This document shows positions 1 to 41,634 of a stretch of DNA of 41,634 nt, one piece after another (position 1 is the stretch's first letter; each line of letters starts with the position of its first letter). The notes under the pieces were generated by a model. The model ran no database searches. It was not told the DNA's origin and was given only the letters and a program-made list of their open reading frames with translations. The DNA lies in NCBI GenBank assembly GCA_947624115.1, contig CANQIS010000002.1:1-41634 (forward strand). Direction: 5' to 3'. The translations under genes and the position numbers were made by a program. This DNA comes from an uncultured Bacilli bacterium. Its GTDB lineage: Bacteria > Bacillota_I > Bacilli_A > RF39 > UBA660.

Positions 1-68
1 TTATTTATTAATATTTTTTGTTCACAATTAGGATATAATCTAAACTTATATGCCTTATTTATTATCAT
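1..68 (-). mobile_element. tnpB: IS200/IS605-family TnpB (OrfB) N-terminal fragment, running off the left window edge
   Basis: A minus-strand ATG at 68..66 translates to MIINKAYKFRLYPNCEQKILIN. The KAYKFRxYPNxEQ start is the hallmark N-terminus of TnpB/OrfB_IS605 proteins. Only 22 codons are visible. Confidence 0.5.
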
Positions 69-219
69 GTTAACCACTCATTCCTTTCACTTCGTTCATG
101 GCACACATAGTCATGAAAACAATTGTTTTTCAGACTATCACCACCAAATATGTATTAACATAATAACACACGAAGTTATGTTCGTCAATAATTAATTAAC
201 ATTTTTTAGAAGAAAATTC

Positions 220-492
220 CTAATATATAAAAATAATTTGGTGTCCTTCTTCCTTTAATTTATTAAGAACAGCAACCACACCATCTTTAATTTTAGCATT
301 TTTAATATTACTAGGATAATACTTTCTAGCAAAATCATAATATTTTTCAATTGAAATCCCCAAAACATCTTCATAAGCTAAATTACTTTTTCTTATTAAA
401 TTTTCATCTAAATTAAAATATTTGCAAAAAAAAGGTCTTACATATTCCCATGTATCACAAATTGTATCATCAATATCAATTCCAATTTTCAT
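220..492 (-). pseudogene. Truncated HAD-superfamily phosphatase (5'(3')-deoxyribonucleotidase-like), N-terminal half only
   Basis: HAD motif I is present (KIGIDIDDTI), but the frame stops at ..HQIIFIY*, exactly where motif II is expected. Only about 150 nt remain before the tnpB start, too little for the missing C-terminal half. Confidence 0.5.
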
Positions 493-502
493 ATAGAATC
501 AA

Positions 503-1057
503 CTACTTCATAAGAAGCCTTAAAGCTTCTTTAATTTGATTCTCTATTGTATCATTTTGTGATACATTTGTTAATACTTTCTTAATATCGACCGGTTTAT
601 AACCTAAAGATTTTAAAGCTTCCATTAATTCTTCATTATGAGATTCACTACTATTTTCCTCACTTGATACTAATTTGCCTTTTAAATCCAAAATAATTTG
701 ACGTGCAACTTTATCACCTATTTTGGGAAATTTTTTCAAATAATTTATATTTTCATTTTCAATAGCTTGTATAATACCATCTACGGCTCCATTTGCTAAC
801 ATAGGCAATGCCATCTTACAACCTAATCCTTTAACCTCTATTAACTTTAAAAACATATTTTTTTCTTCTTTTGATTTAAAACCATATAAAGTAAGTTCAT
901 CTTCACGAACATTTTGATATAAATAAATAATCACCTCACTATTTAAAGCAAATGAATATGGATTTGCTGTATATACTAAATATCCAATATCATTATTATC
1001 AATTACCACATAATTACTCTCAACATCAACAATTTTTCCCTTTATATACGAATACAT
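503..1057 (-). CDS. ruvA: Holliday junction branch migration complex subunit RuvA
   Basis: It has the typical RuvA N-terminus (MYSYIKGKIV..), helix-hairpin-helix region (VKGLGCKMAL, FPKIGDKVARQI) and C-terminal domain III. I prefer the start at 1057 (SD GGGGATGGTG upstream) over the track start at 1072. Confidence 0.9.
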   Translation of the reverse strand: MYSYIKGKIVDVESNYVVIDNNDIGYLVYTANPYSFALNSEVIIYLYQNVREDELTLYGFKSKEEKNMFLKLIEVKGLGCKMALPMLANGAVDGIIQAIENENINYLKKFPKIGDKVARQIILDLKGKLVSSEENSSESHNEELMEALKSLGYKPVDIKKVLTNVSQNDTIENQIKEALRLLMK

Positions 1058-1075
1058 AAACACCATCCCCAAAAT

Positions 1076-1104
1076 ATTGTATCAAAATAGTAAATTTAAA
1101 TCAA
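1076..1104 (-). promoter_or_regulatory. Sigma-A-type promoter candidate for ruvA
   Basis: The minus strand reads TTGATT (1104..1099), a 17-nt spacer, then TACAAT (1081..1076). It lies downstream of the HerA terminator. Confidence 0.45.
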
Positions 1105-1165
1105 TTATGAATAACCACCTCTACATATATTATAATATTTTCTTTGCAAAAATCCTTTTTTAATT

Positions 1166-1195
1166 AAAAAAACACGAAATTTTAATTTCATGTTA
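1166..1195 (-). terminator. Rho-independent terminator after the HerA-like gene
   Basis: On the minus strand, AACATGAAATT-AA-AATTTCGTGTT forms an 11-bp stem with one G-U pair, followed by TTTTT. It sits directly after the stop codon at 1196. Confidence 0.7.
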
Positions 1196-2968
1196 TTATC
1201 TTCTATCAACAAACCATACAGTACTTAAATCACAACTACTACTATCTGGTGCAGGATTTGGCATTGTAAATTTCAACATAACAGGAATATGGAATGCTGT
1301 TCCAAATGCAACACCTGTTCCTGGCTGTAAACTTTTTATTTTAGATAGCCAACCTGATGACATATTAGGTATTAAATCCTTTATGTAATTTATATCTCTT
1401 GGATGAACCATTTTAAAAACAATAAAATTAGAACATTGTGAAATAACAGTTTCTGACAATTCCGATGGTCTTTGAGAAATTAAACCTAATAAAACACCAT
1501 ATTTTCTACCTTCCTTAGAAATTCTCTCAAAAATATTATAACCCAAAATATCTTTATCATGATCATCTTGAATATAACGATGCGCCTCTTCCAAGAAAAT
1601 GTGAAAAGGTAATGCATTTCTTCTACTTACATCTTTTGAATAATCAAATAACAATTTAGAATAAATTTTAACAATATTTTTAGCCAAACGATCCTCAACA
1701 TAATTAATACTAAAATTTATAATTTGCGCTTTTTTACCATTTTCAGCTGTCATTAAATTTCTAATATATTGAGTTTTTGTAACATATTCTGGATATTCAA
1801 AAAATACCCTTTCTTTACTATTTGCTAAAGAATGTAACCTAACCCTTAAAATGTTAGCGTCATCATAAACCTTATCACTTTTTAAACTACCCTCAGAAAT
1901 TAAAGCAAAATCAAAAGCATCTTTTAAATCATCTAAAGTATACATAAAAGTACCATCAGGTAAAACTAATTCATACTCATCAGTTAAAAAACTTTCGATA
2001 AATGAAATAATTAATTCCATATCACGAATTTTACCACTCGCATCTATTAATAAACACTGTCTTAATGGTCTTGTATAACCAGGTTGAAAAACTGGAGTTT
2101 CAAGATTTAATTCACTAGTATTATAACGTGACAAAATAGACAAAACTTGATCTCTTATTTGCGAAGAAGGTCTACCACTAGATAATATTTCTAATAACGC
2201 ACGAGCAATTACATCGTTTTTATGCTTAATTACTTCCTTTTCTTCCTTAGTAAATACAGTTACAAATTTTAATGTTTTTTCAATAATCGATAACTGACTA
2301 ATTTTTTCAGCACCTAATAATAAAGCATAATCATCTACACTTAATAACCATAAAGGTATTTTCAAAACATTAGTATCCTCAAAATACGTATTAGTAGTAT
2401 ATGTTTTCAAATTAATTTCTTGACTACTATCTGTTATTGCCTTAAAAGCATTATGATATTCGCCATATGCATCAAAAATAAAAATACTAGATTTATACGC
2501 AATTGAGTTTTGCTTATTAAATAAATTTTGAATTATTCTTGATAAACAGCTAGATTTACCACTACCAGTACTACCTAAAATTGCAAAATGATTACTAAAA
2601 AAATCATTTATTTTTACACCGACTTTTAAACCATCATAAAGTGCACTTTCAGCTAAATATATATGTTGACGATCAGAATAATTAGTAATTCCTACTACCA
2701 AATTCATTATATCTTTATTAACAAGTCTTACAGAAGACGAAAAAGAAGGATTTTTAATAATACCAGGTACAAATTTATCACCTTCAAATTCACCAAGTAA
2801 ATTTATATGCGCAATTTCATCCTTTACATTAGCTACTTCTCCTATTATTTTTCTTTCTTGATCTTGAACCAAAACATATAAATTAACTATATTTTGAAAT
2901 CTATTTAAATCAATACTTAACTTTAATAATAATTCATTATCATAATAACCAACTATATTACCTAACAT
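1196..2968 (-). CDS. HerA/FtsK-like (DUF87-type) P-loop ATPase, stand-alone
   Basis: This 590-aa ORF has a Walker A motif (GSTGSGKSS), a Walker B region (FHIFLEEAHRY) and an N-terminal barrel-like region before the ATPase core, as in HerA. SD AGGTAGGGG lies upstream. Confidence 0.8.
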   Translation of the reverse strand: MLGNIVGYYDNELLLKLSIDLNRFQNIVNLYVLVQDQERKIIGEVANVKDEIAHINLLGEFEGDKFVPGIIKNPSFSSSVRLVNKDIMNLVVGITNYSDRQHIYLAESALYDGLKVGVKINDFFSNHFAILGSTGSGKSSCLSRIIQNLFNKQNSIAYKSSIFIFDAYGEYHNAFKAITDSSQEINLKTYTTNTYFEDTNVLKIPLWLLSVDDYALLLGAEKISQLSIIEKTLKFVTVFTKEEKEVIKHKNDVIARALLEILSSGRPSSQIRDQVLSILSRYNTSELNLETPVFQPGYTRPLRQCLLIDASGKIRDMELIISFIESFLTDEYELVLPDGTFMYTLDDLKDAFDFALISEGSLKSDKVYDDANILRVRLHSLANSKERVFFEYPEYVTKTQYIRNLMTAENGKKAQIINFSINYVEDRLAKNIVKIYSKLLFDYSKDVSRRNALPFHIFLEEAHRYIQDDHDKDILGYNIFERISKEGRKYGVLLGLISQRPSELSETVISQCSNFIVFKMVHPRDINYIKDLIPNMSSGWLSKIKSLQPGTGVAFGTAFHIPVMLKFTMPNPAPDSSSCDLSTVWFVDRR

Positions 2969-2991
2969 ATAATCCCCTACCTTACTATATA

Positions 2992-3020
2992 AGTATACAA
3001 TTAAAAATAAACAAAATCAA
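2992..3020 (-). promoter_or_regulatory. Sigma-A-type promoter candidate for the HerA-like gene
   Basis: The minus strand reads TTGATT (3020..3015), a 17-nt spacer, then TATACT (2997..2992). Confidence 0.5.
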
Positions 3021-3042
3021 CTCATTAAAAAAGAAAATAAAA

Positions 3043-4023
3043 TTATATTATTTCTTTTCTAATAAAAACATCAACATTATCAATTGTATAAATATTTAAA
3101 TGCGTTTTATTCTTTACATTGACAAATCCTATTCCATTAATAACTACATCACTATTATTAGGAATATCTAAACTAATTAATTTCAAATCACTTAATTCAA
3201 CATTTTTAAACAATCTTTCTATCTTTAATTGATTAGAAAAATAAAAAGTTAAATTACAATTTTCCAAACATTCAATTTTAATAATATTCTCAATATATAT
3301 ATATTGTTTACCTTTTATTTGATACGTTATTGGTTTTATTTCCTTTTTAGGAAAAACTTTTTTCAAAATACTATTATCTAAATAATTACAAATATTACCA
3401 TTATCAATAATACCCGGTGTATCAATTAAATTTAAACTATCATTTATTTTAATTTTAATTGTATCTAATGTTGTTGAAGGCAAAATACTAGTTGTAATTT
3501 TCATATCTAAATCAGTATAATTATAAATTATTTTATTTATTAAAGTAGATTTGCCAGAATTAGTAAGTCCCACCACATAAACATTATTAGAATTTTTATA
3601 ATTATTTATTTTTTCAAATAACAAATCAAAATTATAATTTTTATTAGAACTAATTATAATTTTATCTATACATTTAATAGAAATACTATTTAATAATTTC
3701 AAATCACTTATTTTATAAGAAAAAATATCTCTCTTAGACAAAACCAACAATATATTATTAGTTAATTTATTAACTAAATTAACTATTTCACTACTATAAT
3801 TTAATAAATCTACAACCAATAAAACCAAATCATTAGTTTTATTTATATTACTAATAATATAATAAAAATCATCAATTGTTTTATCAACTTTTTGATACTC
3901 ATTATAATTTCTTATTCTAAAACAACGTTCACATAGTTTACCTTCTATATTATTAGAAAAACCTAACTCAGCTTTATTAATGTTTTGTAAAGTAATACCA
4001 CAACCTATACATTTACAATTCAT
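3043..4023 (-). CDS. yqeH: Ribosome biogenesis GTPase YqeH (circularly permuted GTPase)
   Basis: It has an N-terminal zinc knuckle (CIGCG...CERC). The GTPase motifs are in permuted order: SKRD (G4), GLTNSGKST (G1), DTPG (G3). It overlaps yqeG by 11 nt, as in Bacillus. Confidence 0.85.
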   Translation of the reverse strand: MNCKCIGCGITLQNINKAELGFSNNIEGKLCERCFRIRNYNEYQKVDKTIDDFYYIISNINKTNDLVLLVVDLLNYSSEIVNLVNKLTNNILLVLSKRDIFSYKISDLKLLNSISIKCIDKIIISSNKNYNFDLLFEKINNYKNSNNVYVVGLTNSGKSTLINKIIYNYTDLDMKITTSILPSTTLDTIKIKINDSLNLIDTPGIIDNGNICNYLDNSILKKVFPKKEIKPITYQIKGKQYIYIENIIKIECLENCNLTFYFSNQLKIERLFKNVELSDLKLISLDIPNNSDVVINGIGFVNVKNKTHLNIYTIDNVDVFIRKEII

Positions 4024-4537
4024 AATATCTTCCTTTAGAAAAAAGATTTTTATTACGTAATTTTTTCATAATCATTCTCTCTCTAAATCTATTAAACTTA
4101 GTAATAAAAAAATCTTTATTACTTATCGGATTAACTAATACCGTTAATATTCCAACCTTATTTCCACCAACAATATCCGTTAATATTTGATCACCTATAA
4201 TAGCTACTTCATTTACATTAAAATTATATTCTTTCATTATTAATAAAAATTTAGTTTTTTGAGGCTTTCTAGCAAAAGCACAACAATCAACATTTAATTC
4301 TTCTTTAAATGGTTTCAATCTTTTTTTAGTACTATTTGAAAAAATAATAACCTTAAAACCCATCTTCTGCAAATTAGAAAACAATTCTTTTAATTTTTCC
4401 GTAGGAATTTTATCAATAACTGGAACAAGTGTATTATCTAAATCAAACAAAAGACACTTTATCCCTTTATTTAATAATTTTGAATAATCTATTGTATAAA
4501 TACTTTGTTGATACATATCAGGAATATATTTTTCCAT
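4013..4537 (-). CDS. yqeG: YqeG-family HAD phosphatase
   Basis: It has HAD motif I (LLFDLDNTL) and a C-terminal GDQILTDI motif. SD AGGAGG lies 7 nt upstream of the ATG at 4537, so the track start at 4555 sits inside the SD region. Confidence 0.8.
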   Translation of the reverse strand: MEKYIPDMYQQSIYTIDYSKLLNKGIKCLLFDLDNTLVPVIDKIPTEKLKELFSNLQKMGFKVIIFSNSTKKRLKPFKEELNVDCCAFARKPQKTKFLLIMKEYNFNVNEVAIIGDQILTDIVGGNKVGILTVLVNPISNKDFFITKFNRFRERMIMKKLRNKNLFSKGRYYEL

Positions 4538-4617
4538 GGTCCAGCCTCCTACCATAATAACATTTTATCACACATCAATATTATTATCAATTACTTTCAA
4601 AACAAATTAATAACAAA

Positions 4618-4645
4618 ATAAAAATAGAGAAATTTATATTTCCCT
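4618..4645 (-). terminator. Rho-independent terminator after pilin gene 1
   Basis: On the minus strand, GGGAAAT-ATAA-ATTTCTC forms a 7-bp stem with one G-U pair, followed by a T-rich tract (TATTTTTATTTT). Confidence 0.5.
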
Positions 4646-4662
4646 ACATATTACATATTTTA

Positions 4663-5523
4663 CTATTTTTTTCCATTTACATAATTTTCTAAAAGTGTTA
4701 CATCATCACTATCAATAAATCCATCACCATTAAAATCACTAGCATACATTCCATAATCATTACCATTACCATCAGTAAAATGTACAACTATAACACTTAA
4801 ATCATATCCTGCAAGACATCTTCGAATAAATGCTAAGTCTAAAATGTTTGTTACACCATCACCATTAATATCTGCATCTTTCTCATTTACACCTACGGAA
4901 TCTCCAGATAATAGTCCATTAAGCAATTCTAAATCTTTTTCATCAGTTACACCATCCTTATTTAAATCAGCAAAATCATTAGGACAATTTGCATTATTTG
5001 CAAGAAAATCTTTTAATTTTGATACATCACTATTATCAACTTTTCCATCACCATTAACATCACCTATTAAACGCGAATTACATTTACCCATAACTGAATT
5101 ATAATCTTCATTACTTGTATAATACTTATTACCATATTCTGCATCACAATATATAGACACATATTGACTATAATAATCATCATAATAAATTTTTATTGTC
5201 CCTTGCATATTCTTGTTCCCATTTAATGGATTTTTAACATCTTCATTTTTCAACAATCCACTCTGTTGTAATTCTGAAACACTTAATGTAATTGGTTCAT
5301 TAGCAAATGTTGCATTTGGTAATTCATTATCATTTGATGCTGCCCAGTTATCAGCTGCACTTAAAAGCCTATCAACTTGTTCAGCATACAATTTTTCTTT
5401 CGAATCATTTATTGAATTTAAAATAGATGGAATCGCAATTAAACCTAAAATAGCTAAAATAACAATCACAGCTAACAATTCAATTAAAGTAAATCCATTC
5501 GTCCTTTTATTATCTTTCATCAT
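4663..5523 (-). CDS. Type IV pilin-like (prepilin N-terminus) protein with two C-terminal dockerin-type modules
   Basis: The prepilin motif is KRTNG|FTLIELLAVIVILAILGLIAIP. The C-terminus has four DxNxDGxxxxxD calcium-loop repeats (DVNGDGKVDNSD, DLNKDGVTDEKD, DINGDGVTNILD, DFNGDGFIDSDD), arranged as two dockerin-like pairs. Confidence 0.8.
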   Translation of the reverse strand: MMKDNKRTNGFTLIELLAVIVILAILGLIAIPSILNSINDSKEKLYAEQVDRLLSAADNWAASNDNELPNATFANEPITLSVSELQQSGLLKNEDVKNPLNGNKNMQGTIKIYYDDYYSQYVSIYCDAEYGNKYYTSNEDYNSVMGKCNSRLIGDVNGDGKVDNSDVSKLKDFLANNANCPNDFADLNKDGVTDEKDLELLNGLLSGDSVGVNEKDADINGDGVTNILDLAFIRRCLAGYDLSVIVVHFTDGNGNDYGMYASDFNGDGFIDSDDVTLLENYVNGKK

Positions 5524-5557
5524 GATTTAAACATCTCCCTTTCATTATGATACCTAA

Positions 5558-5586
5558 ATTATAACACTAATAATTAATAATTGCAA
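5558..5586 (-). promoter_or_regulatory. Sigma-A-type promoter of pilin gene 1 (paralogous to 20234..20262)
   Basis: The minus strand reads TTGCAA (5586..5581), a 17-nt spacer, then TATAAT (5563..5558). The leader down to the ATG is nearly identical to that of pilin gene 2. Confidence 0.65.
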
Positions 5587-5653
5587 TACTATTAATACTA
5601 TTTTCAGTTTTGTTTACACAAAAAAAAGACAAAAAAGTTCTTAACTTAATTGT

Positions 5654-7207
5654 CTATTTAGCTTCTTCAACAGCTCTAACTTCTCTTATAACTGTTACTT
5701 TAATTGTACCAGGATATTGTAATTGAGATTCAATTTTACTTTTAATATCACGTGCTATTTTATAACTTTCTACATCATCAATTTCATCAGGCTTAACAAT
5801 TACACGTAACTCTCTTCCTGCTTGAACCGCAAATGATTTTTCAACACCATTAATATCACTAGCAATTGCTTCTAACTCTTCAAGACGCTTTACATAATTT
5901 TCTAATGAATCATTACGCGCCCCAGGTCTAGATGCAGACAATGTGTCAGCAATCGCCACAATTTCTGAAATAACATAATTTGATTTTTTATCACCATGAT
6001 GCGATTCAATCGCATTAATAACAACATCACTCTCTTTATATTTTTTAGCAAGTTCGGCACCAATCACCACATGACTACCTTCAATTTCATGATCAATAGC
6101 TTTACCAATATCATGCAATAAACCAGCTCTTTTAGCCATATTTTGATTTTCACCAATTTCAGCAGCAATAATTCCAGAAATTTGTGCAACTTCAATTGAA
6201 TGTTTTAATGCATTTTGACCATAACTAGTTCTAAAATGTAATTTACCAATCAACTCAATAAGCTCTGGTTCCATTTTCGTAATTCCTAGTTCAAATAATG
6301 CTGATTGACCATATTCTAAAACCCTTTCTCGCATTTCTTTAGCTGTTTTATCATACAATTCCTCAATTCTAGTTGGATGAATTCGTCCATCTTTAATTAA
6401 ATTTTCAATCGTCACACGAGCTATTTCACGGCGATATGGATCAAAACTTGATAAAACAATTGCTTCTGGAGTATCATCAATAATTAAATCAACGCCAGTT
6501 ACTGCCTCAATCGTTCTAATATTTCTTCCCTCTCGACCAATAATTCTACCTTTCATATCATCATTCGGTAAATTTACAACTGTCACCGTTTGATCATTAG
6601 CAACATCACCAGCATATTTTTGCATCGATGAAACTAATAAATTTTTTGCAATTTTATCAGCTTCCAATTTTGCTTCTGCCTCACGATCCTTAATATAAGC
6701 TGATATTTCTAACGACATCATTTCTTCAACTTTTTTCATAACTAAATCTTTAGCTTGTGTTTTTGAAAAACCAGCAATTTTCTCTAATAATTCAATTTGT
6801 TCTTTTTTAATTTCCTCCACTTTTTCTTGTTCTTTTTGGATATCTTTTTGTCTATTGATTAAACTATTTTCCTTATCTTCTAACATTTGTTCACGATTCT
6901 GTAGAGTCTGATCCCTTCTATCCATATTATTTTCTCTAGATAACAATCTTTCTTCAGTCTCTTTAATTTCATTTTTTTTCTCTTTAACAAATTGTTCTGT
7001 TTCTTTTTTTATCTTATATGATTCTTCTTTAGCTTCCAAAATTTGTTCTTTCTTAACCTTTTCAGCCTCTTTTTTTGCCTTATCAATAATCATTTCAGCA
7101 TTTTTAGTTGCTAAAGTACCCTTTATATAATTAAAAATCACAATTATAGTTACACCGACAATTATTCCAATAAGTACTAGTAAAATGGAGAAAGCCATAT
7201 CATTCAT
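5654..7207 (-). CDS. rny: Ribonuclease Y
   Basis: It has an N-terminal TM helix, a K/E-rich coiled coil, a KH domain ([12 protein letters not shown]) and an HD domain ([14 protein letters not shown]). SD GGAGG lies 6 nt upstream. Confidence 0.95.
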
Positions 7208-7253
7208 AATATACCTCCATTTATTCTATAAACATAAAAAATGTTCTAAATTA

Positions 7254-7282
7254 ATTGTAAAGGTTATAAACCAATAAGTCAA
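7254..7282 (-). promoter_or_regulatory. Sigma-A-type promoter candidate for rny
   Basis: The minus strand reads TTGACT (7282..7277), a 17-nt spacer, then TACAAT (7259..7254). Confidence 0.55.
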
Positions 7283-7329
7283 GTTATAATTTTTTTTAAA
7301 AGTAAAATTATAGAAAAAAGTAGAAAATT

Positions 7330-8379
7330 TTACTCTTCTACCTTATTTAACTTAGCATCTTTTTGTGACTGTTCTTTACTATTGCCATCAATTTCATAAT
7401 ATGAACGAACTTTTTGTTCTAATTCCTCTTTTAATTTAATATTAGTCTTTAACAACTCTTTAACATTTTCTTTTCCTTGTCCTAATTTTTCTCCATTATA
7501 AGAATACCAAGCACCAGTTTTTTCAATAATTCCGACTTCACTTGCTAAATCGACAATTTCACCTTCAATAGAAACACCCTCACCATACATAATATCTACA
7601 CTACAGCTTTTAAATGGTGGAGCCATTTTATTTTTTACTACTTTAATACTTGTCTTATTACCAATAATATCGGTACCTAATTTAATTTGTTCTGATCTTC
7701 TAATTTCTAAACGAACTGAAGCATAAAATTTTAAAGCTCTTCCACCTGGCGTCGTTTCTGGATTACCAAACATAACACCAACTTTTTCACGCAATTGATT
7801 AATAAAAATAGCAATAGTATTAGTTTTACTGATAACACCAGATAATTTTCGCAAAGCTTGACTCATTAATCGAGCTTGTAATCCAACATGAGTATCACCC
7901 ATTTCACCTTCAATTTCAGCTTGTGGTACTAAAGCAGCTACTGAATCAATTACAATAACACTAATTGCGCCACTACGAACTAAAGCTTCACAAATTTCAA
8001 GTGCTTGTTCACCATTATCAGGTTGAGATAACAATAAATCATTAATATTTACACCTAATTTTGAAGCATACTGTGGATCTAAGGAATGCTCAGCATCAAT
8101 AAAAGCTGCTCTTCCTCCTTTTTTTTGAGCTTCCGCAATAGCGTGTAAAGCAAATGTTGTCTTACCACTAGATTCAGGACCATATATTTCAATAATTCTT
8201 CCCTTTGGATAACCACCAATACCTAATGCAATATCCAAAGACAATGAACCACTTGAAATTGTATCGATTTCTCTATGTTCATGGTCTCCTAATTTCATAA
8301 CAGCTCCTTTACCGAACTGTTTTTCTATATCGAGTAACACTTGATCTAATGTCTTATCAGTTGTTGTTTTTGTTGCCAT
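7330..8379 (-). CDS. recA: Recombinase RecA
   Basis: The RecA sequence is highly conserved throughout, including Walker A (GPESSGKTT) and the L1/L2 loop regions. Confidence 0.98.
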
Positions 8380-8409
8380 AAATTTTTCCTCCTAACACTT
8401 ACAAGACTC

Positions 8410-8438
8410 ATTTTACACTATCTTTTTTAGGTTGTCAA
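8410..8438 (-). promoter_or_regulatory. Sigma-A-type promoter of recA
   Basis: The minus strand reads TTGACA (8438..8433), a 17-nt spacer, then TAAAAT (8415..8410). Confidence 0.6.
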
Positions 8439-8447
8439 TACTTTTTG

Positions 8448-8461
8448 CGAAATTTTGTTCG
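8448..8461. promoter_or_regulatory. LexA (Cheo/SOS) box-like operator upstream of the recA -35
   Basis: The minus strand reads CGAACAAAATTTCG, against the Bacillus-type consensus CGAAC-N4-GTTCG. There is one mismatch in the right arm. Confidence 0.45.
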
Positions 8462-8533
8462 TTTCGGATTTTCTATTTCTGCATCATTTGTTTAACAAAA
8501 AAATCGATTTATACTACAATAAATCAATTTCTG

Positions 8534-9148
8534 TTATATATTTTCTACAGATTTTTCATTTTGAAACAATAAATCTTTATTCATATAATAATATTGAACA
8601 CCAGATATTAATGATAAAATAGCAGCAACAATCAATAACACATCAGAAACTTTAATATTCCATAATTCAAATGGTAAATTATAAAATAAAGTCAAAGCAA
8701 TACCACACATCAAACAAACAGTTTTAATCTTACCACTTTTTATCGCAGCAACCACCCTTCCATGATTACCAGCTACCATCTTAATAGAATTAACTACACT
8801 ATCTCTAGTAATAACAATAACAGGAATTATTGGATGAATAAAACCACTAGCCGATAATATTATCAAAACAGAATTTACTAAAACTTTGTCAGCTATAGCA
8901 TCCATAACCTTTCCAAAATCAGTTACTAAATTATATTTTCTGGCTATACGACCATCTAAAAAATCTGTAATAGAAGCTAAAATAAATAATACACCTGCTA
9001 TTAAATATTTAACATCAACAACTAATGCTTCACTTACAAACAATTTAGGTAAAGCAATTCCTGCTGCATCAAACGGAAAAATCAAAATTAAAATAATGAT
9101 AAATGCCATAACTATCCTAACTATCGTAAGTTTATTTGGTAAATTCAT
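8534..9148 (-). CDS. pgsA: CDP-diacylglycerol--glycerol-3-phosphate 3-phosphatidyltransferase
   Basis: The CDP-alcohol phosphatidyltransferase motif is present (DFLDGRIARKYNLVTDFGKVMDAIADK) and the protein is multi-TM. SD GGAGGT lies upstream of the ATG at 9148, so the track start at 9163 falls within the SD. Confidence 0.9.
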   Translation of the reverse strand: MNLPNKLTIVRIVMAFIIILILIFPFDAAGIALPKLFVSEALVVDVKYLIAGVLFILASITDFLDGRIARKYNLVTDFGKVMDAIADKVLVNSVLIILSASGFIHPIIPVIVITRDSVVNSIKMVAGNHGRVVAAIKSGKIKTVCLMCGIALTLFYNLPFELWNIKVSDVLLIVAAILSLISGVQYYYMNKDLLFQNEKSVENI

Positions 9149-9164
9149 ATACCTTACCTCCATT

Positions 9165-9590
9165 TTATAAAAAAATCAACAAAACTATTGCTACAACTAC
9201 CACTAATAAAATACCTATTATAATATAAATAAAACTCGAAGATTTCCTACTAGGTTCTACCGTATATGGCGAATGAACTTGATTTTCATCATGTTTTTGT
9301 TGTTTACCTTTATTTTTAGCCTGCTTTATATCATCAATCGATATTTTAGACGTATAATCAAACAAATACTCATTAAATTCATCAACCATATCTTCATAAT
9401 TAAGACCAAGATATTTTGAATAATCCCTTATAAAATACTTTAGATAAAAAATATCCTTAAAAGCATCCATATTACCTTGTTCAATATTCTCTATTTGAAT
9501 TTTTTTAACTTTCAAATCCTCAGCAGCTTCTTCAATAGATATTCCCATACTTTCTCTTGTTTCCTGTAATTTAATACCTATGTCTTTCAT
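9165..9590 (-). CDS. RodZ-like XRE-family helix-turn-helix membrane protein
   Basis: It has an N-terminal HTH (LQETRESMGISIEEAAEDLKVKKIQIENIEQG) and a single C-terminal TM helix. It sits directly upstream of pgsA, like B. subtilis rodZ (ymfM). I moved the start to 9590 (SD AGGTG) because the track's first 16 codons overlap the 3' end of the RNase P RNA. Confidence 0.7.
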   Translation of the reverse strand: MKDIGIKLQETRESMGISIEEAAEDLKVKKIQIENIEQGNMDAFKDIFYLKYFIRDYSKYLGLNYEDMVDEFNEYLFDYTSKISIDDIKQAKNKGKQQKHDENQVHSPYTVEPSRKSSSFIYIIIGILLVVVVAIVLLIFL

Positions 9591-9616
9591 TTGACACCTG
9601 CTTTCATTAATTAAAA

Positions 9617-9984
9617 AAAATAATATTTTATAAGCCATGTTCTGTTCCTAAAAATAGGCGACAAACATCTATCTATTGCTTTCACAATCCCATAAAAGAT
9701 TCTTTTTCTCTTTTATTAGGTTCCCCTACCAAAATTTGGGTTTCTCACTCGCGGGGTTTACCACGTTCCACTTTTTTCATTTCTAAAAAAAATCGTCACT
9801 TTGGCACTTTATATCTAATATGACCATATTAAAAAACTTAGGTCAATTCGACGCCGTTAACAAAAAAATGTTACCTTAGGTTATTTTTTCCCTAAGCGCG
9901 AACACTACTATCATCACAGAATAGTGTGAGCATGGACTTTCCTCTATATTATAAAAAATACAGCGTTTGTCAAAATATTATTTT
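9617..9984 (-). ncRNA. rnpB: RNase P RNA, bacterial type B
   Basis: The minus strand contains AGAGGAAAGTCCATGCTCACAC (CR-I). It also contains AGTGGAACGTGGTAAACCCCGCGAGTGAGAAACCCAAATTTTGGTAGGGGAACC, nearly identical to the B. subtilis rnpB core, and ACAGAACATGGCTTA (CR-V). P1 can form between AATAATATTTT (9982..9972) and AAAATATTATT (9629..9619). The ends are approximate. Confidence 0.95.
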
Positions 9985-9985
9985 T

Positions 9986-10318
9986 CTAATCATTATCTTC
10001 TTTACCATAAATAACTTTTTCAATATTAGACAATCTTCTTAAAATATCAGCATTCGTAATTTCCTCATTAGCATTTTCTTTTACTACCTCTAATTTAGTT
10101 CTTAAATTACGAACCTCTTGTTTTAATCTAATATTATCATCGATAAGTTCTTTTTTCTCATTTTCCAATGTATTTATTATATTAGAAAACTCCTCATAAT
10201 CTTTAATTATCATATCTAAAAACTTATCTACCTCTTGTGGTCTATATCCTCTAGTATCAATTTTAAACTCTTTATCTAATATATCTTTAACTGTCAATAG
10301 GACACCTTCTTGATACAT
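9986..10318 (-). CDS. gpsB: Cell cycle protein GpsB (DivIVA-domain)
   Basis: LTVKDILDKEFKIDTRGYRPQEVDKFLDMIIKDYEEF closely matches the GpsB/DivIVA N-terminal domain, and a coiled-coil C-terminus follows. It is adjacent to rnpB, as in B. subtilis. The ATG at 10318 is preceded by GGAAGAGGTG; the track start at 10327 is a GTG inside that SD. Confidence 0.85.
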   Translation of the reverse strand: MYQEGVLLTVKDILDKEFKIDTRGYRPQEVDKFLDMIIKDYEEFSNIINTLENEKKELIDDNIRLKQEVRNLRTKLEVVKENANEEITNADILRRLSNIEKVIYGKEDND

Positions 10319-10401
10319 ATCATACACCTCTTCCTATTCAACAATATTCTCTCAAAAAAAATCACATTTGTCAATTCCTAAAATTATAAGAAAAAAACTA
10401 C

Positions 10402-10494
10402 CTATTTTCTATTCAAACAAGTAGTCCTTCTAATATAACATACATCATCAATCATCTCATTAAAAATATTTTCAATATGATATTTTTCTTTCAT
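10402..10494 (-). CDS. Candidate 30-aa small ORF (MKEKYHIENIFNEMIDDVCYIRRTTCLNRK)
   Basis: A strong SD (AGGAGG) lies 8 nt upstream of the ATG at 10494. The ORF is too short for the track. There is no homology evidence. Confidence 0.25.
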   Translation of the reverse strand: MKEKYHIENIFNEMIDDVCYIRRTTCLNRK

Positions 10495-10843
10495 ACTTTA
10501 TTCCTCCTAATAATAACTTAACATATTTAAAATATAAAAACTTGCTTTTCGACAAAACTAGAATATTATTTCAAAAAATATTAATTTATGACAATTTTCT
10601 ACTAAAGTAAATATAAAAAAACATTACCTACCTACTAAAACAACCATAAATTTCAATAATTACTACATAATAAATAAATTTTATTACTTTTTATAATTGA
10701 TATTTTTTTATTTAACAGGTACATACAAACTTAGTACAACCAAATTAAATTTTTTTCAAATTATAATATAAAAAATAAATTATTTTCATATTTAATAACT
10801 AATTATAATATAATTAATTGAATTATGGAAAGTAGGGAAATAT

Positions 10844-12319
10844 ATGGAAAAAATAGAAATTATAAAAAGCATTACCGAAAGAACTGGAGGAGATATATAT
10901 TTAGGTGTCGTTGGTGCAGTTAGGACAGGTAAATCAACTTTTATAAAAAAAGTTATTGAAAACTTAGTTGTTCCAAACATTGAAGATGAATACGAAAAAA
11001 AACGTGCCTTAGATGAAATACCACAAAGTGCACAAGGTAAAATGATTATGACAACCGAACCTAAATTTGTCCCTAGTAATGCTGCCAAAATATATATTGA
11101 TGATTTTTCAGCCAATATAAGATTAGTTGATTGTGTAGGTTACGTTATACCTAATTGTAAAGGTTATGAAGATGAAAATGGTCCAAGAATGGTTAAAACA
11201 CCATGGTATGATGAAGAAATACCATTTATCGAAGCTGCCGAAATTGGCACTGAAAAAGTTATAAAAGATCATTCGACAATTGGCATTGTCGTAACAACTG
11301 ATGGCTCAATTGGTGAATTAACTAGAAATGATTACATCGAAGCAGAACAACGAGTTATTACTGAACTAAAAGAAATTGGTAAACCTTTTATCGTTGTCAT
11401 GAATTCAGCCCATCCAATGCTGCCAGAAACTGAAAGATTAGCTGAAAAACTAAACCAAGAATATAGTGTACCTGTTCTACCAATTAGTGTTGAAAATATG
11501 ACCGAACGTGATATCTACTCCATTCTAAGAGAAGCATTATATGAATTTCCAGTTATGGAAGTTAAATTCAATATGCCCGAATGGATTGCCTGTCTAGCAC
11601 CTAATAATTGGTTAAAAAAAATATACATGGATAAAATTCGCGAAAGTGTTATCGAAATAGACAAATTAAGAGATATTGAAAATATTACCTCATATTTTAC
11701 TAATTGCGAATATATCAGCAAAGCATATTTATCAGAAGTTAATACCTCTACTGGCGAAGTCACCATCACCTTAGATGCTCCAAATGAACTATATAATCAA
11801 GTATTAAAAGACATAATTGGCATTAATATTGAAAGTAAAGCCGATTTACTTACTTTATTTCAAGATTACAACGAAGCAAAACAAGAATATGATCAAATTA
11901 AAGTTGCTTTAAAAATGGTAAAAACAACAGGTTATGGAGTAGCTTCACCTAGTTTATCAGATATGAAACTAGACACTCCAGAAATAATTCGTCAAGGCAG
12001 TCGTTACGGCATAAAATTAAAAGCAGTTGCACCATCAATACACATGATTAGAGTAGATGTTGAATCAACATTTGAACCAATAATTGGCTCTGAAATTCAA
12101 AGCAAAGAACTTATCGACTACCTAATGAAAGATAAAGACAGTAGTGCTGGAAATATTTGGAAAAGTGAAATATTTGGTAGAAGTTTAGACGTCATTGTCA
12201 AAGAAGGAATCCAAGCAAAATTATCCATGATGCCAGAAAATGCTAGATACAAATTACAACAAACCTTATCAAAATTAGTAAATAAAGGATCAGGTAATTT
12301 GTTTGCCATAGTAATATAA
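10844..12319 (+). CDS. spoIVA: Stage IV sporulation protein A (spore coat morphogenetic ATPase)
   Basis: The N-terminus IYLGVVGAVRTGKSTFIKK (Walker A) and the full-length 491-aa architecture are typical of SpoIVA. Confidence 0.95.
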   Translation: MEKIEIIKSITERTGGDIYLGVVGAVRTGKSTFIKKVIENLVVPNIEDEYEKKRALDEIPQSAQGKMIMTTEPKFVPSNAAKIYIDDFSANIRLVDCVGYVIPNCKGYEDENGPRMVKTPWYDEEIPFIEAAEIGTEKVIKDHSTIGIVVTTDGSIGELTRNDYIEAEQRVITELKEIGKPFIVVMNSAHPMLPETERLAEKLNQEYSVPVLPISVENMTERDIYSILREALYEFPVMEVKFNMPEWIACLAPNNWLKKIYMDKIRESVIEIDKLRDIENITSYFTNCEYISKAYLSEVNTSTGEVTITLDAPNELYNQVLKDIIGINIESKADLLTLFQDYNEAKQEYDQIKVALKMVKTTGYGVASPSLSDMKLDTPEIIRQGSRYGIKLKAVAPSIHMIRVDVESTFEPIIGSEIQSKELIDYLMKDKDSSAGNIWKSEIFGRSLDVIVKEGIQAKLSMMPENARYKLQQTLSKLVNKGSGNLFAIVI

Positions 12320-12345
12320 AAAGAACTTTAGCTAAAGTTCTTTTA
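12318..12345. terminator. Bidirectional terminator between the convergent spoIVA and leuS genes
   Basis: AAAAGAACTTTA-GC-TAAAGTTCTTTT is a perfect 12-bp palindromic stem flanked by A and T runs. It overlaps the leuS stop codon. Confidence 0.7.
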
Positions 12346-14739
12346 TTTTACAACAATATTAAGCATTTTAGGAGGAACAGCTATTAACTTAACAATTTCC
12401 TTGCCATCTACATACTTACAAACATTTTCAATTTCTAATGCCAATTTTTTCATATCTTCTTTTGATATATCGACATCTACCTCTACTTTACCACGTACTT
12501 TTCCATTTACTTGTACAACCATCAAAACCTTTTCGTCTTTTGTTTTAGACATATCACAAACAGGCCATGACGCATAAGCTATTGAATCTTCATTTCCTAA
12601 AAATTGCCATAACTCTTCAGTAATATGTGGAGCTATAGGATTAAGAAGTTTTAAAAAGTTTAAAGCATATTCTTTTGGAAAAACCTCTTCTTTATAAACC
12701 GAATTTATAAAAATCATCATTTGACTAATTGCTGTATTAAAATTCATTGTTTCAAAATCATTTGTAACCTTATTTATTGTCTGATGATAGATTTTTTCAA
12801 GATTTTTATTTTCTTTATCAGAAATTTTATTTTCCTCAACATACAAACGCCATACACGTTCTAAAAATCTTTTAGAGCCTTCAATACCATTTTGATCCCA
12901 AGGCTTAGCGGCTTCCAATGGTCCCATAAACATTTCATAAAGACGTAAACTATCGGCACCATATTGATTAACCATTTCATCTGGATTAACAACATTACCT
13001 TTAGATTTACTCATTTTCTCACCATTTGAACCCAAAATCATACCTTGATGACGTAACTTATAAAATGGTTCTTTTACTGATATATAACCCTTATCATATA
13101 AATAATTATTCCAAAATCTAGAATACAATAAATGACCAACCGCATGTTCTGGACCACCAACATACAAATCAACTGGCATCCAATGATCAATTAATTTTCG
13201 ATCAGCAATTTCTTTATCATTATGAGGATCAATATATCTCAAAAAATACCAACTAGAACCTGCTGATCCAGGCATTGTACTAGTTTCACGTTTACCTTTT
13301 ATACCATTAATTTCAACATTTACCCAATCTTCTGCTTTATTTAGTGGACTAGCCCCTGTTTTACTAGGACTATAATCTGATAAATTAGGTAAAACTAATG
13401 GCAATTCCGAATCATCCAAAACAACATCTTGACCATTATCCAAATGAACAATAGGAATTGGTTCACCCCAATATCTTTGACGAGCAAAAATCCATTCACG
13501 TAAACGATAATTGACTTTTTTACTACCAACTTTATTTTCAACTAACCAATCGACCATTTTTTCAATTGCGCAACTTTTATCTAAACCATTTAAAAATTCA
13601 GAATTAACATGAACACCATCACCTGTATATGCCGATACATTATAATCATTATCACTCTCAATTACTGGTATAATTTCCAAATTAAACTTTCTAGCAAATT
13701 CATAATCACGATCATCATGAGCAGGCACAGCCATAATCGCACCCGTTCCATAAGTTGCCAAAACATAATCAGCTATCCAAATAGGTATTCTTTTATTATT
13801 AACTGGATTAATCGCATAACTGCCAGTAAAAACCCCCGTCTTTTCTTTATTTAACTCTGTTCGTTCCAAATCACTTTTTTTAGAACATTCATTTTTATAA
13901 TTCAAAACTTGAAACATACATTCTTGAGTAGTAATTTTCTCGACTAATTCATGTTCAGGTGAAAGAACACAATATGTTGCTCCAAACAATGTATCAGGTC
14001 TAGTTGTAAAAACAACAAAAGATTGACTAGAATTTTCAACTTTAAAATTAACGTGAGCTCCTACAGATCGACCAATCCAATTTTTCTGCATTTCCTTAGT
14101 AGATTCTGGCCAATCCAATTCATTCAATCCTTCTATTAATCTATCCGCATATCTAGGTATATCAATAACCCATTGTTTCATATTTTTTCGAACAACTGGA
14201 AAACCTCCTCGTTCACTTTTACCATCAATAACCTCATCATTAGCTAAAACAGTTCCTAATTCCTCACACCAATTAACTGGCATATCGATATTTTTCGCAT
14301 AACCATCTTTATATAATTGCTTAAATATCCACTGTGTCCATTTATAAAAACTTGGATCACATGTTGATACTTCCCTATCCCAATCAAAAGAGAAACCCAA
14401 CATTTTTAACTGCTTTTTAAATGTCTCAATATTTTTTTTAGTAAATCCTTCTGGATGATTACCTGTCTTTATCGCATATTGTTCAGCTGGTAAACCAAAC
14501 GAATCAAAACCCATTGGATGTAAAACATTATATCCCTGCATTCTTTTCATACGAGATACAATATCCGTAGCTGTATACCCCTCAGGATGACCTACATGCA
14601 AACCTTGTCCAGATGGATATGGAAACATATCAAGTGCATAAAATTTTGGCTTATCAAAATCCCATATATCAGTTTTAAAAGTTTTATTTTCTTCCCAATA
14701 ATTTTGCCACTTTTCTTCTATCTTTTTAAAATCATACAT
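12343..14739 (-). CDS. leuS: Leucine--tRNA ligase
   Basis: It has a HIGH motif (HVGHPEGY), a KMSKS motif (KMSKSKGN) and a 798-aa class Ia architecture with a CP1 editing domain. Confidence 0.98.
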
Positions 14740-14740
14740 A

Positions 14741-15085
14741 CTAATTACCTTCCTTTTTCTTTAAATTCTTTCCTAATAATTTATAAACAACAAAAATTAA
14801 AATTAAAAATATTACAAATCCTACTAACATACTTAAAATAAAATTATTAATAAACAATGTTACTAAATAAACCAAAGAAACTATTAATGAATTACACAAA
14901 GCTATCTTGCTGGCCAGCTCTTTAGAATTAATTTTATCAACATCTACCTTATATTTTGTAATCAAAAGCCTAGCTTCAAGACTAGTTTTTATTTTATTAA
15001 TAATCTTTTTTCTACTAATTACAAAAATAAAATAAACGAGATAAACAACAACAAAACTTAATAAAAAATTAATAACATAATTCAT
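14741..15085 (-). CDS. Small membrane protein (2-3 TM), first gene of the T-box-controlled leuS operon
   Basis: This 114-aa ORF has hydrophobic N- and C-terminal segments. SD AGGAGG lies upstream. Its TAG stop is 1 nt from the leuS ATG (TAG-T-ATG), which implies translational coupling. Confidence 0.6.
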
Positions 15086-15099
15086 AAATATCCTCCTAA

Positions 15100-15335
15100 A
15101 ACCAAGAAAAAGACATTAATCTTTAAGGACGTAATATACGCGGTACCACCTTAATTCATAATAATCTTTATGCTCTCAAATATTTTTAACGCAAATCTAC
15201 GTCATATATTTATCATATATGAAACTAAAAGAAGCAAGTTCATAATTAATATTAAAAGTTTACACCAACCACTTTTTCTCTACATAATATTTAAAATTAT
15301 TACTACTCTTCCCATCACAGTCTTTTTAATTCCTA
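15100..15335 (-). promoter_or_regulatory. T-box leader (tRNA-sensing riboswitch), probably Leu-specific
   Basis: The minus strand carries the conserved T-box sequence AATTAAGGTGGTACCGCG (15156..15139). Upstream are Stem I elements GATGGGAAGAGTAGTAA (GA / AGTA-I region), GTAGAGAAAAAGTGGTTGGTG (AGAGA box and distal loop) and GAACTTG (a CUU Leu triplet followed by a purine). I could not confidently resolve the terminator helix. Confidence 0.8.
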
Positions 15336-15340
15336 AAAAA

Positions 15341-15369
15341 ATTATAACACACACTTTAACTTAATTCAA
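15341..15369 (-). promoter_or_regulatory. Sigma-A-type promoter driving the T-box leader
   Basis: The minus strand reads TTGAAT (15369..15364), a 17-nt spacer, then TATAAT (15346..15341). Confidence 0.55.
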
Positions 15370-15437
15370 TACAAAATAATTCAAAAAAATCACAGTATAT
15401 ATTACTAATACAACTATGATTTTTTATAAATATATTT

Positions 15438-17870
15438 TTAAACCTCACTAATATATTCTAACAATTTTAAAAACAAACGTATAAATTTTCTTTGAAGGCC
15501 AACTCTTTTTAATTTTCTTAATTCAATTCTTTTCTTCTTAATTGGTAATTCACTAAAAATAATTTGATCGATAGTATCTTTCATTTCTGTTTCGATTTGT
15601 AAATCGTACAAAATTGATTGAATATCCTCATTTATTAACTTAACCGCATCTATTTCGATATTTTTACCCTTACAATTTAAAGTTAATTGTCCAATAGTTG
15701 GTATATCTTTTAACTCAACCACAAAATCTGTATCTTCAACATAACATTTACATTCAACAGGTTCATTATTAAAATAAGCAATAACATCATTAGCCTCTTT
15801 TGTATTTCTAAAACGTACTTTATAATTTCTAAGTTCTGGTATAATACCACTTTTACCTTCAATAGCTCTTATAATTACTGTATAATTACTTGGTAAATAA
15901 TTATATTCAATCAAAGATTTAATATAAAAACCCTTTTTATATAAATCACTTACACCATCATCTTCATATAACTCATATTTATTATTTCGTCCAGGAAAAA
16001 TTTGAATTTCCAAATTTTTAGGTGGTGTCGTATCATTCATATTATCATTATCACCTAATAAAATTATTGAGCCTGCTTTAGCAAAAACTGGATAATCATT
16101 ATCCTTAAAAAAAGATACATAATTTTTTCCACCTGGAAATTTCTTACCAGTTACAAAATCATACCAAATACCATCTGGCATATAAAATTTATGAATAACC
16201 CTCTGCATAACAGGTTCTTTTTTATTAATAATCGGACATATAAATAATTCACTACCTAAATAATATTCATTGCGATAAATTGGATCATCATACATTTCAG
16301 GATTTTTATAATAAATAGGCTGAATAATTGGAATACCAAATTTGTGATATTTATAAGCCTCGGCATATAAATAAGGAATTAAACGATGACGTAATTGCAA
16401 ATAATCTTTAACAATTCCATACGTTTTATAACCCCATTTCCAAGGTTCCCTTCGATAATATTTTCCTTTCTCACTACCAAACTTTAAAATTGGACTAAAA
16501 GTTCCAAGTTGTACATATCTAGTATACAATTCATCATCTTCAATTCCTTTATAAAATCCACCAATATCATGACTCCACCAACTAACACCATTATTAGCTG
16601 CACTAGCATTATGAATAGGAATTAATTTTAAAGTTGACCAACTAACAACACTTCGACCAGAATATAATACTGGATAACGATGTGGTGCAACCAAAGAATT
16701 AGTTGTAAGCAACATCGGTCTTCTTTTATAATTTCGCATCATATCATAAAAATGATAATGATTTAAAATCCACAATTCATTATTATTCTTAGGATTATTA
16801 TAATCAAGCCAAAAAAAATCTACATCTAAATTATCAAGTGGATGAATTAAAAGTTTTAAATAAACATCTAAGAATTTAGGATCCAAAACATTAAAAGGAA
16901 TTATAGTACCAGGTGTTACATTTAAATATTCACAAATTTTATTATAATATACCTCATACGGATATATCCCATCACTAGGATCAATATTTAACCCTAATCT
17001 AATTCCTTTAGAATGCAAATAATCAATTGTTTCCTTTGGATTTTTAATTAAACCATTATTAAAAGTAAAACCTGTTTTAATATTCTTAATATCCTCATGA
17101 CGATTTAAATGCCACTCATTATTTAATACCATAACAGATAATGGAATATTATTAAAACTAAAATCATCTACCAAACTTCTTAATTGCTCATCATTATAAG
17201 AAATATTTCGACTCCACCAATTACCAAGTGCATATCTTGGAATTAAAGCAGGATAACCAGTTAGCTTATAATAATCATCTAAACAACCTTGAAAATCATT
17301 TAAATACATAAACAAATAAATATCAATATTGTCTTTATCTTCATTTCTTTGAATAACACTACCAGATTCTTCTATAATCATACTCTTAGAATCATCTATA
17401 CTAACAAATCCATCAATCGAATATAAACCCTTTTTATATTTTACTTTATGATTTCCTTTATCACGAGCTTTTTCATATAATTCAAGACCAGGACTACCAT
17501 AATTTCTAACTTCTGGATGTCCATAATACCAAACACGATCCGTACCAAGTAATGCAACCCCTAAATTAGCTGTTGGGCTTATTTTAGGAGCCGAAAAAGG
17601 TTTGTCTTTCAAATAAGTTAAACAAAAATACTTAGTTGTTATTTCCAAATATTTAGAATCCTGTTTTATTTTAAAATTTACAGCACCTAAATCCCTATTC
17701 CATACAAGTTGTGTTGGCCTATCCTCAAAAATACCATTCTCATTATATTCTAACCTAACCAACCTTTCCGTCATAACCGTAATTCTATATTTTTGACCAA
17801 CAATTACATTTTTGGGATTAGCCTTTGCATGCTCATAACTAACCTCAAATTGTTCACCTAATTTATACAT
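15438..17870 (-). CDS. Glycoside hydrolase family 31 protein (alpha-glucosidase/alpha-xylosidase-like), cytoplasmic
   Basis: It has a GH31-like nucleophile region (DVDFFWLDYNNP) and acid/base region (WWSHDIGGF). The protein is 810 aa with no signal peptide. It starts 12 nt after the divIC stop. Confidence 0.85.
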   Translation of the reverse strand: MYKLGEQFEVSYEHAKANPKNVIVGQKYRITVMTERLVRLEYNENGIFEDRPTQLVWNRDLGAVNFKIKQDSKYLEITTKYFCLTYLKDKPFSAPKISPTANLGVALLGTDRVWYYGHPEVRNYGSPGLELYEKARDKGNHKVKYKKGLYSIDGFVSIDDSKSMIIEESGSVIQRNEDKDNIDIYLFMYLNDFQGCLDDYYKLTGYPALIPRYALGNWWSRNISYNDEQLRSLVDDFSFNNIPLSVMVLNNEWHLNRHEDIKNIKTGFTFNNGLIKNPKETIDYLHSKGIRLGLNIDPSDGIYPYEVYYNKICEYLNVTPGTIIPFNVLDPKFLDVYLKLLIHPLDNLDVDFFWLDYNNPKNNNELWILNHYHFYDMMRNYKRRPMLLTTNSLVAPHRYPVLYSGRSVVSWSTLKLIPIHNASAANNGVSWWSHDIGGFYKGIEDDELYTRYVQLGTFSPILKFGSEKGKYYRREPWKWGYKTYGIVKDYLQLRHRLIPYLYAEAYKYHKFGIPIIQPIYYKNPEMYDDPIYRNEYYLGSELFICPIINKKEPVMQRVIHKFYMPDGIWYDFVTGKKFPGGKNYVSFFKDNDYPVFAKAGSIILLGDNDNMNDTTPPKNLEIQIFPGRNNKYELYEDDGVSDLYKKGFYIKSLIEYNYLPSNYTVIIRAIEGKSGIIPELRNYKVRFRNTKEANDVIAYFNNEPVECKCYVEDTDFVVELKDIPTIGQLTLNCKGKNIEIDAVKLINEDIQSILYDLQIETEMKDTIDQIIFSELPIKKKRIELRKLKRVGLQRKFIRLFLKLLEYISEV

Positions 17871-17882
17871 AACAACAACCCC

Positions 17883-18323
17883 TTATTCATCCCTATTTGA
17901 ATTTCTTATTCTTTTTAATATAATCAAAACAACTAATAATAAAATTGATATAACTGCAACAATTACATAATTATACAAATCATTTTGTGATTCTTCAGGT
18001 TCAACAATTTCATCTTCCTCATCCAATATATTAGCAAAAATATACTCTCCTTGTTCCTTAGAATATAAAAAATATTCCCTAGCATACCTAGCCTTATATT
18101 CATCATTCTTTAATTTATCAAGTTCCTTATTTAAATTTGTTTCTTCCCCTTGCAACTCAACTAAATTATTCTCCAAATTTTGTTGTTCTTTACTTAAACT
18201 TTTAATATCAAAAACCATTGTAATAGTATTAATAATAAAATATGAAATTATTACAACTGAAAAAGTACCAAAAAAAAGCAATCTCATTTTAGATTCTTTA
18301 GTAATTCGCCTTTTTTTCGCCAT
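17883..18323 (-). CDS. divIC: Septum formation initiator family protein (DivIC/FtsB-like)
   Basis: It has an N-terminal TM helix, a leucine-zipper-like coiled coil (LENNLVELQGEETNLNKELDKLKND) and the motif YKARYAREYFLYSKEQGEYIF. It lies after yabP-yabQ. An extra C-terminal TM helix is unusual. Confidence 0.7.
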   Translation of the reverse strand: MAKKRRITKESKMRLLFFGTFSVVIISYFIINTITMVFDIKSLSKEQQNLENNLVELQGEETNLNKELDKLKNDEYKARYAREYFLYSKEQGEYIFANILDEEDEIVEPEESQNDLYNYVIVAVISILLLVVLIILKRIRNSNRDE

Positions 18324-18358
18324 AGAACCACCATCCTACTTACTATAAGATAAGTATA

Positions 18359-18646
18359 TCATTTTTTATTTCTTTTTGCAATAATTCTATTCAGACAAAT
18401 GTCAACAAAAAATCCAATAATAATCATAATCAATGAATAAGGATGTAAAATAGCATTATTAATTTTTCTAATACCAATAAAATAAAAAAAGACAAAAATC
18501 ATAATTAATAAAAAAGATGAAATTACTTTAATTAACCTTTTAGAATTATAAATAAACTTATAATTAATATTTAAAAATATGGAAAATATAAAACCATAAA
18601 AAAAAGAAAAACAAATCAAACTAATTTGTGTATTTAAATCCATCAT
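18359..18646 (-). CDS. yabQ: Spore cortex biosynthesis protein YabQ-like small membrane protein
   Basis: This 95-aa, 3-TM protein overlaps yabP by 4 nt (ATGA). The call rests mainly on conserved position and topology. Confidence 0.6.
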   Translation of the reverse strand: MMDLNTQISLICFSFFYGFIFSIFLNINYKFIYNSKRLIKVISSFLLIMIFVFFYFIGIRKINNAILHPYSLIMIIIGFFVDICLNRIIAKRNKK

Positions 18647-18933
18647 TTAAATAACTTATTAAACATTCCTTCATCTTTATTTTTTTTAGATAAATTTTCC
18701 ATATAAGATAAACTATTTACTTTTCCTTTTATTGAAACATTACCTTGATATGTATCTAATTTTACAATTTCTAAATCTGAACCTTTCAAAACAATATAAC
18801 CCATATTTGTTTCCATTAAAAATTCTTCATTATCAAAACTATCTATCTTCTTAACCCCACTAATAACTATATTTTTTCTTTCACTAATTGTTACAACATG
18901 TCCTAATGTATTAAATGTTTCTACCTTATCCAT
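18643..18933 (-). CDS. yabP: Sporulation protein YabP
   Basis: VVTISERKNIVISGVKKIDSFDNEEFLMETNMGYIVLKGSDLEIVKLDTYQGNVSIKGKVNSLSY matches the YabP family pattern. Confidence 0.85.
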   Translation of the reverse strand: MDKVETFNTLGHVVTISERKNIVISGVKKIDSFDNEEFLMETNMGYIVLKGSDLEIVKLDTYQGNVSIKGKVNSLSYMENLSKKNKDEGMFNKLFK

Positions 18934-18963
18934 AAAAATTCCTCCTACTAAATTATATGGACA

Positions 18964-18993
18964 AATAAAAAAAATATGTCAAACATATTTTTT
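18964..18993 (-). terminator. Rho-independent terminator after pilin gene 2
   Basis: On the minus strand, AAAATATGT-TTG-ACATATTTT is followed by a T run, directly after the TAA stop. Confidence 0.6.
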
Positions 18994-20200
18994 AAAGACC
19001 TAAATTTGATTTATTTACGGTTATAACTGGACGAACACCATAATAGTTACTTCCGTTGACGTAGTTGTCGTCCAAGGAGCCGCAGTTGAACACACACCAC
19101 GCTAAAAAAGAGTAACTAGCATTCGTTGAAGAAGTCCAATATCCATAATTTCCACTTTGTTTCACATCACAACCATATTGGGTACAATCTTCTGTATTAT
19201 CAAACAACCATGCATATTTACTCTTTTTATTTGAACTTGCTACTTTGGTTTGCCATTTTTCTCCTGTACCATCTAAATAAAAATAGTCTTCATTTTGTAA
19301 TGTCCATCCTATTCCTCCATCATCTACCAGATTACTTGCTCCAGTTATCTCCGCTATTTCTTCGGCTTCAATTAATCTTGCTTTATTTCCATATGTTGAA
19401 TAATCTATTGTATATGAATGTGGTTGACCATCATATGTCCAACTTGCTGTATAAGGAATTGGTGATATTAATTCATCTGACCATGCTACTGTTTCATCTC
19501 TTAATGCTTCCAATACTTCTTTTGGACCTTTAAAATTCTCGCCACTTAAATTCCATGCTACTGTGCCTGTTATATTATGGTCTAATATTAAATTATAAAC
19601 AGCACTATCCTCCTTATCATTAAAGATATACCATTGCATACATCCTTCTGTTATACCAGTTTTACTTTGGTTTTTAGTATATTCATCTTCACTACATTGC
19701 TTACCATTAACTGGATTAAAATAAACTTTTGTTCCATTTTCCTTTATTTCTTTTTTTTCAATACAACTACTTTGTCCTTTTGAATATAAACATGTAAAAT
19801 TATTAATATTTAAATTTGTTGTTAATATATTTTTTCCACTATTACTTATTTTTATTGTTCCACTTGTTGGCTTTGTTCCTTTAAAATCTAATGTAGTTAA
19901 ATTATCCATATTATAACTATCATCTAATGTTTCTTTTAATTGACAACCATCGGTTGTACATTCAAAAGTGAGTGTTCCTTCTGGAAAGCCTCCATTATTT
20001 TGTAACATAAAACTTGTTACATAATTCTCAGCTGATTTGATAATACCACTTGTTGTATCCTCAGCAGCACTTTTTCTTGCCCTATTTAAAATATTTAATA
20101 TTTGTGGTACGGCAATCAAAGCAATAACAGCAAGTATTACTATTACTGCTAATAACTCTATTAATGTAAATCCTCTTTTTTTGTTATTAATTCTCATCAT
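18992..20200 (-). CDS. Type IV pilin-like protein with a large Cys-rich C-terminal domain
   Basis: The prepilin motif is KKRG|FTLIELLAVIVILAVIALIAVP. The roughly 360-aa C-terminal region ends with ARLIEAEEI...GYWTSS...YGVRPVI, reminiscent of DUF1566/Lcl-type lectin-like domains. That assignment is tentative. Confidence 0.8.
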   Translation of the reverse strand: MMRINNKKRGFTLIELLAVIVILAVIALIAVPQILNILNRARKSAAEDTTSGIIKSAENYVTSFMLQNNGGFPEGTLTFECTTDGCQLKETLDDSYNMDNLTTLDFKGTKPTSGTIKISNSGKNILTTNLNINNFTCLYSKGQSSCIEKKEIKENGTKVYFNPVNGKQCSEDEYTKNQSKTGITEGCMQWYIFNDKEDSAVYNLILDHNITGTVAWNLSGENFKGPKEVLEALRDETVAWSDELISPIPYTASWTYDGQPHSYTIDYSTYGNKARLIEAEEIAEITGASNLVDDGGIGWTLQNEDYFYLDGTGEKWQTKVASSNKKSKYAWLFDNTEDCTQYGCDVKQSGNYGYWTSSTNASYSFLAWCVFNCGSLDDNYVNGSNYYGVRPVITVNKSNLGL

Positions 20201-20233
20201 AATTTAAACATCTCCTTTTATTATGATATTTAA

Positions 20234-20262
20234 ATTATAACGTATTTATTTGATGATTGCAA
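20234..20262 (-). promoter_or_regulatory. Sigma-A-type promoter of pilin gene 2 (paralogous to 5558..5586)
   Basis: The minus strand reads TTGCAA (20262..20257), a 17-nt spacer, then TATAAT (20239..20234). Confidence 0.65.
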
Positions 20263-20388
20263 CACTTTTTTTTATATTAAAACTATAAAATATATCTGCT
20301 AGTTTTAATAACAAATTTAATTTATCATTAATACTATTTTATACTTCATATTTTTTTTTATTAATCATAAAATTAAATGGTGATAAGT

Positions 20389-21168
20389 ATGAATTTTCAA
20401 GTAGGAGATTTAGTAACACGAAACTCTTATAATAATGATATGGTATTTAAAATTACCGCCATTGAAAACACAATTTGTTATTTAAAAGGAATTAATGTAA
20501 GGTTAATAGCCGATAGTCCAGAATCTGATTTAGTTATATATGATAAAGAATTTACCGAAGATGAAGAATTTTTAGAACGTATAAAACCTAATTTAGACTT
20601 AGATAGAAGTGAATTCTTTTATTTACCAGGTAAAATTTTACACATTGATGGTGATAACGAATACTTAGAAAAATGTTTAAAATATTATGAAGATGACAAA
20701 CTAATGGCAATTGGAATAAGAGAAAATGAGGCTAATATAAAATTTAAAATTCGCGAATTATTAGAATTACATAACCCTAATATATTAGTTATAACAGGCC
20801 ATGATGCATATTACAAAAGAAAAGGAAGTCGAGATGATTTATCTGCTTACAAAAATAGTAAAAATTTTGTAGACGCTATAATAGAAGCTAGAAAATACGA
20901 ACATAGTCATGAAAAATTAATAATTATAGCTGGAGCTTGTCAATCAAATTATGAAGAATTAATAAAAGCTGGTGCCAATTTTGCTTCTAGCCCCAAAAGG
21001 ATTAATATTCACGCCCTAGACCCAGCAATTATCGCAACACGTATAAGCCTATCAGATATAAGTAAAGACATAGATTTAATAAACATCTTAGAAAATACAA
21101 AATATGGAAAAGATGGAATTGGTGGTATAAAAACTAAAGGTACTATGTATATTGGTTATCCTAGATAA
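20389..21168 (+). CDS. yabG: Sporulation-specific protease YabG
   Basis: The N-terminus MNFQVGDLVTRNSYNNDMVFKI resembles B. subtilis YabG. Conserved segments include LVITGHDAY, AGACQSNYEEL and INIHALDPA. SD GGTGAT lies upstream of the ATG at 20389. Confidence 0.85.
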   Translation: MNFQVGDLVTRNSYNNDMVFKITAIENTICYLKGINVRLIADSPESDLVIYDKEFTEDEEFLERIKPNLDLDRSEFFYLPGKILHIDGDNEYLEKCLKYYEDDKLMAIGIRENEANIKFKIRELLELHNPNILVITGHDAYYKRKGSRDDLSAYKNSKNFVDAIIEARKYEHSHEKLIIIAGACQSNYEELIKAGANFASSPKRINIHALDPAIIATRISLSDISKDIDLINILENTKYGKDGIGGIKTKGTMYIGYPR

Positions 21169-21180
21169 GGGGGAAATACT

Positions 21181-21405
21181 TTGACAATTGAACAAATAAG
21201 AGGTAATCTAAACGAACATCTTGGCAAAAAAGTCATCATAAAATATAATTTAGGTAGAAATAAATATGAGAAATATCATGCTAAAATAAAAGAACTGTAT
21301 AAAAATGTCTTCATAGTTGAATTAATAGAATCAAAAATAAAAAACGAAGTCAAATCATTTTCATATTCAGATATTATTACAAAAACAATAAAAATAGTTT
21401 ATTAA
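21181..21405 (+). CDS. veg: Veg protein (biofilm formation stimulator)
   Basis: This 74-aa protein (IRGNLNEHLGKKVIIKYNLGRNKYEKYHAKIKELY..FIVEL) matches the Veg family. It has a TTG start after SD AAGGGGGAAA and follows yabG, as in Bacillus. Confidence 0.8.
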   Translation: MTIEQIRGNLNEHLGKKVIIKYNLGRNKYEKYHAKIKELYKNVFIVELIESKIKNEVKSFSYSDIITKTIKIVY

Positions 21406-21488
21406 AAAAAATACACATAATATATTGCTTTTAAACTTTTTTTATTATACAATAAATGTGTAAGATAATACTGAAGGGAGAGATTTAC

Positions 21489-21746
21489 TTGAAAATTACA
21501 TCTGTAAAAGTTCATAAAACAGAAAAAGAAAATTCTAGAATGAAAGGAATGGTATCTGTAGTAATTGATGATTGTTTTGCTATTAGAGATATCAGAATAA
21601 TACAAGGTGACGACAAGCTATTCATAGCTATGCCAAGCCGTAAAGTAAATGATGATACTTATCATGATATTGCACATCCAATCAACCAAGAAACAAGAGA
21701 AATGTTTGAAAAAGCAATACTTGATGCATACAATGAAACTGAATAA
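21489..21746 (+). CDS. spoVG: Septation protein SpoVG
   Basis: KITSVKVHK...MKGMVSVVIDDCFAIRDIRIIQGDDKLFIAMPSRK...HDIAHPINQETRE aligns with SpoVG from its first residue. The TTG start at 21489 lies 6 nt after SD GAAGGGAGAG. The track start at 21456 has no SD. Confidence 0.9.
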   Translation: MKITSVKVHKTEKENSRMKGMVSVVIDDCFAIRDIRIIQGDDKLFIAMPSRKVNDDTYHDIAHPINQETREMFEKAILDAYNETE

Positions 21747-21808
21747 AATAGAAAAAATTTACAAAAGTACAAAAAAAGTAAATTTATAAATCTATTATAA
21801 AATATTTG

Positions 21809-21833
21809 AGATTGATTTTATCAATCTTTTTTT
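21809..21833 (+). terminator. Rho-independent terminator after spoVG
   Basis: AGATTGA-TTTTA-TCAATCT is followed by TTTTTT. Confidence 0.7.
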
Positions 21834-21854
21834 AAACAAAAAAATTAATATACT

Positions 21855-21892
21855 AAAAAGAACTATAATTTTAATGATATATAGTTCTTTAT
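21855..21892. terminator. Hairpin terminator downstream of surface protein gene 1 (usable in both directions)
   Basis: AAGAACTATA..(12-nt loop)..TATAGTTCTT is flanked by A and T runs. Confidence 0.6.
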
Positions 21893-21913
21893 TTGTTGCT
21901 ATAAATTTATCAA

Positions 21914-22987
21914 TTAATTAGAAGCTTTTATAAATTTTATACCTAAACTAGAAATACCAATTAATCCGATTAACCCAACCACCACATACAATTTTGAATT
22001 ATTTTCACCTGTCTTTGGATTTTCAATTGTTGTCATTTCTTCCGAAGTCAAAGTTGTTGTTGTTGATATAGTTGATGGTTTTGTAGTTGTAGTTATTGTC
22101 GACGTTGTCGATGACTTTGTAGTTGTTGCCGTTGTCGACGTTATTGATGGTTTTGTCGTTGTAGTTGTTGTCGACGTTGTTGATGGTTTTGTCGTTGTAG
22201 TTGTTGTCGACGTTGTTGACGGTTTTGTCGTTGTAGTTGTTGTCGACGTTGTTGATGGTTTTGTCGTTGTAGTTGTTGTCGTTGTAGTTGATGTTGTAGT
22301 TGATGTTGTAGTTGATGTTGTAGTTGATGTTGTCGTCGTTGATGTTGTTGATGATGTAGTAGAAGAAGTACTTGAAGAAGTCGTCGTTGGATCAGAACCT
22401 TGACAAGTAATTAATAAATAATATGTATCACCCGTTGGTAAAAGTTCACTCGTCGTTAAAACTGCATATTCACCACTTAAATAATTATCAGTTTTATTAC
22501 TTCCTTGTGATATAACATTTTGAGAAGTAATAACTGATTTTATAGAATCATAACTTTTAATCTCATAATTATCAGTAAACTTAGAGCCAATATCATAAGC
22601 CGTCATAGTTCCACTTGTTGGACTAACACTTAATAAATAAATATGTTCTTTTTTATTTAAGTTAAATATTTGAGGAATATTTATATACATAGTTAACTTA
22701 TCATTTTTCGCATCCCAAGTTTGACCACCTTTTACTGTAAATTTAAATGGTACAACATTAGCTCTTGAAGCACCACTTGCTTCAGTATAAAATTCTTTAG
22801 CTGCTGCTGTAACAATTGGATCAACATTGGTCACAATCGACATTGTAACTTTATCATTTCCACCCGTCATATAATATTCATAATAAGTATTATCATGACT
22901 TATATTCAATGCACTAACATGAACAAGCGCTAAAACACATGTTCCAATAAAAATAAATGAAAATAAAATACTTAATAGCTTTCTCAT
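21914..22987 (-). CDS. Cell-wall-anchored surface protein, NPKTG sorting signal (class B sortase substrate type), Thr-rich stalk
   Basis: It has a signal peptide (MRKLLSILFSFIFIGTCVLALVHVSA) and a roughly 190-aa unassigned domain paralogous to 23127..23918. A long S/T-rich repeat stalk follows, then ENPKTG, a hydrophobic helix and a KFIKASN tail. Confidence 0.8.
   Translation of the reverse strand: MRKLLSILFSFIFIGTCVLALVHVSALNISHDNTYYEYYMTGGNDKVTMSIVTNVDPIVTAAAKEFYTEASGASRANVVPFKFTVKGGQTWDAKNDKLTMYINIPQIFNLNKKEHIYLLSVSPTSGTMTAYDIGSKFTDNYEIKSYDSIKSVITSQNVISQGSNKTDNYLSGEYAVLTTSELLPTGDTYYLLITCQGSDPTTTSSSTSSTTSSTTSTTTTSTTTSTTTSTTTSTTTTTTTTTKPSTTSTTTTTTKPSTTSTTTTTTKPSTTSTTTTTTKPSITSTTATTTKSSTTSTITTTTKPSTISTTTTLTSEEMTTIENPKTGENNSKLYVVVGLIGLIGISSLGIKFIKASN
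22059..22340. repeat. In-frame tandem repeats encoding the Thr-rich stalk
   Basis: There are six 36-bp units (22059..22274). Four are near-identical: GTTGTCGACGTTGTTGATGGTTTTGTCGTTGTAGTT, the reverse complement of TTTTTKPSTTST-type coding. They are followed by at least 4 copies of the 12-bp unit GTTGTAGTTGAT (22281..22328). Confidence 0.85.
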
Positions 22988-23011
22988 TTCAACACTCCTA
23001 TTCTAAAAACG

Positions 23012-23040
23012 AGTATATCAACTTTTTACCTATCAGTCAA
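23012..23040 (-). promoter_or_regulatory. Sigma-A-type promoter candidate for surface protein gene 1
   Basis: The minus strand reads TTGACT (23040..23035), a 17-nt spacer, then TATACT (23017..23012). Confidence 0.5.
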
Positions 23041-23082
23041 TGATATAAAATAAAAATAAATCATTAATAGACAAAAATTTAC

Positions 23083-23112
23083 ATAAAAAAATAAAACCGA
23101 AAGGCTTTATTT
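23083..23112 (-). terminator. Rho-independent terminator after surface protein gene 2
   Basis: On the minus strand, ATAAAGCC-TTTC-GGTTTTAT (one G-U pair) is followed by TTTTTT. Confidence 0.6.
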
Positions 23113-23126
23113 TTTATTTAGTTTTA

Positions 23127-23918
23127 TTATTTATTTGCTTTGGCAAATTTAATCCCCAAACCAGCTATTCCAATTACACCTATTACACCAATAATAAAGT
23201 ATAATTGATTACTATTCTCACCTGTTTTTGGATTTTCAACAGTCGTTGTTTGACTTGGTTTTGTTGTAGTAGTTGTAGTTGCAGTAGTTGTTATAGTTGT
23301 AGATGATGTTGTTAATTCAATTCCTTGGCAAGTAATTAACACATAATATGTATCACCAGTACTTTCAAAATCACCTGTTTCTAAAACAGCATATTGATTA
23401 CTAAAATAATCATCCTTTAAATTTGAACCTTTTGATACAACTGAATCTCCTTCAATTTCAGCCTTTACTGAATTATAATCCTTAATTTCATATTTTCTAG
23501 GTGTTTTCTGTTGTAATTTGTCACCAATTTCATAAACATCATAATCTCCACCTGATTTAATTCTCATTAAATATATATGATCTTTTTTATCCAAATTAAA
23601 AGTCTTTGGAATATTTATAAACATTTTAGCCTTATCAGATTCTTTATTCCAAGTATTTTCTGCTTTTACAGAAAATTTAAATGTAATCGCATTAACAATT
23701 TCTGCTCCACTTTCTGGTCTATAAAACTGAACAAGTGCTTTATTTATGTCATCATTATTTTCATCCATAATTGACATTGTTAATTTATCACTACCACCAG
23801 TCATATAGAAATCATAATAAACATCCTTATTAATTGTCAAAGCATTAGCTGAACCTAAACCAAACACACTAGCTGTAATAATTGCAAATGTAAATAATAA
23901 ACTAGCAAATTTCTTCAT
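23127..23918 (-). CDS. Cell-wall-anchored surface protein, NPKTG sorting signal, paralog of 21914..22987 with a short stalk
   Basis: I placed the start at 23918 (MKKFASLLFTF.., SD AGGAGAGG). It has the same conserved domain (YYDFYMTGGSDKLTMSI...GDTYYVLITCQG) and a short T-rich linker. ENPKTG, a TM helix and a KFAKANK tail follow. Confidence 0.8.
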   Translation of the reverse strand: MKKFASLLFTFAIITASVFGLGSANALTINKDVYYDFYMTGGSDKLTMSIMDENNDDINKALVQFYRPESGAEIVNAITFKFSVKAENTWNKESDKAKMFINIPKTFNLDKKDHIYLMRIKSGGDYDVYEIGDKLQQKTPRKYEIKDYNSVKAEIEGDSVVSKGSNLKDDYFSNQYAVLETGDFESTGDTYYVLITCQGIELTTSSTTITTTATTTTTTKPSQTTTVENPKTGENSNQLYFIIGVIGVIGIAGLGIKFAKANK

Positions 23919-23943
23919 TTTAACCTCTCCTATCTTTACACAA

Positions 23944-23972
23944 ATTATAGCAACTATTTTTATTATGGTCAA
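23944..23972 (-). promoter_or_regulatory. Sigma-A-type promoter candidate for surface protein gene 2
   Basis: The minus strand reads TTGACC (23972..23967), a 17-nt spacer, then TATAAT (23949..23944). Confidence 0.5.
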
Positions 23973-24053
23973 GAATAAAAGACTTCATACTATCTTATTA
24001 GACACAAATTTACATTATTCAAAATTTTATCATTTAAAGTTTTTCAATATTAA

Positions 24054-24082
24054 TTGATAATATAATTTAAGTAGGATATAAT
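24054..24082 (+). promoter_or_regulatory. Sigma-A-type promoter candidate for the sortase gene
   Basis: The sequence reads TTGATA (24054..24059), a 17-nt spacer, then TATAAT (24077..24082). Confidence 0.55.
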
Positions 24083-24097
24083 ATTAATGGTGATACT

Positions 24098-24931
24098 ATG
24101 AGAAAGCAAAACAAAAAATTTTGGATTTCATATATTTTATTTACAATTATTTTGTGCATTTCTTTATATAAAATAACAACAAAACAGATTAATTACAAAT
24201 TAATCGAACAACAAGAACTCGATATTAGAAAATTGGTTTCAATTGTTGAAGTAGCACCAAAAGAAGAAAATACTGAAATTGTAAATCCACCAGAGCCAGA
24301 AGAACCTACAGAGGACAATAATTATGTACCAAATGACTATTGGGACTATATAAATGTTCCACTTATAAGTGTTGATTTTAACAATTTATTAGCTAAAAAT
24401 AATGACACTGTAGCTTGGATACAACTAAACAATACAAATATTAATTATCCTGTAGTTCAAACAACAGATAATGATTATTACCTACATTACGCATATGACA
24501 AAACATATAATGAAGCTGGTTGGGTTTTTATGGATTATCGAAATAACCCCAACAATTTTGATCAAAATACTATTATTTATGGACATGGTATGAATAATAA
24601 TACTATGTTTGGATCATTAAGATATATAGTTGAAAATTGGTGGTATACTAATCAAGAAAATCATACTGTAAAATTATCAACACCAACAGAAAATACTTTA
24701 TGGCAAGTATTTAGTATTTATACCATTCCAGAAGAATCATACTACTTACAAACCAAATTTAATGGTGATGAACAATATATGGATTTCTTAAATACATTAA
24801 AATCAAGAAGTATATATAATTTTAATGCAGAACTAAATCCACAAGATAAAATAATTACTCTATCATCTTGTTACAACAACGAACTAAGAGTTGTACTACA
24901 CGCTAAACTAATAAAAAGAGAAACACGATGA
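24098..24931 (+). CDS. srtB: Class B sortase
   Basis: It has an N-terminal membrane anchor and the segments NNDTVAWIQL..NINYPVVQTTDNDYYLHY, IIYGHGM (catalytic His region) and ITLSSCY (TLxxC catalytic Cys), plus a downstream Arg (LRVV). It is divergent from two NPKTG substrates. Confidence 0.85.
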   Translation: MRKQNKKFWISYILFTIILCISLYKITTKQINYKLIEQQELDIRKLVSIVEVAPKEENTEIVNPPEPEEPTEDNNYVPNDYWDYINVPLISVDFNNLLAKNNDTVAWIQLNNTNINYPVVQTTDNDYYLHYAYDKTYNEAGWVFMDYRNNPNNFDQNTIIYGHGMNNNTMFGSLRYIVENWWYTNQENHTVKLSTPTENTLWQVFSIYTIPEESYYLQTKFNGDEQYMDFLNTLKSRSIYNFNAELNPQDKIITLSSCYNNELRVVLHAKLIKRETR

Positions 24932-24955
24932 TAAAAATTAAAATGTAGTTAAAAT

Positions 24956-24990
24956 AAAAACTGATAAATATTCTATTTATCAGTTTTTTT
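24956..24990. terminator. Bidirectional terminator between srtB and the convergent membrane protein gene
   Basis: AAACTGATAAAT-ATTCT-ATTTATCAGTTT is a 12-bp stem flanked by A and T runs. Confidence 0.7.
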
Positions 24991-24991
24991 A

Positions 24992-25738
24992 TTATCTTAT
25001 TAACAAAAATAATAATATAATTACAGTTACTATCAAAAATATAACTCCCATTATTTTCAAATACAAAATAACAAATCTATAAAATAAGCTTTTTTCAGCT
25101 TTTTCACTAAAATAATAATTACCATTAACTTTTTTTATAATTTGTTGTAATTTCAAATTTTTAAATATTAATTCATTATTATCTATTTCTCTTAAAATAT
25201 TTTCCTTACTAGTTGCCGAATACTTATCCATAGCATGATATGTCATAAATGCTTTTTTTACTTCTTCAACATTTTTTTGATTATCAAGCTTTAATTTATT
25301 TACATTATTAACTTTATCTGCATAAACTGGATCAACTTCCATTTTTAATTTTGAAATTACAGTACTTATTCCTAAAAATGTAAAAAATACTGACACAATT
25401 AAATCACGAATTATAGCAGAGGAAAATTCAGAATTTTGATAAAGCATTTGCAATTTATCTAAATTAACCGTAAATCCCTCTTTATATAATAAACAACAAG
25501 GAATAATTAACAAAGTTGATATAACTACTACCAATAAACTTATAATTGTAATTATTATTGGTGCTGTTTTATCTGGTTGACCTACTACTTTTTTATACCC
25601 TAATAAAGCACCATAAGCAATTACTGCTGCTAATATAGAGAATATCATATTTCCATAAATATATATTAATATCCAAGGAAGTGCAAATAAAAATCCACCA
25701 ATCAATGCACCAAAAATTCCCAAAACTCTTTTACTCAT
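24992..25738 (-). CDS. Hypothetical polytopic membrane protein, last gene of the ftsEX operon
   Basis: This 248-aa protein has about 4 N-terminal TM helices, a soluble roughly 90-aa segment and one C-terminal TM helix. It starts 13 nt after the ftsX stop, with SD GGGGATG. I recognised no family. Confidence 0.6.
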   Translation of the reverse strand: MSKRVLGIFGALIGGFLFALPWILIYIYGNMIFSILAAVIAYGALLGYKKVVGQPDKTAPIIITIISLLVVVISTLLIIPCCLLYKEGFTVNLDKLQMLYQNSEFSSAIIRDLIVSVFFTFLGISTVISKLKMEVDPVYADKVNNVNKLKLDNQKNVEEVKKAFMTYHAMDKYSATSKENILREIDNNELIFKNLKLQQIIKKVNGNYYFSEKAEKSLFYRFVILYLKIMGVIFLIVTVIILLFLLIR

Positions 25739-25751
25739 ACTACATCCCCAA

Positions 25752-26651
25752 TTATATTTTTAAATGCTTTTTAACAGCTCGCCAACTTCCAAACATACCA
25801 ACTAAAATTCCAATCTCAACAAGTGCTAAAGATACAAAATACATAAATGGTTCAGGTTTTATTAATTGAATAATTGGTGTAAATACTTGTCCACCAAATT
25901 TTTTGTAAATAGCAGAATAACCATAAATAGTTGATAAAACAGGTATTATAGAACCAATTAATCCCAAAAATAATCCTTCTAAAATAAATGGAATTTTAAT
26001 ATTAATATTAGAAGCACCAACTAAACGCATAATTTCAATTTCACGTCGACGAGAAAAAATCGTTATTTTAATTGTATTTGAAATTAAGAAGGCAGTAACC
26101 AAAACTAATGCTATTACAATTACAAAACTAACATTTTTAATTGAATCAAACACTGATACCATTTGTTCAACCATACCTTCACCATATTTAACAATTGAAA
26201 CATTTTCTATTTTTTTAATTTCATCAGCTACATCACCAATTTTTTCAATATCGACAACTTTTACTTGAAAAGTAGCTTGAAGTGGATTTTCTTCATCACT
26301 CCATTCAGACATAATCGAATCAAATATATCTGAAGATTCCATCATTTCATCAGTTATTTCTTGTTTAGAACGAAAAATATAACTATCAATATTATCTAAT
26401 TCTTTTATTTTTTCCTCAACTTTATCTGTTTCCTCATCAGTTATATCTACATCTAAAAACGCCACAATTGTTACATCTTTTTCAACTAAACTAGCAAAAT
26501 TATTAACATTATAAGTCAAAATAATAGCTAAAGAAACAACAATTAAAGTAATCGTTATACATGAAATAGAAGCAAGCGATAAAGCAAAGTTCCTAAATAC
26601 ACTTTTAAATGAATCTCTTATATTTCTACTTAAAATTCTAAACGCCTTCAT
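25752..26651 (-). CDS. ftsX: Cell division permease-like protein FtsX
   Basis: It has the FtsX topology: TM1, a large extracellular loop, then 3 TM helices, with the motif RRREIEIMRLVGAS. I prefer the start at 26651 (SD AGAAAGGAA 9 nt upstream), which overlaps the ftsE end. Confidence 0.85.
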   Translation of the reverse strand: MKAFRILSRNIRDSFKSVFRNFALSLASISCITITLIVVSLAIILTYNVNNFASLVEKDVTIVAFLDVDITDEETDKVEEKIKELDNIDSYIFRSKQEITDEMMESSDIFDSIMSEWSDEENPLQATFQVKVVDIEKIGDVADEIKKIENVSIVKYGEGMVEQMVSVFDSIKNVSFVIVIALVLVTAFLISNTIKITIFSRRREIEIMRLVGASNINIKIPFILEGLFLGLIGSIIPVLSTIYGYSAIYKKFGGQVFTPIIQLIKPEPFMYFVSLALVEIGILVGMFGSWRAVKKHLKI

Positions 26652-27333
26652 GTACATACGTTCCTTTCTCATAATCTTTTAAAATTCTTCCCGAATCTAA
26701 AAGAATAACCCTCTTTTGCATCAATGCAACAATATTAGTATCATGTGTAACCATTATTATCGTTGTTCCTAATTTATTTATTTCTTCCAAAACTTTCATA
26801 ATTTCCATACTAGTTGTCTCATCCAAATTTCCTGTTGGTTCATCACATATCAAAAGCTTTGGTCCATTTACAATTGCACGTGCAATAGCTACTCTCTGTT
26901 GTTCGCCACCAGATAATTCTGTTGGATAATGTTTTGCTTTATTTTTCAAACCAACTAAATCTAAAACTTTTAACACTTTCTCATGAATTTCACTTTTTGG
27001 TAAACCTAACACTTCCAATGCAAAAGCGACATTTTCATATACAGTCAATTTTTGTAACAATTTAAAATCTTGAAATACCACACCTAATTTTCTTCTTAAT
27101 TTATAGACTTTACCATTACGTAATTTAGCTACATCTAAACCACCTACTATTATTTTACCTCGCGTAGGTTTTTCCTCACGATATAACATTTTTATTAGTG
27201 TCGACTTCCCACAACCGGTCGAACCTATTATAAAAACAAAGTCACCTTTTTCAATTGTTAAATCCAAGTCATAAATAGCCGTTACTCCATTTTTATATTG
27301 CTTATTAACACCTTTCATTCTTATTAAATTCAT
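26638..27333 (-). CDS. ftsE: Cell division ATP-binding protein FtsE
   Basis: It has ABC ATPase motifs: Walker A (GSTGCGKST), the signature LSGGEQQR and Walker B (LLICDEPTGNLD). Confidence 0.9.
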   Translation of the reverse strand: MNLIRMKGVNKQYKNGVTAIYDLDLTIEKGDFVFIIGSTGCGKSTLIKMLYREEKPTRGKIIVGGLDVAKLRNGKVYKLRRKLGVVFQDFKLLQKLTVYENVAFALEVLGLPKSEIHEKVLKVLDLVGLKNKAKHYPTELSGGEQQRVAIARAIVNGPKLLICDEPTGNLDETTSMEIMKVLEEINKLGTTIIMVTHDTNIVALMQKRVILLDSGRILKDYEKGTYVHEGV

Positions 27334-27352
27334 AATACACCTCTATTCAATA

Positions 27353-28228
27353 TCACATACCGCCAGATACTTCATACGCATCTGTAACAATAAAAAATGC
27401 ATTTTTATCAATTTGAAAAATACCTTCTTTTACTAAAAAATACTCTTTAGTTGGAATAATAAACATAATTACTTTTTGATGATTTCCAGTATAACCACCA
27501 CGACCATCTAAAACAGTAACACCATGTTTTAAAGTATCAGTAATATAACGTTTTACTTCTGTTTCATGCTCCGTAATAACATAAAATGCTTTCGATTGCG
27601 ACACGCCAAGTATTACTTTATCAGTCATTATACTAATAATATATAAAGAAATAACTGAATACATTACTTTAGTCCAACCAAAGACAAAAACACTACTAGC
27701 TATAATAATACCATCAGTAAAGAACATTGACGTTCCCAGTGACATTTTAAAATATTTAGATACTATTTGATTTAAAATATCTGTACCACCTGTTGTAAAA
27801 CCTGATTTAAAAATAAGACCAAGCCCAAAACCTGTTATCACAGCTCCAAATATTACTACAATAATTGGATCAGCATCACTTATGTTTATATACTTTACAA
27901 AAATAGCGGTTAACTTAACAAATACAGGATATAATAAAGAACCAATAATTGAATTTCTTGTTTTCTCAACGCCTAACAATATAAAACTAAGAATTAACAA
28001 TATCACTGAGCCAACCAAAATAACAAATGAAGGATCCCAACCAAAAGTTGTTTTAAAAATAACACCGAGCCCACCTACACCATATACAACTGAACTTGGC
28101 AACATAAACAAATTATAAGATAAAGCGACTACAAATACACCAACGATAAATTGAGCATACCTAACAAGTCGTCCTTTCGCATATACCAAATGCATAATAT
28201 TTTCATTAACTTTCTTTTTAAAAAACAT
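27353..28228 (-). CDS. YitT-family membrane protein (with C-terminal DUF2179 domain)
   Basis: It has five or so TM helices with a GGTDIL motif and a C-terminal soluble domain (GVTVLDGRGGYTG...IPTKE). It starts 4 nt after the prfB stop. Confidence 0.8.
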   Translation of the reverse strand: MFFKKKVNENIMHLVYAKGRLVRYAQFIVGVFVVALSYNLFMLPSSVVYGVGGLGVIFKTTFGWDPSFVILVGSVILLILSFILLGVEKTRNSIIGSLLYPVFVKLTAIFVKYINISDADPIIVVIFGAVITGFGLGLIFKSGFTTGGTDILNQIVSKYFKMSLGTSMFFTDGIIIASSVFVFGWTKVMYSVISLYIISIMTDKVILGVSQSKAFYVITEHETEVKRYITDTLKHGVTVLDGRGGYTGNHQKVIMFIIPTKEYFLVKEGIFQIDKNAFFIVTDAYEVSGGM

Positions 28229-28232
28229 AATC

Positions 28233-29334
28233 TTAACTTCTCCTTTTTAAATTTGAATTTATAAACATATCAATATCACCATCTAAAACTTTACTAACAT
28301 TACTTGTTTCCACATTAGTACGATGATCTTTAACCATTGAATATGGATGCATTACATAACTCCTTATTTGTGAACCAAAATTTATATCTTGTAATTCACC
28401 TTTAAATTCTTTCAAATCATTTTGTTGCTTTTCTAATTCCATTTGATATAATTTATTTTTCAATATTTCCATTGCCTTTTCTTTATTTTGAATTTGACTT
28501 CTTTCATTTTGACAAGTCACAACTATTTTAGTCGGTAAATGTGTTATCCTAACCGCACTATCAGTTGTATTGACTCCTTGTCCACCACAACCACTAGAAC
28601 GATATACATCAATCCTAATATCCGCTTCGTTAATTTCTATGTCTATATCTTGATTATCAAATAAAGGAGTAACATCAACAGAAGCAAACGAAGTATGGCG
28701 TCTAGAATTAGAATCAAATGGTGATAATCTAATTAATCTATGAACACCTTTTTCATTTTTTAAATAGCCATAACTATTTAAACCATGTACTAATAAAGTT
28801 GAACTTTTTATACCTACTTCTTCACCAAGTTGTTCATCAATTATTTCATATTTATATTTTTTATTATCACACCATCTTAAATACATTCTCTTTAACATAT
28901 TAGCCCAATCACAAGCTTCAGTTCCACCTGCACCACTATGAATTTCTATTAAAGCATCATAAGAATCATATTTTCCATTTAATAATAAAGCAACTTCCAA
29001 ATTACTTAACTTATCACCAACAATAGAAATCTGTTCTTCTAACAACGACTGCATATCTAGATCATTATCTGCCTTTAATAATTCCAAAGTTTCAATACAA
29101 TTTAACACATCTTCCCTTAAAGAATTAACATCTTTAAGTTGTTTCTTTAAATAATTTATTTCATTAATTACTTTTTCACTATTAATTCTATCATTCCAAA
29201 AATCGGCATTAGACATTTGTTTTTCCAAGTATAAAATTCTTTCTTGTTTTAATTCTGGTTCAAAGAGACCTCCATAAATCATCTATTCTATTCAAATACT
29301 CATTATAAAATTTTAACATTTCATTTATTTCCAT
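28233..29334 (-). CDS. prfB: Peptide chain release factor 2, expressed by a programmed +1 frameshift
   Basis: It has an SPF motif (RLSPFDS) and a GGQ motif (SGCGGQGVN). Frame 0 runs from the ATG at 29334: MEINEMLKFYNEYLNRIDDLWRSL, then UGA at 29262..29260. The +1 frame continues EPELKQER.. The shift site is GGAGG-TCT-CTT-TGA-A. Confidence 0.9.
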
Positions 29335-29423
29335 ACCCATCATCCATTCTAAAATAATTATAACATTTATCATTACAGAAGTAAATTAATGCTCAAAAAA
29401 ATTATTCAAAATAAATATATCAT

Positions 29424-31055
29424 CTAACTATCTATCCAAGAAATTTCATAATCATTTATTTTAAAATAATTTTTATACCACTCCAATACATAATCATAAT
29501 TATCGGCGGTATGATAAGAATATTCCTCATATTTTATTCTTTTCAACTCAATACAACCATTATAATCAAAAAAAGACATCAAACTAATATTGCTAAAACC
29601 ATTTTTCTCTAATTCTGACTTATATTTTCTAATATAATATAATTTTTCATTATTATATCGCACTGCTTTTGAATTAACATAATAATGATACATTATGTCA
29701 CCAAAACAAAATAAATGATATCCAACAAATAAACAAATTAATAATTTATTTATTTTATAATAATCAAATTTTTTTAAACAATAAATTAAACCAACTATCA
29801 ATAACAAAATACTTATATAATAATTAATAAAAATAGAATATAGTAATAATATTAAAAATCTCTGTTTCTTATTACTATTGAAATAACAGTATAATAACAA
29901 CATAGTCATCGAAACAATTAATAATAAATAGAAGCGATATATATTATAAGAAACCAATAAAATTGAAACTAAACTAGAACAAATACCAGCTATAACTAAA
30001 TACATATAATATTTTTTTTGACCATCTTTAAAAGATATAAAAAAGTTATAAACATTTAAAATTAAATAGATAAAAGTAACAATAAAAAATCCATTATTTA
30101 AATTAATAAAGTTTATTTTTATAGATAGTAAAAAGCAAAATAATATTACAATATTAAAACATAATAAAAAAACTGAACAAACAAAATTGAATAAAGATTT
30201 ACTCTTTTTTAACAAATTAATATTTGAAATAACCGATAACATAAATATACAACGTATAATACTAGATGTATTGAATAAAAAATTAAAATAATCTTTCATT
30301 TTATAAATAAATGAAGATAAGAAATTTAAATCACCATTTTCAGTTCTTAATCTAGCAATATTACCTGGTATTAATAATAATAAAACCAAACAAAATATAG
30401 AAAATAATAATATTCTTTTTATACTTTTCCTACTTTTTAATTTTTTATCTTGTAAAATAAAAAGCAAAAAAACAATTCCAAATATCAATGTACTTTCCAT
30501 AAAAAAGCTAACAATAAAAAATAAAACACAACAGACCACAAAACGACATTTTGACATTTCTTTATCATTAATAATACAATCCAATAAAAAATAAACTATG
30601 ATAAATAACGGTAAACTGCCCCATAGATACAAAACAGTACCATAAGTCCAATACAAAATTTCTTTAGATATTTTTACATTTAAACCTACAAAAACTAAAG
30701 AAAATAGAAAAATCAATTGTGATTGATTATATTTTTTTTTAACATCAATTATTCTAGCTAGAAAAAAACATATACAAAATAGAAAAATTGGATTTAACAC
30801 TCTAAATACTACATAATTTCCAAAATTTAATATAATTAAAACCAAAAAATGTCCAAGTAATCTTCCCGACCAATCATAAAAAAACCACGATAAAAAATCA
30901 ATATAATTATGAATATTATATTTATCTGACACTAATATACTATAATCATCTGCATAATAAAACACATTCTGCATTTGTAAAAAAAATAAAATATAAAGTA
31001 TCAACAATAAAATTTGATACTTATATTTTAATAAAAAAGCAACTACTTTTTTCAT
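29424..31055 (-). CDS. Large polytopic membrane protein, GT-C-like (putative glycosyltransferase fold; function uncertain)
   Basis: This 543-aa protein has at least 12 predicted TM helices. An acidic motif (YYADDYS) follows TM1, as in GT-C / DUF6056-type enzymes, and there is a C-terminal soluble tail. Its start is 1 nt after the yutD stop (TAG-T-ATG). Confidence 0.6.
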   Translation of the reverse strand: MKKVVAFLLKYKYQILLLILYILFFLQMQNVFYYADDYSILVSDKYNIHNYIDFLSWFFYDWSGRLLGHFLVLIILNFGNYVVFRVLNPIFLFCICFFLARIIDVKKKYNQSQLIFLFSLVFVGLNVKISKEILYWTYGTVLYLWGSLPLFIIVYFLLDCIINDKEMSKCRFVVCCVLFFIVSFFMESTLIFGIVFLLFILQDKKLKSRKSIKRILLFSIFCLVLLLLIPGNIARLRTENGDLNFLSSFIYKMKDYFNFLFNTSSIIRCIFMLSVISNINLLKKSKSLFNFVCSVFLLCFNIVILFCFLLSIKINFINLNNGFFIVTFIYLILNVYNFFISFKDGQKKYYMYLVIAGICSSLVSILLVSYNIYRFYLLLIVSMTMLLLYCYFNSNKKQRFLILLLYSIFINYYISILLLIVGLIYCLKKFDYYKINKLLICLFVGYHLFCFGDIMYHYYVNSKAVRYNNEKLYYIRKYKSELEKNGFSNISLMSFFDYNGCIELKRIKYEEYSYHTADNYDYVLEWYKNYFKINDYEISWIDS

Positions 31056-31056
31056 A

Positions 31057-31332
31057 CTACACCTTTTTTAAAACAAAATACTTACATTCATAAGCACAAT
31101 GCTTTTTTATATATTCTTTATAATTAGAGAAATCATTTATCTCACTACATTTTTTATTATTTTTTTCATAAAAACCTTTAAGACGTAATTTACCATAAGC
31201 CCAATCACCTAAAATATAATCATAATCATAAAAGAAATCAGTATACTTAGCTAAAACCTCGCTATAATCAAATCCATCTTTATAATTTTCAATTAATTCA
31301 TAACTTATTTCATCAAATTTATATTTTTTCAC
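31057..31332 (-). CDS. yutD: YutD-like protein (DUF1027)
   Basis: YELIENYKDGFDYSEVLAKYTDFFYDYDYILGDWAYGKLRLKGFY matches the YutD family pattern. It has a GTG start 1 nt after the upstream TAA, with SD AGGAG. Confidence 0.75.
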   Translation of the reverse strand: MKKYKFDEISYELIENYKDGFDYSEVLAKYTDFFYDYDYILGDWAYGKLRLKGFYEKNNKKCSEINDFSNYKEYIKKHCAYECKYFVLKKV

Positions 31333-31333
31333 A

Positions 31334-33049
31334 TTAATACTCCTTTTTAAAAGCAGGTGCTATAAATCTATATTTTACCAAACTAGAACCAGAATTCCAA
31401 GTCATATATCCACCATTTAAACCAGAATCATATAATCCCTTAATTTGATCAGCTACCTTATTAGAATCATAGACTATATATGGGCTTTTAATTGTATCAT
31501 ATGTTTGAATCCAAGTGCGAACAATTGCCGGTGTTGCAATTTCAGTCTGACGAGCTGCTGCATAAGAACCCCACGTACTCATAAGCTTATATGGAACAGT
31601 CCAAACAACTTCAGAAATACCAAAATCATGAGCATTAAAATGATCAGGATATGGCATCGCACTTATTACATCAACAACATTTGATATGCTTGGCCAATAC
31701 TGACCATAAGCAGCCACATAAGTATAAGCTGACTCACCAAATACATCGACCGATACATAAGCTCCAACGGCGTGTATTTCATCACAAGCATACATCAAAA
31801 AACGTTGGATAGCTTGAGCTTTTTCTTCATTATAATTATTTCTCATATTCATTGTTCCATTTTCTTCCAAAGTATAAGTACGATCAGGAAAACGAACATA
31901 ATCAAATTGAATCTCATTAAATCCCATTTCTTGAACTGCTTCAATTGCTAACTTAACATTAAACTCCCAAACTTTTCGTTGATAAGCACTAGGCCAATAT
32001 GAACCATTATGTGAAAAAAGAGCTGAATTTCCACTATTTACAATCGCATATTCAGGATGATCTTGAGCAAAATAATGATCCTTAAAAGTTGTAATACGAC
32101 CAATCACATAAAAGCCATTATCTTTTAATTTTTTTATAACCGATTGATAATATTCAAAAGAATTAATCGCATGTTCATAATTTGTAGGAGATAATTCCTG
32201 CATAACTGGAGAAGCATACGATGGTGCACCACTATCTTTAATATCTACAACAAAAGCATTAATATTATTCTCTTTAGCTAAAGATATATATTCATCAACA
32301 TTATCTAAAACTCCACCATTTAAATACAAACTTCTAACCTCACTTGGCATAACATTATCTTCAAAATGTGGTTTTTCATAAGGATAATAGTCCAAATTCC
32401 CAGCAGAACCACCACCATAAATATCCTCACGTGCTAAATGAATTTTATAATTACCAGATTCATCATAATTTAAAATTGCCTCATCATACGAACTTACCAA
32501 ATATTTTTGATATACATAACCTTCTAATTCTTCATATTTAACTTTATATTTTGAAACATTACCATCATCTAATAATTTATCAAAACCAATAATATCTAAT
32601 TTAGAACCCTTATCTACTAACCCAACAAGTTCAACTCCATCACTACTTTTATAAACAGAAACAGGAGTTCTAACATACATCTCTTTTTCTAAAACAACCA
32701 TATTCTTATCATCAACTAAGTTATCACTTTTAATTAAATATTCATTATCATTATAAATTACTTTATAATAAATGCTTAAATCTTCTTCATTTAATTCATT
32801 AGTAATCTCTTTATCATAAACACTAACTAAATTACCTCTTACAATCGTATCTATCTTTTCATATTCTAAATTATACAAATCACTAGTTAACATAGAACTT
32901 GCAATATACATATCCTTAATATTAATTTTTTCTTCCCTTTTTGATTTAAATAATTTAATACCAAAAAACAATAACAATCCTACAATTAAAAATACAAATA
33001 ATAAAAATAATACTTTCAATAATAAAATTTTCTTCTTTCTCATAGACAT
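31334..33049 (-). CDS. Membrane-anchored putative glycoside hydrolase-like protein (DUF4015-type TIM barrel) with N-terminal SH3-like repeats
   Basis: It has an N-terminal TM anchor. The segments VRSLYLNGG...INAFVVDIKD, GRITTFKD and FNEIQFDYVRFPD are characteristic of the DUF4015 / GH-like family. Confidence 0.75.
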   Translation of the reverse strand: MSMRKKKILLLKVLFLLFVFLIVGLLLFFGIKLFKSKREEKINIKDMYIASSMLTSDLYNLEYEKIDTIVRGNLVSVYDKEITNELNEEDLSIYYKVIYNDNEYLIKSDNLVDDKNMVVLEKEMYVRTPVSVYKSSDGVELVGLVDKGSKLDIIGFDKLLDDGNVSKYKVKYEELEGYVYQKYLVSSYDEAILNYDESGNYKIHLAREDIYGGGSAGNLDYYPYEKPHFEDNVMPSEVRSLYLNGGVLDNVDEYISLAKENNINAFVVDIKDSGAPSYASPVMQELSPTNYEHAINSFEYYQSVIKKLKDNGFYVIGRITTFKDHYFAQDHPEYAIVNSGNSALFSHNGSYWPSAYQRKVWEFNVKLAIEAVQEMGFNEIQFDYVRFPDRTYTLEENGTMNMRNNYNEEKAQAIQRFLMYACDEIHAVGAYVSVDVFGESAYTYVAAYGQYWPSISNVVDVISAMPYPDHFNAHDFGISEVVWTVPYKLMSTWGSYAAARQTEIATPAIVRTWIQTYDTIKSPYIVYDSNKVADQIKGLYDSGLNGGYMTWNSGSSLVKYRFIAPAFKKEY

Positions 33050-33060
33050 CTCACTTCTTT

Positions 33061-33834
33061 TTAAATATTTGGTATCGTCAAAGGAATAGAACTGTTATTT
33101 AATCCACCTATTAAATATTCAGGTACTAAACCTTGAACCATCTTTATCGCAACTGGTATATCAGTTTCAACCACAATTGTATCACTAATGAGTGGTAAAA
33201 TTACCTTGGACTCCATCCTCACACTAACACTTACCTCAATTAAAGCATTATTTATACCATAATTAGTAACTTTGGTATTAAAATTACTAACAATATCACC
33301 TATCAAACTAAATTTAACAGGAATTTTTGGTCCTAAATTAGCAAGTAAAGAATTCTGAAATACTACACCACTTGGAATTTCATAAATAATACCTTTCGAT
33401 AACTTTTCTTCATCATAATCAATTAAAACATTATCAGGTAATTCCAATAAATCTAATTTGCCTTCTTCTAAATACTTAATATTAAGTTGAATAGTATTAA
33501 CAATTTTCGTCAAAGTTTTATTTACCATCACTGGATCAAAATCAATTGTTCTTATTTCATTATTACTATCACGTGTTATTATAAACATCTCTAAAACATC
33601 TAAATCCTCAGTAACTTGTTTTGAAATTGCTCTATTTATAATTAAAGTTGAAAACTTTTTTACTTGACTAGACGCATAATTTACTAAAATTGGTACCACA
33701 TTATTATTAAGATAATTCAAACTAAATCTCACTGCAAATATAATTAAAACTAAAACTATAATAACAATATTAGAAATACCCAATTTAAATCGACATTTTT
33801 TTTTCAAATGAATTCTTCTTCTCATAACAATCAC
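33061..33834 (-). CDS. yunB: Sporulation protein YunB
   Basis: It has an N-terminal TM helix and a conserved YunB-like core (VVPILVNYASSQVKKFSTLIINRAISKQV...). The 257-aa length fits. The start is either GTG at 33834 or ATG at 33825. Confidence 0.7.
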   Translation of the reverse strand: MIVMRRRIHLKKKCRFKLGISNIVIIVLVLIIFAVRFSLNYLNNNVVPILVNYASSQVKKFSTLIINRAISKQVTEDLDVLEMFIITRDSNNEIRTIDFDPVMVNKTLTKIVNTIQLNIKYLEEGKLDLLELPDNVLIDYDEEKLSKGIIYEIPSGVVFQNSLLANLGPKIPVKFSLIGDIVSNFNTKVTNYGINNALIEVSVSVRMESKVILPLISDTIVVETDIPVAIKMVQGLVPEYLIGGLNNSSIPLTIPNI

Positions 33835-33972
33835 ATTCCTAATATATTATATAAAAAGCACATGATTATTATGTTTTATCTATTCTTTATTATTATATCA
33901 AAAAAATTATTGAATAAACAATATTTTGTATAAATTTTAATAAAATTCCAAATAATAATTATGGTGATACTT

Positions 33973-34431
33973 ATGGAAATAGAAAAAATTATGACAAAGC
34001 ACATTATTGTTGGCAGTATAACAAACACTTTATTAGAAGTCGCATTAATTATGCAGAAATATGATATTGGTTTTCTACCAATAATAGATAAAAATAAAAT
34101 TGTTGGCGTTATTACCGATCGTGATATCGTTATAAATGCTATTAGTAATAATTGCAGTGCTAACGATCTAATTGAAAAATATATAACAAAAAATGTAATT
34201 ACAATTAACCAAAATGAAACAATTGATAATGCTTTATCAATAATGAGTCAAAAACAAATAAAAAGACTAATTGTCATAAGTGAAAATAAAATTGTTGGTA
34301 TACTATCATTATCTGATATTATTAATCATAATCAACAAGCAGTCAATATAATAAATATCCTAAAACAAATTTGGAAAATTAATCGAAACGATGATTTATT
34401 TAAAACAGAAATAGATGAATTTTATTTATAA
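33973..34431 (+). CDS. CBS domain pair protein
   Basis: It contains two CBS motifs (..IMQKYDIGFLPIIDKNKIVGVITDRDIV.. and ..MSQKQIKRLIVISENKIVGILSLSDI..). SD GGTGAT lies upstream of the ATG at 33973. Confidence 0.8.
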   Translation: MEIEKIMTKHIIVGSITNTLLEVALIMQKYDIGFLPIIDKNKIVGVITDRDIVINAISNNCSANDLIEKYITKNVITINQNETIDNALSIMSQKQIKRLIVISENKIVGILSLSDIINHNQQAVNIINILKQIWKINRNDDLFKTEIDEFYL

Positions 34432-34453
34432 CAGTTTAAAACTGTTTTTTTTT
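34430..34453 (+). terminator. Rho-independent terminator after the CBS gene
   Basis: AACAGTTT/AAACTGTT forms a palindromic stem, followed by T9. Confidence 0.7.
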
Positions 34454-34548
34454 ATTAACTTACATTTAAAAATATACACTAGACAAACAAAAAAAAAACA
34501 GTTATAATTATATAGTCAGATTTCAAGAAAAAAAAGAAAGGAGATTTT

Positions 34549-36240
34549 ATGAAATTTTTCAACAACGATGACACCAAAGTATTCGCACTTGGTGGACTTG
34601 GTGAAGTCGGAAAAAATATGTATTGTATAATGCATAATAACGAAATTATAATTATTGATGCGGGTATTACTTTTCCAGAAGGAGATTTACTTGGAGTTGA
34701 TTATGTAATTCCAGATTATTCATTCCTAAAGAAAAACGAAAACAAAATTAAAGCTTTATTTATTACTCATGGTCATGAAGATCATATTGGAGGAATTCCT
34801 TTTCTATTACAAACAGTCAATATTCCTGCCATATATGCTCCAAATCAAGCAGTAGGCTTAATAAAAAGAAAACTTGAAGAAAAAAATATTCAATATAAAA
34901 ATTTATTTATATATACGGAAAAAACAATTGTAAAATATAAAAATATTCAGGTAGAATTCTTTAGAACTACCCATTCTATCCCTGACTCACATGGTATATG
35001 TGTTACAACACCAAATGGTATAATAGTAGCAACTGGTGATTTTAAATTTGACTTTACACCAATTGGACCAGTAGCTAATTTACATAAAATGGCAGAAATT
35101 GGATCACGTGGAGTTACATTATTATTAAGTGATAGTACTAATGCTTTAAATGAAGGTATGTCAGTTAGTGAATCAAAAGTTGATGAAGCATTAGGCGAAA
35201 TTTTTAAACGACACAATGGTCGTATTATCATCGCCACTTTCGCTTCCAATATATATCGTTTAAAACACATAGTTGATACTTGTAAAAGGAATGATCGGAA
35301 AATCGTTACATTTGGCCGTAGTATGGAAACAAACATAGAAATATCAATCGAAGGTGGATATATAAAGCATAAGGATATTTTTATAACACCAGAAGAAAGC
35401 AAAAAATTACCACCTAATAAAGTTTGTATATTATGTACAGGTAGCCAAGGTGAACCACTAGCCGCCCTAACTAGAATTGCTAACGGAAATCATAAACAAA
35501 TAAAATTACAAGATGATGATGTCGTAGTTTTCTCATCTTCAACCATTCCTGGTAATGCTCTAAGTATTTCAAGAACGATAAACAAACTATATTTAAAAGG
35601 CGTAGAAGTTTACACTAACACTTCATTAAGTGATATCCACACTTCAGGCCACGGTAATAAAGAAGAACTAAAATTAATGATAAGACTAATTAATCCAAAA
35701 TACTTTATGCCATTTCATGGTGAATATAGAATGCTAAAAAGTCATGCTGATATCGCTATCGATTGCGATATTCCTAAAGAAAATACATTCGTTTTAGGTA
35801 ATGGCGATATTGTTTCAATTTATAAAGGACAAGCAAAACTTGCTGGTTCCATTCAAGCAAATGATATTTATGTTGATGGAAATCGTATTGGTGATGTTAG
35901 TAATGCCGTTATAAGAGATAGAAAAATAATGTCCAATGATGGAATTGTTGTTGTTATAACAAATATAGACACCATTAATAATAAATTACTTGGTAGTCCA
36001 AATATAACTACAAGAGGATTTGTACTAGTTAATGAAAATGAAGAACTACTAAAAAAATTAGAAGAAATAAGTAAAAACGCAATTATATCAAAATTAAATC
36101 AACAAATAAATTATTCCGATATAAAAAATGAAATTATAAATCAATTATCTAATTATATTTTTGAAAAAACTGGTCGAAAACCTATTATCCTACCAGTTAT
36201 CATGGATATAAAAAGAAATGTAAAAGTTACCGCTAAATAA
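34549..36240 (+). CDS. rnj: Ribonuclease J
   Basis: It has the metallo-beta-lactamase motif HGHEDHIGG, beta-CASP architecture and the RNase J C-terminal domain. SD AAAGGAG lies upstream. Confidence 0.95.
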   Translation: MKFFNNDDTKVFALGGLGEVGKNMYCIMHNNEIIIIDAGITFPEGDLLGVDYVIPDYSFLKKNENKIKALFITHGHEDHIGGIPFLLQTVNIPAIYAPNQAVGLIKRKLEEKNIQYKNLFIYTEKTIVKYKNIQVEFFRTTHSIPDSHGICVTTPNGIIVATGDFKFDFTPIGPVANLHKMAEIGSRGVTLLLSDSTNALNEGMSVSESKVDEALGEIFKRHNGRIIIATFASNIYRLKHIVDTCKRNDRKIVTFGRSMETNIEISIEGGYIKHKDIFITPEESKKLPPNKVCILCTGSQGEPLAALTRIANGNHKQIKLQDDDVVVFSSSTIPGNALSISRTINKLYLKGVEVYTNTSLSDIHTSGHGNKEELKLMIRLINPKYFMPFHGEYRMLKSHADIAIDCDIPKENTFVLGNGDIVSIYKGQAKLAGSIQANDIYVDGNRIGDVSNAVIRDRKIMSNDGIVVVITNIDTINNKLLGSPNITTRGFVLVNENEELLKKLEEISKNAIISKLNQQINYSDIKNEIINQLSNYIFEKTGRKPIILPVIMDIKRNVKVTAK

Positions 36241-36283
36241 TAAAAAAAGCAAAATTATTTATCTAATTTTACTTTTTTTTTTG

Positions 36284-36694
36284 CTAAGAAATATTCGAAA
36301 AAATCTTATAACTACTTGAATTACTATTTACTTTAGTAAGTGTTTTACTACTTGAAATATTATTTCCATTATCCTCTATAGAATTATTATTTTTAGTTTC
36401 TTGTTTCATTGTTTCAACAAAATTACGGCCACTAATTTTATCATTATGAAACAAATTATTTAAAACTGTTATATCGTGTTCTAAATACATTTTCGCAGTA
36501 GTTCTCTTTTCACCCATTGCTACATTAAAATATTCTAAACTTCGAGTACAATCTAAAATTTGAGCAGAAGTTATATCATTACTTTGAAATTTCTTTCTAT
36601 ATTCATTTATTTCTAATTTATTAGTTATGCCTGCTGCCGACATATAATATCCGATTCTTGGTTCAATGGAACTCATTATCACACTATTATTCAT
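36284..36694 (-). CDS. Hypothetical protein (136 aa) with an N/S-rich low-complexity tail
   Basis: This ORF follows 36730..36957 after a 35-nt gap, with SD-like TGAGGTGAAG upstream. I recognised no family. Confidence 0.5.
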   Translation of the reverse strand: MNNSVIMSSIEPRIGYYMSAAGITNKLEINEYRKKFQSNDITSAQILDCTRSLEYFNVAMGEKRTTAKMYLEHDITVLNNLFHNDKISGRNFVETMKQETKNNNSIEDNGNNISSSKTLTKVNSNSSSYKIFSNIS

Positions 36695-36729
36695 AACTTC
36701 ACCTCAAATTATTTTCCCTTTCTTATTCT

Positions 36730-36957
36730 TTAATATTGAATATAATTATTCATAATTGCATCATTATTCAATTTAGCATACAAAAATATATTAGTACCAT
36801 CATATTTTAAAACATCTTTATTTAATTCATCTATACCAGACAAAACATTAGTAAAATGTTGCATAGTCTCAGCACTCATATATTTTCTTCTTTTAGACTT
36901 TGATATTCTTTTTACTACTTTTTCTAATTCCGCAATTTGTGTAGTTAATTCTTTCAT
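36730..36957 (-). CDS. Hypothetical small protein (75 aa), helical and basic N-terminus
   Basis: A strong SD (TAGGAGGAATAAT) precedes the ATG, and a candidate promoter lies upstream. I recognised no family. Confidence 0.5.
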   Translation of the reverse strand: MKELTTQIAELEKVVKRISKSKRRKYMSAETMQHFTNVLSGIDELNKDVLKYDGTNIFLYAKLNNDAIMNNYIQY

Positions 36958-36980
36958 ATTATTCCTCCTAGCTTAATTTT

Positions 36981-37010
36981 ATTTTACATCTTGCATATAA
37001 AAAGTGTCAA
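36981..37010 (-). promoter_or_regulatory. Sigma-A-type promoter candidate for the 36957..36284 two-gene unit
   Basis: The minus strand reads TTGACA (37010..37005), an 18-nt spacer, then TAAAAT (36986..36981). The -35 is one arm of the inverted repeat TGTCAATA-N12-TATTGACA (37005..37032). Confidence 0.45.
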
Positions 37011-37124
37011 TATATTTGATACATTATTGACATCTATAAATGTAAAGCAATTATATTATTAGTATTTACTATTTTTAGGTTTTTATTAGAAAAAATAAGA
37101 CATACTATAAATATGGAGGATTTT

Positions 37125-37616
37125 ATGAAAATTTTAACATATTTAGCAGTTTTTATATCAAAAATTATTGAAAATGCTCTTTCTACTTTAAGATTAATTG
37201 TCGTAGCCAAAGGAAAAAAAATATTTGGAGCCATTTTACAATTTATTATTGCCTTTGTTTGGGTTATTACAACAGGTATAGTTGTGACTAATATTAAAGA
37301 AGATCCTTTAAAAGTTGTCTTTTTTGCCTTAGGATCACTAATAGGTTCTTATATTGGCAGTTTAGTTGAAGAAAAAATCGCATTAGGCAATGATAAAATA
37401 ACTATTATAAGTAAAAATAATTATGATAAAATCTTTAAAGATCTAGTTAATCATAATTATTCTGTTAATAAAATTACTAGTGAAACTTACCATAATAATA
37501 TCATTATGTTAATAATTATCAACAAAAAGAAAAAAAGAAATGAAATTTTAGATATAATAAAAAAAATAGATAATGAAGCTTTTATCTACATTGAATCCAT
37601 AAAAATTTATCAATAG
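37125..37616 (+). CDS. UPF0316-family membrane protein (DUF2179-containing)
   Basis: The N-terminal segment KIIENALSTLRLIVVAKGKK and its 3 TM helices are typical of UPF0316 proteins, with a C-terminal DUF2179-like domain. SD GGAGG lies upstream of the ATG at 37125. Confidence 0.75.
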   Translation: MKILTYLAVFISKIIENALSTLRLIVVAKGKKIFGAILQFIIAFVWVITTGIVVTNIKEDPLKVVFFALGSLIGSYIGSLVEEKIALGNDKITIISKNNYDKIFKDLVNHNYSVNKITSETYHNNIIMLIIINKKKKRNEILDIIKKIDNEAFIYIESIKIYQ

Positions 37617-38266
37617 TTATTTATTAATTTATACGATTTATCACTTATAATATAATATGGTTCTATTATCTTATTTTTAATAAATAAAAGTTTATCCTTA
37701 TTATTTATATTAAAAATAAAAATATCTTTTTTCTTATCTATAAAATCTATATAATTGTAACTATATAAACAGAAATCAAAATTATCAATTTTCTTATTTA
37801 TATTCATTAAATATCCTATAATTAAACCACATTTATACTTTGGATATTTAGATTTTATTTTAATCATTAATTTATAATTAAAACTACAAATATAAATATT
37901 TAAATGTTTATATTTTTTTATTACATTAAATAAATTAATAATTACATCATCAAAATCATTACTTTCTTCTTTTATTTCAATAACTAATATTTTTTTATTT
38001 TTAATACTTTTTAATACATCATCCAACATAGATAAATCATTATTTATTTTTTTTAACTCTTTTAAAGTTTTATTTTTAATTAGATAAAATATTCCATTGT
38101 CTTCTATCAACATATTATGATATAAAATAAACTTTTTATCTTTTGTCATTCTAATATCAAACTCAACACCAGCTATATAGTTTTTCATTAAAGATTGCTC
38201 AATAGCGTCTTTTGTATTTTCTAAAAAACAATGATCATCTATTCCTCTATGTGATATAAATTCCAT
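37610..38266 (-). CDS. Glycerophosphodiester phosphodiesterase family protein
   Basis: It has the GDPD N-terminal motifs ISHRG...ENT and EFDIRMTKDKKFILYHN. Its 3' end overlaps the convergent gene by 7 nt. Confidence 0.75.
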   Translation of the reverse strand: MEFISHRGIDDHCFLENTKDAIEQSLMKNYIAGVEFDIRMTKDKKFILYHNMLIEDNGIFYLIKNKTLKELKKINNDLSMLDDVLKSIKNKKILVIEIKEESNDFDDVIINLFNVIKKYKHLNIYICSFNYKLMIKIKSKYPKYKCGLIIGYLMNINKKIDNFDFCLYSYNYIDFIDKKKDIFIFNINNKDKLLFIKNKIIEPYYIISDKSYKLINNY

Positions 38267-38313
38267 ACAATCACCTAAAAAATAAGCAATAACTCGCTTA
38301 TTTTAATATATTA

Positions 38314-38991
38314 TTATTTTAATAATTTTATGACATACTGATATACTTCATTATTAATTTCTTCAATTGACTTTAAATTATTATTTTCAACACATTCTAT
38401 TGTTTTAAAATTATATTTATTAGCTAATAAAAAATATGTATCTTCTACTTTTGATTGATATTCGATATCTTTTTCATTTTGATCAGCCTTTTCCCCTCTT
38501 TTATTTGCTAATTTAGTTGTATATAATGTTGGCATGTGTAGAAATATATTAATATCGCTTTTTGGCAACTCTAATAATTCAAATTCTAATTTTTCTATCC
38601 ACTTAAAGAAATTAATTCTTTCTAAATCATTTTTTAATTTAGCACCTTGTAAAGCCATATTAGAGTATGTATAACGATCTAATATAACATTAGTTCCATT
38701 TTTTAATAAATTATTTATTGATTCAATATTATACTTTCTATCAGCGGCTAAATATAAAGAAAAAACATATGGATTTACATTGCTTGCACCCTCTTCAAAA
38801 TAACCATCACAAACTGAATCTTTTCCTAAAATTGGACCAGCTACAATTTTTCCTGTAGCCGTATCATATTTTGGAAATGAAAATAACTCAACCTTAATGT
38901 TGTTAGCTTTCAATTTTTTTAATAATAACTTACTTTGTGTTTCCTTACCTGAACAATCTGTACCTTCAATAACAATTAACTTACCTATCAT
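38314..38991 (-). CDS. tmk: Thymidylate kinase
   Basis: It has a P-loop (IEGTDCSGKETQ), a DRY-like motif (LDRYTYS) and a lid region. It overlaps thyX by 11 nt. Confidence 0.9.
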   Translation of the reverse strand: MIGKLIVIEGTDCSGKETQSKLLLKKLKANNIKVELFSFPKYDTATGKIVAGPILGKDSVCDGYFEEGASNVNPYVFSLYLAADRKYNIESINNLLKNGTNVILDRYTYSNMALQGAKLKNDLERINFFKWIEKLEFELLELPKSDINIFLHMPTLYTTKLANKRGEKADQNEKDIEYQSKVEDTYFLLANKYNFKTIECVENNNLKSIEEINNEVYQYVIKLLK

Positions 38992-39760
38992 TTTTTACCT
39001 CCAATTGTTTTACTTTTGCTTTCACTGGATTTTTACAACTCATACTACCTTCACTACATTTCCCAAATACACAACTAGGACCAGCATTTTGAAATAAAAT
39101 CGGTGATATCTCCAAACATAAGTCTAACATCTGATTAGCTACCCCACGTATTTCCCACTGTGCTCTATTACAACATCTTTCACGGAAAAAATTTAATAAA
39201 CTTCTGACATTCATGGTCATAATTATTTTTGTCTCACAAGCATTAGGTAGCATAAATCTTGCATCTTCTAAAGCCTTTTTATGTGCATTATTTTCATTCA
39301 TACCATTTTTTATATATTCACACTTTAAAATATCAACTGCTTCTATATATGCCTTATAATCGTTTAACATCGAATCCATATAAATTTTTTTTAAACTATC
39401 CACATTATCAATTTCTGGTGGAATAATAACTTTAAATGAATTATTTAAATCAACATATCTTTGACTTTGTTGTGAAAAACTTGCAATCCTATGTCTCACA
39501 ATTTGATGAGAACAACTTCTACTAATACCTTCGATACCGAAAGTAAAACTAGCATGTTCTAAAGGGCTCTCGTGTCCTAAATCTAATAGTTTATTAATAA
39601 ATTTTTTTATCGCTATTTCGTCTAAATTATCTGATAAAGTTTGAATATCCGATTTGGAATAACACAACTTACCAGCACAGGCTACTAAATACTCTGGACC
39701 TTCACCATTTATACCTCTAGAAAATCCTAATAACTTAACACTTGGTTTTACTGTTTCCAT
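38981..39760 (-). CDS. thyX: Flavin-dependent thymidylate synthase ThyX
   Basis: The ThyX signature RHRIASFSQQSQRY (RHRxxSxxxxSxRY) is present. The C-terminal segment is Cys-rich (GPSCVFGKCSEGSMSC). Confidence 0.95.
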   Translation of the reverse strand: METVKPSVKLLGFSRGINGEGPEYLVACAGKLCYSKSDIQTLSDNLDEIAIKKFINKLLDLGHESPLEHASFTFGIEGISRSCSHQIVRHRIASFSQQSQRYVDLNNSFKVIIPPEIDNVDSLKKIYMDSMLNDYKAYIEAVDILKCEYIKNGMNENNAHKKALEDARFMLPNACETKIIMTMNVRSLLNFFRERCCNRAQWEIRGVANQMLDLCLEISPILFQNAGPSCVFGKCSEGSMSCKNPVKAKVKQLEVKNDR

Positions 39761-39769
39761 ATACTACCT

Positions 39770-40348
39770 CTAATCTACTATATCATTATTTTCAAAATGT
39801 ACATCTAAAAATTTTTTACTAGCTAAAAAATCACACATATGAACAAATTTCTGATATTTACCTTTAGGTAACGGCAAAACTTCCTTGCCATCATAATCCT
39901 TATTCCATTCTCCCATATGACTTTCTATACAATTACAAATAAATTCTACTTCATCATTTGTTAAAGTTAATTTATCACTATTGTCTTTAATATATTTAGA
40001 AACTAACAAAGGATGATCAAACTTTGTATACTTTTCTTGTACTAACCCCGATTTTAATCCATCATGTAACATTAAGGCTATAATAATTAAATCCTTCTCA
40101 TCAGAAGTAAACACACTTCCAATTGTATTATTTTCTAAAAGTTCATGAGCAATTCTAACTGCAACCTTAGTGTGTCTAACCAAACCTGAATCACCTAAAG
40201 CAAACTTTGGATGATATTTACCAGTAGAACTAGCCGGTACACTAAAAAAATAATCAGGTAATAAATTTACTAATACCTTAGCATTATCTTTATATTTATT
40301 ATTTTTTATATAATTATATTCTTGATTAAAAAAACTAACTTTATTCAT
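39770..40348 (-). CDS. HD-domain phosphohydrolase
   Basis: It has an H...HD metal-binding pattern (GLVRHTKVA...ALMLHDGLK...HMCDFLAS). It lies 9 nt upstream of thyX. Confidence 0.75.
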   Translation of the reverse strand: MNKVSFFNQEYNYIKNNKYKDNAKVLVNLLPDYFFSVPASSTGKYHPKFALGDSGLVRHTKVAVRIAHELLENNTIGSVFTSDEKDLIIIALMLHDGLKSGLVQEKYTKFDHPLLVSKYIKDNSDKLTLTNDEVEFICNCIESHMGEWNKDYDGKEVLPLPKGKYQKFVHMCDFLASKKFLDVHFENNDIVD

Positions 40349-40362
40349 ACTACACCTACAAT

Positions 40363-41469
40363 CTATTTAATTTGATTTACATAATCTTCATCAATCAAAT
40401 CAACTAATATTTGATTTTGAATATACATAAATTTTGGATTAATATAAATTTGTTCATTATCATCTATTAACTTATTATCATTTATTAATTTTTTAATTTG
40501 TAAAAAATCATTAATCGAATAATTATATTTTTTATAAAAAATATCTTTATCAATACCTTTTACTTTACGAAATCCTAAAATAAATTCATTTTCTATTTTT
40601 TCATTTAAAGACAATTCATGAATATTATCAAGATAATTACCCTTAAAATATTCAGTAATATTTTTAGTATTATCATATCTTTTATTATGAATATAACCAC
40701 TCGCTGATAGTCCAAATCCATAATACTCTAAATTATTCCAATAAACTAAATTATGTTTTGATTCATATCCTTTTTTAGCAAAATTACTAACTTCATAATG
40801 TTCATAACCATTTTGTTTTAACTTATTAACTATTAACTTATACATAGAATAATCCAATTCTGAATCGACATTTTGAATATTATTTATATAAAGTTTAGTA
40901 TGTGGTTCAATAATCAAAGAATATGTTGAAATATGCTCAACATCAAGACTCAAAAAAATATTAATATCTTCCTCTAAATCTTCTAAATTTTCATTTGGTA
41001 AAGCATATATTAAATCAATATTAATATTATCAAAACCAATCTTTTTAGCAAGTTTAATTTTTTTTACAACCTCTTCTTTAGTATGTTTTCTATTTAAAAA
41101 AGATAAAAATTTATCATTAAAAGTCTCTACTCCAAAACTCAATCGATTTACTTTATGATTATAGAGCATTTCTAATTTTTCTTCATTAATTGATTCAATA
41201 TTACATTCAAAAGTAAATTCAAAATTATTAGCCAATTTAAATTGTGATATAATTTTAAATAATTTTTCTAATTGCGAAATAGATAAAATACTTGGCGTTC
41301 CTCCACCAATATATAAAGTATTAACTAATTCATTAGAATAATTATTTTTAATCTCATTATCTAATTGTTCTAAATACTTATCTACCCATTCTTTATTATA
41401 TATTAATTTACAAAAATCACAATAAGAACAAATATGATCACAAAAAGGAATATGTATATATATAGAAAT
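40363..41469 (-). CDS. hemW: Radical SAM heme chaperone HemW (HemN-like, oxygen-independent coproporphyrinogen oxidase family)
   Basis: The frame stays open upstream of the track start (41235) and encodes IYIHIPFCDHICSYCDFC (a CxxxCxxC cluster) and LYIGGGTPS. No ATG, GTG or TTG is available, so the likely start is ATT (41469) or ATA (41472), just after SD AGGTGAGG. Confidence 0.85.
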   Translation of the reverse strand: MSIYIHIPFCDHICSYCDFCKLIYNKEWVDKYLEQLDNEIKNNYSNELVNTLYIGGGTPSILSISQLEKLFKIISQFKLANNFEFTFECNIESINEEKLEMLYNHKVNRLSFGVETFNDKFLSFLNRKHTKEEVVKKIKLAKKIGFDNINIDLIYALPNENLEDLEEDINIFLSLDVEHISTYSLIIEPHTKLYINNIQNVDSELDYSMYKLIVNKLKQNGYEHYEVSNFAKKGYESKHNLVYWNNLEYYGFGLSASGYIHNKRYDNTKNITEYFKGNYLDNIHELSLNEKIENEFILGFRKVKGIDKDIFYKKYNYSINDFLQIKKLINDNKLIDDNEQIYINPKFMYIQNQILVDLIDEDYVNQIK

Positions 41470-41505
41470 TATAACCTCACCTACTTTTTACTCAAAACAA
41501 TTATA

Positions 41506-41533
41506 CCAAAAAAAGATAGAATATTCTATCTCT
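41506..41533 (-). terminator. Rho-independent terminator upstream of hemW (ends the preceding minus-strand gene)
   Basis: The perfect palindrome AGATAGAATATTCTATCT (41514..41531) is followed on the minus strand by T7. Confidence 0.65.
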
Positions 41534-41634
41534 TTTACACTATTTTTTATTATTTACGTAACAGTTCAGACCCCCAAAAGAGTAAAAAATTGAAAAATAT
41601 TATCAATAGTGCTGCTTTTTCTTTTAATTTGTGA

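Follow-up and report, generated by a model that had tools for sequence, protein, structure and literature searches.

A modular prepilin with two dockerin-type modules in an uncultured Bacilli bacterium

We analyzed a 41,634-nt stretch of DNA from an uncultured Bacilli bacterium (GCA_947624115.1, contig CANQIS010000002.1, positions 1–41,634 of the forward strand; hereafter, the window). On its minus strand, at positions 4663–5523, an ORF encodes a modular prepilin of 286 aa composed of a leader, a pilin module, and two dockerins. The class III (prepilin) leader peptide (5494–5523, minus strand) is short and basic and ends in Gly-1, and it runs directly into the hydrophobic α1-N segment (5428–5493, minus strand), reading MMKDNKRTNG|FTLIELLAVIVILAILGLIAIP across the cleavage site, with Phe+1, Glu+5, and ∼22 hydrophobic residues. 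An AF2 model and an alignment with stand-alone pilins delimit a complete pilin module at residues 11–150 (5074–5493, minus strand). The first dockerin module occupies residues 152–207 (4903–5070, minus strand; identified by Pfam, PDB phmmer, AF2, and Foldseek), and the second, residues 216–284 (4672–4878, minus strand; PDB phmmer, AF2, and Pfam, with the best Pfam stretch at 218–283). An assembly artefact is ruled out, since the identical protein was found in the same neighborhood on three more contigs from three other samples (four samples in all).

The pilin part scored above the cutoffs of both Pfam N_methyl (31.9 bits vs. 21.2) and NCBIfam TIGR02532 (27.9 bits vs. 16.3), and a phmmer search of the PDB also matched the pilins PilE1 and MshA. 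The AF2 model, computed from an alignment with 25 family members (mean pLDDT 71.8), has an α1 helix of ∼50 residues (13–63) and a small β-sheet, with strands at 78–81, 109–115, and 120–126; pLDDT in this block is mostly 70–90. The PAK pilin and PilE1 resemble the model weakly in Foldseek (TM 0.33–0.40). Cys126 and Cys148, a candidate disulfide pair, are kept in the closest homologs, both stand-alone and dockerin-bearing, according to the alignment. The polymerization interface (Glu+5 and the α1 helix) is invariant throughout the pilin family. The module ends at Cys148 and the first dockerin starts at about residue 152, with a linker of ∼6 residues between the pilin module and the dockerins.

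Beyond the linker lie four Ca2+-binding loops of 12 residues each: DVNGDGKVDNSD (residues 155–166), DLNKDGVTDEKD (186–197), DINGDGVTNILD (218–229), and DFNGDGFIDSDD (263–274). Loop positions 1, 3, 5, 9, and 12 are D or N in all four, making 20 out of 20 Ca2+-ligand positions canonical. The AF2 model places helices at 164–175 and 195–205 in the first module and at 227–237 and 272–282 in the second, in agreement with the preliminary description of this DNA, which had reported four loops with a helix after each. The second module is atypical in having a 24-residue insertion (238–261) between its repeats, most of which is poorly modeled (pLDDT <50 at 240–259). Recognition positions 10/11 and 17/18 differ among the four repeats (NS/KD, EK/NG, IL/RR, and SD/EN).

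Pfam Dockerin_1 (PF00404) matched two stretches with 70.5 bits (cutoff 22.9), whereas the EF-hand and FG-GAP models all remained under their cutoffs on the 286-aa protein. We therefore reject a reading of the loops as EF-hand, FG-GAP, or thrombospondin-type repeats. PDB phmmer retrieved the dockerin of CelS (1DAQ, E = 4.7e-6; 2MTE, E ∼5e-6), and a Clostridium thermocellum double dockerin (8x39_A) aligned to residues 152–285 (E = 4.6e-4). The top Foldseek matches in the PDB were dockerins as well (6kge_B, 3ul4_B, and 2vn5_D; probability 0.89–1.00, superposition 1.2–1.8 Å), with weak E-values owing to the small size of the domain; at least one module matched 6kge_B with a TM of 0.82 and an rmsd of 1.2 Å over 55 columns, as expected of a canonical dockerin fold. 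Chance is a poor explanation for the four loops, given that among 6455 ORFs (≥80 aa) in 4.04 Mb of related DNA only those of the prepilin type had two or more dockerin loops. These analyses confirmed that the ORF is a prepilin with two genuine dockerin-type modules and not generic EF-hands, as the preliminary description had proposed in calling it a fusion of a type IV pilin-like protein with two such modules.

A promoter and a terminator of its own are likely for the gene, as had also been suggested. A promoter-like TTGCAA-17 nt-TATAAT element with an upstream TG (10 of 12 matches) lies at 5558–5586 (minus strand) and predicts a transcription start at about 5550; it is followed by a conserved 5′ UTR with the ribosome-binding site TATCATAATGAAAGGGAGATGTTTAAATC (5524–5557, minus strand). 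A G+C-rich terminator scan found none around the gene; 16 nt past its stop codon, an AT-rich 10-bp hairpin followed by UUUUUAUUUU (4614–4647, minus strand; −11.6 kcal/mol, z −2.0) is terminator-like. On the other side, a hairpin with a U8 run directly after the rny stop codon (5619–5655, minus strand; −12.2 kcal/mol) is a probable rny terminator and may insulate the pilin gene from rny. Monocistronic expression is a plausible prediction, since hairpins with U-runs flank the gene and a promoter with 10 of 12 matches precedes it.

A comparison with related loci indicates that the gene was inserted between rny and yqeG recently and in this lineage specifically, because in the nearest relatives (L256 and L257) rny is directly followed by yqeG-yqeH-herA-like genes with no pilin gene between them, and a pilin gene after rny is rare: It follows immediately in one of 80 rny loci (L292) and lies ∼690 bp downstream in another (L276). 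AAATAG is present at both insertion junctions. Judged by these elements, the inserted gene carries its own predicted promoter and supplies rny with a new putative hairpin terminator.

A second modular prepilin gene in the window, overlooked in the preliminary description, encodes a protein of 402 aa (18992–20200, minus strand; N_methyl 35.7 bits) with a different C-terminal domain, to which no family was assigned. The two prepilin genes have identical promoter hexamers and are almost identical over ∼75 nt spanning the promoter, UTR, ribosome-binding site, and start codon, and likewise in the sequence coding for the leader and α1-N; the UTR at 5524–5557 is near-identical to that of the second gene. 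A related locus (L089) has six pilin genes within 12 kb, with ∼110 nt of upstream sequence common to them.

We surveyed related genomes for the same fusion and found, in uncultured gut Bacilli, at least 51 distinct proteins with a prepilin motif and dockerin loops among 270 proteins retrieved. The number of dockerins per pilin ranges from one to four or more. Within the closest subgroup there are proteins with no dockerin (P0127, P0134, and P0004), one (P0128 and P0003), two (the window protein), and three (P0002). The first ∼150 residues are 40%–56% identical to stand-alone pilins of 120–170 aa that end just past the second Cys. In one orthologous locus (DUF3792-DUF421-[pilin]-Polysacc_synt-SecDF-RelA), the pilin of one organism is bare (156 aa) and that of another carries three dockerins. 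In other members of the family, the dockerin is replaced by LRR_5, DUF285, Laminin_G_3, or DUF6273. Pilin-dockerin genes occur singly amid housekeeping genes, with a promoter/leader cassette that is near-identical within a genome. Its sequence places the gene in a dispersed family of modular pilins that vary in effector domain and have the cassette in common.

Peptide patterns derived from the single protein returned no close whole-protein relatives among the GTDB species genomes, and an alignment-based GTDB scan returned mainly pilin-only matches and two pilin-dockerins (L178 and L202). Outside pilins, the closest dockerin arrays were in polydockerin proteins on the surface of Omnitrophota and Parcubacteria, with six to 15 copies.

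The window has a G+C content of 26% and encodes SpoIVA-like and YabG-like proteins (recognized from translations), YunB (Pfam Spore_YunB), and a sortase. Among GTDB genomes, identity peaks at 77% for its LeuRS and at 90% for its RNase Y; the genomes matched are all uncultured gut MAGs labeled “Bacilli,” “Tenericutes,” or “Erysipelotrichaceae.” As the preliminary description had stated, none of the window proteins is a pilus ATPase, platform protein, prepilin peptidase, or cohesin. Related MAGs have a conserved core locus, in which two small pilins are divergent from a GspE/PilB-type ATPase, with an A24 prepilin peptidase and a platform protein of the GspF/PilC type alongside. A T2SSE ATPase, A24 peptidase, and T2SSF platform occurred together, along with two pilins, in 49 out of 80 related loci. 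One MAG with a LeuRS 76% identical to that of the window (CAMSXY01) has the ATPase and pilins, and another with a RNase Y 76% identical (CAKPHO01) has the full core locus as well as a two-dockerin pilin. The absence of assembly machinery from the window's own genome is thus unlikely, as related MAGs hold the complete core locus. The preliminary description had named a genome with neither such machinery nor a cohesin as evidence against its reading; the related MAGs answer the machinery half of this point. We also considered assigning the lineage's machinery to Com pili and set this aside: The models for GspE/PilB and GspF/PilC matched its ATPase and platform better than those for ComGA and ComGB did, all of them below the equivalog cutoffs.

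The search for a cohesin partner gave no match. Pfam found no Cohesin domain in the window proteins scanned, nor was any seen next to five relatives or among the Pfam-annotated neighbors of homologs. A phmmer search with the type I cohesin of CipA, a query verified against 1AOH beforehand, found no cohesin among the 6455 ORFs in 4.04 Mb of related DNA (best E = 0.21); this search has low sensitivity to divergent cohesins, and in all these searches pilin, leuS, and pilB neighborhoods are over-represented. Dockerin-bearing enzymes were not found either: The window's GH31 and DUF4015 proteins carry no dockerin, and across 3.1 Mb of related DNA, all ORFs with at least two dockerin loops were prepilins.

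Two sortase-anchored proteins in the window (21914–22987 and 23127–23972), each combining a secreted β-rich domain with a Thr-rich stalk and an NPKTG motif, were considered as ScaE-like wall cohesins. They have six homologs, with no Pfam domain and no PDB sequence match by single sequence or profile. An AF2 model (pLDDT 65) is a β-sandwich, for which Foldseek returned non-specific matches (TM ≤0.35) and no cohesin, and we rejected these proteins as unsupported candidates. No other secreted β-sandwich protein without an assigned family lies nearby.

We found no paper describing a pilin-dockerin fusion in the literature on dockerins with pilins or on dockerins and cohesins in this lineage. The InterPro entry IPR002105 is the dockerin type I repeat. 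The class of modular type IV pilins, which carry grafted domains, is well established (Raynaud et al. 2021, PNAS; PMC8179133); among its members, PilB (vWA) and PilC (lectin) of Streptococcus sanguinis are presented on the pilus and act as adhesins. That survey found 1219 modular pilins in 264 architectures, and its Dataset S1 lists IPR012902-IPR002105-IPR002105 (two proteins) and IPR012902-IPR002105 (one protein) without comment; dockerins are never mentioned in the text (PMC8179133). The preliminary remark that pilin-dockerin fusions were not known to be described as a system therefore stands insofar as no paper found discusses the fusion, and falls insofar as the class is known and the architecture is already in Dataset S1. 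By its domain content, the window protein is a modular pilin of the Raynaud et al. class. Common to both are a monoderm host and a build in which a class III signal peptide and small pilin module are joined by a short linker to a grafted effector. In contrast to the S. sanguinis proteins, its effector is a double dockerin, known here from sequence and models, and its gene lies outside a pil locus, in a dispersed multigene family with a common cassette.

The type I dockerins of cellulosomes (CelS/Cel48S, 1DAQ/2MTE; Clostridium acetobutylicum Doc0917, 6KGE) have the same duplicated 22-residue segments, each a 12-residue Ca2+ loop plus a helix, and the window protein scores above the PF00404 cutoff. 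Here, however, the carrier is a pilin and not an enzyme or scaffoldin, with no cohesin or dockerin-bearing CAZyme nearby, and the host belongs to a small-genome gut Bacilli lineage that is no known cellulosome producer. Tandem dockerins are known (PMC12484212), in arrays from double to septuple, among them dDoc_0689 of an S8 protease of C. thermocellum (8X39/8X3A; Chen et al. 2024, cited therein), in which the first module binds ScaD, a cell-bound scaffoldin, in an organism that has a cellulosome. The window protein resembles dDoc_0689 in its two tandem dockerins and differs in its pilin carrier and in the 24-residue insertion in the second dockerin.

On balance, we lean towards reading the protein as a modular type IV pilin, probably a minor one, whose predicted Ca2+-dependent double dockerin would be a displayed protein-binding module. 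The prepilin would be inserted into the membrane and cut after Gly10 by an A24 prepilin peptidase, and a PilB/GspE-type ATPase and PilC/GspF-type platform encoded elsewhere in the genome would polymerize it via the α1 helix. The product would be a type 4 filament, with the pilin-dockerin probably a low-abundance or tip subunit, that shows the double dockerin beyond the cell wall as a Ca2+-dependent adhesion or tethering module. Its ligand would most likely be a cohesin-type domain belonging to a different protein or to a different cell. The poorly modeled insertion in the second dockerin counts against this reading, as does the distance of the dockerin-bearing pilin gene from any pilus locus; the latter would sit more easily with a prepilin N terminus serving only as an export or anchor signal, where the protein, instead of joining a long pilus, would remain in the membrane or in a short pseudopilus, or else be released. 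The genes are indeed scattered and very numerous: L089 has six within 12 kb, and MAG MGYG-HGUT-02248 at least nine loci. Among the prepilin ORFs of related loci, about one-third exceed 250 aa, more than expected for the minor pilins of one filament; and the core locus has a single ATPase, with no PilT, PilM, PilN, or PilO homolog nearby. We nevertheless think this decidedly unlikely: The N-terminal part has the complete pilin fold and the conserved Cys pair of stand-alone pilins, and the polymerization interface with its Glu+5 is invariant in the family.

The ligand is a separate matter. It is conceivable, if on the unlikely side, that the protein is a pilin whose repeats bind no cohesin, and that these Ca2+-stabilized modules bind something else (candidate ligands are glycans, host or food particles, and other dockerins) or stiffen or space the subunit. 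Peer and coworkers reportedly noted in 2009 that dockerins are common in genomes without cohesins. In line with this alternative, we saw no cohesin in the window, the sortase substrates, or the 4.04 Mb of related DNA, and no dockerin-bearing enzymes in 3.1 Mb; the copy number varies freely from one to four or more, as in a repeat array; the most similar non-pilin proteins are non-cellulosomal polydockerins of Omnitrophota and Parcubacteria; and the four repeats all differ at positions 10/11 and 17/18, where recognition usually resides. However, the sequence and fold are those of true cohesin-binding dockerins, the cohesin search was of low sensitivity and covered 4.04 Mb from parts of genomes, and the double dockerin dDoc_0689 binds cohesins (PMC12484212). 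A functionless gene, decaying or chimeric and left behind by the recent insertion, would account for the absence of the gene at this position in the nearest relatives and for the odd insertion in the second dockerin, yet it is scarcely credible for an intact reading frame with all 20 Ca2+-ligand positions canonical, a consensus-like promoter and ribosome-binding site, an identical sequence in four samples, and a large conserved family.

The pilin-dockerin domain architecture is a solid finding, of a catalogued type. The cohesin-binding rail or tether proposed in the preliminary description is hypothetical, no cohesin having turned up in the window, next to relatives, or in the 4.04 Mb of related DNA. 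Cohesin-dockerin interactions are among the strongest known protein-protein bonds. If these dockerins do bind cohesins, pilus-mediated attachment would join enzyme scaffolding among the uses of this interaction, and an abundant, uncultured gut Bacilli lineage with reduced genomes would have an adhesion mechanism that can be tested. A more far-reaching version, which we regard as a long shot, is that the dockerin-decorated pili form a cohesin-docking filament that plugs into scaffoldins or wall proteins, maybe those of other species, and that the genes are effector-swapping cassettes. Small-genome uncultured gut Bacilli would then have pili tipped or studded with one to five dockerins and might attach to or pirate cellulosome or amylosome producers of other species, and the genes would be spread as self-contained promoter-leader-pilin cassettes. 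Even without a cohesin, the family is a clear natural example of pilins gaining and losing effector modules (zero, one, two, or three or more dockerins).

Finally, we noted a likeness to archaea. In the archaeal bindosome, class III signal peptides put many diverse extracellular domains, such as sugar-binding proteins, on the cell surface. The window protein likewise has a pilin-type signal for surface display; it differs in being bacterial and in keeping the full pilin globular module. The NCBIfam model of the bindosome ATPase matched the ATPase of this lineage weakly, at 31.8 bits.

The pilin–dockerin gene of the window occupies 4663–5523 on the reverse strand and is an insertion in the gap between rny and yqeG, as revealed by comparison with its nearest relatives, which lack it (window 4556–5653 vs. 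L256:1643–1737 and L257:7555–7707). Both junctions of the insert show the motif AAATAG, and downstream from the insert the original hairpin of the intergenic region persists, as does the promoter of yqeG. In the same neighborhood, 3′ of yqeH, we noted a 590-aa HerA/DUF87-type ATPase (1196–2968, reverse strand) that is conserved in the window and in both of these relatives, an unusual member of the yqeH housekeeping cluster.

Modular pilin genes, in which a pilin module carries a grafted C-terminal effector domain, are scattered around the genome, and those of one genome share a near-identical promoter, 5′ UTR, ribosome-binding site, and leader. Copies of this cassette lie at 5524–5600 and 20,201–20,280 of the window (both reverse strand) and, in the related gut Bacilli locus L089, upstream of positions 1755, 5681, 6705, 10,001, 10,983, and 11,920. 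Such near-identity at the sequence level suggests that these genes are co-regulated and that a self-contained pilin cassette has undergone duplication or gene conversion. The window has a second prepilin-type gene (18,992–20,200, reverse strand; 402 aa; N_methyl 35.7 bits), the large C-terminal domain of which has only a weak, sub-threshold match to Lcl_C.

A minimal type 4 filament locus is conserved across uncultured gut Bacilli (49 of loci L096–L175; for example, L097:8887–14,362), comprising two small pilins, an A24 peptidase, a GspE/PilB-like ATPase from which the N-terminal domain is missing, and a PilC-like platform extended by 220 aa at its N-terminus. No PilT, PilM, PilN, or PilO homologs were found near it. 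In one relative (L093:1589–9257), the pilus ATPase is adjoined by proteins of very large size (1497, 437, and 606 aa) in which Laminin_G_3 and glycine-rich ALK_LTK_GRD domains occur; two pilins come next. These large proteins may be pilus-associated adhesins.

Outside pilins, arrays of five to 15 tandem Dockerin_1 modules were observed in proteins of Omnitrophota and Parcubacteria MAGs (P0129–P0153, including P0130 and P0131), some of which also have S8 protease or PG_binding_1 domains. Neither group is known to produce cellulosomes.

Elsewhere in the window, two secreted paralogs (21,914–22,987 and 23,127–23,972, reverse strand; 47% identical) adjoin a sortase gene (24,098–24,931, forward strand). 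In each, a predicted beta-sandwich domain is accompanied by a stalk rich in Thr and Ser and by the sorting motif ENPKTG/A. We found no Pfam family or PDB fold similarity for either, and homologs numbered only six among 5.8 billion proteins, which makes this a very narrow family.

The window also carries SpoIVA-like (10,844–12,319) and YabG-like (20,377–21,168) genes, assigned by reading translations, and YunB (33,061–33,834), assigned by Pfam Spore_YunB; together, these sporulation genes identify the Bacilli lineage as spore-forming. This lineage is low-GC (26%), and its genome is probably small.

Follow-up and report, generated by a model that had tools for sequence, protein, structure and literature searches.

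What does a class B sortase display where no heme-uptake genes accompany it? The question is raised by a locus from an uncultured lineage, found in rabbit gut and other metagenome samples, in which a sortase gene (srtB) is transcribed divergently from two tandem genes, here called cargo A and cargo B. The window, that is, the whole stretch of DNA analysed, is 41.6 kb long, and within it the two cargo proteins are the only ones with a sorting signal. The original prediction described this arrangement and gave each cargo gene its own promoter and terminator. All three open reading frames are found, with near-consensus promoters and, behind both cargo genes, a hairpin and U-run. The features of the locus are as follows.

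21857-21890, minus strand: terminator after cargo A, hairpin then U-run (dG -9.7 kcal/mol, z-score -2.9)
21914-22987, minus strand: cargo A, 357 aa
22082-22293, minus strand: tandem array in the stalk of cargo A, 36-bp units, 5.9 copies, 89% matches
23012-23040, minus strand: cargo A promoter, TTGACT-17-TATACT with TG extension
23086-23115, minus strand: terminator after cargo B, hairpin then U-run (dG -10.9 kcal/mol, z-score -3.5)
23127-23918, minus strand: cargo B, 263 aa, the copy adjoining srtB
23944-23972, minus strand: cargo B promoter, TTGACC-17-TGnTATAAT, extended -10, 11/12 consensus positions
23995-24014, minus strand: conserved box TGTAAAtTTGTGTCTAATAA, ~20 bp upstream of the cargo B -35 hexamer
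24054-24082, plus strand: srtB promoter, TTGATA-17-TATAAT, 11/12 consensus positions
24098-24931, plus strand: srtB, class B sortase, 277 aa
24957-24988, plus strand: terminator after srtB, hairpin (dG -17 kcal/mol, z-score -5.2)

The sortase belongs to class B, as had been proposed. It scores 170.5 bits against the NCBI class B equivalog TIGR03064 (cutoff 153.75), and all 15 matches in a PDB search are of SrtB type, the best being SrtB of B. anthracis (2oqw/1rz2, E = 1e-38). PF04203 is also matched (E = 2e-13), and the score against the LPKTxAVK-specific subclass model is 83.6, below its cutoff of 200. The protein has an N-terminal membrane anchor at residues ~8-25 and the catalytic triad His163 (YGHGM), Cys258 (LSSC) and Arg264 (LRVVLH), equivalent in the alignment to H140, C233 and R243 of the B. 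anthracis enzyme. The beta7-beta8 loop is shorter than in that enzyme.

Both cargo proteins begin with a signal peptide (aa 1-26, ending VSA|L in cargo A and ANA|L in cargo B), followed by the orphan domain (aa 27-197 and aa 27-199, respectively), a Thr-rich stalk or linker and a sorting signal. The signal is E322-NPKT-G-E in cargo A and E228-NPKT-G-E in cargo B, each with a hydrophobic segment and a basic tail (KFIKASN and KFAKANK, respectively). Both C-termini consist of ENPKTGE, about 20 hydrophobic residues and the basic tail (K-F-x-K-A); the tails and the A-x-A signal-peptidase sites are read straight from the sequence. The LPXTG-anchor models PF00746 (cargo score 23.1, curated cutoff 20) and TIGR01167 (cargo scores 19.8 and 21.7, curated cutoff 15.9) are matched above their cutoffs, in agreement with the ENPKTG signal with hydrophobic helix and basic tail that had been described for both copies. 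A profile search with the C-terminal tail for other cargo types returned just two short fragments, the query being short and the search word-filtered, and no other cargo of this sortase lineage is evident from it.

The pentapeptide NPKTG was named as a class B signal in the original prediction, and it is exactly the one cleaved by B. anthracis SrtB, which requires an acidic residue at P5 and another at P2' (PMC11987632). The residues reported to contact the P5 Asp in that enzyme, N102, Y124, R125 and Y190 (PMC11987632), are conserved here as N125, Y147, R148 and Y215, according to our own mapping on the PDB-search alignment. However, two of its P2'-contact residues are changed in this sortase (R116 to Glu and K143 to Asn), which counts against the pairing of sortase and cargo. 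The pattern [E/D]-NP[K/E]T-x-[E/D] is present in 17/17 family sequences examined, with P1' varying (G, A, Y or L). The Tyr or Leu seen at P1' in distant members is unusual for sortase signals and also counts against the pairing; a literature search on NPKTA, NPKTL or NPKTY as sorting signals found nothing relevant.

Cargo A and cargo B align over ~200 N-terminal residues (47% identity, E = 2e-63), and a second aligned stretch corresponds to the C-terminal sorting signal. The shared domain that had been predicted is real, but the motif strings quoted for it are one residue off at two places (cargo A reads YYEYYMTGG). The stalks, put earlier at ~150 and ~30 aa, measure 126 aa (81% Thr + Ser) and 30 aa. 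Stalk length is also not the main difference between the paralogs, as had been suggested, since the globular domains themselves are deeply diverged (just 47-48% identical). Stalk A is long because of the 36-bp tandem array, the unit of which encodes the 12-aa TTTTTKPSTTST. Public short-read contigs break inside this repeat, within 22173-22360, and the copy number is therefore without independent confirmation from them. Family-wide, the linkers are 12-126 aa long.

The start of cargo B is placed at the ATG after a GGAGAGG ribosome-binding site (23924-23930), as a longer TTG open reading frame (to 23972) would extend into the promoter. The cargo B promoter is conserved nearly base for base even where the cargo protein is only ~30% identical, and the conservation of cargo promoter and ribosome-binding site far exceeds that of the coding sequence. 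The srtB promoter block is kept in six other lineages. The box TGTAAAtTTGTGTCTAATAA is present upstream of 7/7 aligned cargo genes, second copies included, and may, by inference only, act as an UP element or bind a regulator. Cargo A carries the same promoter type as cargo B and the same TGTAAA box (at ~23062-23083); the cargo duplication took in the whole transcription unit. The srtB terminator is common to a convergent gene (24992-25738). None of the RNA runs checked contain the locus.

The displayed domain, of ~170 aa, was described at the outset as unassigned, and it remains so after all the family-library and fold searches tried. No match was found in Pfam, NCBIfam, PHROG, PADLOC or the PDB sequences. 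AlphaFold models of the two domains are confident (pLDDT 87.1 and 84.6, pTM 0.85 and 0.83), with secondary-structure elements in the same order, and neither has a Foldseek match at E <= 1e-3 in PDB or BFVD (best TM-score 0.42). The highest-probability PDB matches to the cargo A model, at 0.60-0.66, are to CBM3a (1nbc, 4jo5), and the likeness extends to size (155-170 aa) and to the arrangement of mostly-beta surface binding modules followed by Thr/Pro-rich linkers. However, TM-scores are 0.31-0.36 and E-values 0.05-0.08 (for the best, 1nbc, 0.34-0.36 and 0.08, at probability 0.66), no match is seen at the sequence level, and the cargo B model does not give these hits again. The likeness is therefore a resemblance only, and membership of CBM3 is rejected. 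Some large repeat proteins (P0014-P0017, profile E = 6e-9 to 5e-4) were likewise discarded as relatives, as they match only in a short strand-turn motif; for the most suggestive of these weak matches, P0017 (LYYDFTLTGG...), hhalign probability is 4.5% and no Pfam domain is found. Residues K19, V58, T63, D69, P78 and C168 of the domain are invariant, and no His or Glu is.

The family is very small. When 1.84 billion cluster representatives were searched exhaustively with a profile, just nine family proteins were recovered, and about a dozen sequence clusters are known in total among 15 billion proteins. A second database search, with a 13-sequence profile, returned only three members, all already known; the size of the family is better judged from the exhaustive search. 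In 8/8 lineages with usable context, the slot between FtsEX and YabG is occupied by cargo and an adjacent, divergently transcribed srtB. Two cargo copies are found in the window and in one other lineage (L010); of the seven lineages with examined loci, five carry a single copy. In the tree, cargo B is closest to a single-copy ortholog (P0001, 57% identity). Cargo genes are under purifying selection, with dN/dS of 0.05-0.12, similar to SrtB; gene-wide positive selection is rejected on these values, and the low long-range identity of the cargo reflects weaker constraint or episodic change instead. There was no match in defence and phage libraries or in phage and plasmid genomes, and thus nothing points to a mobile or phage origin.

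Sporulation genes (YabG, SpoVG, YabP, YabQ, SpoIVA and YunB) surround the locus in every lineage. However, this gene order near the origin is widely conserved and takes in FtsEX, RF2 and LeuRS as well, and adjacency thus says little about function. The convergent gene next to srtB encodes a 248-aa membrane protein that is conserved in close relatives; it is missing from L010 and L011, which keep sortase and cargo, and is therefore not an obligate part of the system. A DUF6056 (GtrC-like) membrane protein (29424-31055) was considered as a stalk glycosyltransferase and rejected, as L005 and L010 lack it and keep the cargo. At either border of the inverted YabG-Veg-SpoVG block, the only inverted repeats are AT-rich chance matches.

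The reading that we favour, and hold to be likely, is that the locus encodes a dedicated pair with a housekeeping role, namely a class B sortase and a substrate with a non-enzymatic surface domain. The cargo precursor would be exported via its Sec signal peptide, and the hydrophobic segment and basic tail at its C-terminus would keep it in the membrane. SrtB, itself membrane-anchored, would then read [E/D]-NPKT-x-[E/D], cut after the Thr and join the cargo to the peptidoglycan cross-bridge, and the Thr-rich or Pro/Thr-rich linker would cross the wall to present a compact, mostly-beta domain. A strong sigma-A-type promoter is expected to drive the cargo in vegetative cells. We infer both the cleavage and anchoring of the cargo by this srtB and its high-level vegetative expression. 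In the window organism, the whole unit was duplicated, and the copies then diverged in domain and stalk. The cargo is probably a binding module, for a ligand or a host, or part of a surface coat; such a binding or structural role is the default where catalytic signatures are absent, rather than a positive result.

Several other explanations have to be weighed against this one. Since the sortase most resembles SrtB of B. anthracis, and IsdC of that species has the identical pentapeptide, the cargo might be a cryptic, diverged NEAT-type hemophore, a heme or iron receptor like IsdC in B. anthracis and S. aureus. TIGR03656 (IsdC) does weakly match cargo B (E = 0.026), but the match is confined to the C-terminal anchor (residues 210-260). 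NEAT (PF05031) matches 0/13 family members even at E <= 10, no NEAT structure is among the top 50 Foldseek PDB matches of either model, though the PDB holds many, and the domain is larger than a NEAT domain (~125 aa). Nor do the window or the syntenic loci contain a heme ABC transporter, other heme or iron transport genes, a heme oxygenase or other Isd genes. The earlier remark that NEAT hallmarks and heme transporters are absent is thus borne out, and a heme receptor is scarcely credible. Polymerisation into a pilus, with cargo subunits joined head to tail and the paralogs as shaft and tip or base pilins, is known for some class B sortases such as the S. pyogenes enzyme, and would suit a sortase with two tandem paralogous substrates and an invariant Lys (K19). 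We regard it as very improbable: most lineages examined have one cargo gene, K19 lies outside any recognisable pilin motif, and no member has a Cna-type or pilin Pfam domain. Gram-positive pilins are missing from the Foldseek matches of both models, in which the sole pilin is CfaB (TM-scores 0.12-0.17). A SipA-like chaperone gene is absent from the locus, and a low-complexity Thr or Pro/Thr linker of 12-126 aa ahead of the signal is the hallmark of a monomeric wall-spanning protein, not of a pilin. It is just as hard to believe that the cargo is no sortase substrate at all, with the C-terminus serving as a membrane anchor and NPKT kept for another purpose. The varying P1' and the unusual conservation of the hydrophobic segment and tail (QLYIVIG...GLG.KFAKA; mean column identity 69%, vs 48% for the domain) would fit this, but the cargo invariably adjoins srtB, its acidic-NPKT-x-acidic signal fits what experiments have shown B. 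anthracis SrtB to require, and it exceeds the cutoffs of the LPXTG-anchor models.

A sporulation-specific or spore-surface protein, comparable to the B. anthracis class D sortase with BasH and BasI, is suggested by the neighbouring sporulation genes. Apart from the low information in that adjacency, the promoters are near-consensus sigma-A rather than sigma-E, -K, -F or -G and the sortase is of class B, not class D, and we consider this unlikely. The invariant C168 at the end of the domain, the sole Cys of the mature protein in every member, raises the further prospect of a thiol-dependent enzyme or covalent-capture adhesin. This too is improbable, as no invariant His, Gln or Glu is available for a protease, transglutaminase or thioester site, the two window copies alone have a Gln after the Cys, and no enzyme family or fold matches the domain. 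The position of the Cys in the final predicted beta-strand, beside conserved hydrophobics (L-I-T-C), fits a buried core. Still, an invariant lone Cys could have chemistry beyond this account, and it counts against the non-enzymatic reading.

If the locus is a dedicated sortase-substrate pair, its closest known counterpart is B. anthracis SrtB/IsdC. Both have a class B sortase dedicated to one or two adjacent substrates, the same NPKTG with acidic P5 and P2', and a small substrate with a long disordered linker. However, the cargo here lacks a NEAT domain, the locus has neither isd transport nor heme-degradation genes and shows no sign of iron regulation, and P1' varies in the cargo family. L. 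monocytogenes SrtB likewise has two paralogous substrates at the same locus, SvpA and Lmo2186 (NAKTN, NPKSS), but these are NEAT-type proteins of an iron-regulated operon, and neither feature is found here. C. difficile SrtB, with (S/P)PxTG substrates (CD0386, CD2831), is also from a gut spore-forming Firmicute and attaches surface proteins that are not of NEAT type, namely adhesins and wall hydrolases. It differs in P4 (Ser or Pro there, Asn here), and its substrates have known domains (collagen-binding and others) and scattered genes, whereas here an orphan domain always adjoins the sortase. With these substrates and the S. pyogenes pilus, non-heme SrtB cargo is an established category. The suggestion of a new SrtB cargo thus holds for the domain, which matches no family or fold, but not for the kind of cargo.

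A more far-reaching version is conceivable but doubtful. In this, the domain is a new fold and the sole cargo of a SrtB lineage that reads mainly acidic P5, NPKT and acidic P2' and tolerates any P1' (G, A, Y, L), and duplication with expansion of the 36-bp repeat has given two antigenically distinct versions at different distances from the wall, forming a simple two-tier coat in a gut Bacilli lineage with small genomes. The idea that long and short stalks display the same domain at two heights had been raised before. It is weakened by the prevalence of single-copy loci, by the span of linker lengths in the family and by the dependence of the long stalk on a tandem array whose copy number lacks independent confirmation.

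The anchoring machinery is textbook, and so the display mechanism holds no novelty. The novelty lies in the cargo domain, which is very rare and confidently foldable, with no relative among known families or solved structures; the family is lineage-restricted and not previously described. The value of this is modest and specialist, and no long-standing question is opened or settled. If characterised, the domain would add one more structural family to the known sortase substrates, and the natural P1' variants (G, A, Y, L) would bear on class B specificity, with relevance to sortase-mediated ligation. It would also identify a possible main wall-anchored surface protein of this lineage.

The locus consists of a sortase gene and two paralogous genes for its putative substrates, cargo A and cargo B, separated from the divergently transcribed srtB by a 179-bp intergenic region:

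24098-24931, + strand: srtB, 277 aa
23127-23918, - strand: cargo B, 263 aa
21914-22987, - strand: cargo A, 357 aa

The srtB product scores 170.5 bits against the class B sortase equivalog model NCBIfam TIGR03064 (cutoff 153.75), and falls below the cutoff of the LPKTxAVK-specific subclass model. All significant matches in a PDB sequence search (15/15) are SrtB-type enzymes, headed by B. anthracis SrtB (2oqw/1rz2, E = 1e-38) and followed by those of C. difficile, L. monocytogenes, S. aureus and C. perfringens. The catalytic triad of the B. anthracis enzyme corresponds to His163, Cys258 and Arg264 here, and an N-terminal membrane anchor spans residues 8-25. Thus, the sortase belongs to the class B family, as had been proposed from the sequence alone.

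Cargo A and cargo B are organised alike. A signal peptide of 26 residues with A-x-A at its end precedes a globular domain of ~170 aa, which a low-complexity linker joins to the C-terminal E-NPKT-G-E, a hydrophobic stretch of ~20 residues and a basic tail. Both pass curated LPXTG-anchor models, and they are the only proteins in the window with such sorting signals; they are members of the sortase-substrate class. The original prediction that the two differ mainly in stalk length does not hold, as their domains are just 47-48% identical (E = 2e-63); they are clear paralogs that have diverged deeply. The linkers are 30 aa long in cargo B and 126 aa in cargo A, where Thr and Ser make up 81% of the residues. 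Linker A is built of a 36-bp tandem array (22082-22293, encoding TTTTTKPSTTST) of 5.9 copies; public short-read contigs end within the array and so do not independently confirm the exact number.

According to the literature, NPKTG in IsdC is the signal read by B. anthracis SrtB, which also needs Asp at P5 and P2' (PMC11987632). The signal [E/D]-NP[K/E]T-x-[E/D] is present in all 17 family sequences examined, so that the conserved acidic P5 and P2' match this requirement. When contact residues are mapped on the alignment of SrtB with its PDB matches, the reported P5 Asp contacts N102, Y124, R125 and Y190 are kept here as N125, Y147, R148 and Y215; two of the P2' contacts are not kept (R116 is Glu and K143 is Asn). 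P1' is G, A, Y or L across the family, which is unusual, and no literature on this variation in sorting signals was found. Linkers in the 17 sequences range from 12 to 126 aa and are Thr-rich or PEPTKPT-like.

What follows the predicted cleavage site, a hydrophobic segment and tail (QLYIVIG..GLG.KFAKA), is better conserved across all family members compared than the displayed domain (69% against 48% mean column identity), which is atypical for sorting signals. One possible reason is a specific interaction of this tail with the sortase's membrane anchor, which is conserved to an equal degree. The window examples are:

21917-22024: C-terminal tail of cargo A
23130-23237: C-terminal tail of cargo B

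The domain itself could not be assigned, in keeping with the original prediction. It is unmatched in both proteins in Pfam and NCBIfam, no two of 13 family members share a Pfam hit even at E <= 10, and searches of PHROG and PADLOC, and of PDB sequences with a 7- or 13-sequence profile, gave no match. AlphaFold2 models of the cargo A domain (7 sequences, pLDDT 87.1, pTM 0.85) and the cargo B domain (13 sequences, pLDDT 84.6, pTM 0.83), built independently, are both confident and have an identical order of ~12 strands and 3 short helices. Foldseek with both models found nothing in PDB or BFVD at E <= 1e-3, and the highest TM-score was 0.42. The highest PDB probability (0.66, TM 0.34) was for CBM3a and is absent with the second model; NEAT structures are in neither model's list. 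The modelled domain is possibly a new fold. Its invariant residues are K19, V58, T63, D69, P78 and C168. Since His, Glu and Gln are missing from this set, a site of the Cys-protease, transglutaminase, thioester or classical isopeptide type is disfavoured. The single Cys of each mature protein lies at the end of the last strand in 17 of 17 sequences examined.

The family is very small. A word-indexed search of 5.8 billion clusters yielded 6 family proteins, and when 1.84 billion representatives were searched exhaustively with a HMMER profile, 13 matched at E <= 1e-3, of which 9 are real members (including one fragment that is cargo B of the window itself). The weak matches P0014-P0017 were rejected as relatives. 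A pattern scan of one genome per species (185,579 species) recovered 3 MAGs, and neither the 50,697 phage records nor the 72,556 plasmid records searched by tblastn contain a match. Rabbit gut metagenome runs contain the same sequence as the locus.

In every related locus with context (L001-L004, L005, L006, L007, L009, L010 and L011), cargo adjoins a divergent srtB between FtsEX and YabG. Two copies occur in the window and in the distant L010, one in most lineages. In a distance tree, cargo A, cargo B and the single-copy ortholog P0001 form one clade with B nearest P0001; therefore, cargo B is the positional and sequence ortholog, and cargo A is an extra, faster-diverged copy. Measured from the window, identity to relatives is 29-57% for the cargo domain, 67-74% for SrtB and 47-96% for flanking proteins. 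In a comparison of three close MAGs, the dN/dS of the cargo is 0.05-0.12, similar to SrtB; purifying selection acts on these genes, with no detectable positive selection at the level of the whole gene.

As anticipated, a separate promoter and terminator serve each gene. The promoters are TTGACC-17-TATAAT with an extended -10 (cargo B, RBS GGAGAGG), TTGACT-17-TATACT with a TG extension (cargo A) and TTGATA-17-TATAAT (srtB). A hairpin and U-run 3' of each gene folds better than shuffled controls (z -3.5 for cargo B, -2.9 for cargo A, -5.2 for srtB). Alignment of the regions upstream of 7 cargo genes from 5 lineages, second copies included, shows that the -35, extended -10, RBS and a TGTAAA-containing box ~20 bp upstream of the -35 are kept, even where the proteins share only ~30% identity. 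Thus, the duplication copied the whole transcription unit. The box, a candidate operator, activator site or UP element, is present upstream of every cargo gene aligned:

23995-24014 and ~23062-23083, - strand: conserved box TGTAAAnTTGTGTCTAATAA, also in L001, L007, L010 and L011

Genes for housekeeping functions and sporulation surround the locus, in a window of 20-31% G+C: RecA, RNase Y, SpoIVA, LeuRS, a GH31 enzyme, DivIC, YabG, Veg, SpoVG, FtsEX, a peptide chain release factor (PCRF/RF-1 domains), YunB and RNase J. Several other features were observed:

24992-25738, - strand: 248-aa multi-pass membrane protein, convergent with srtB and sharing its terminator; no family matched; 62-65% identity in close relatives, missing in the more distant L010 and L011
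29424-31055, - strand: 543-aa DUF6056 membrane protein, labelled GT_STM0557_N (GtrC-like) in precomputed annotation, a candidate extracytoplasmic glycosyltransferase; in L001, missing from L005 and L010, and therefore not co-occurring with cargo
20377-21746, + strand: YabG-Veg-SpoVG, reversed relative to all related loci, in which it runs in the same direction as cargo and YabP
18992-20200, - strand: 402-aa prepilin-like protein (N_methyl motif, ComGC/PilA-type N-terminus) between YabP and YabG, its large C-terminal domain without confident match; no gene there in the relatives examined (L001, L005, L010)
4663-5523, - strand: 286-aa type IV pilin-like protein with a prepilin-type N-terminal methylation motif (PF07963, E = 8e-8) and a C-terminal type I dockerin (PF00404, E = 1e-19), an unusual architecture
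1196-2968, - strand, window edge: 590-aa HerA/DUF87-type ATPase with weak FtsK and TrwB-like matches

The reversed YabG-Veg-SpoVG block points to a local inversion of ~1.4 kb, next to which lie the pilin-like insertion and the cargo duplication; flanking inverted repeats were looked for and not found.

The locus is best read as a dedicated sortase-substrate pair, in which SrtB would covalently anchor a small orphan-domain cargo to the wall; this predicted sorting mechanism is very likely. That the cargo are not sortase substrates is made less probable by their strict adjacency to srtB and by an extended motif that matches. A heme uptake system is similarly weakened, since searches found no NEAT domain in the family and no heme transporter genes in the window or the syntenic loci, in line with what the first reading had noted. 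Against a sortase-assembled pilus stand the single copy in most lineages, the absence of pilin domains and the long stalk. Membership of the locus in NEAT/Isd, pilus or CBM3 families was rejected (no NEAT or pilin domain; CBM3a match not reproduced). A spore-specific system is disfavoured by a sortase of class B, not class D, and by sigma-A-type promoters, whose consensus argues for vegetative expression of the cargo. A thiol enzyme also loses ground, as the Cys is without partner residues.

In the sortase-substrate reading, the linker would be a wall-spanning stalk, and the displayed domain a non-enzymatic module; its putative binding or structural role is tentative, and the reading as a whole, with a binding or coat module, is moderately probable. 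In its predicted working the locus resembles the B. anthracis SrtB-IsdC pair and the Listeria two-substrate SrtB locus, and in its non-NEAT cargo type C. difficile SrtB. The latter had already established non-NEAT class B sortase cargo, so the proposal of a new SrtB cargo stands for the domain but not for the cargo type. What is new here is an undescribed and very rare cargo domain, of moderate, specialist interest.
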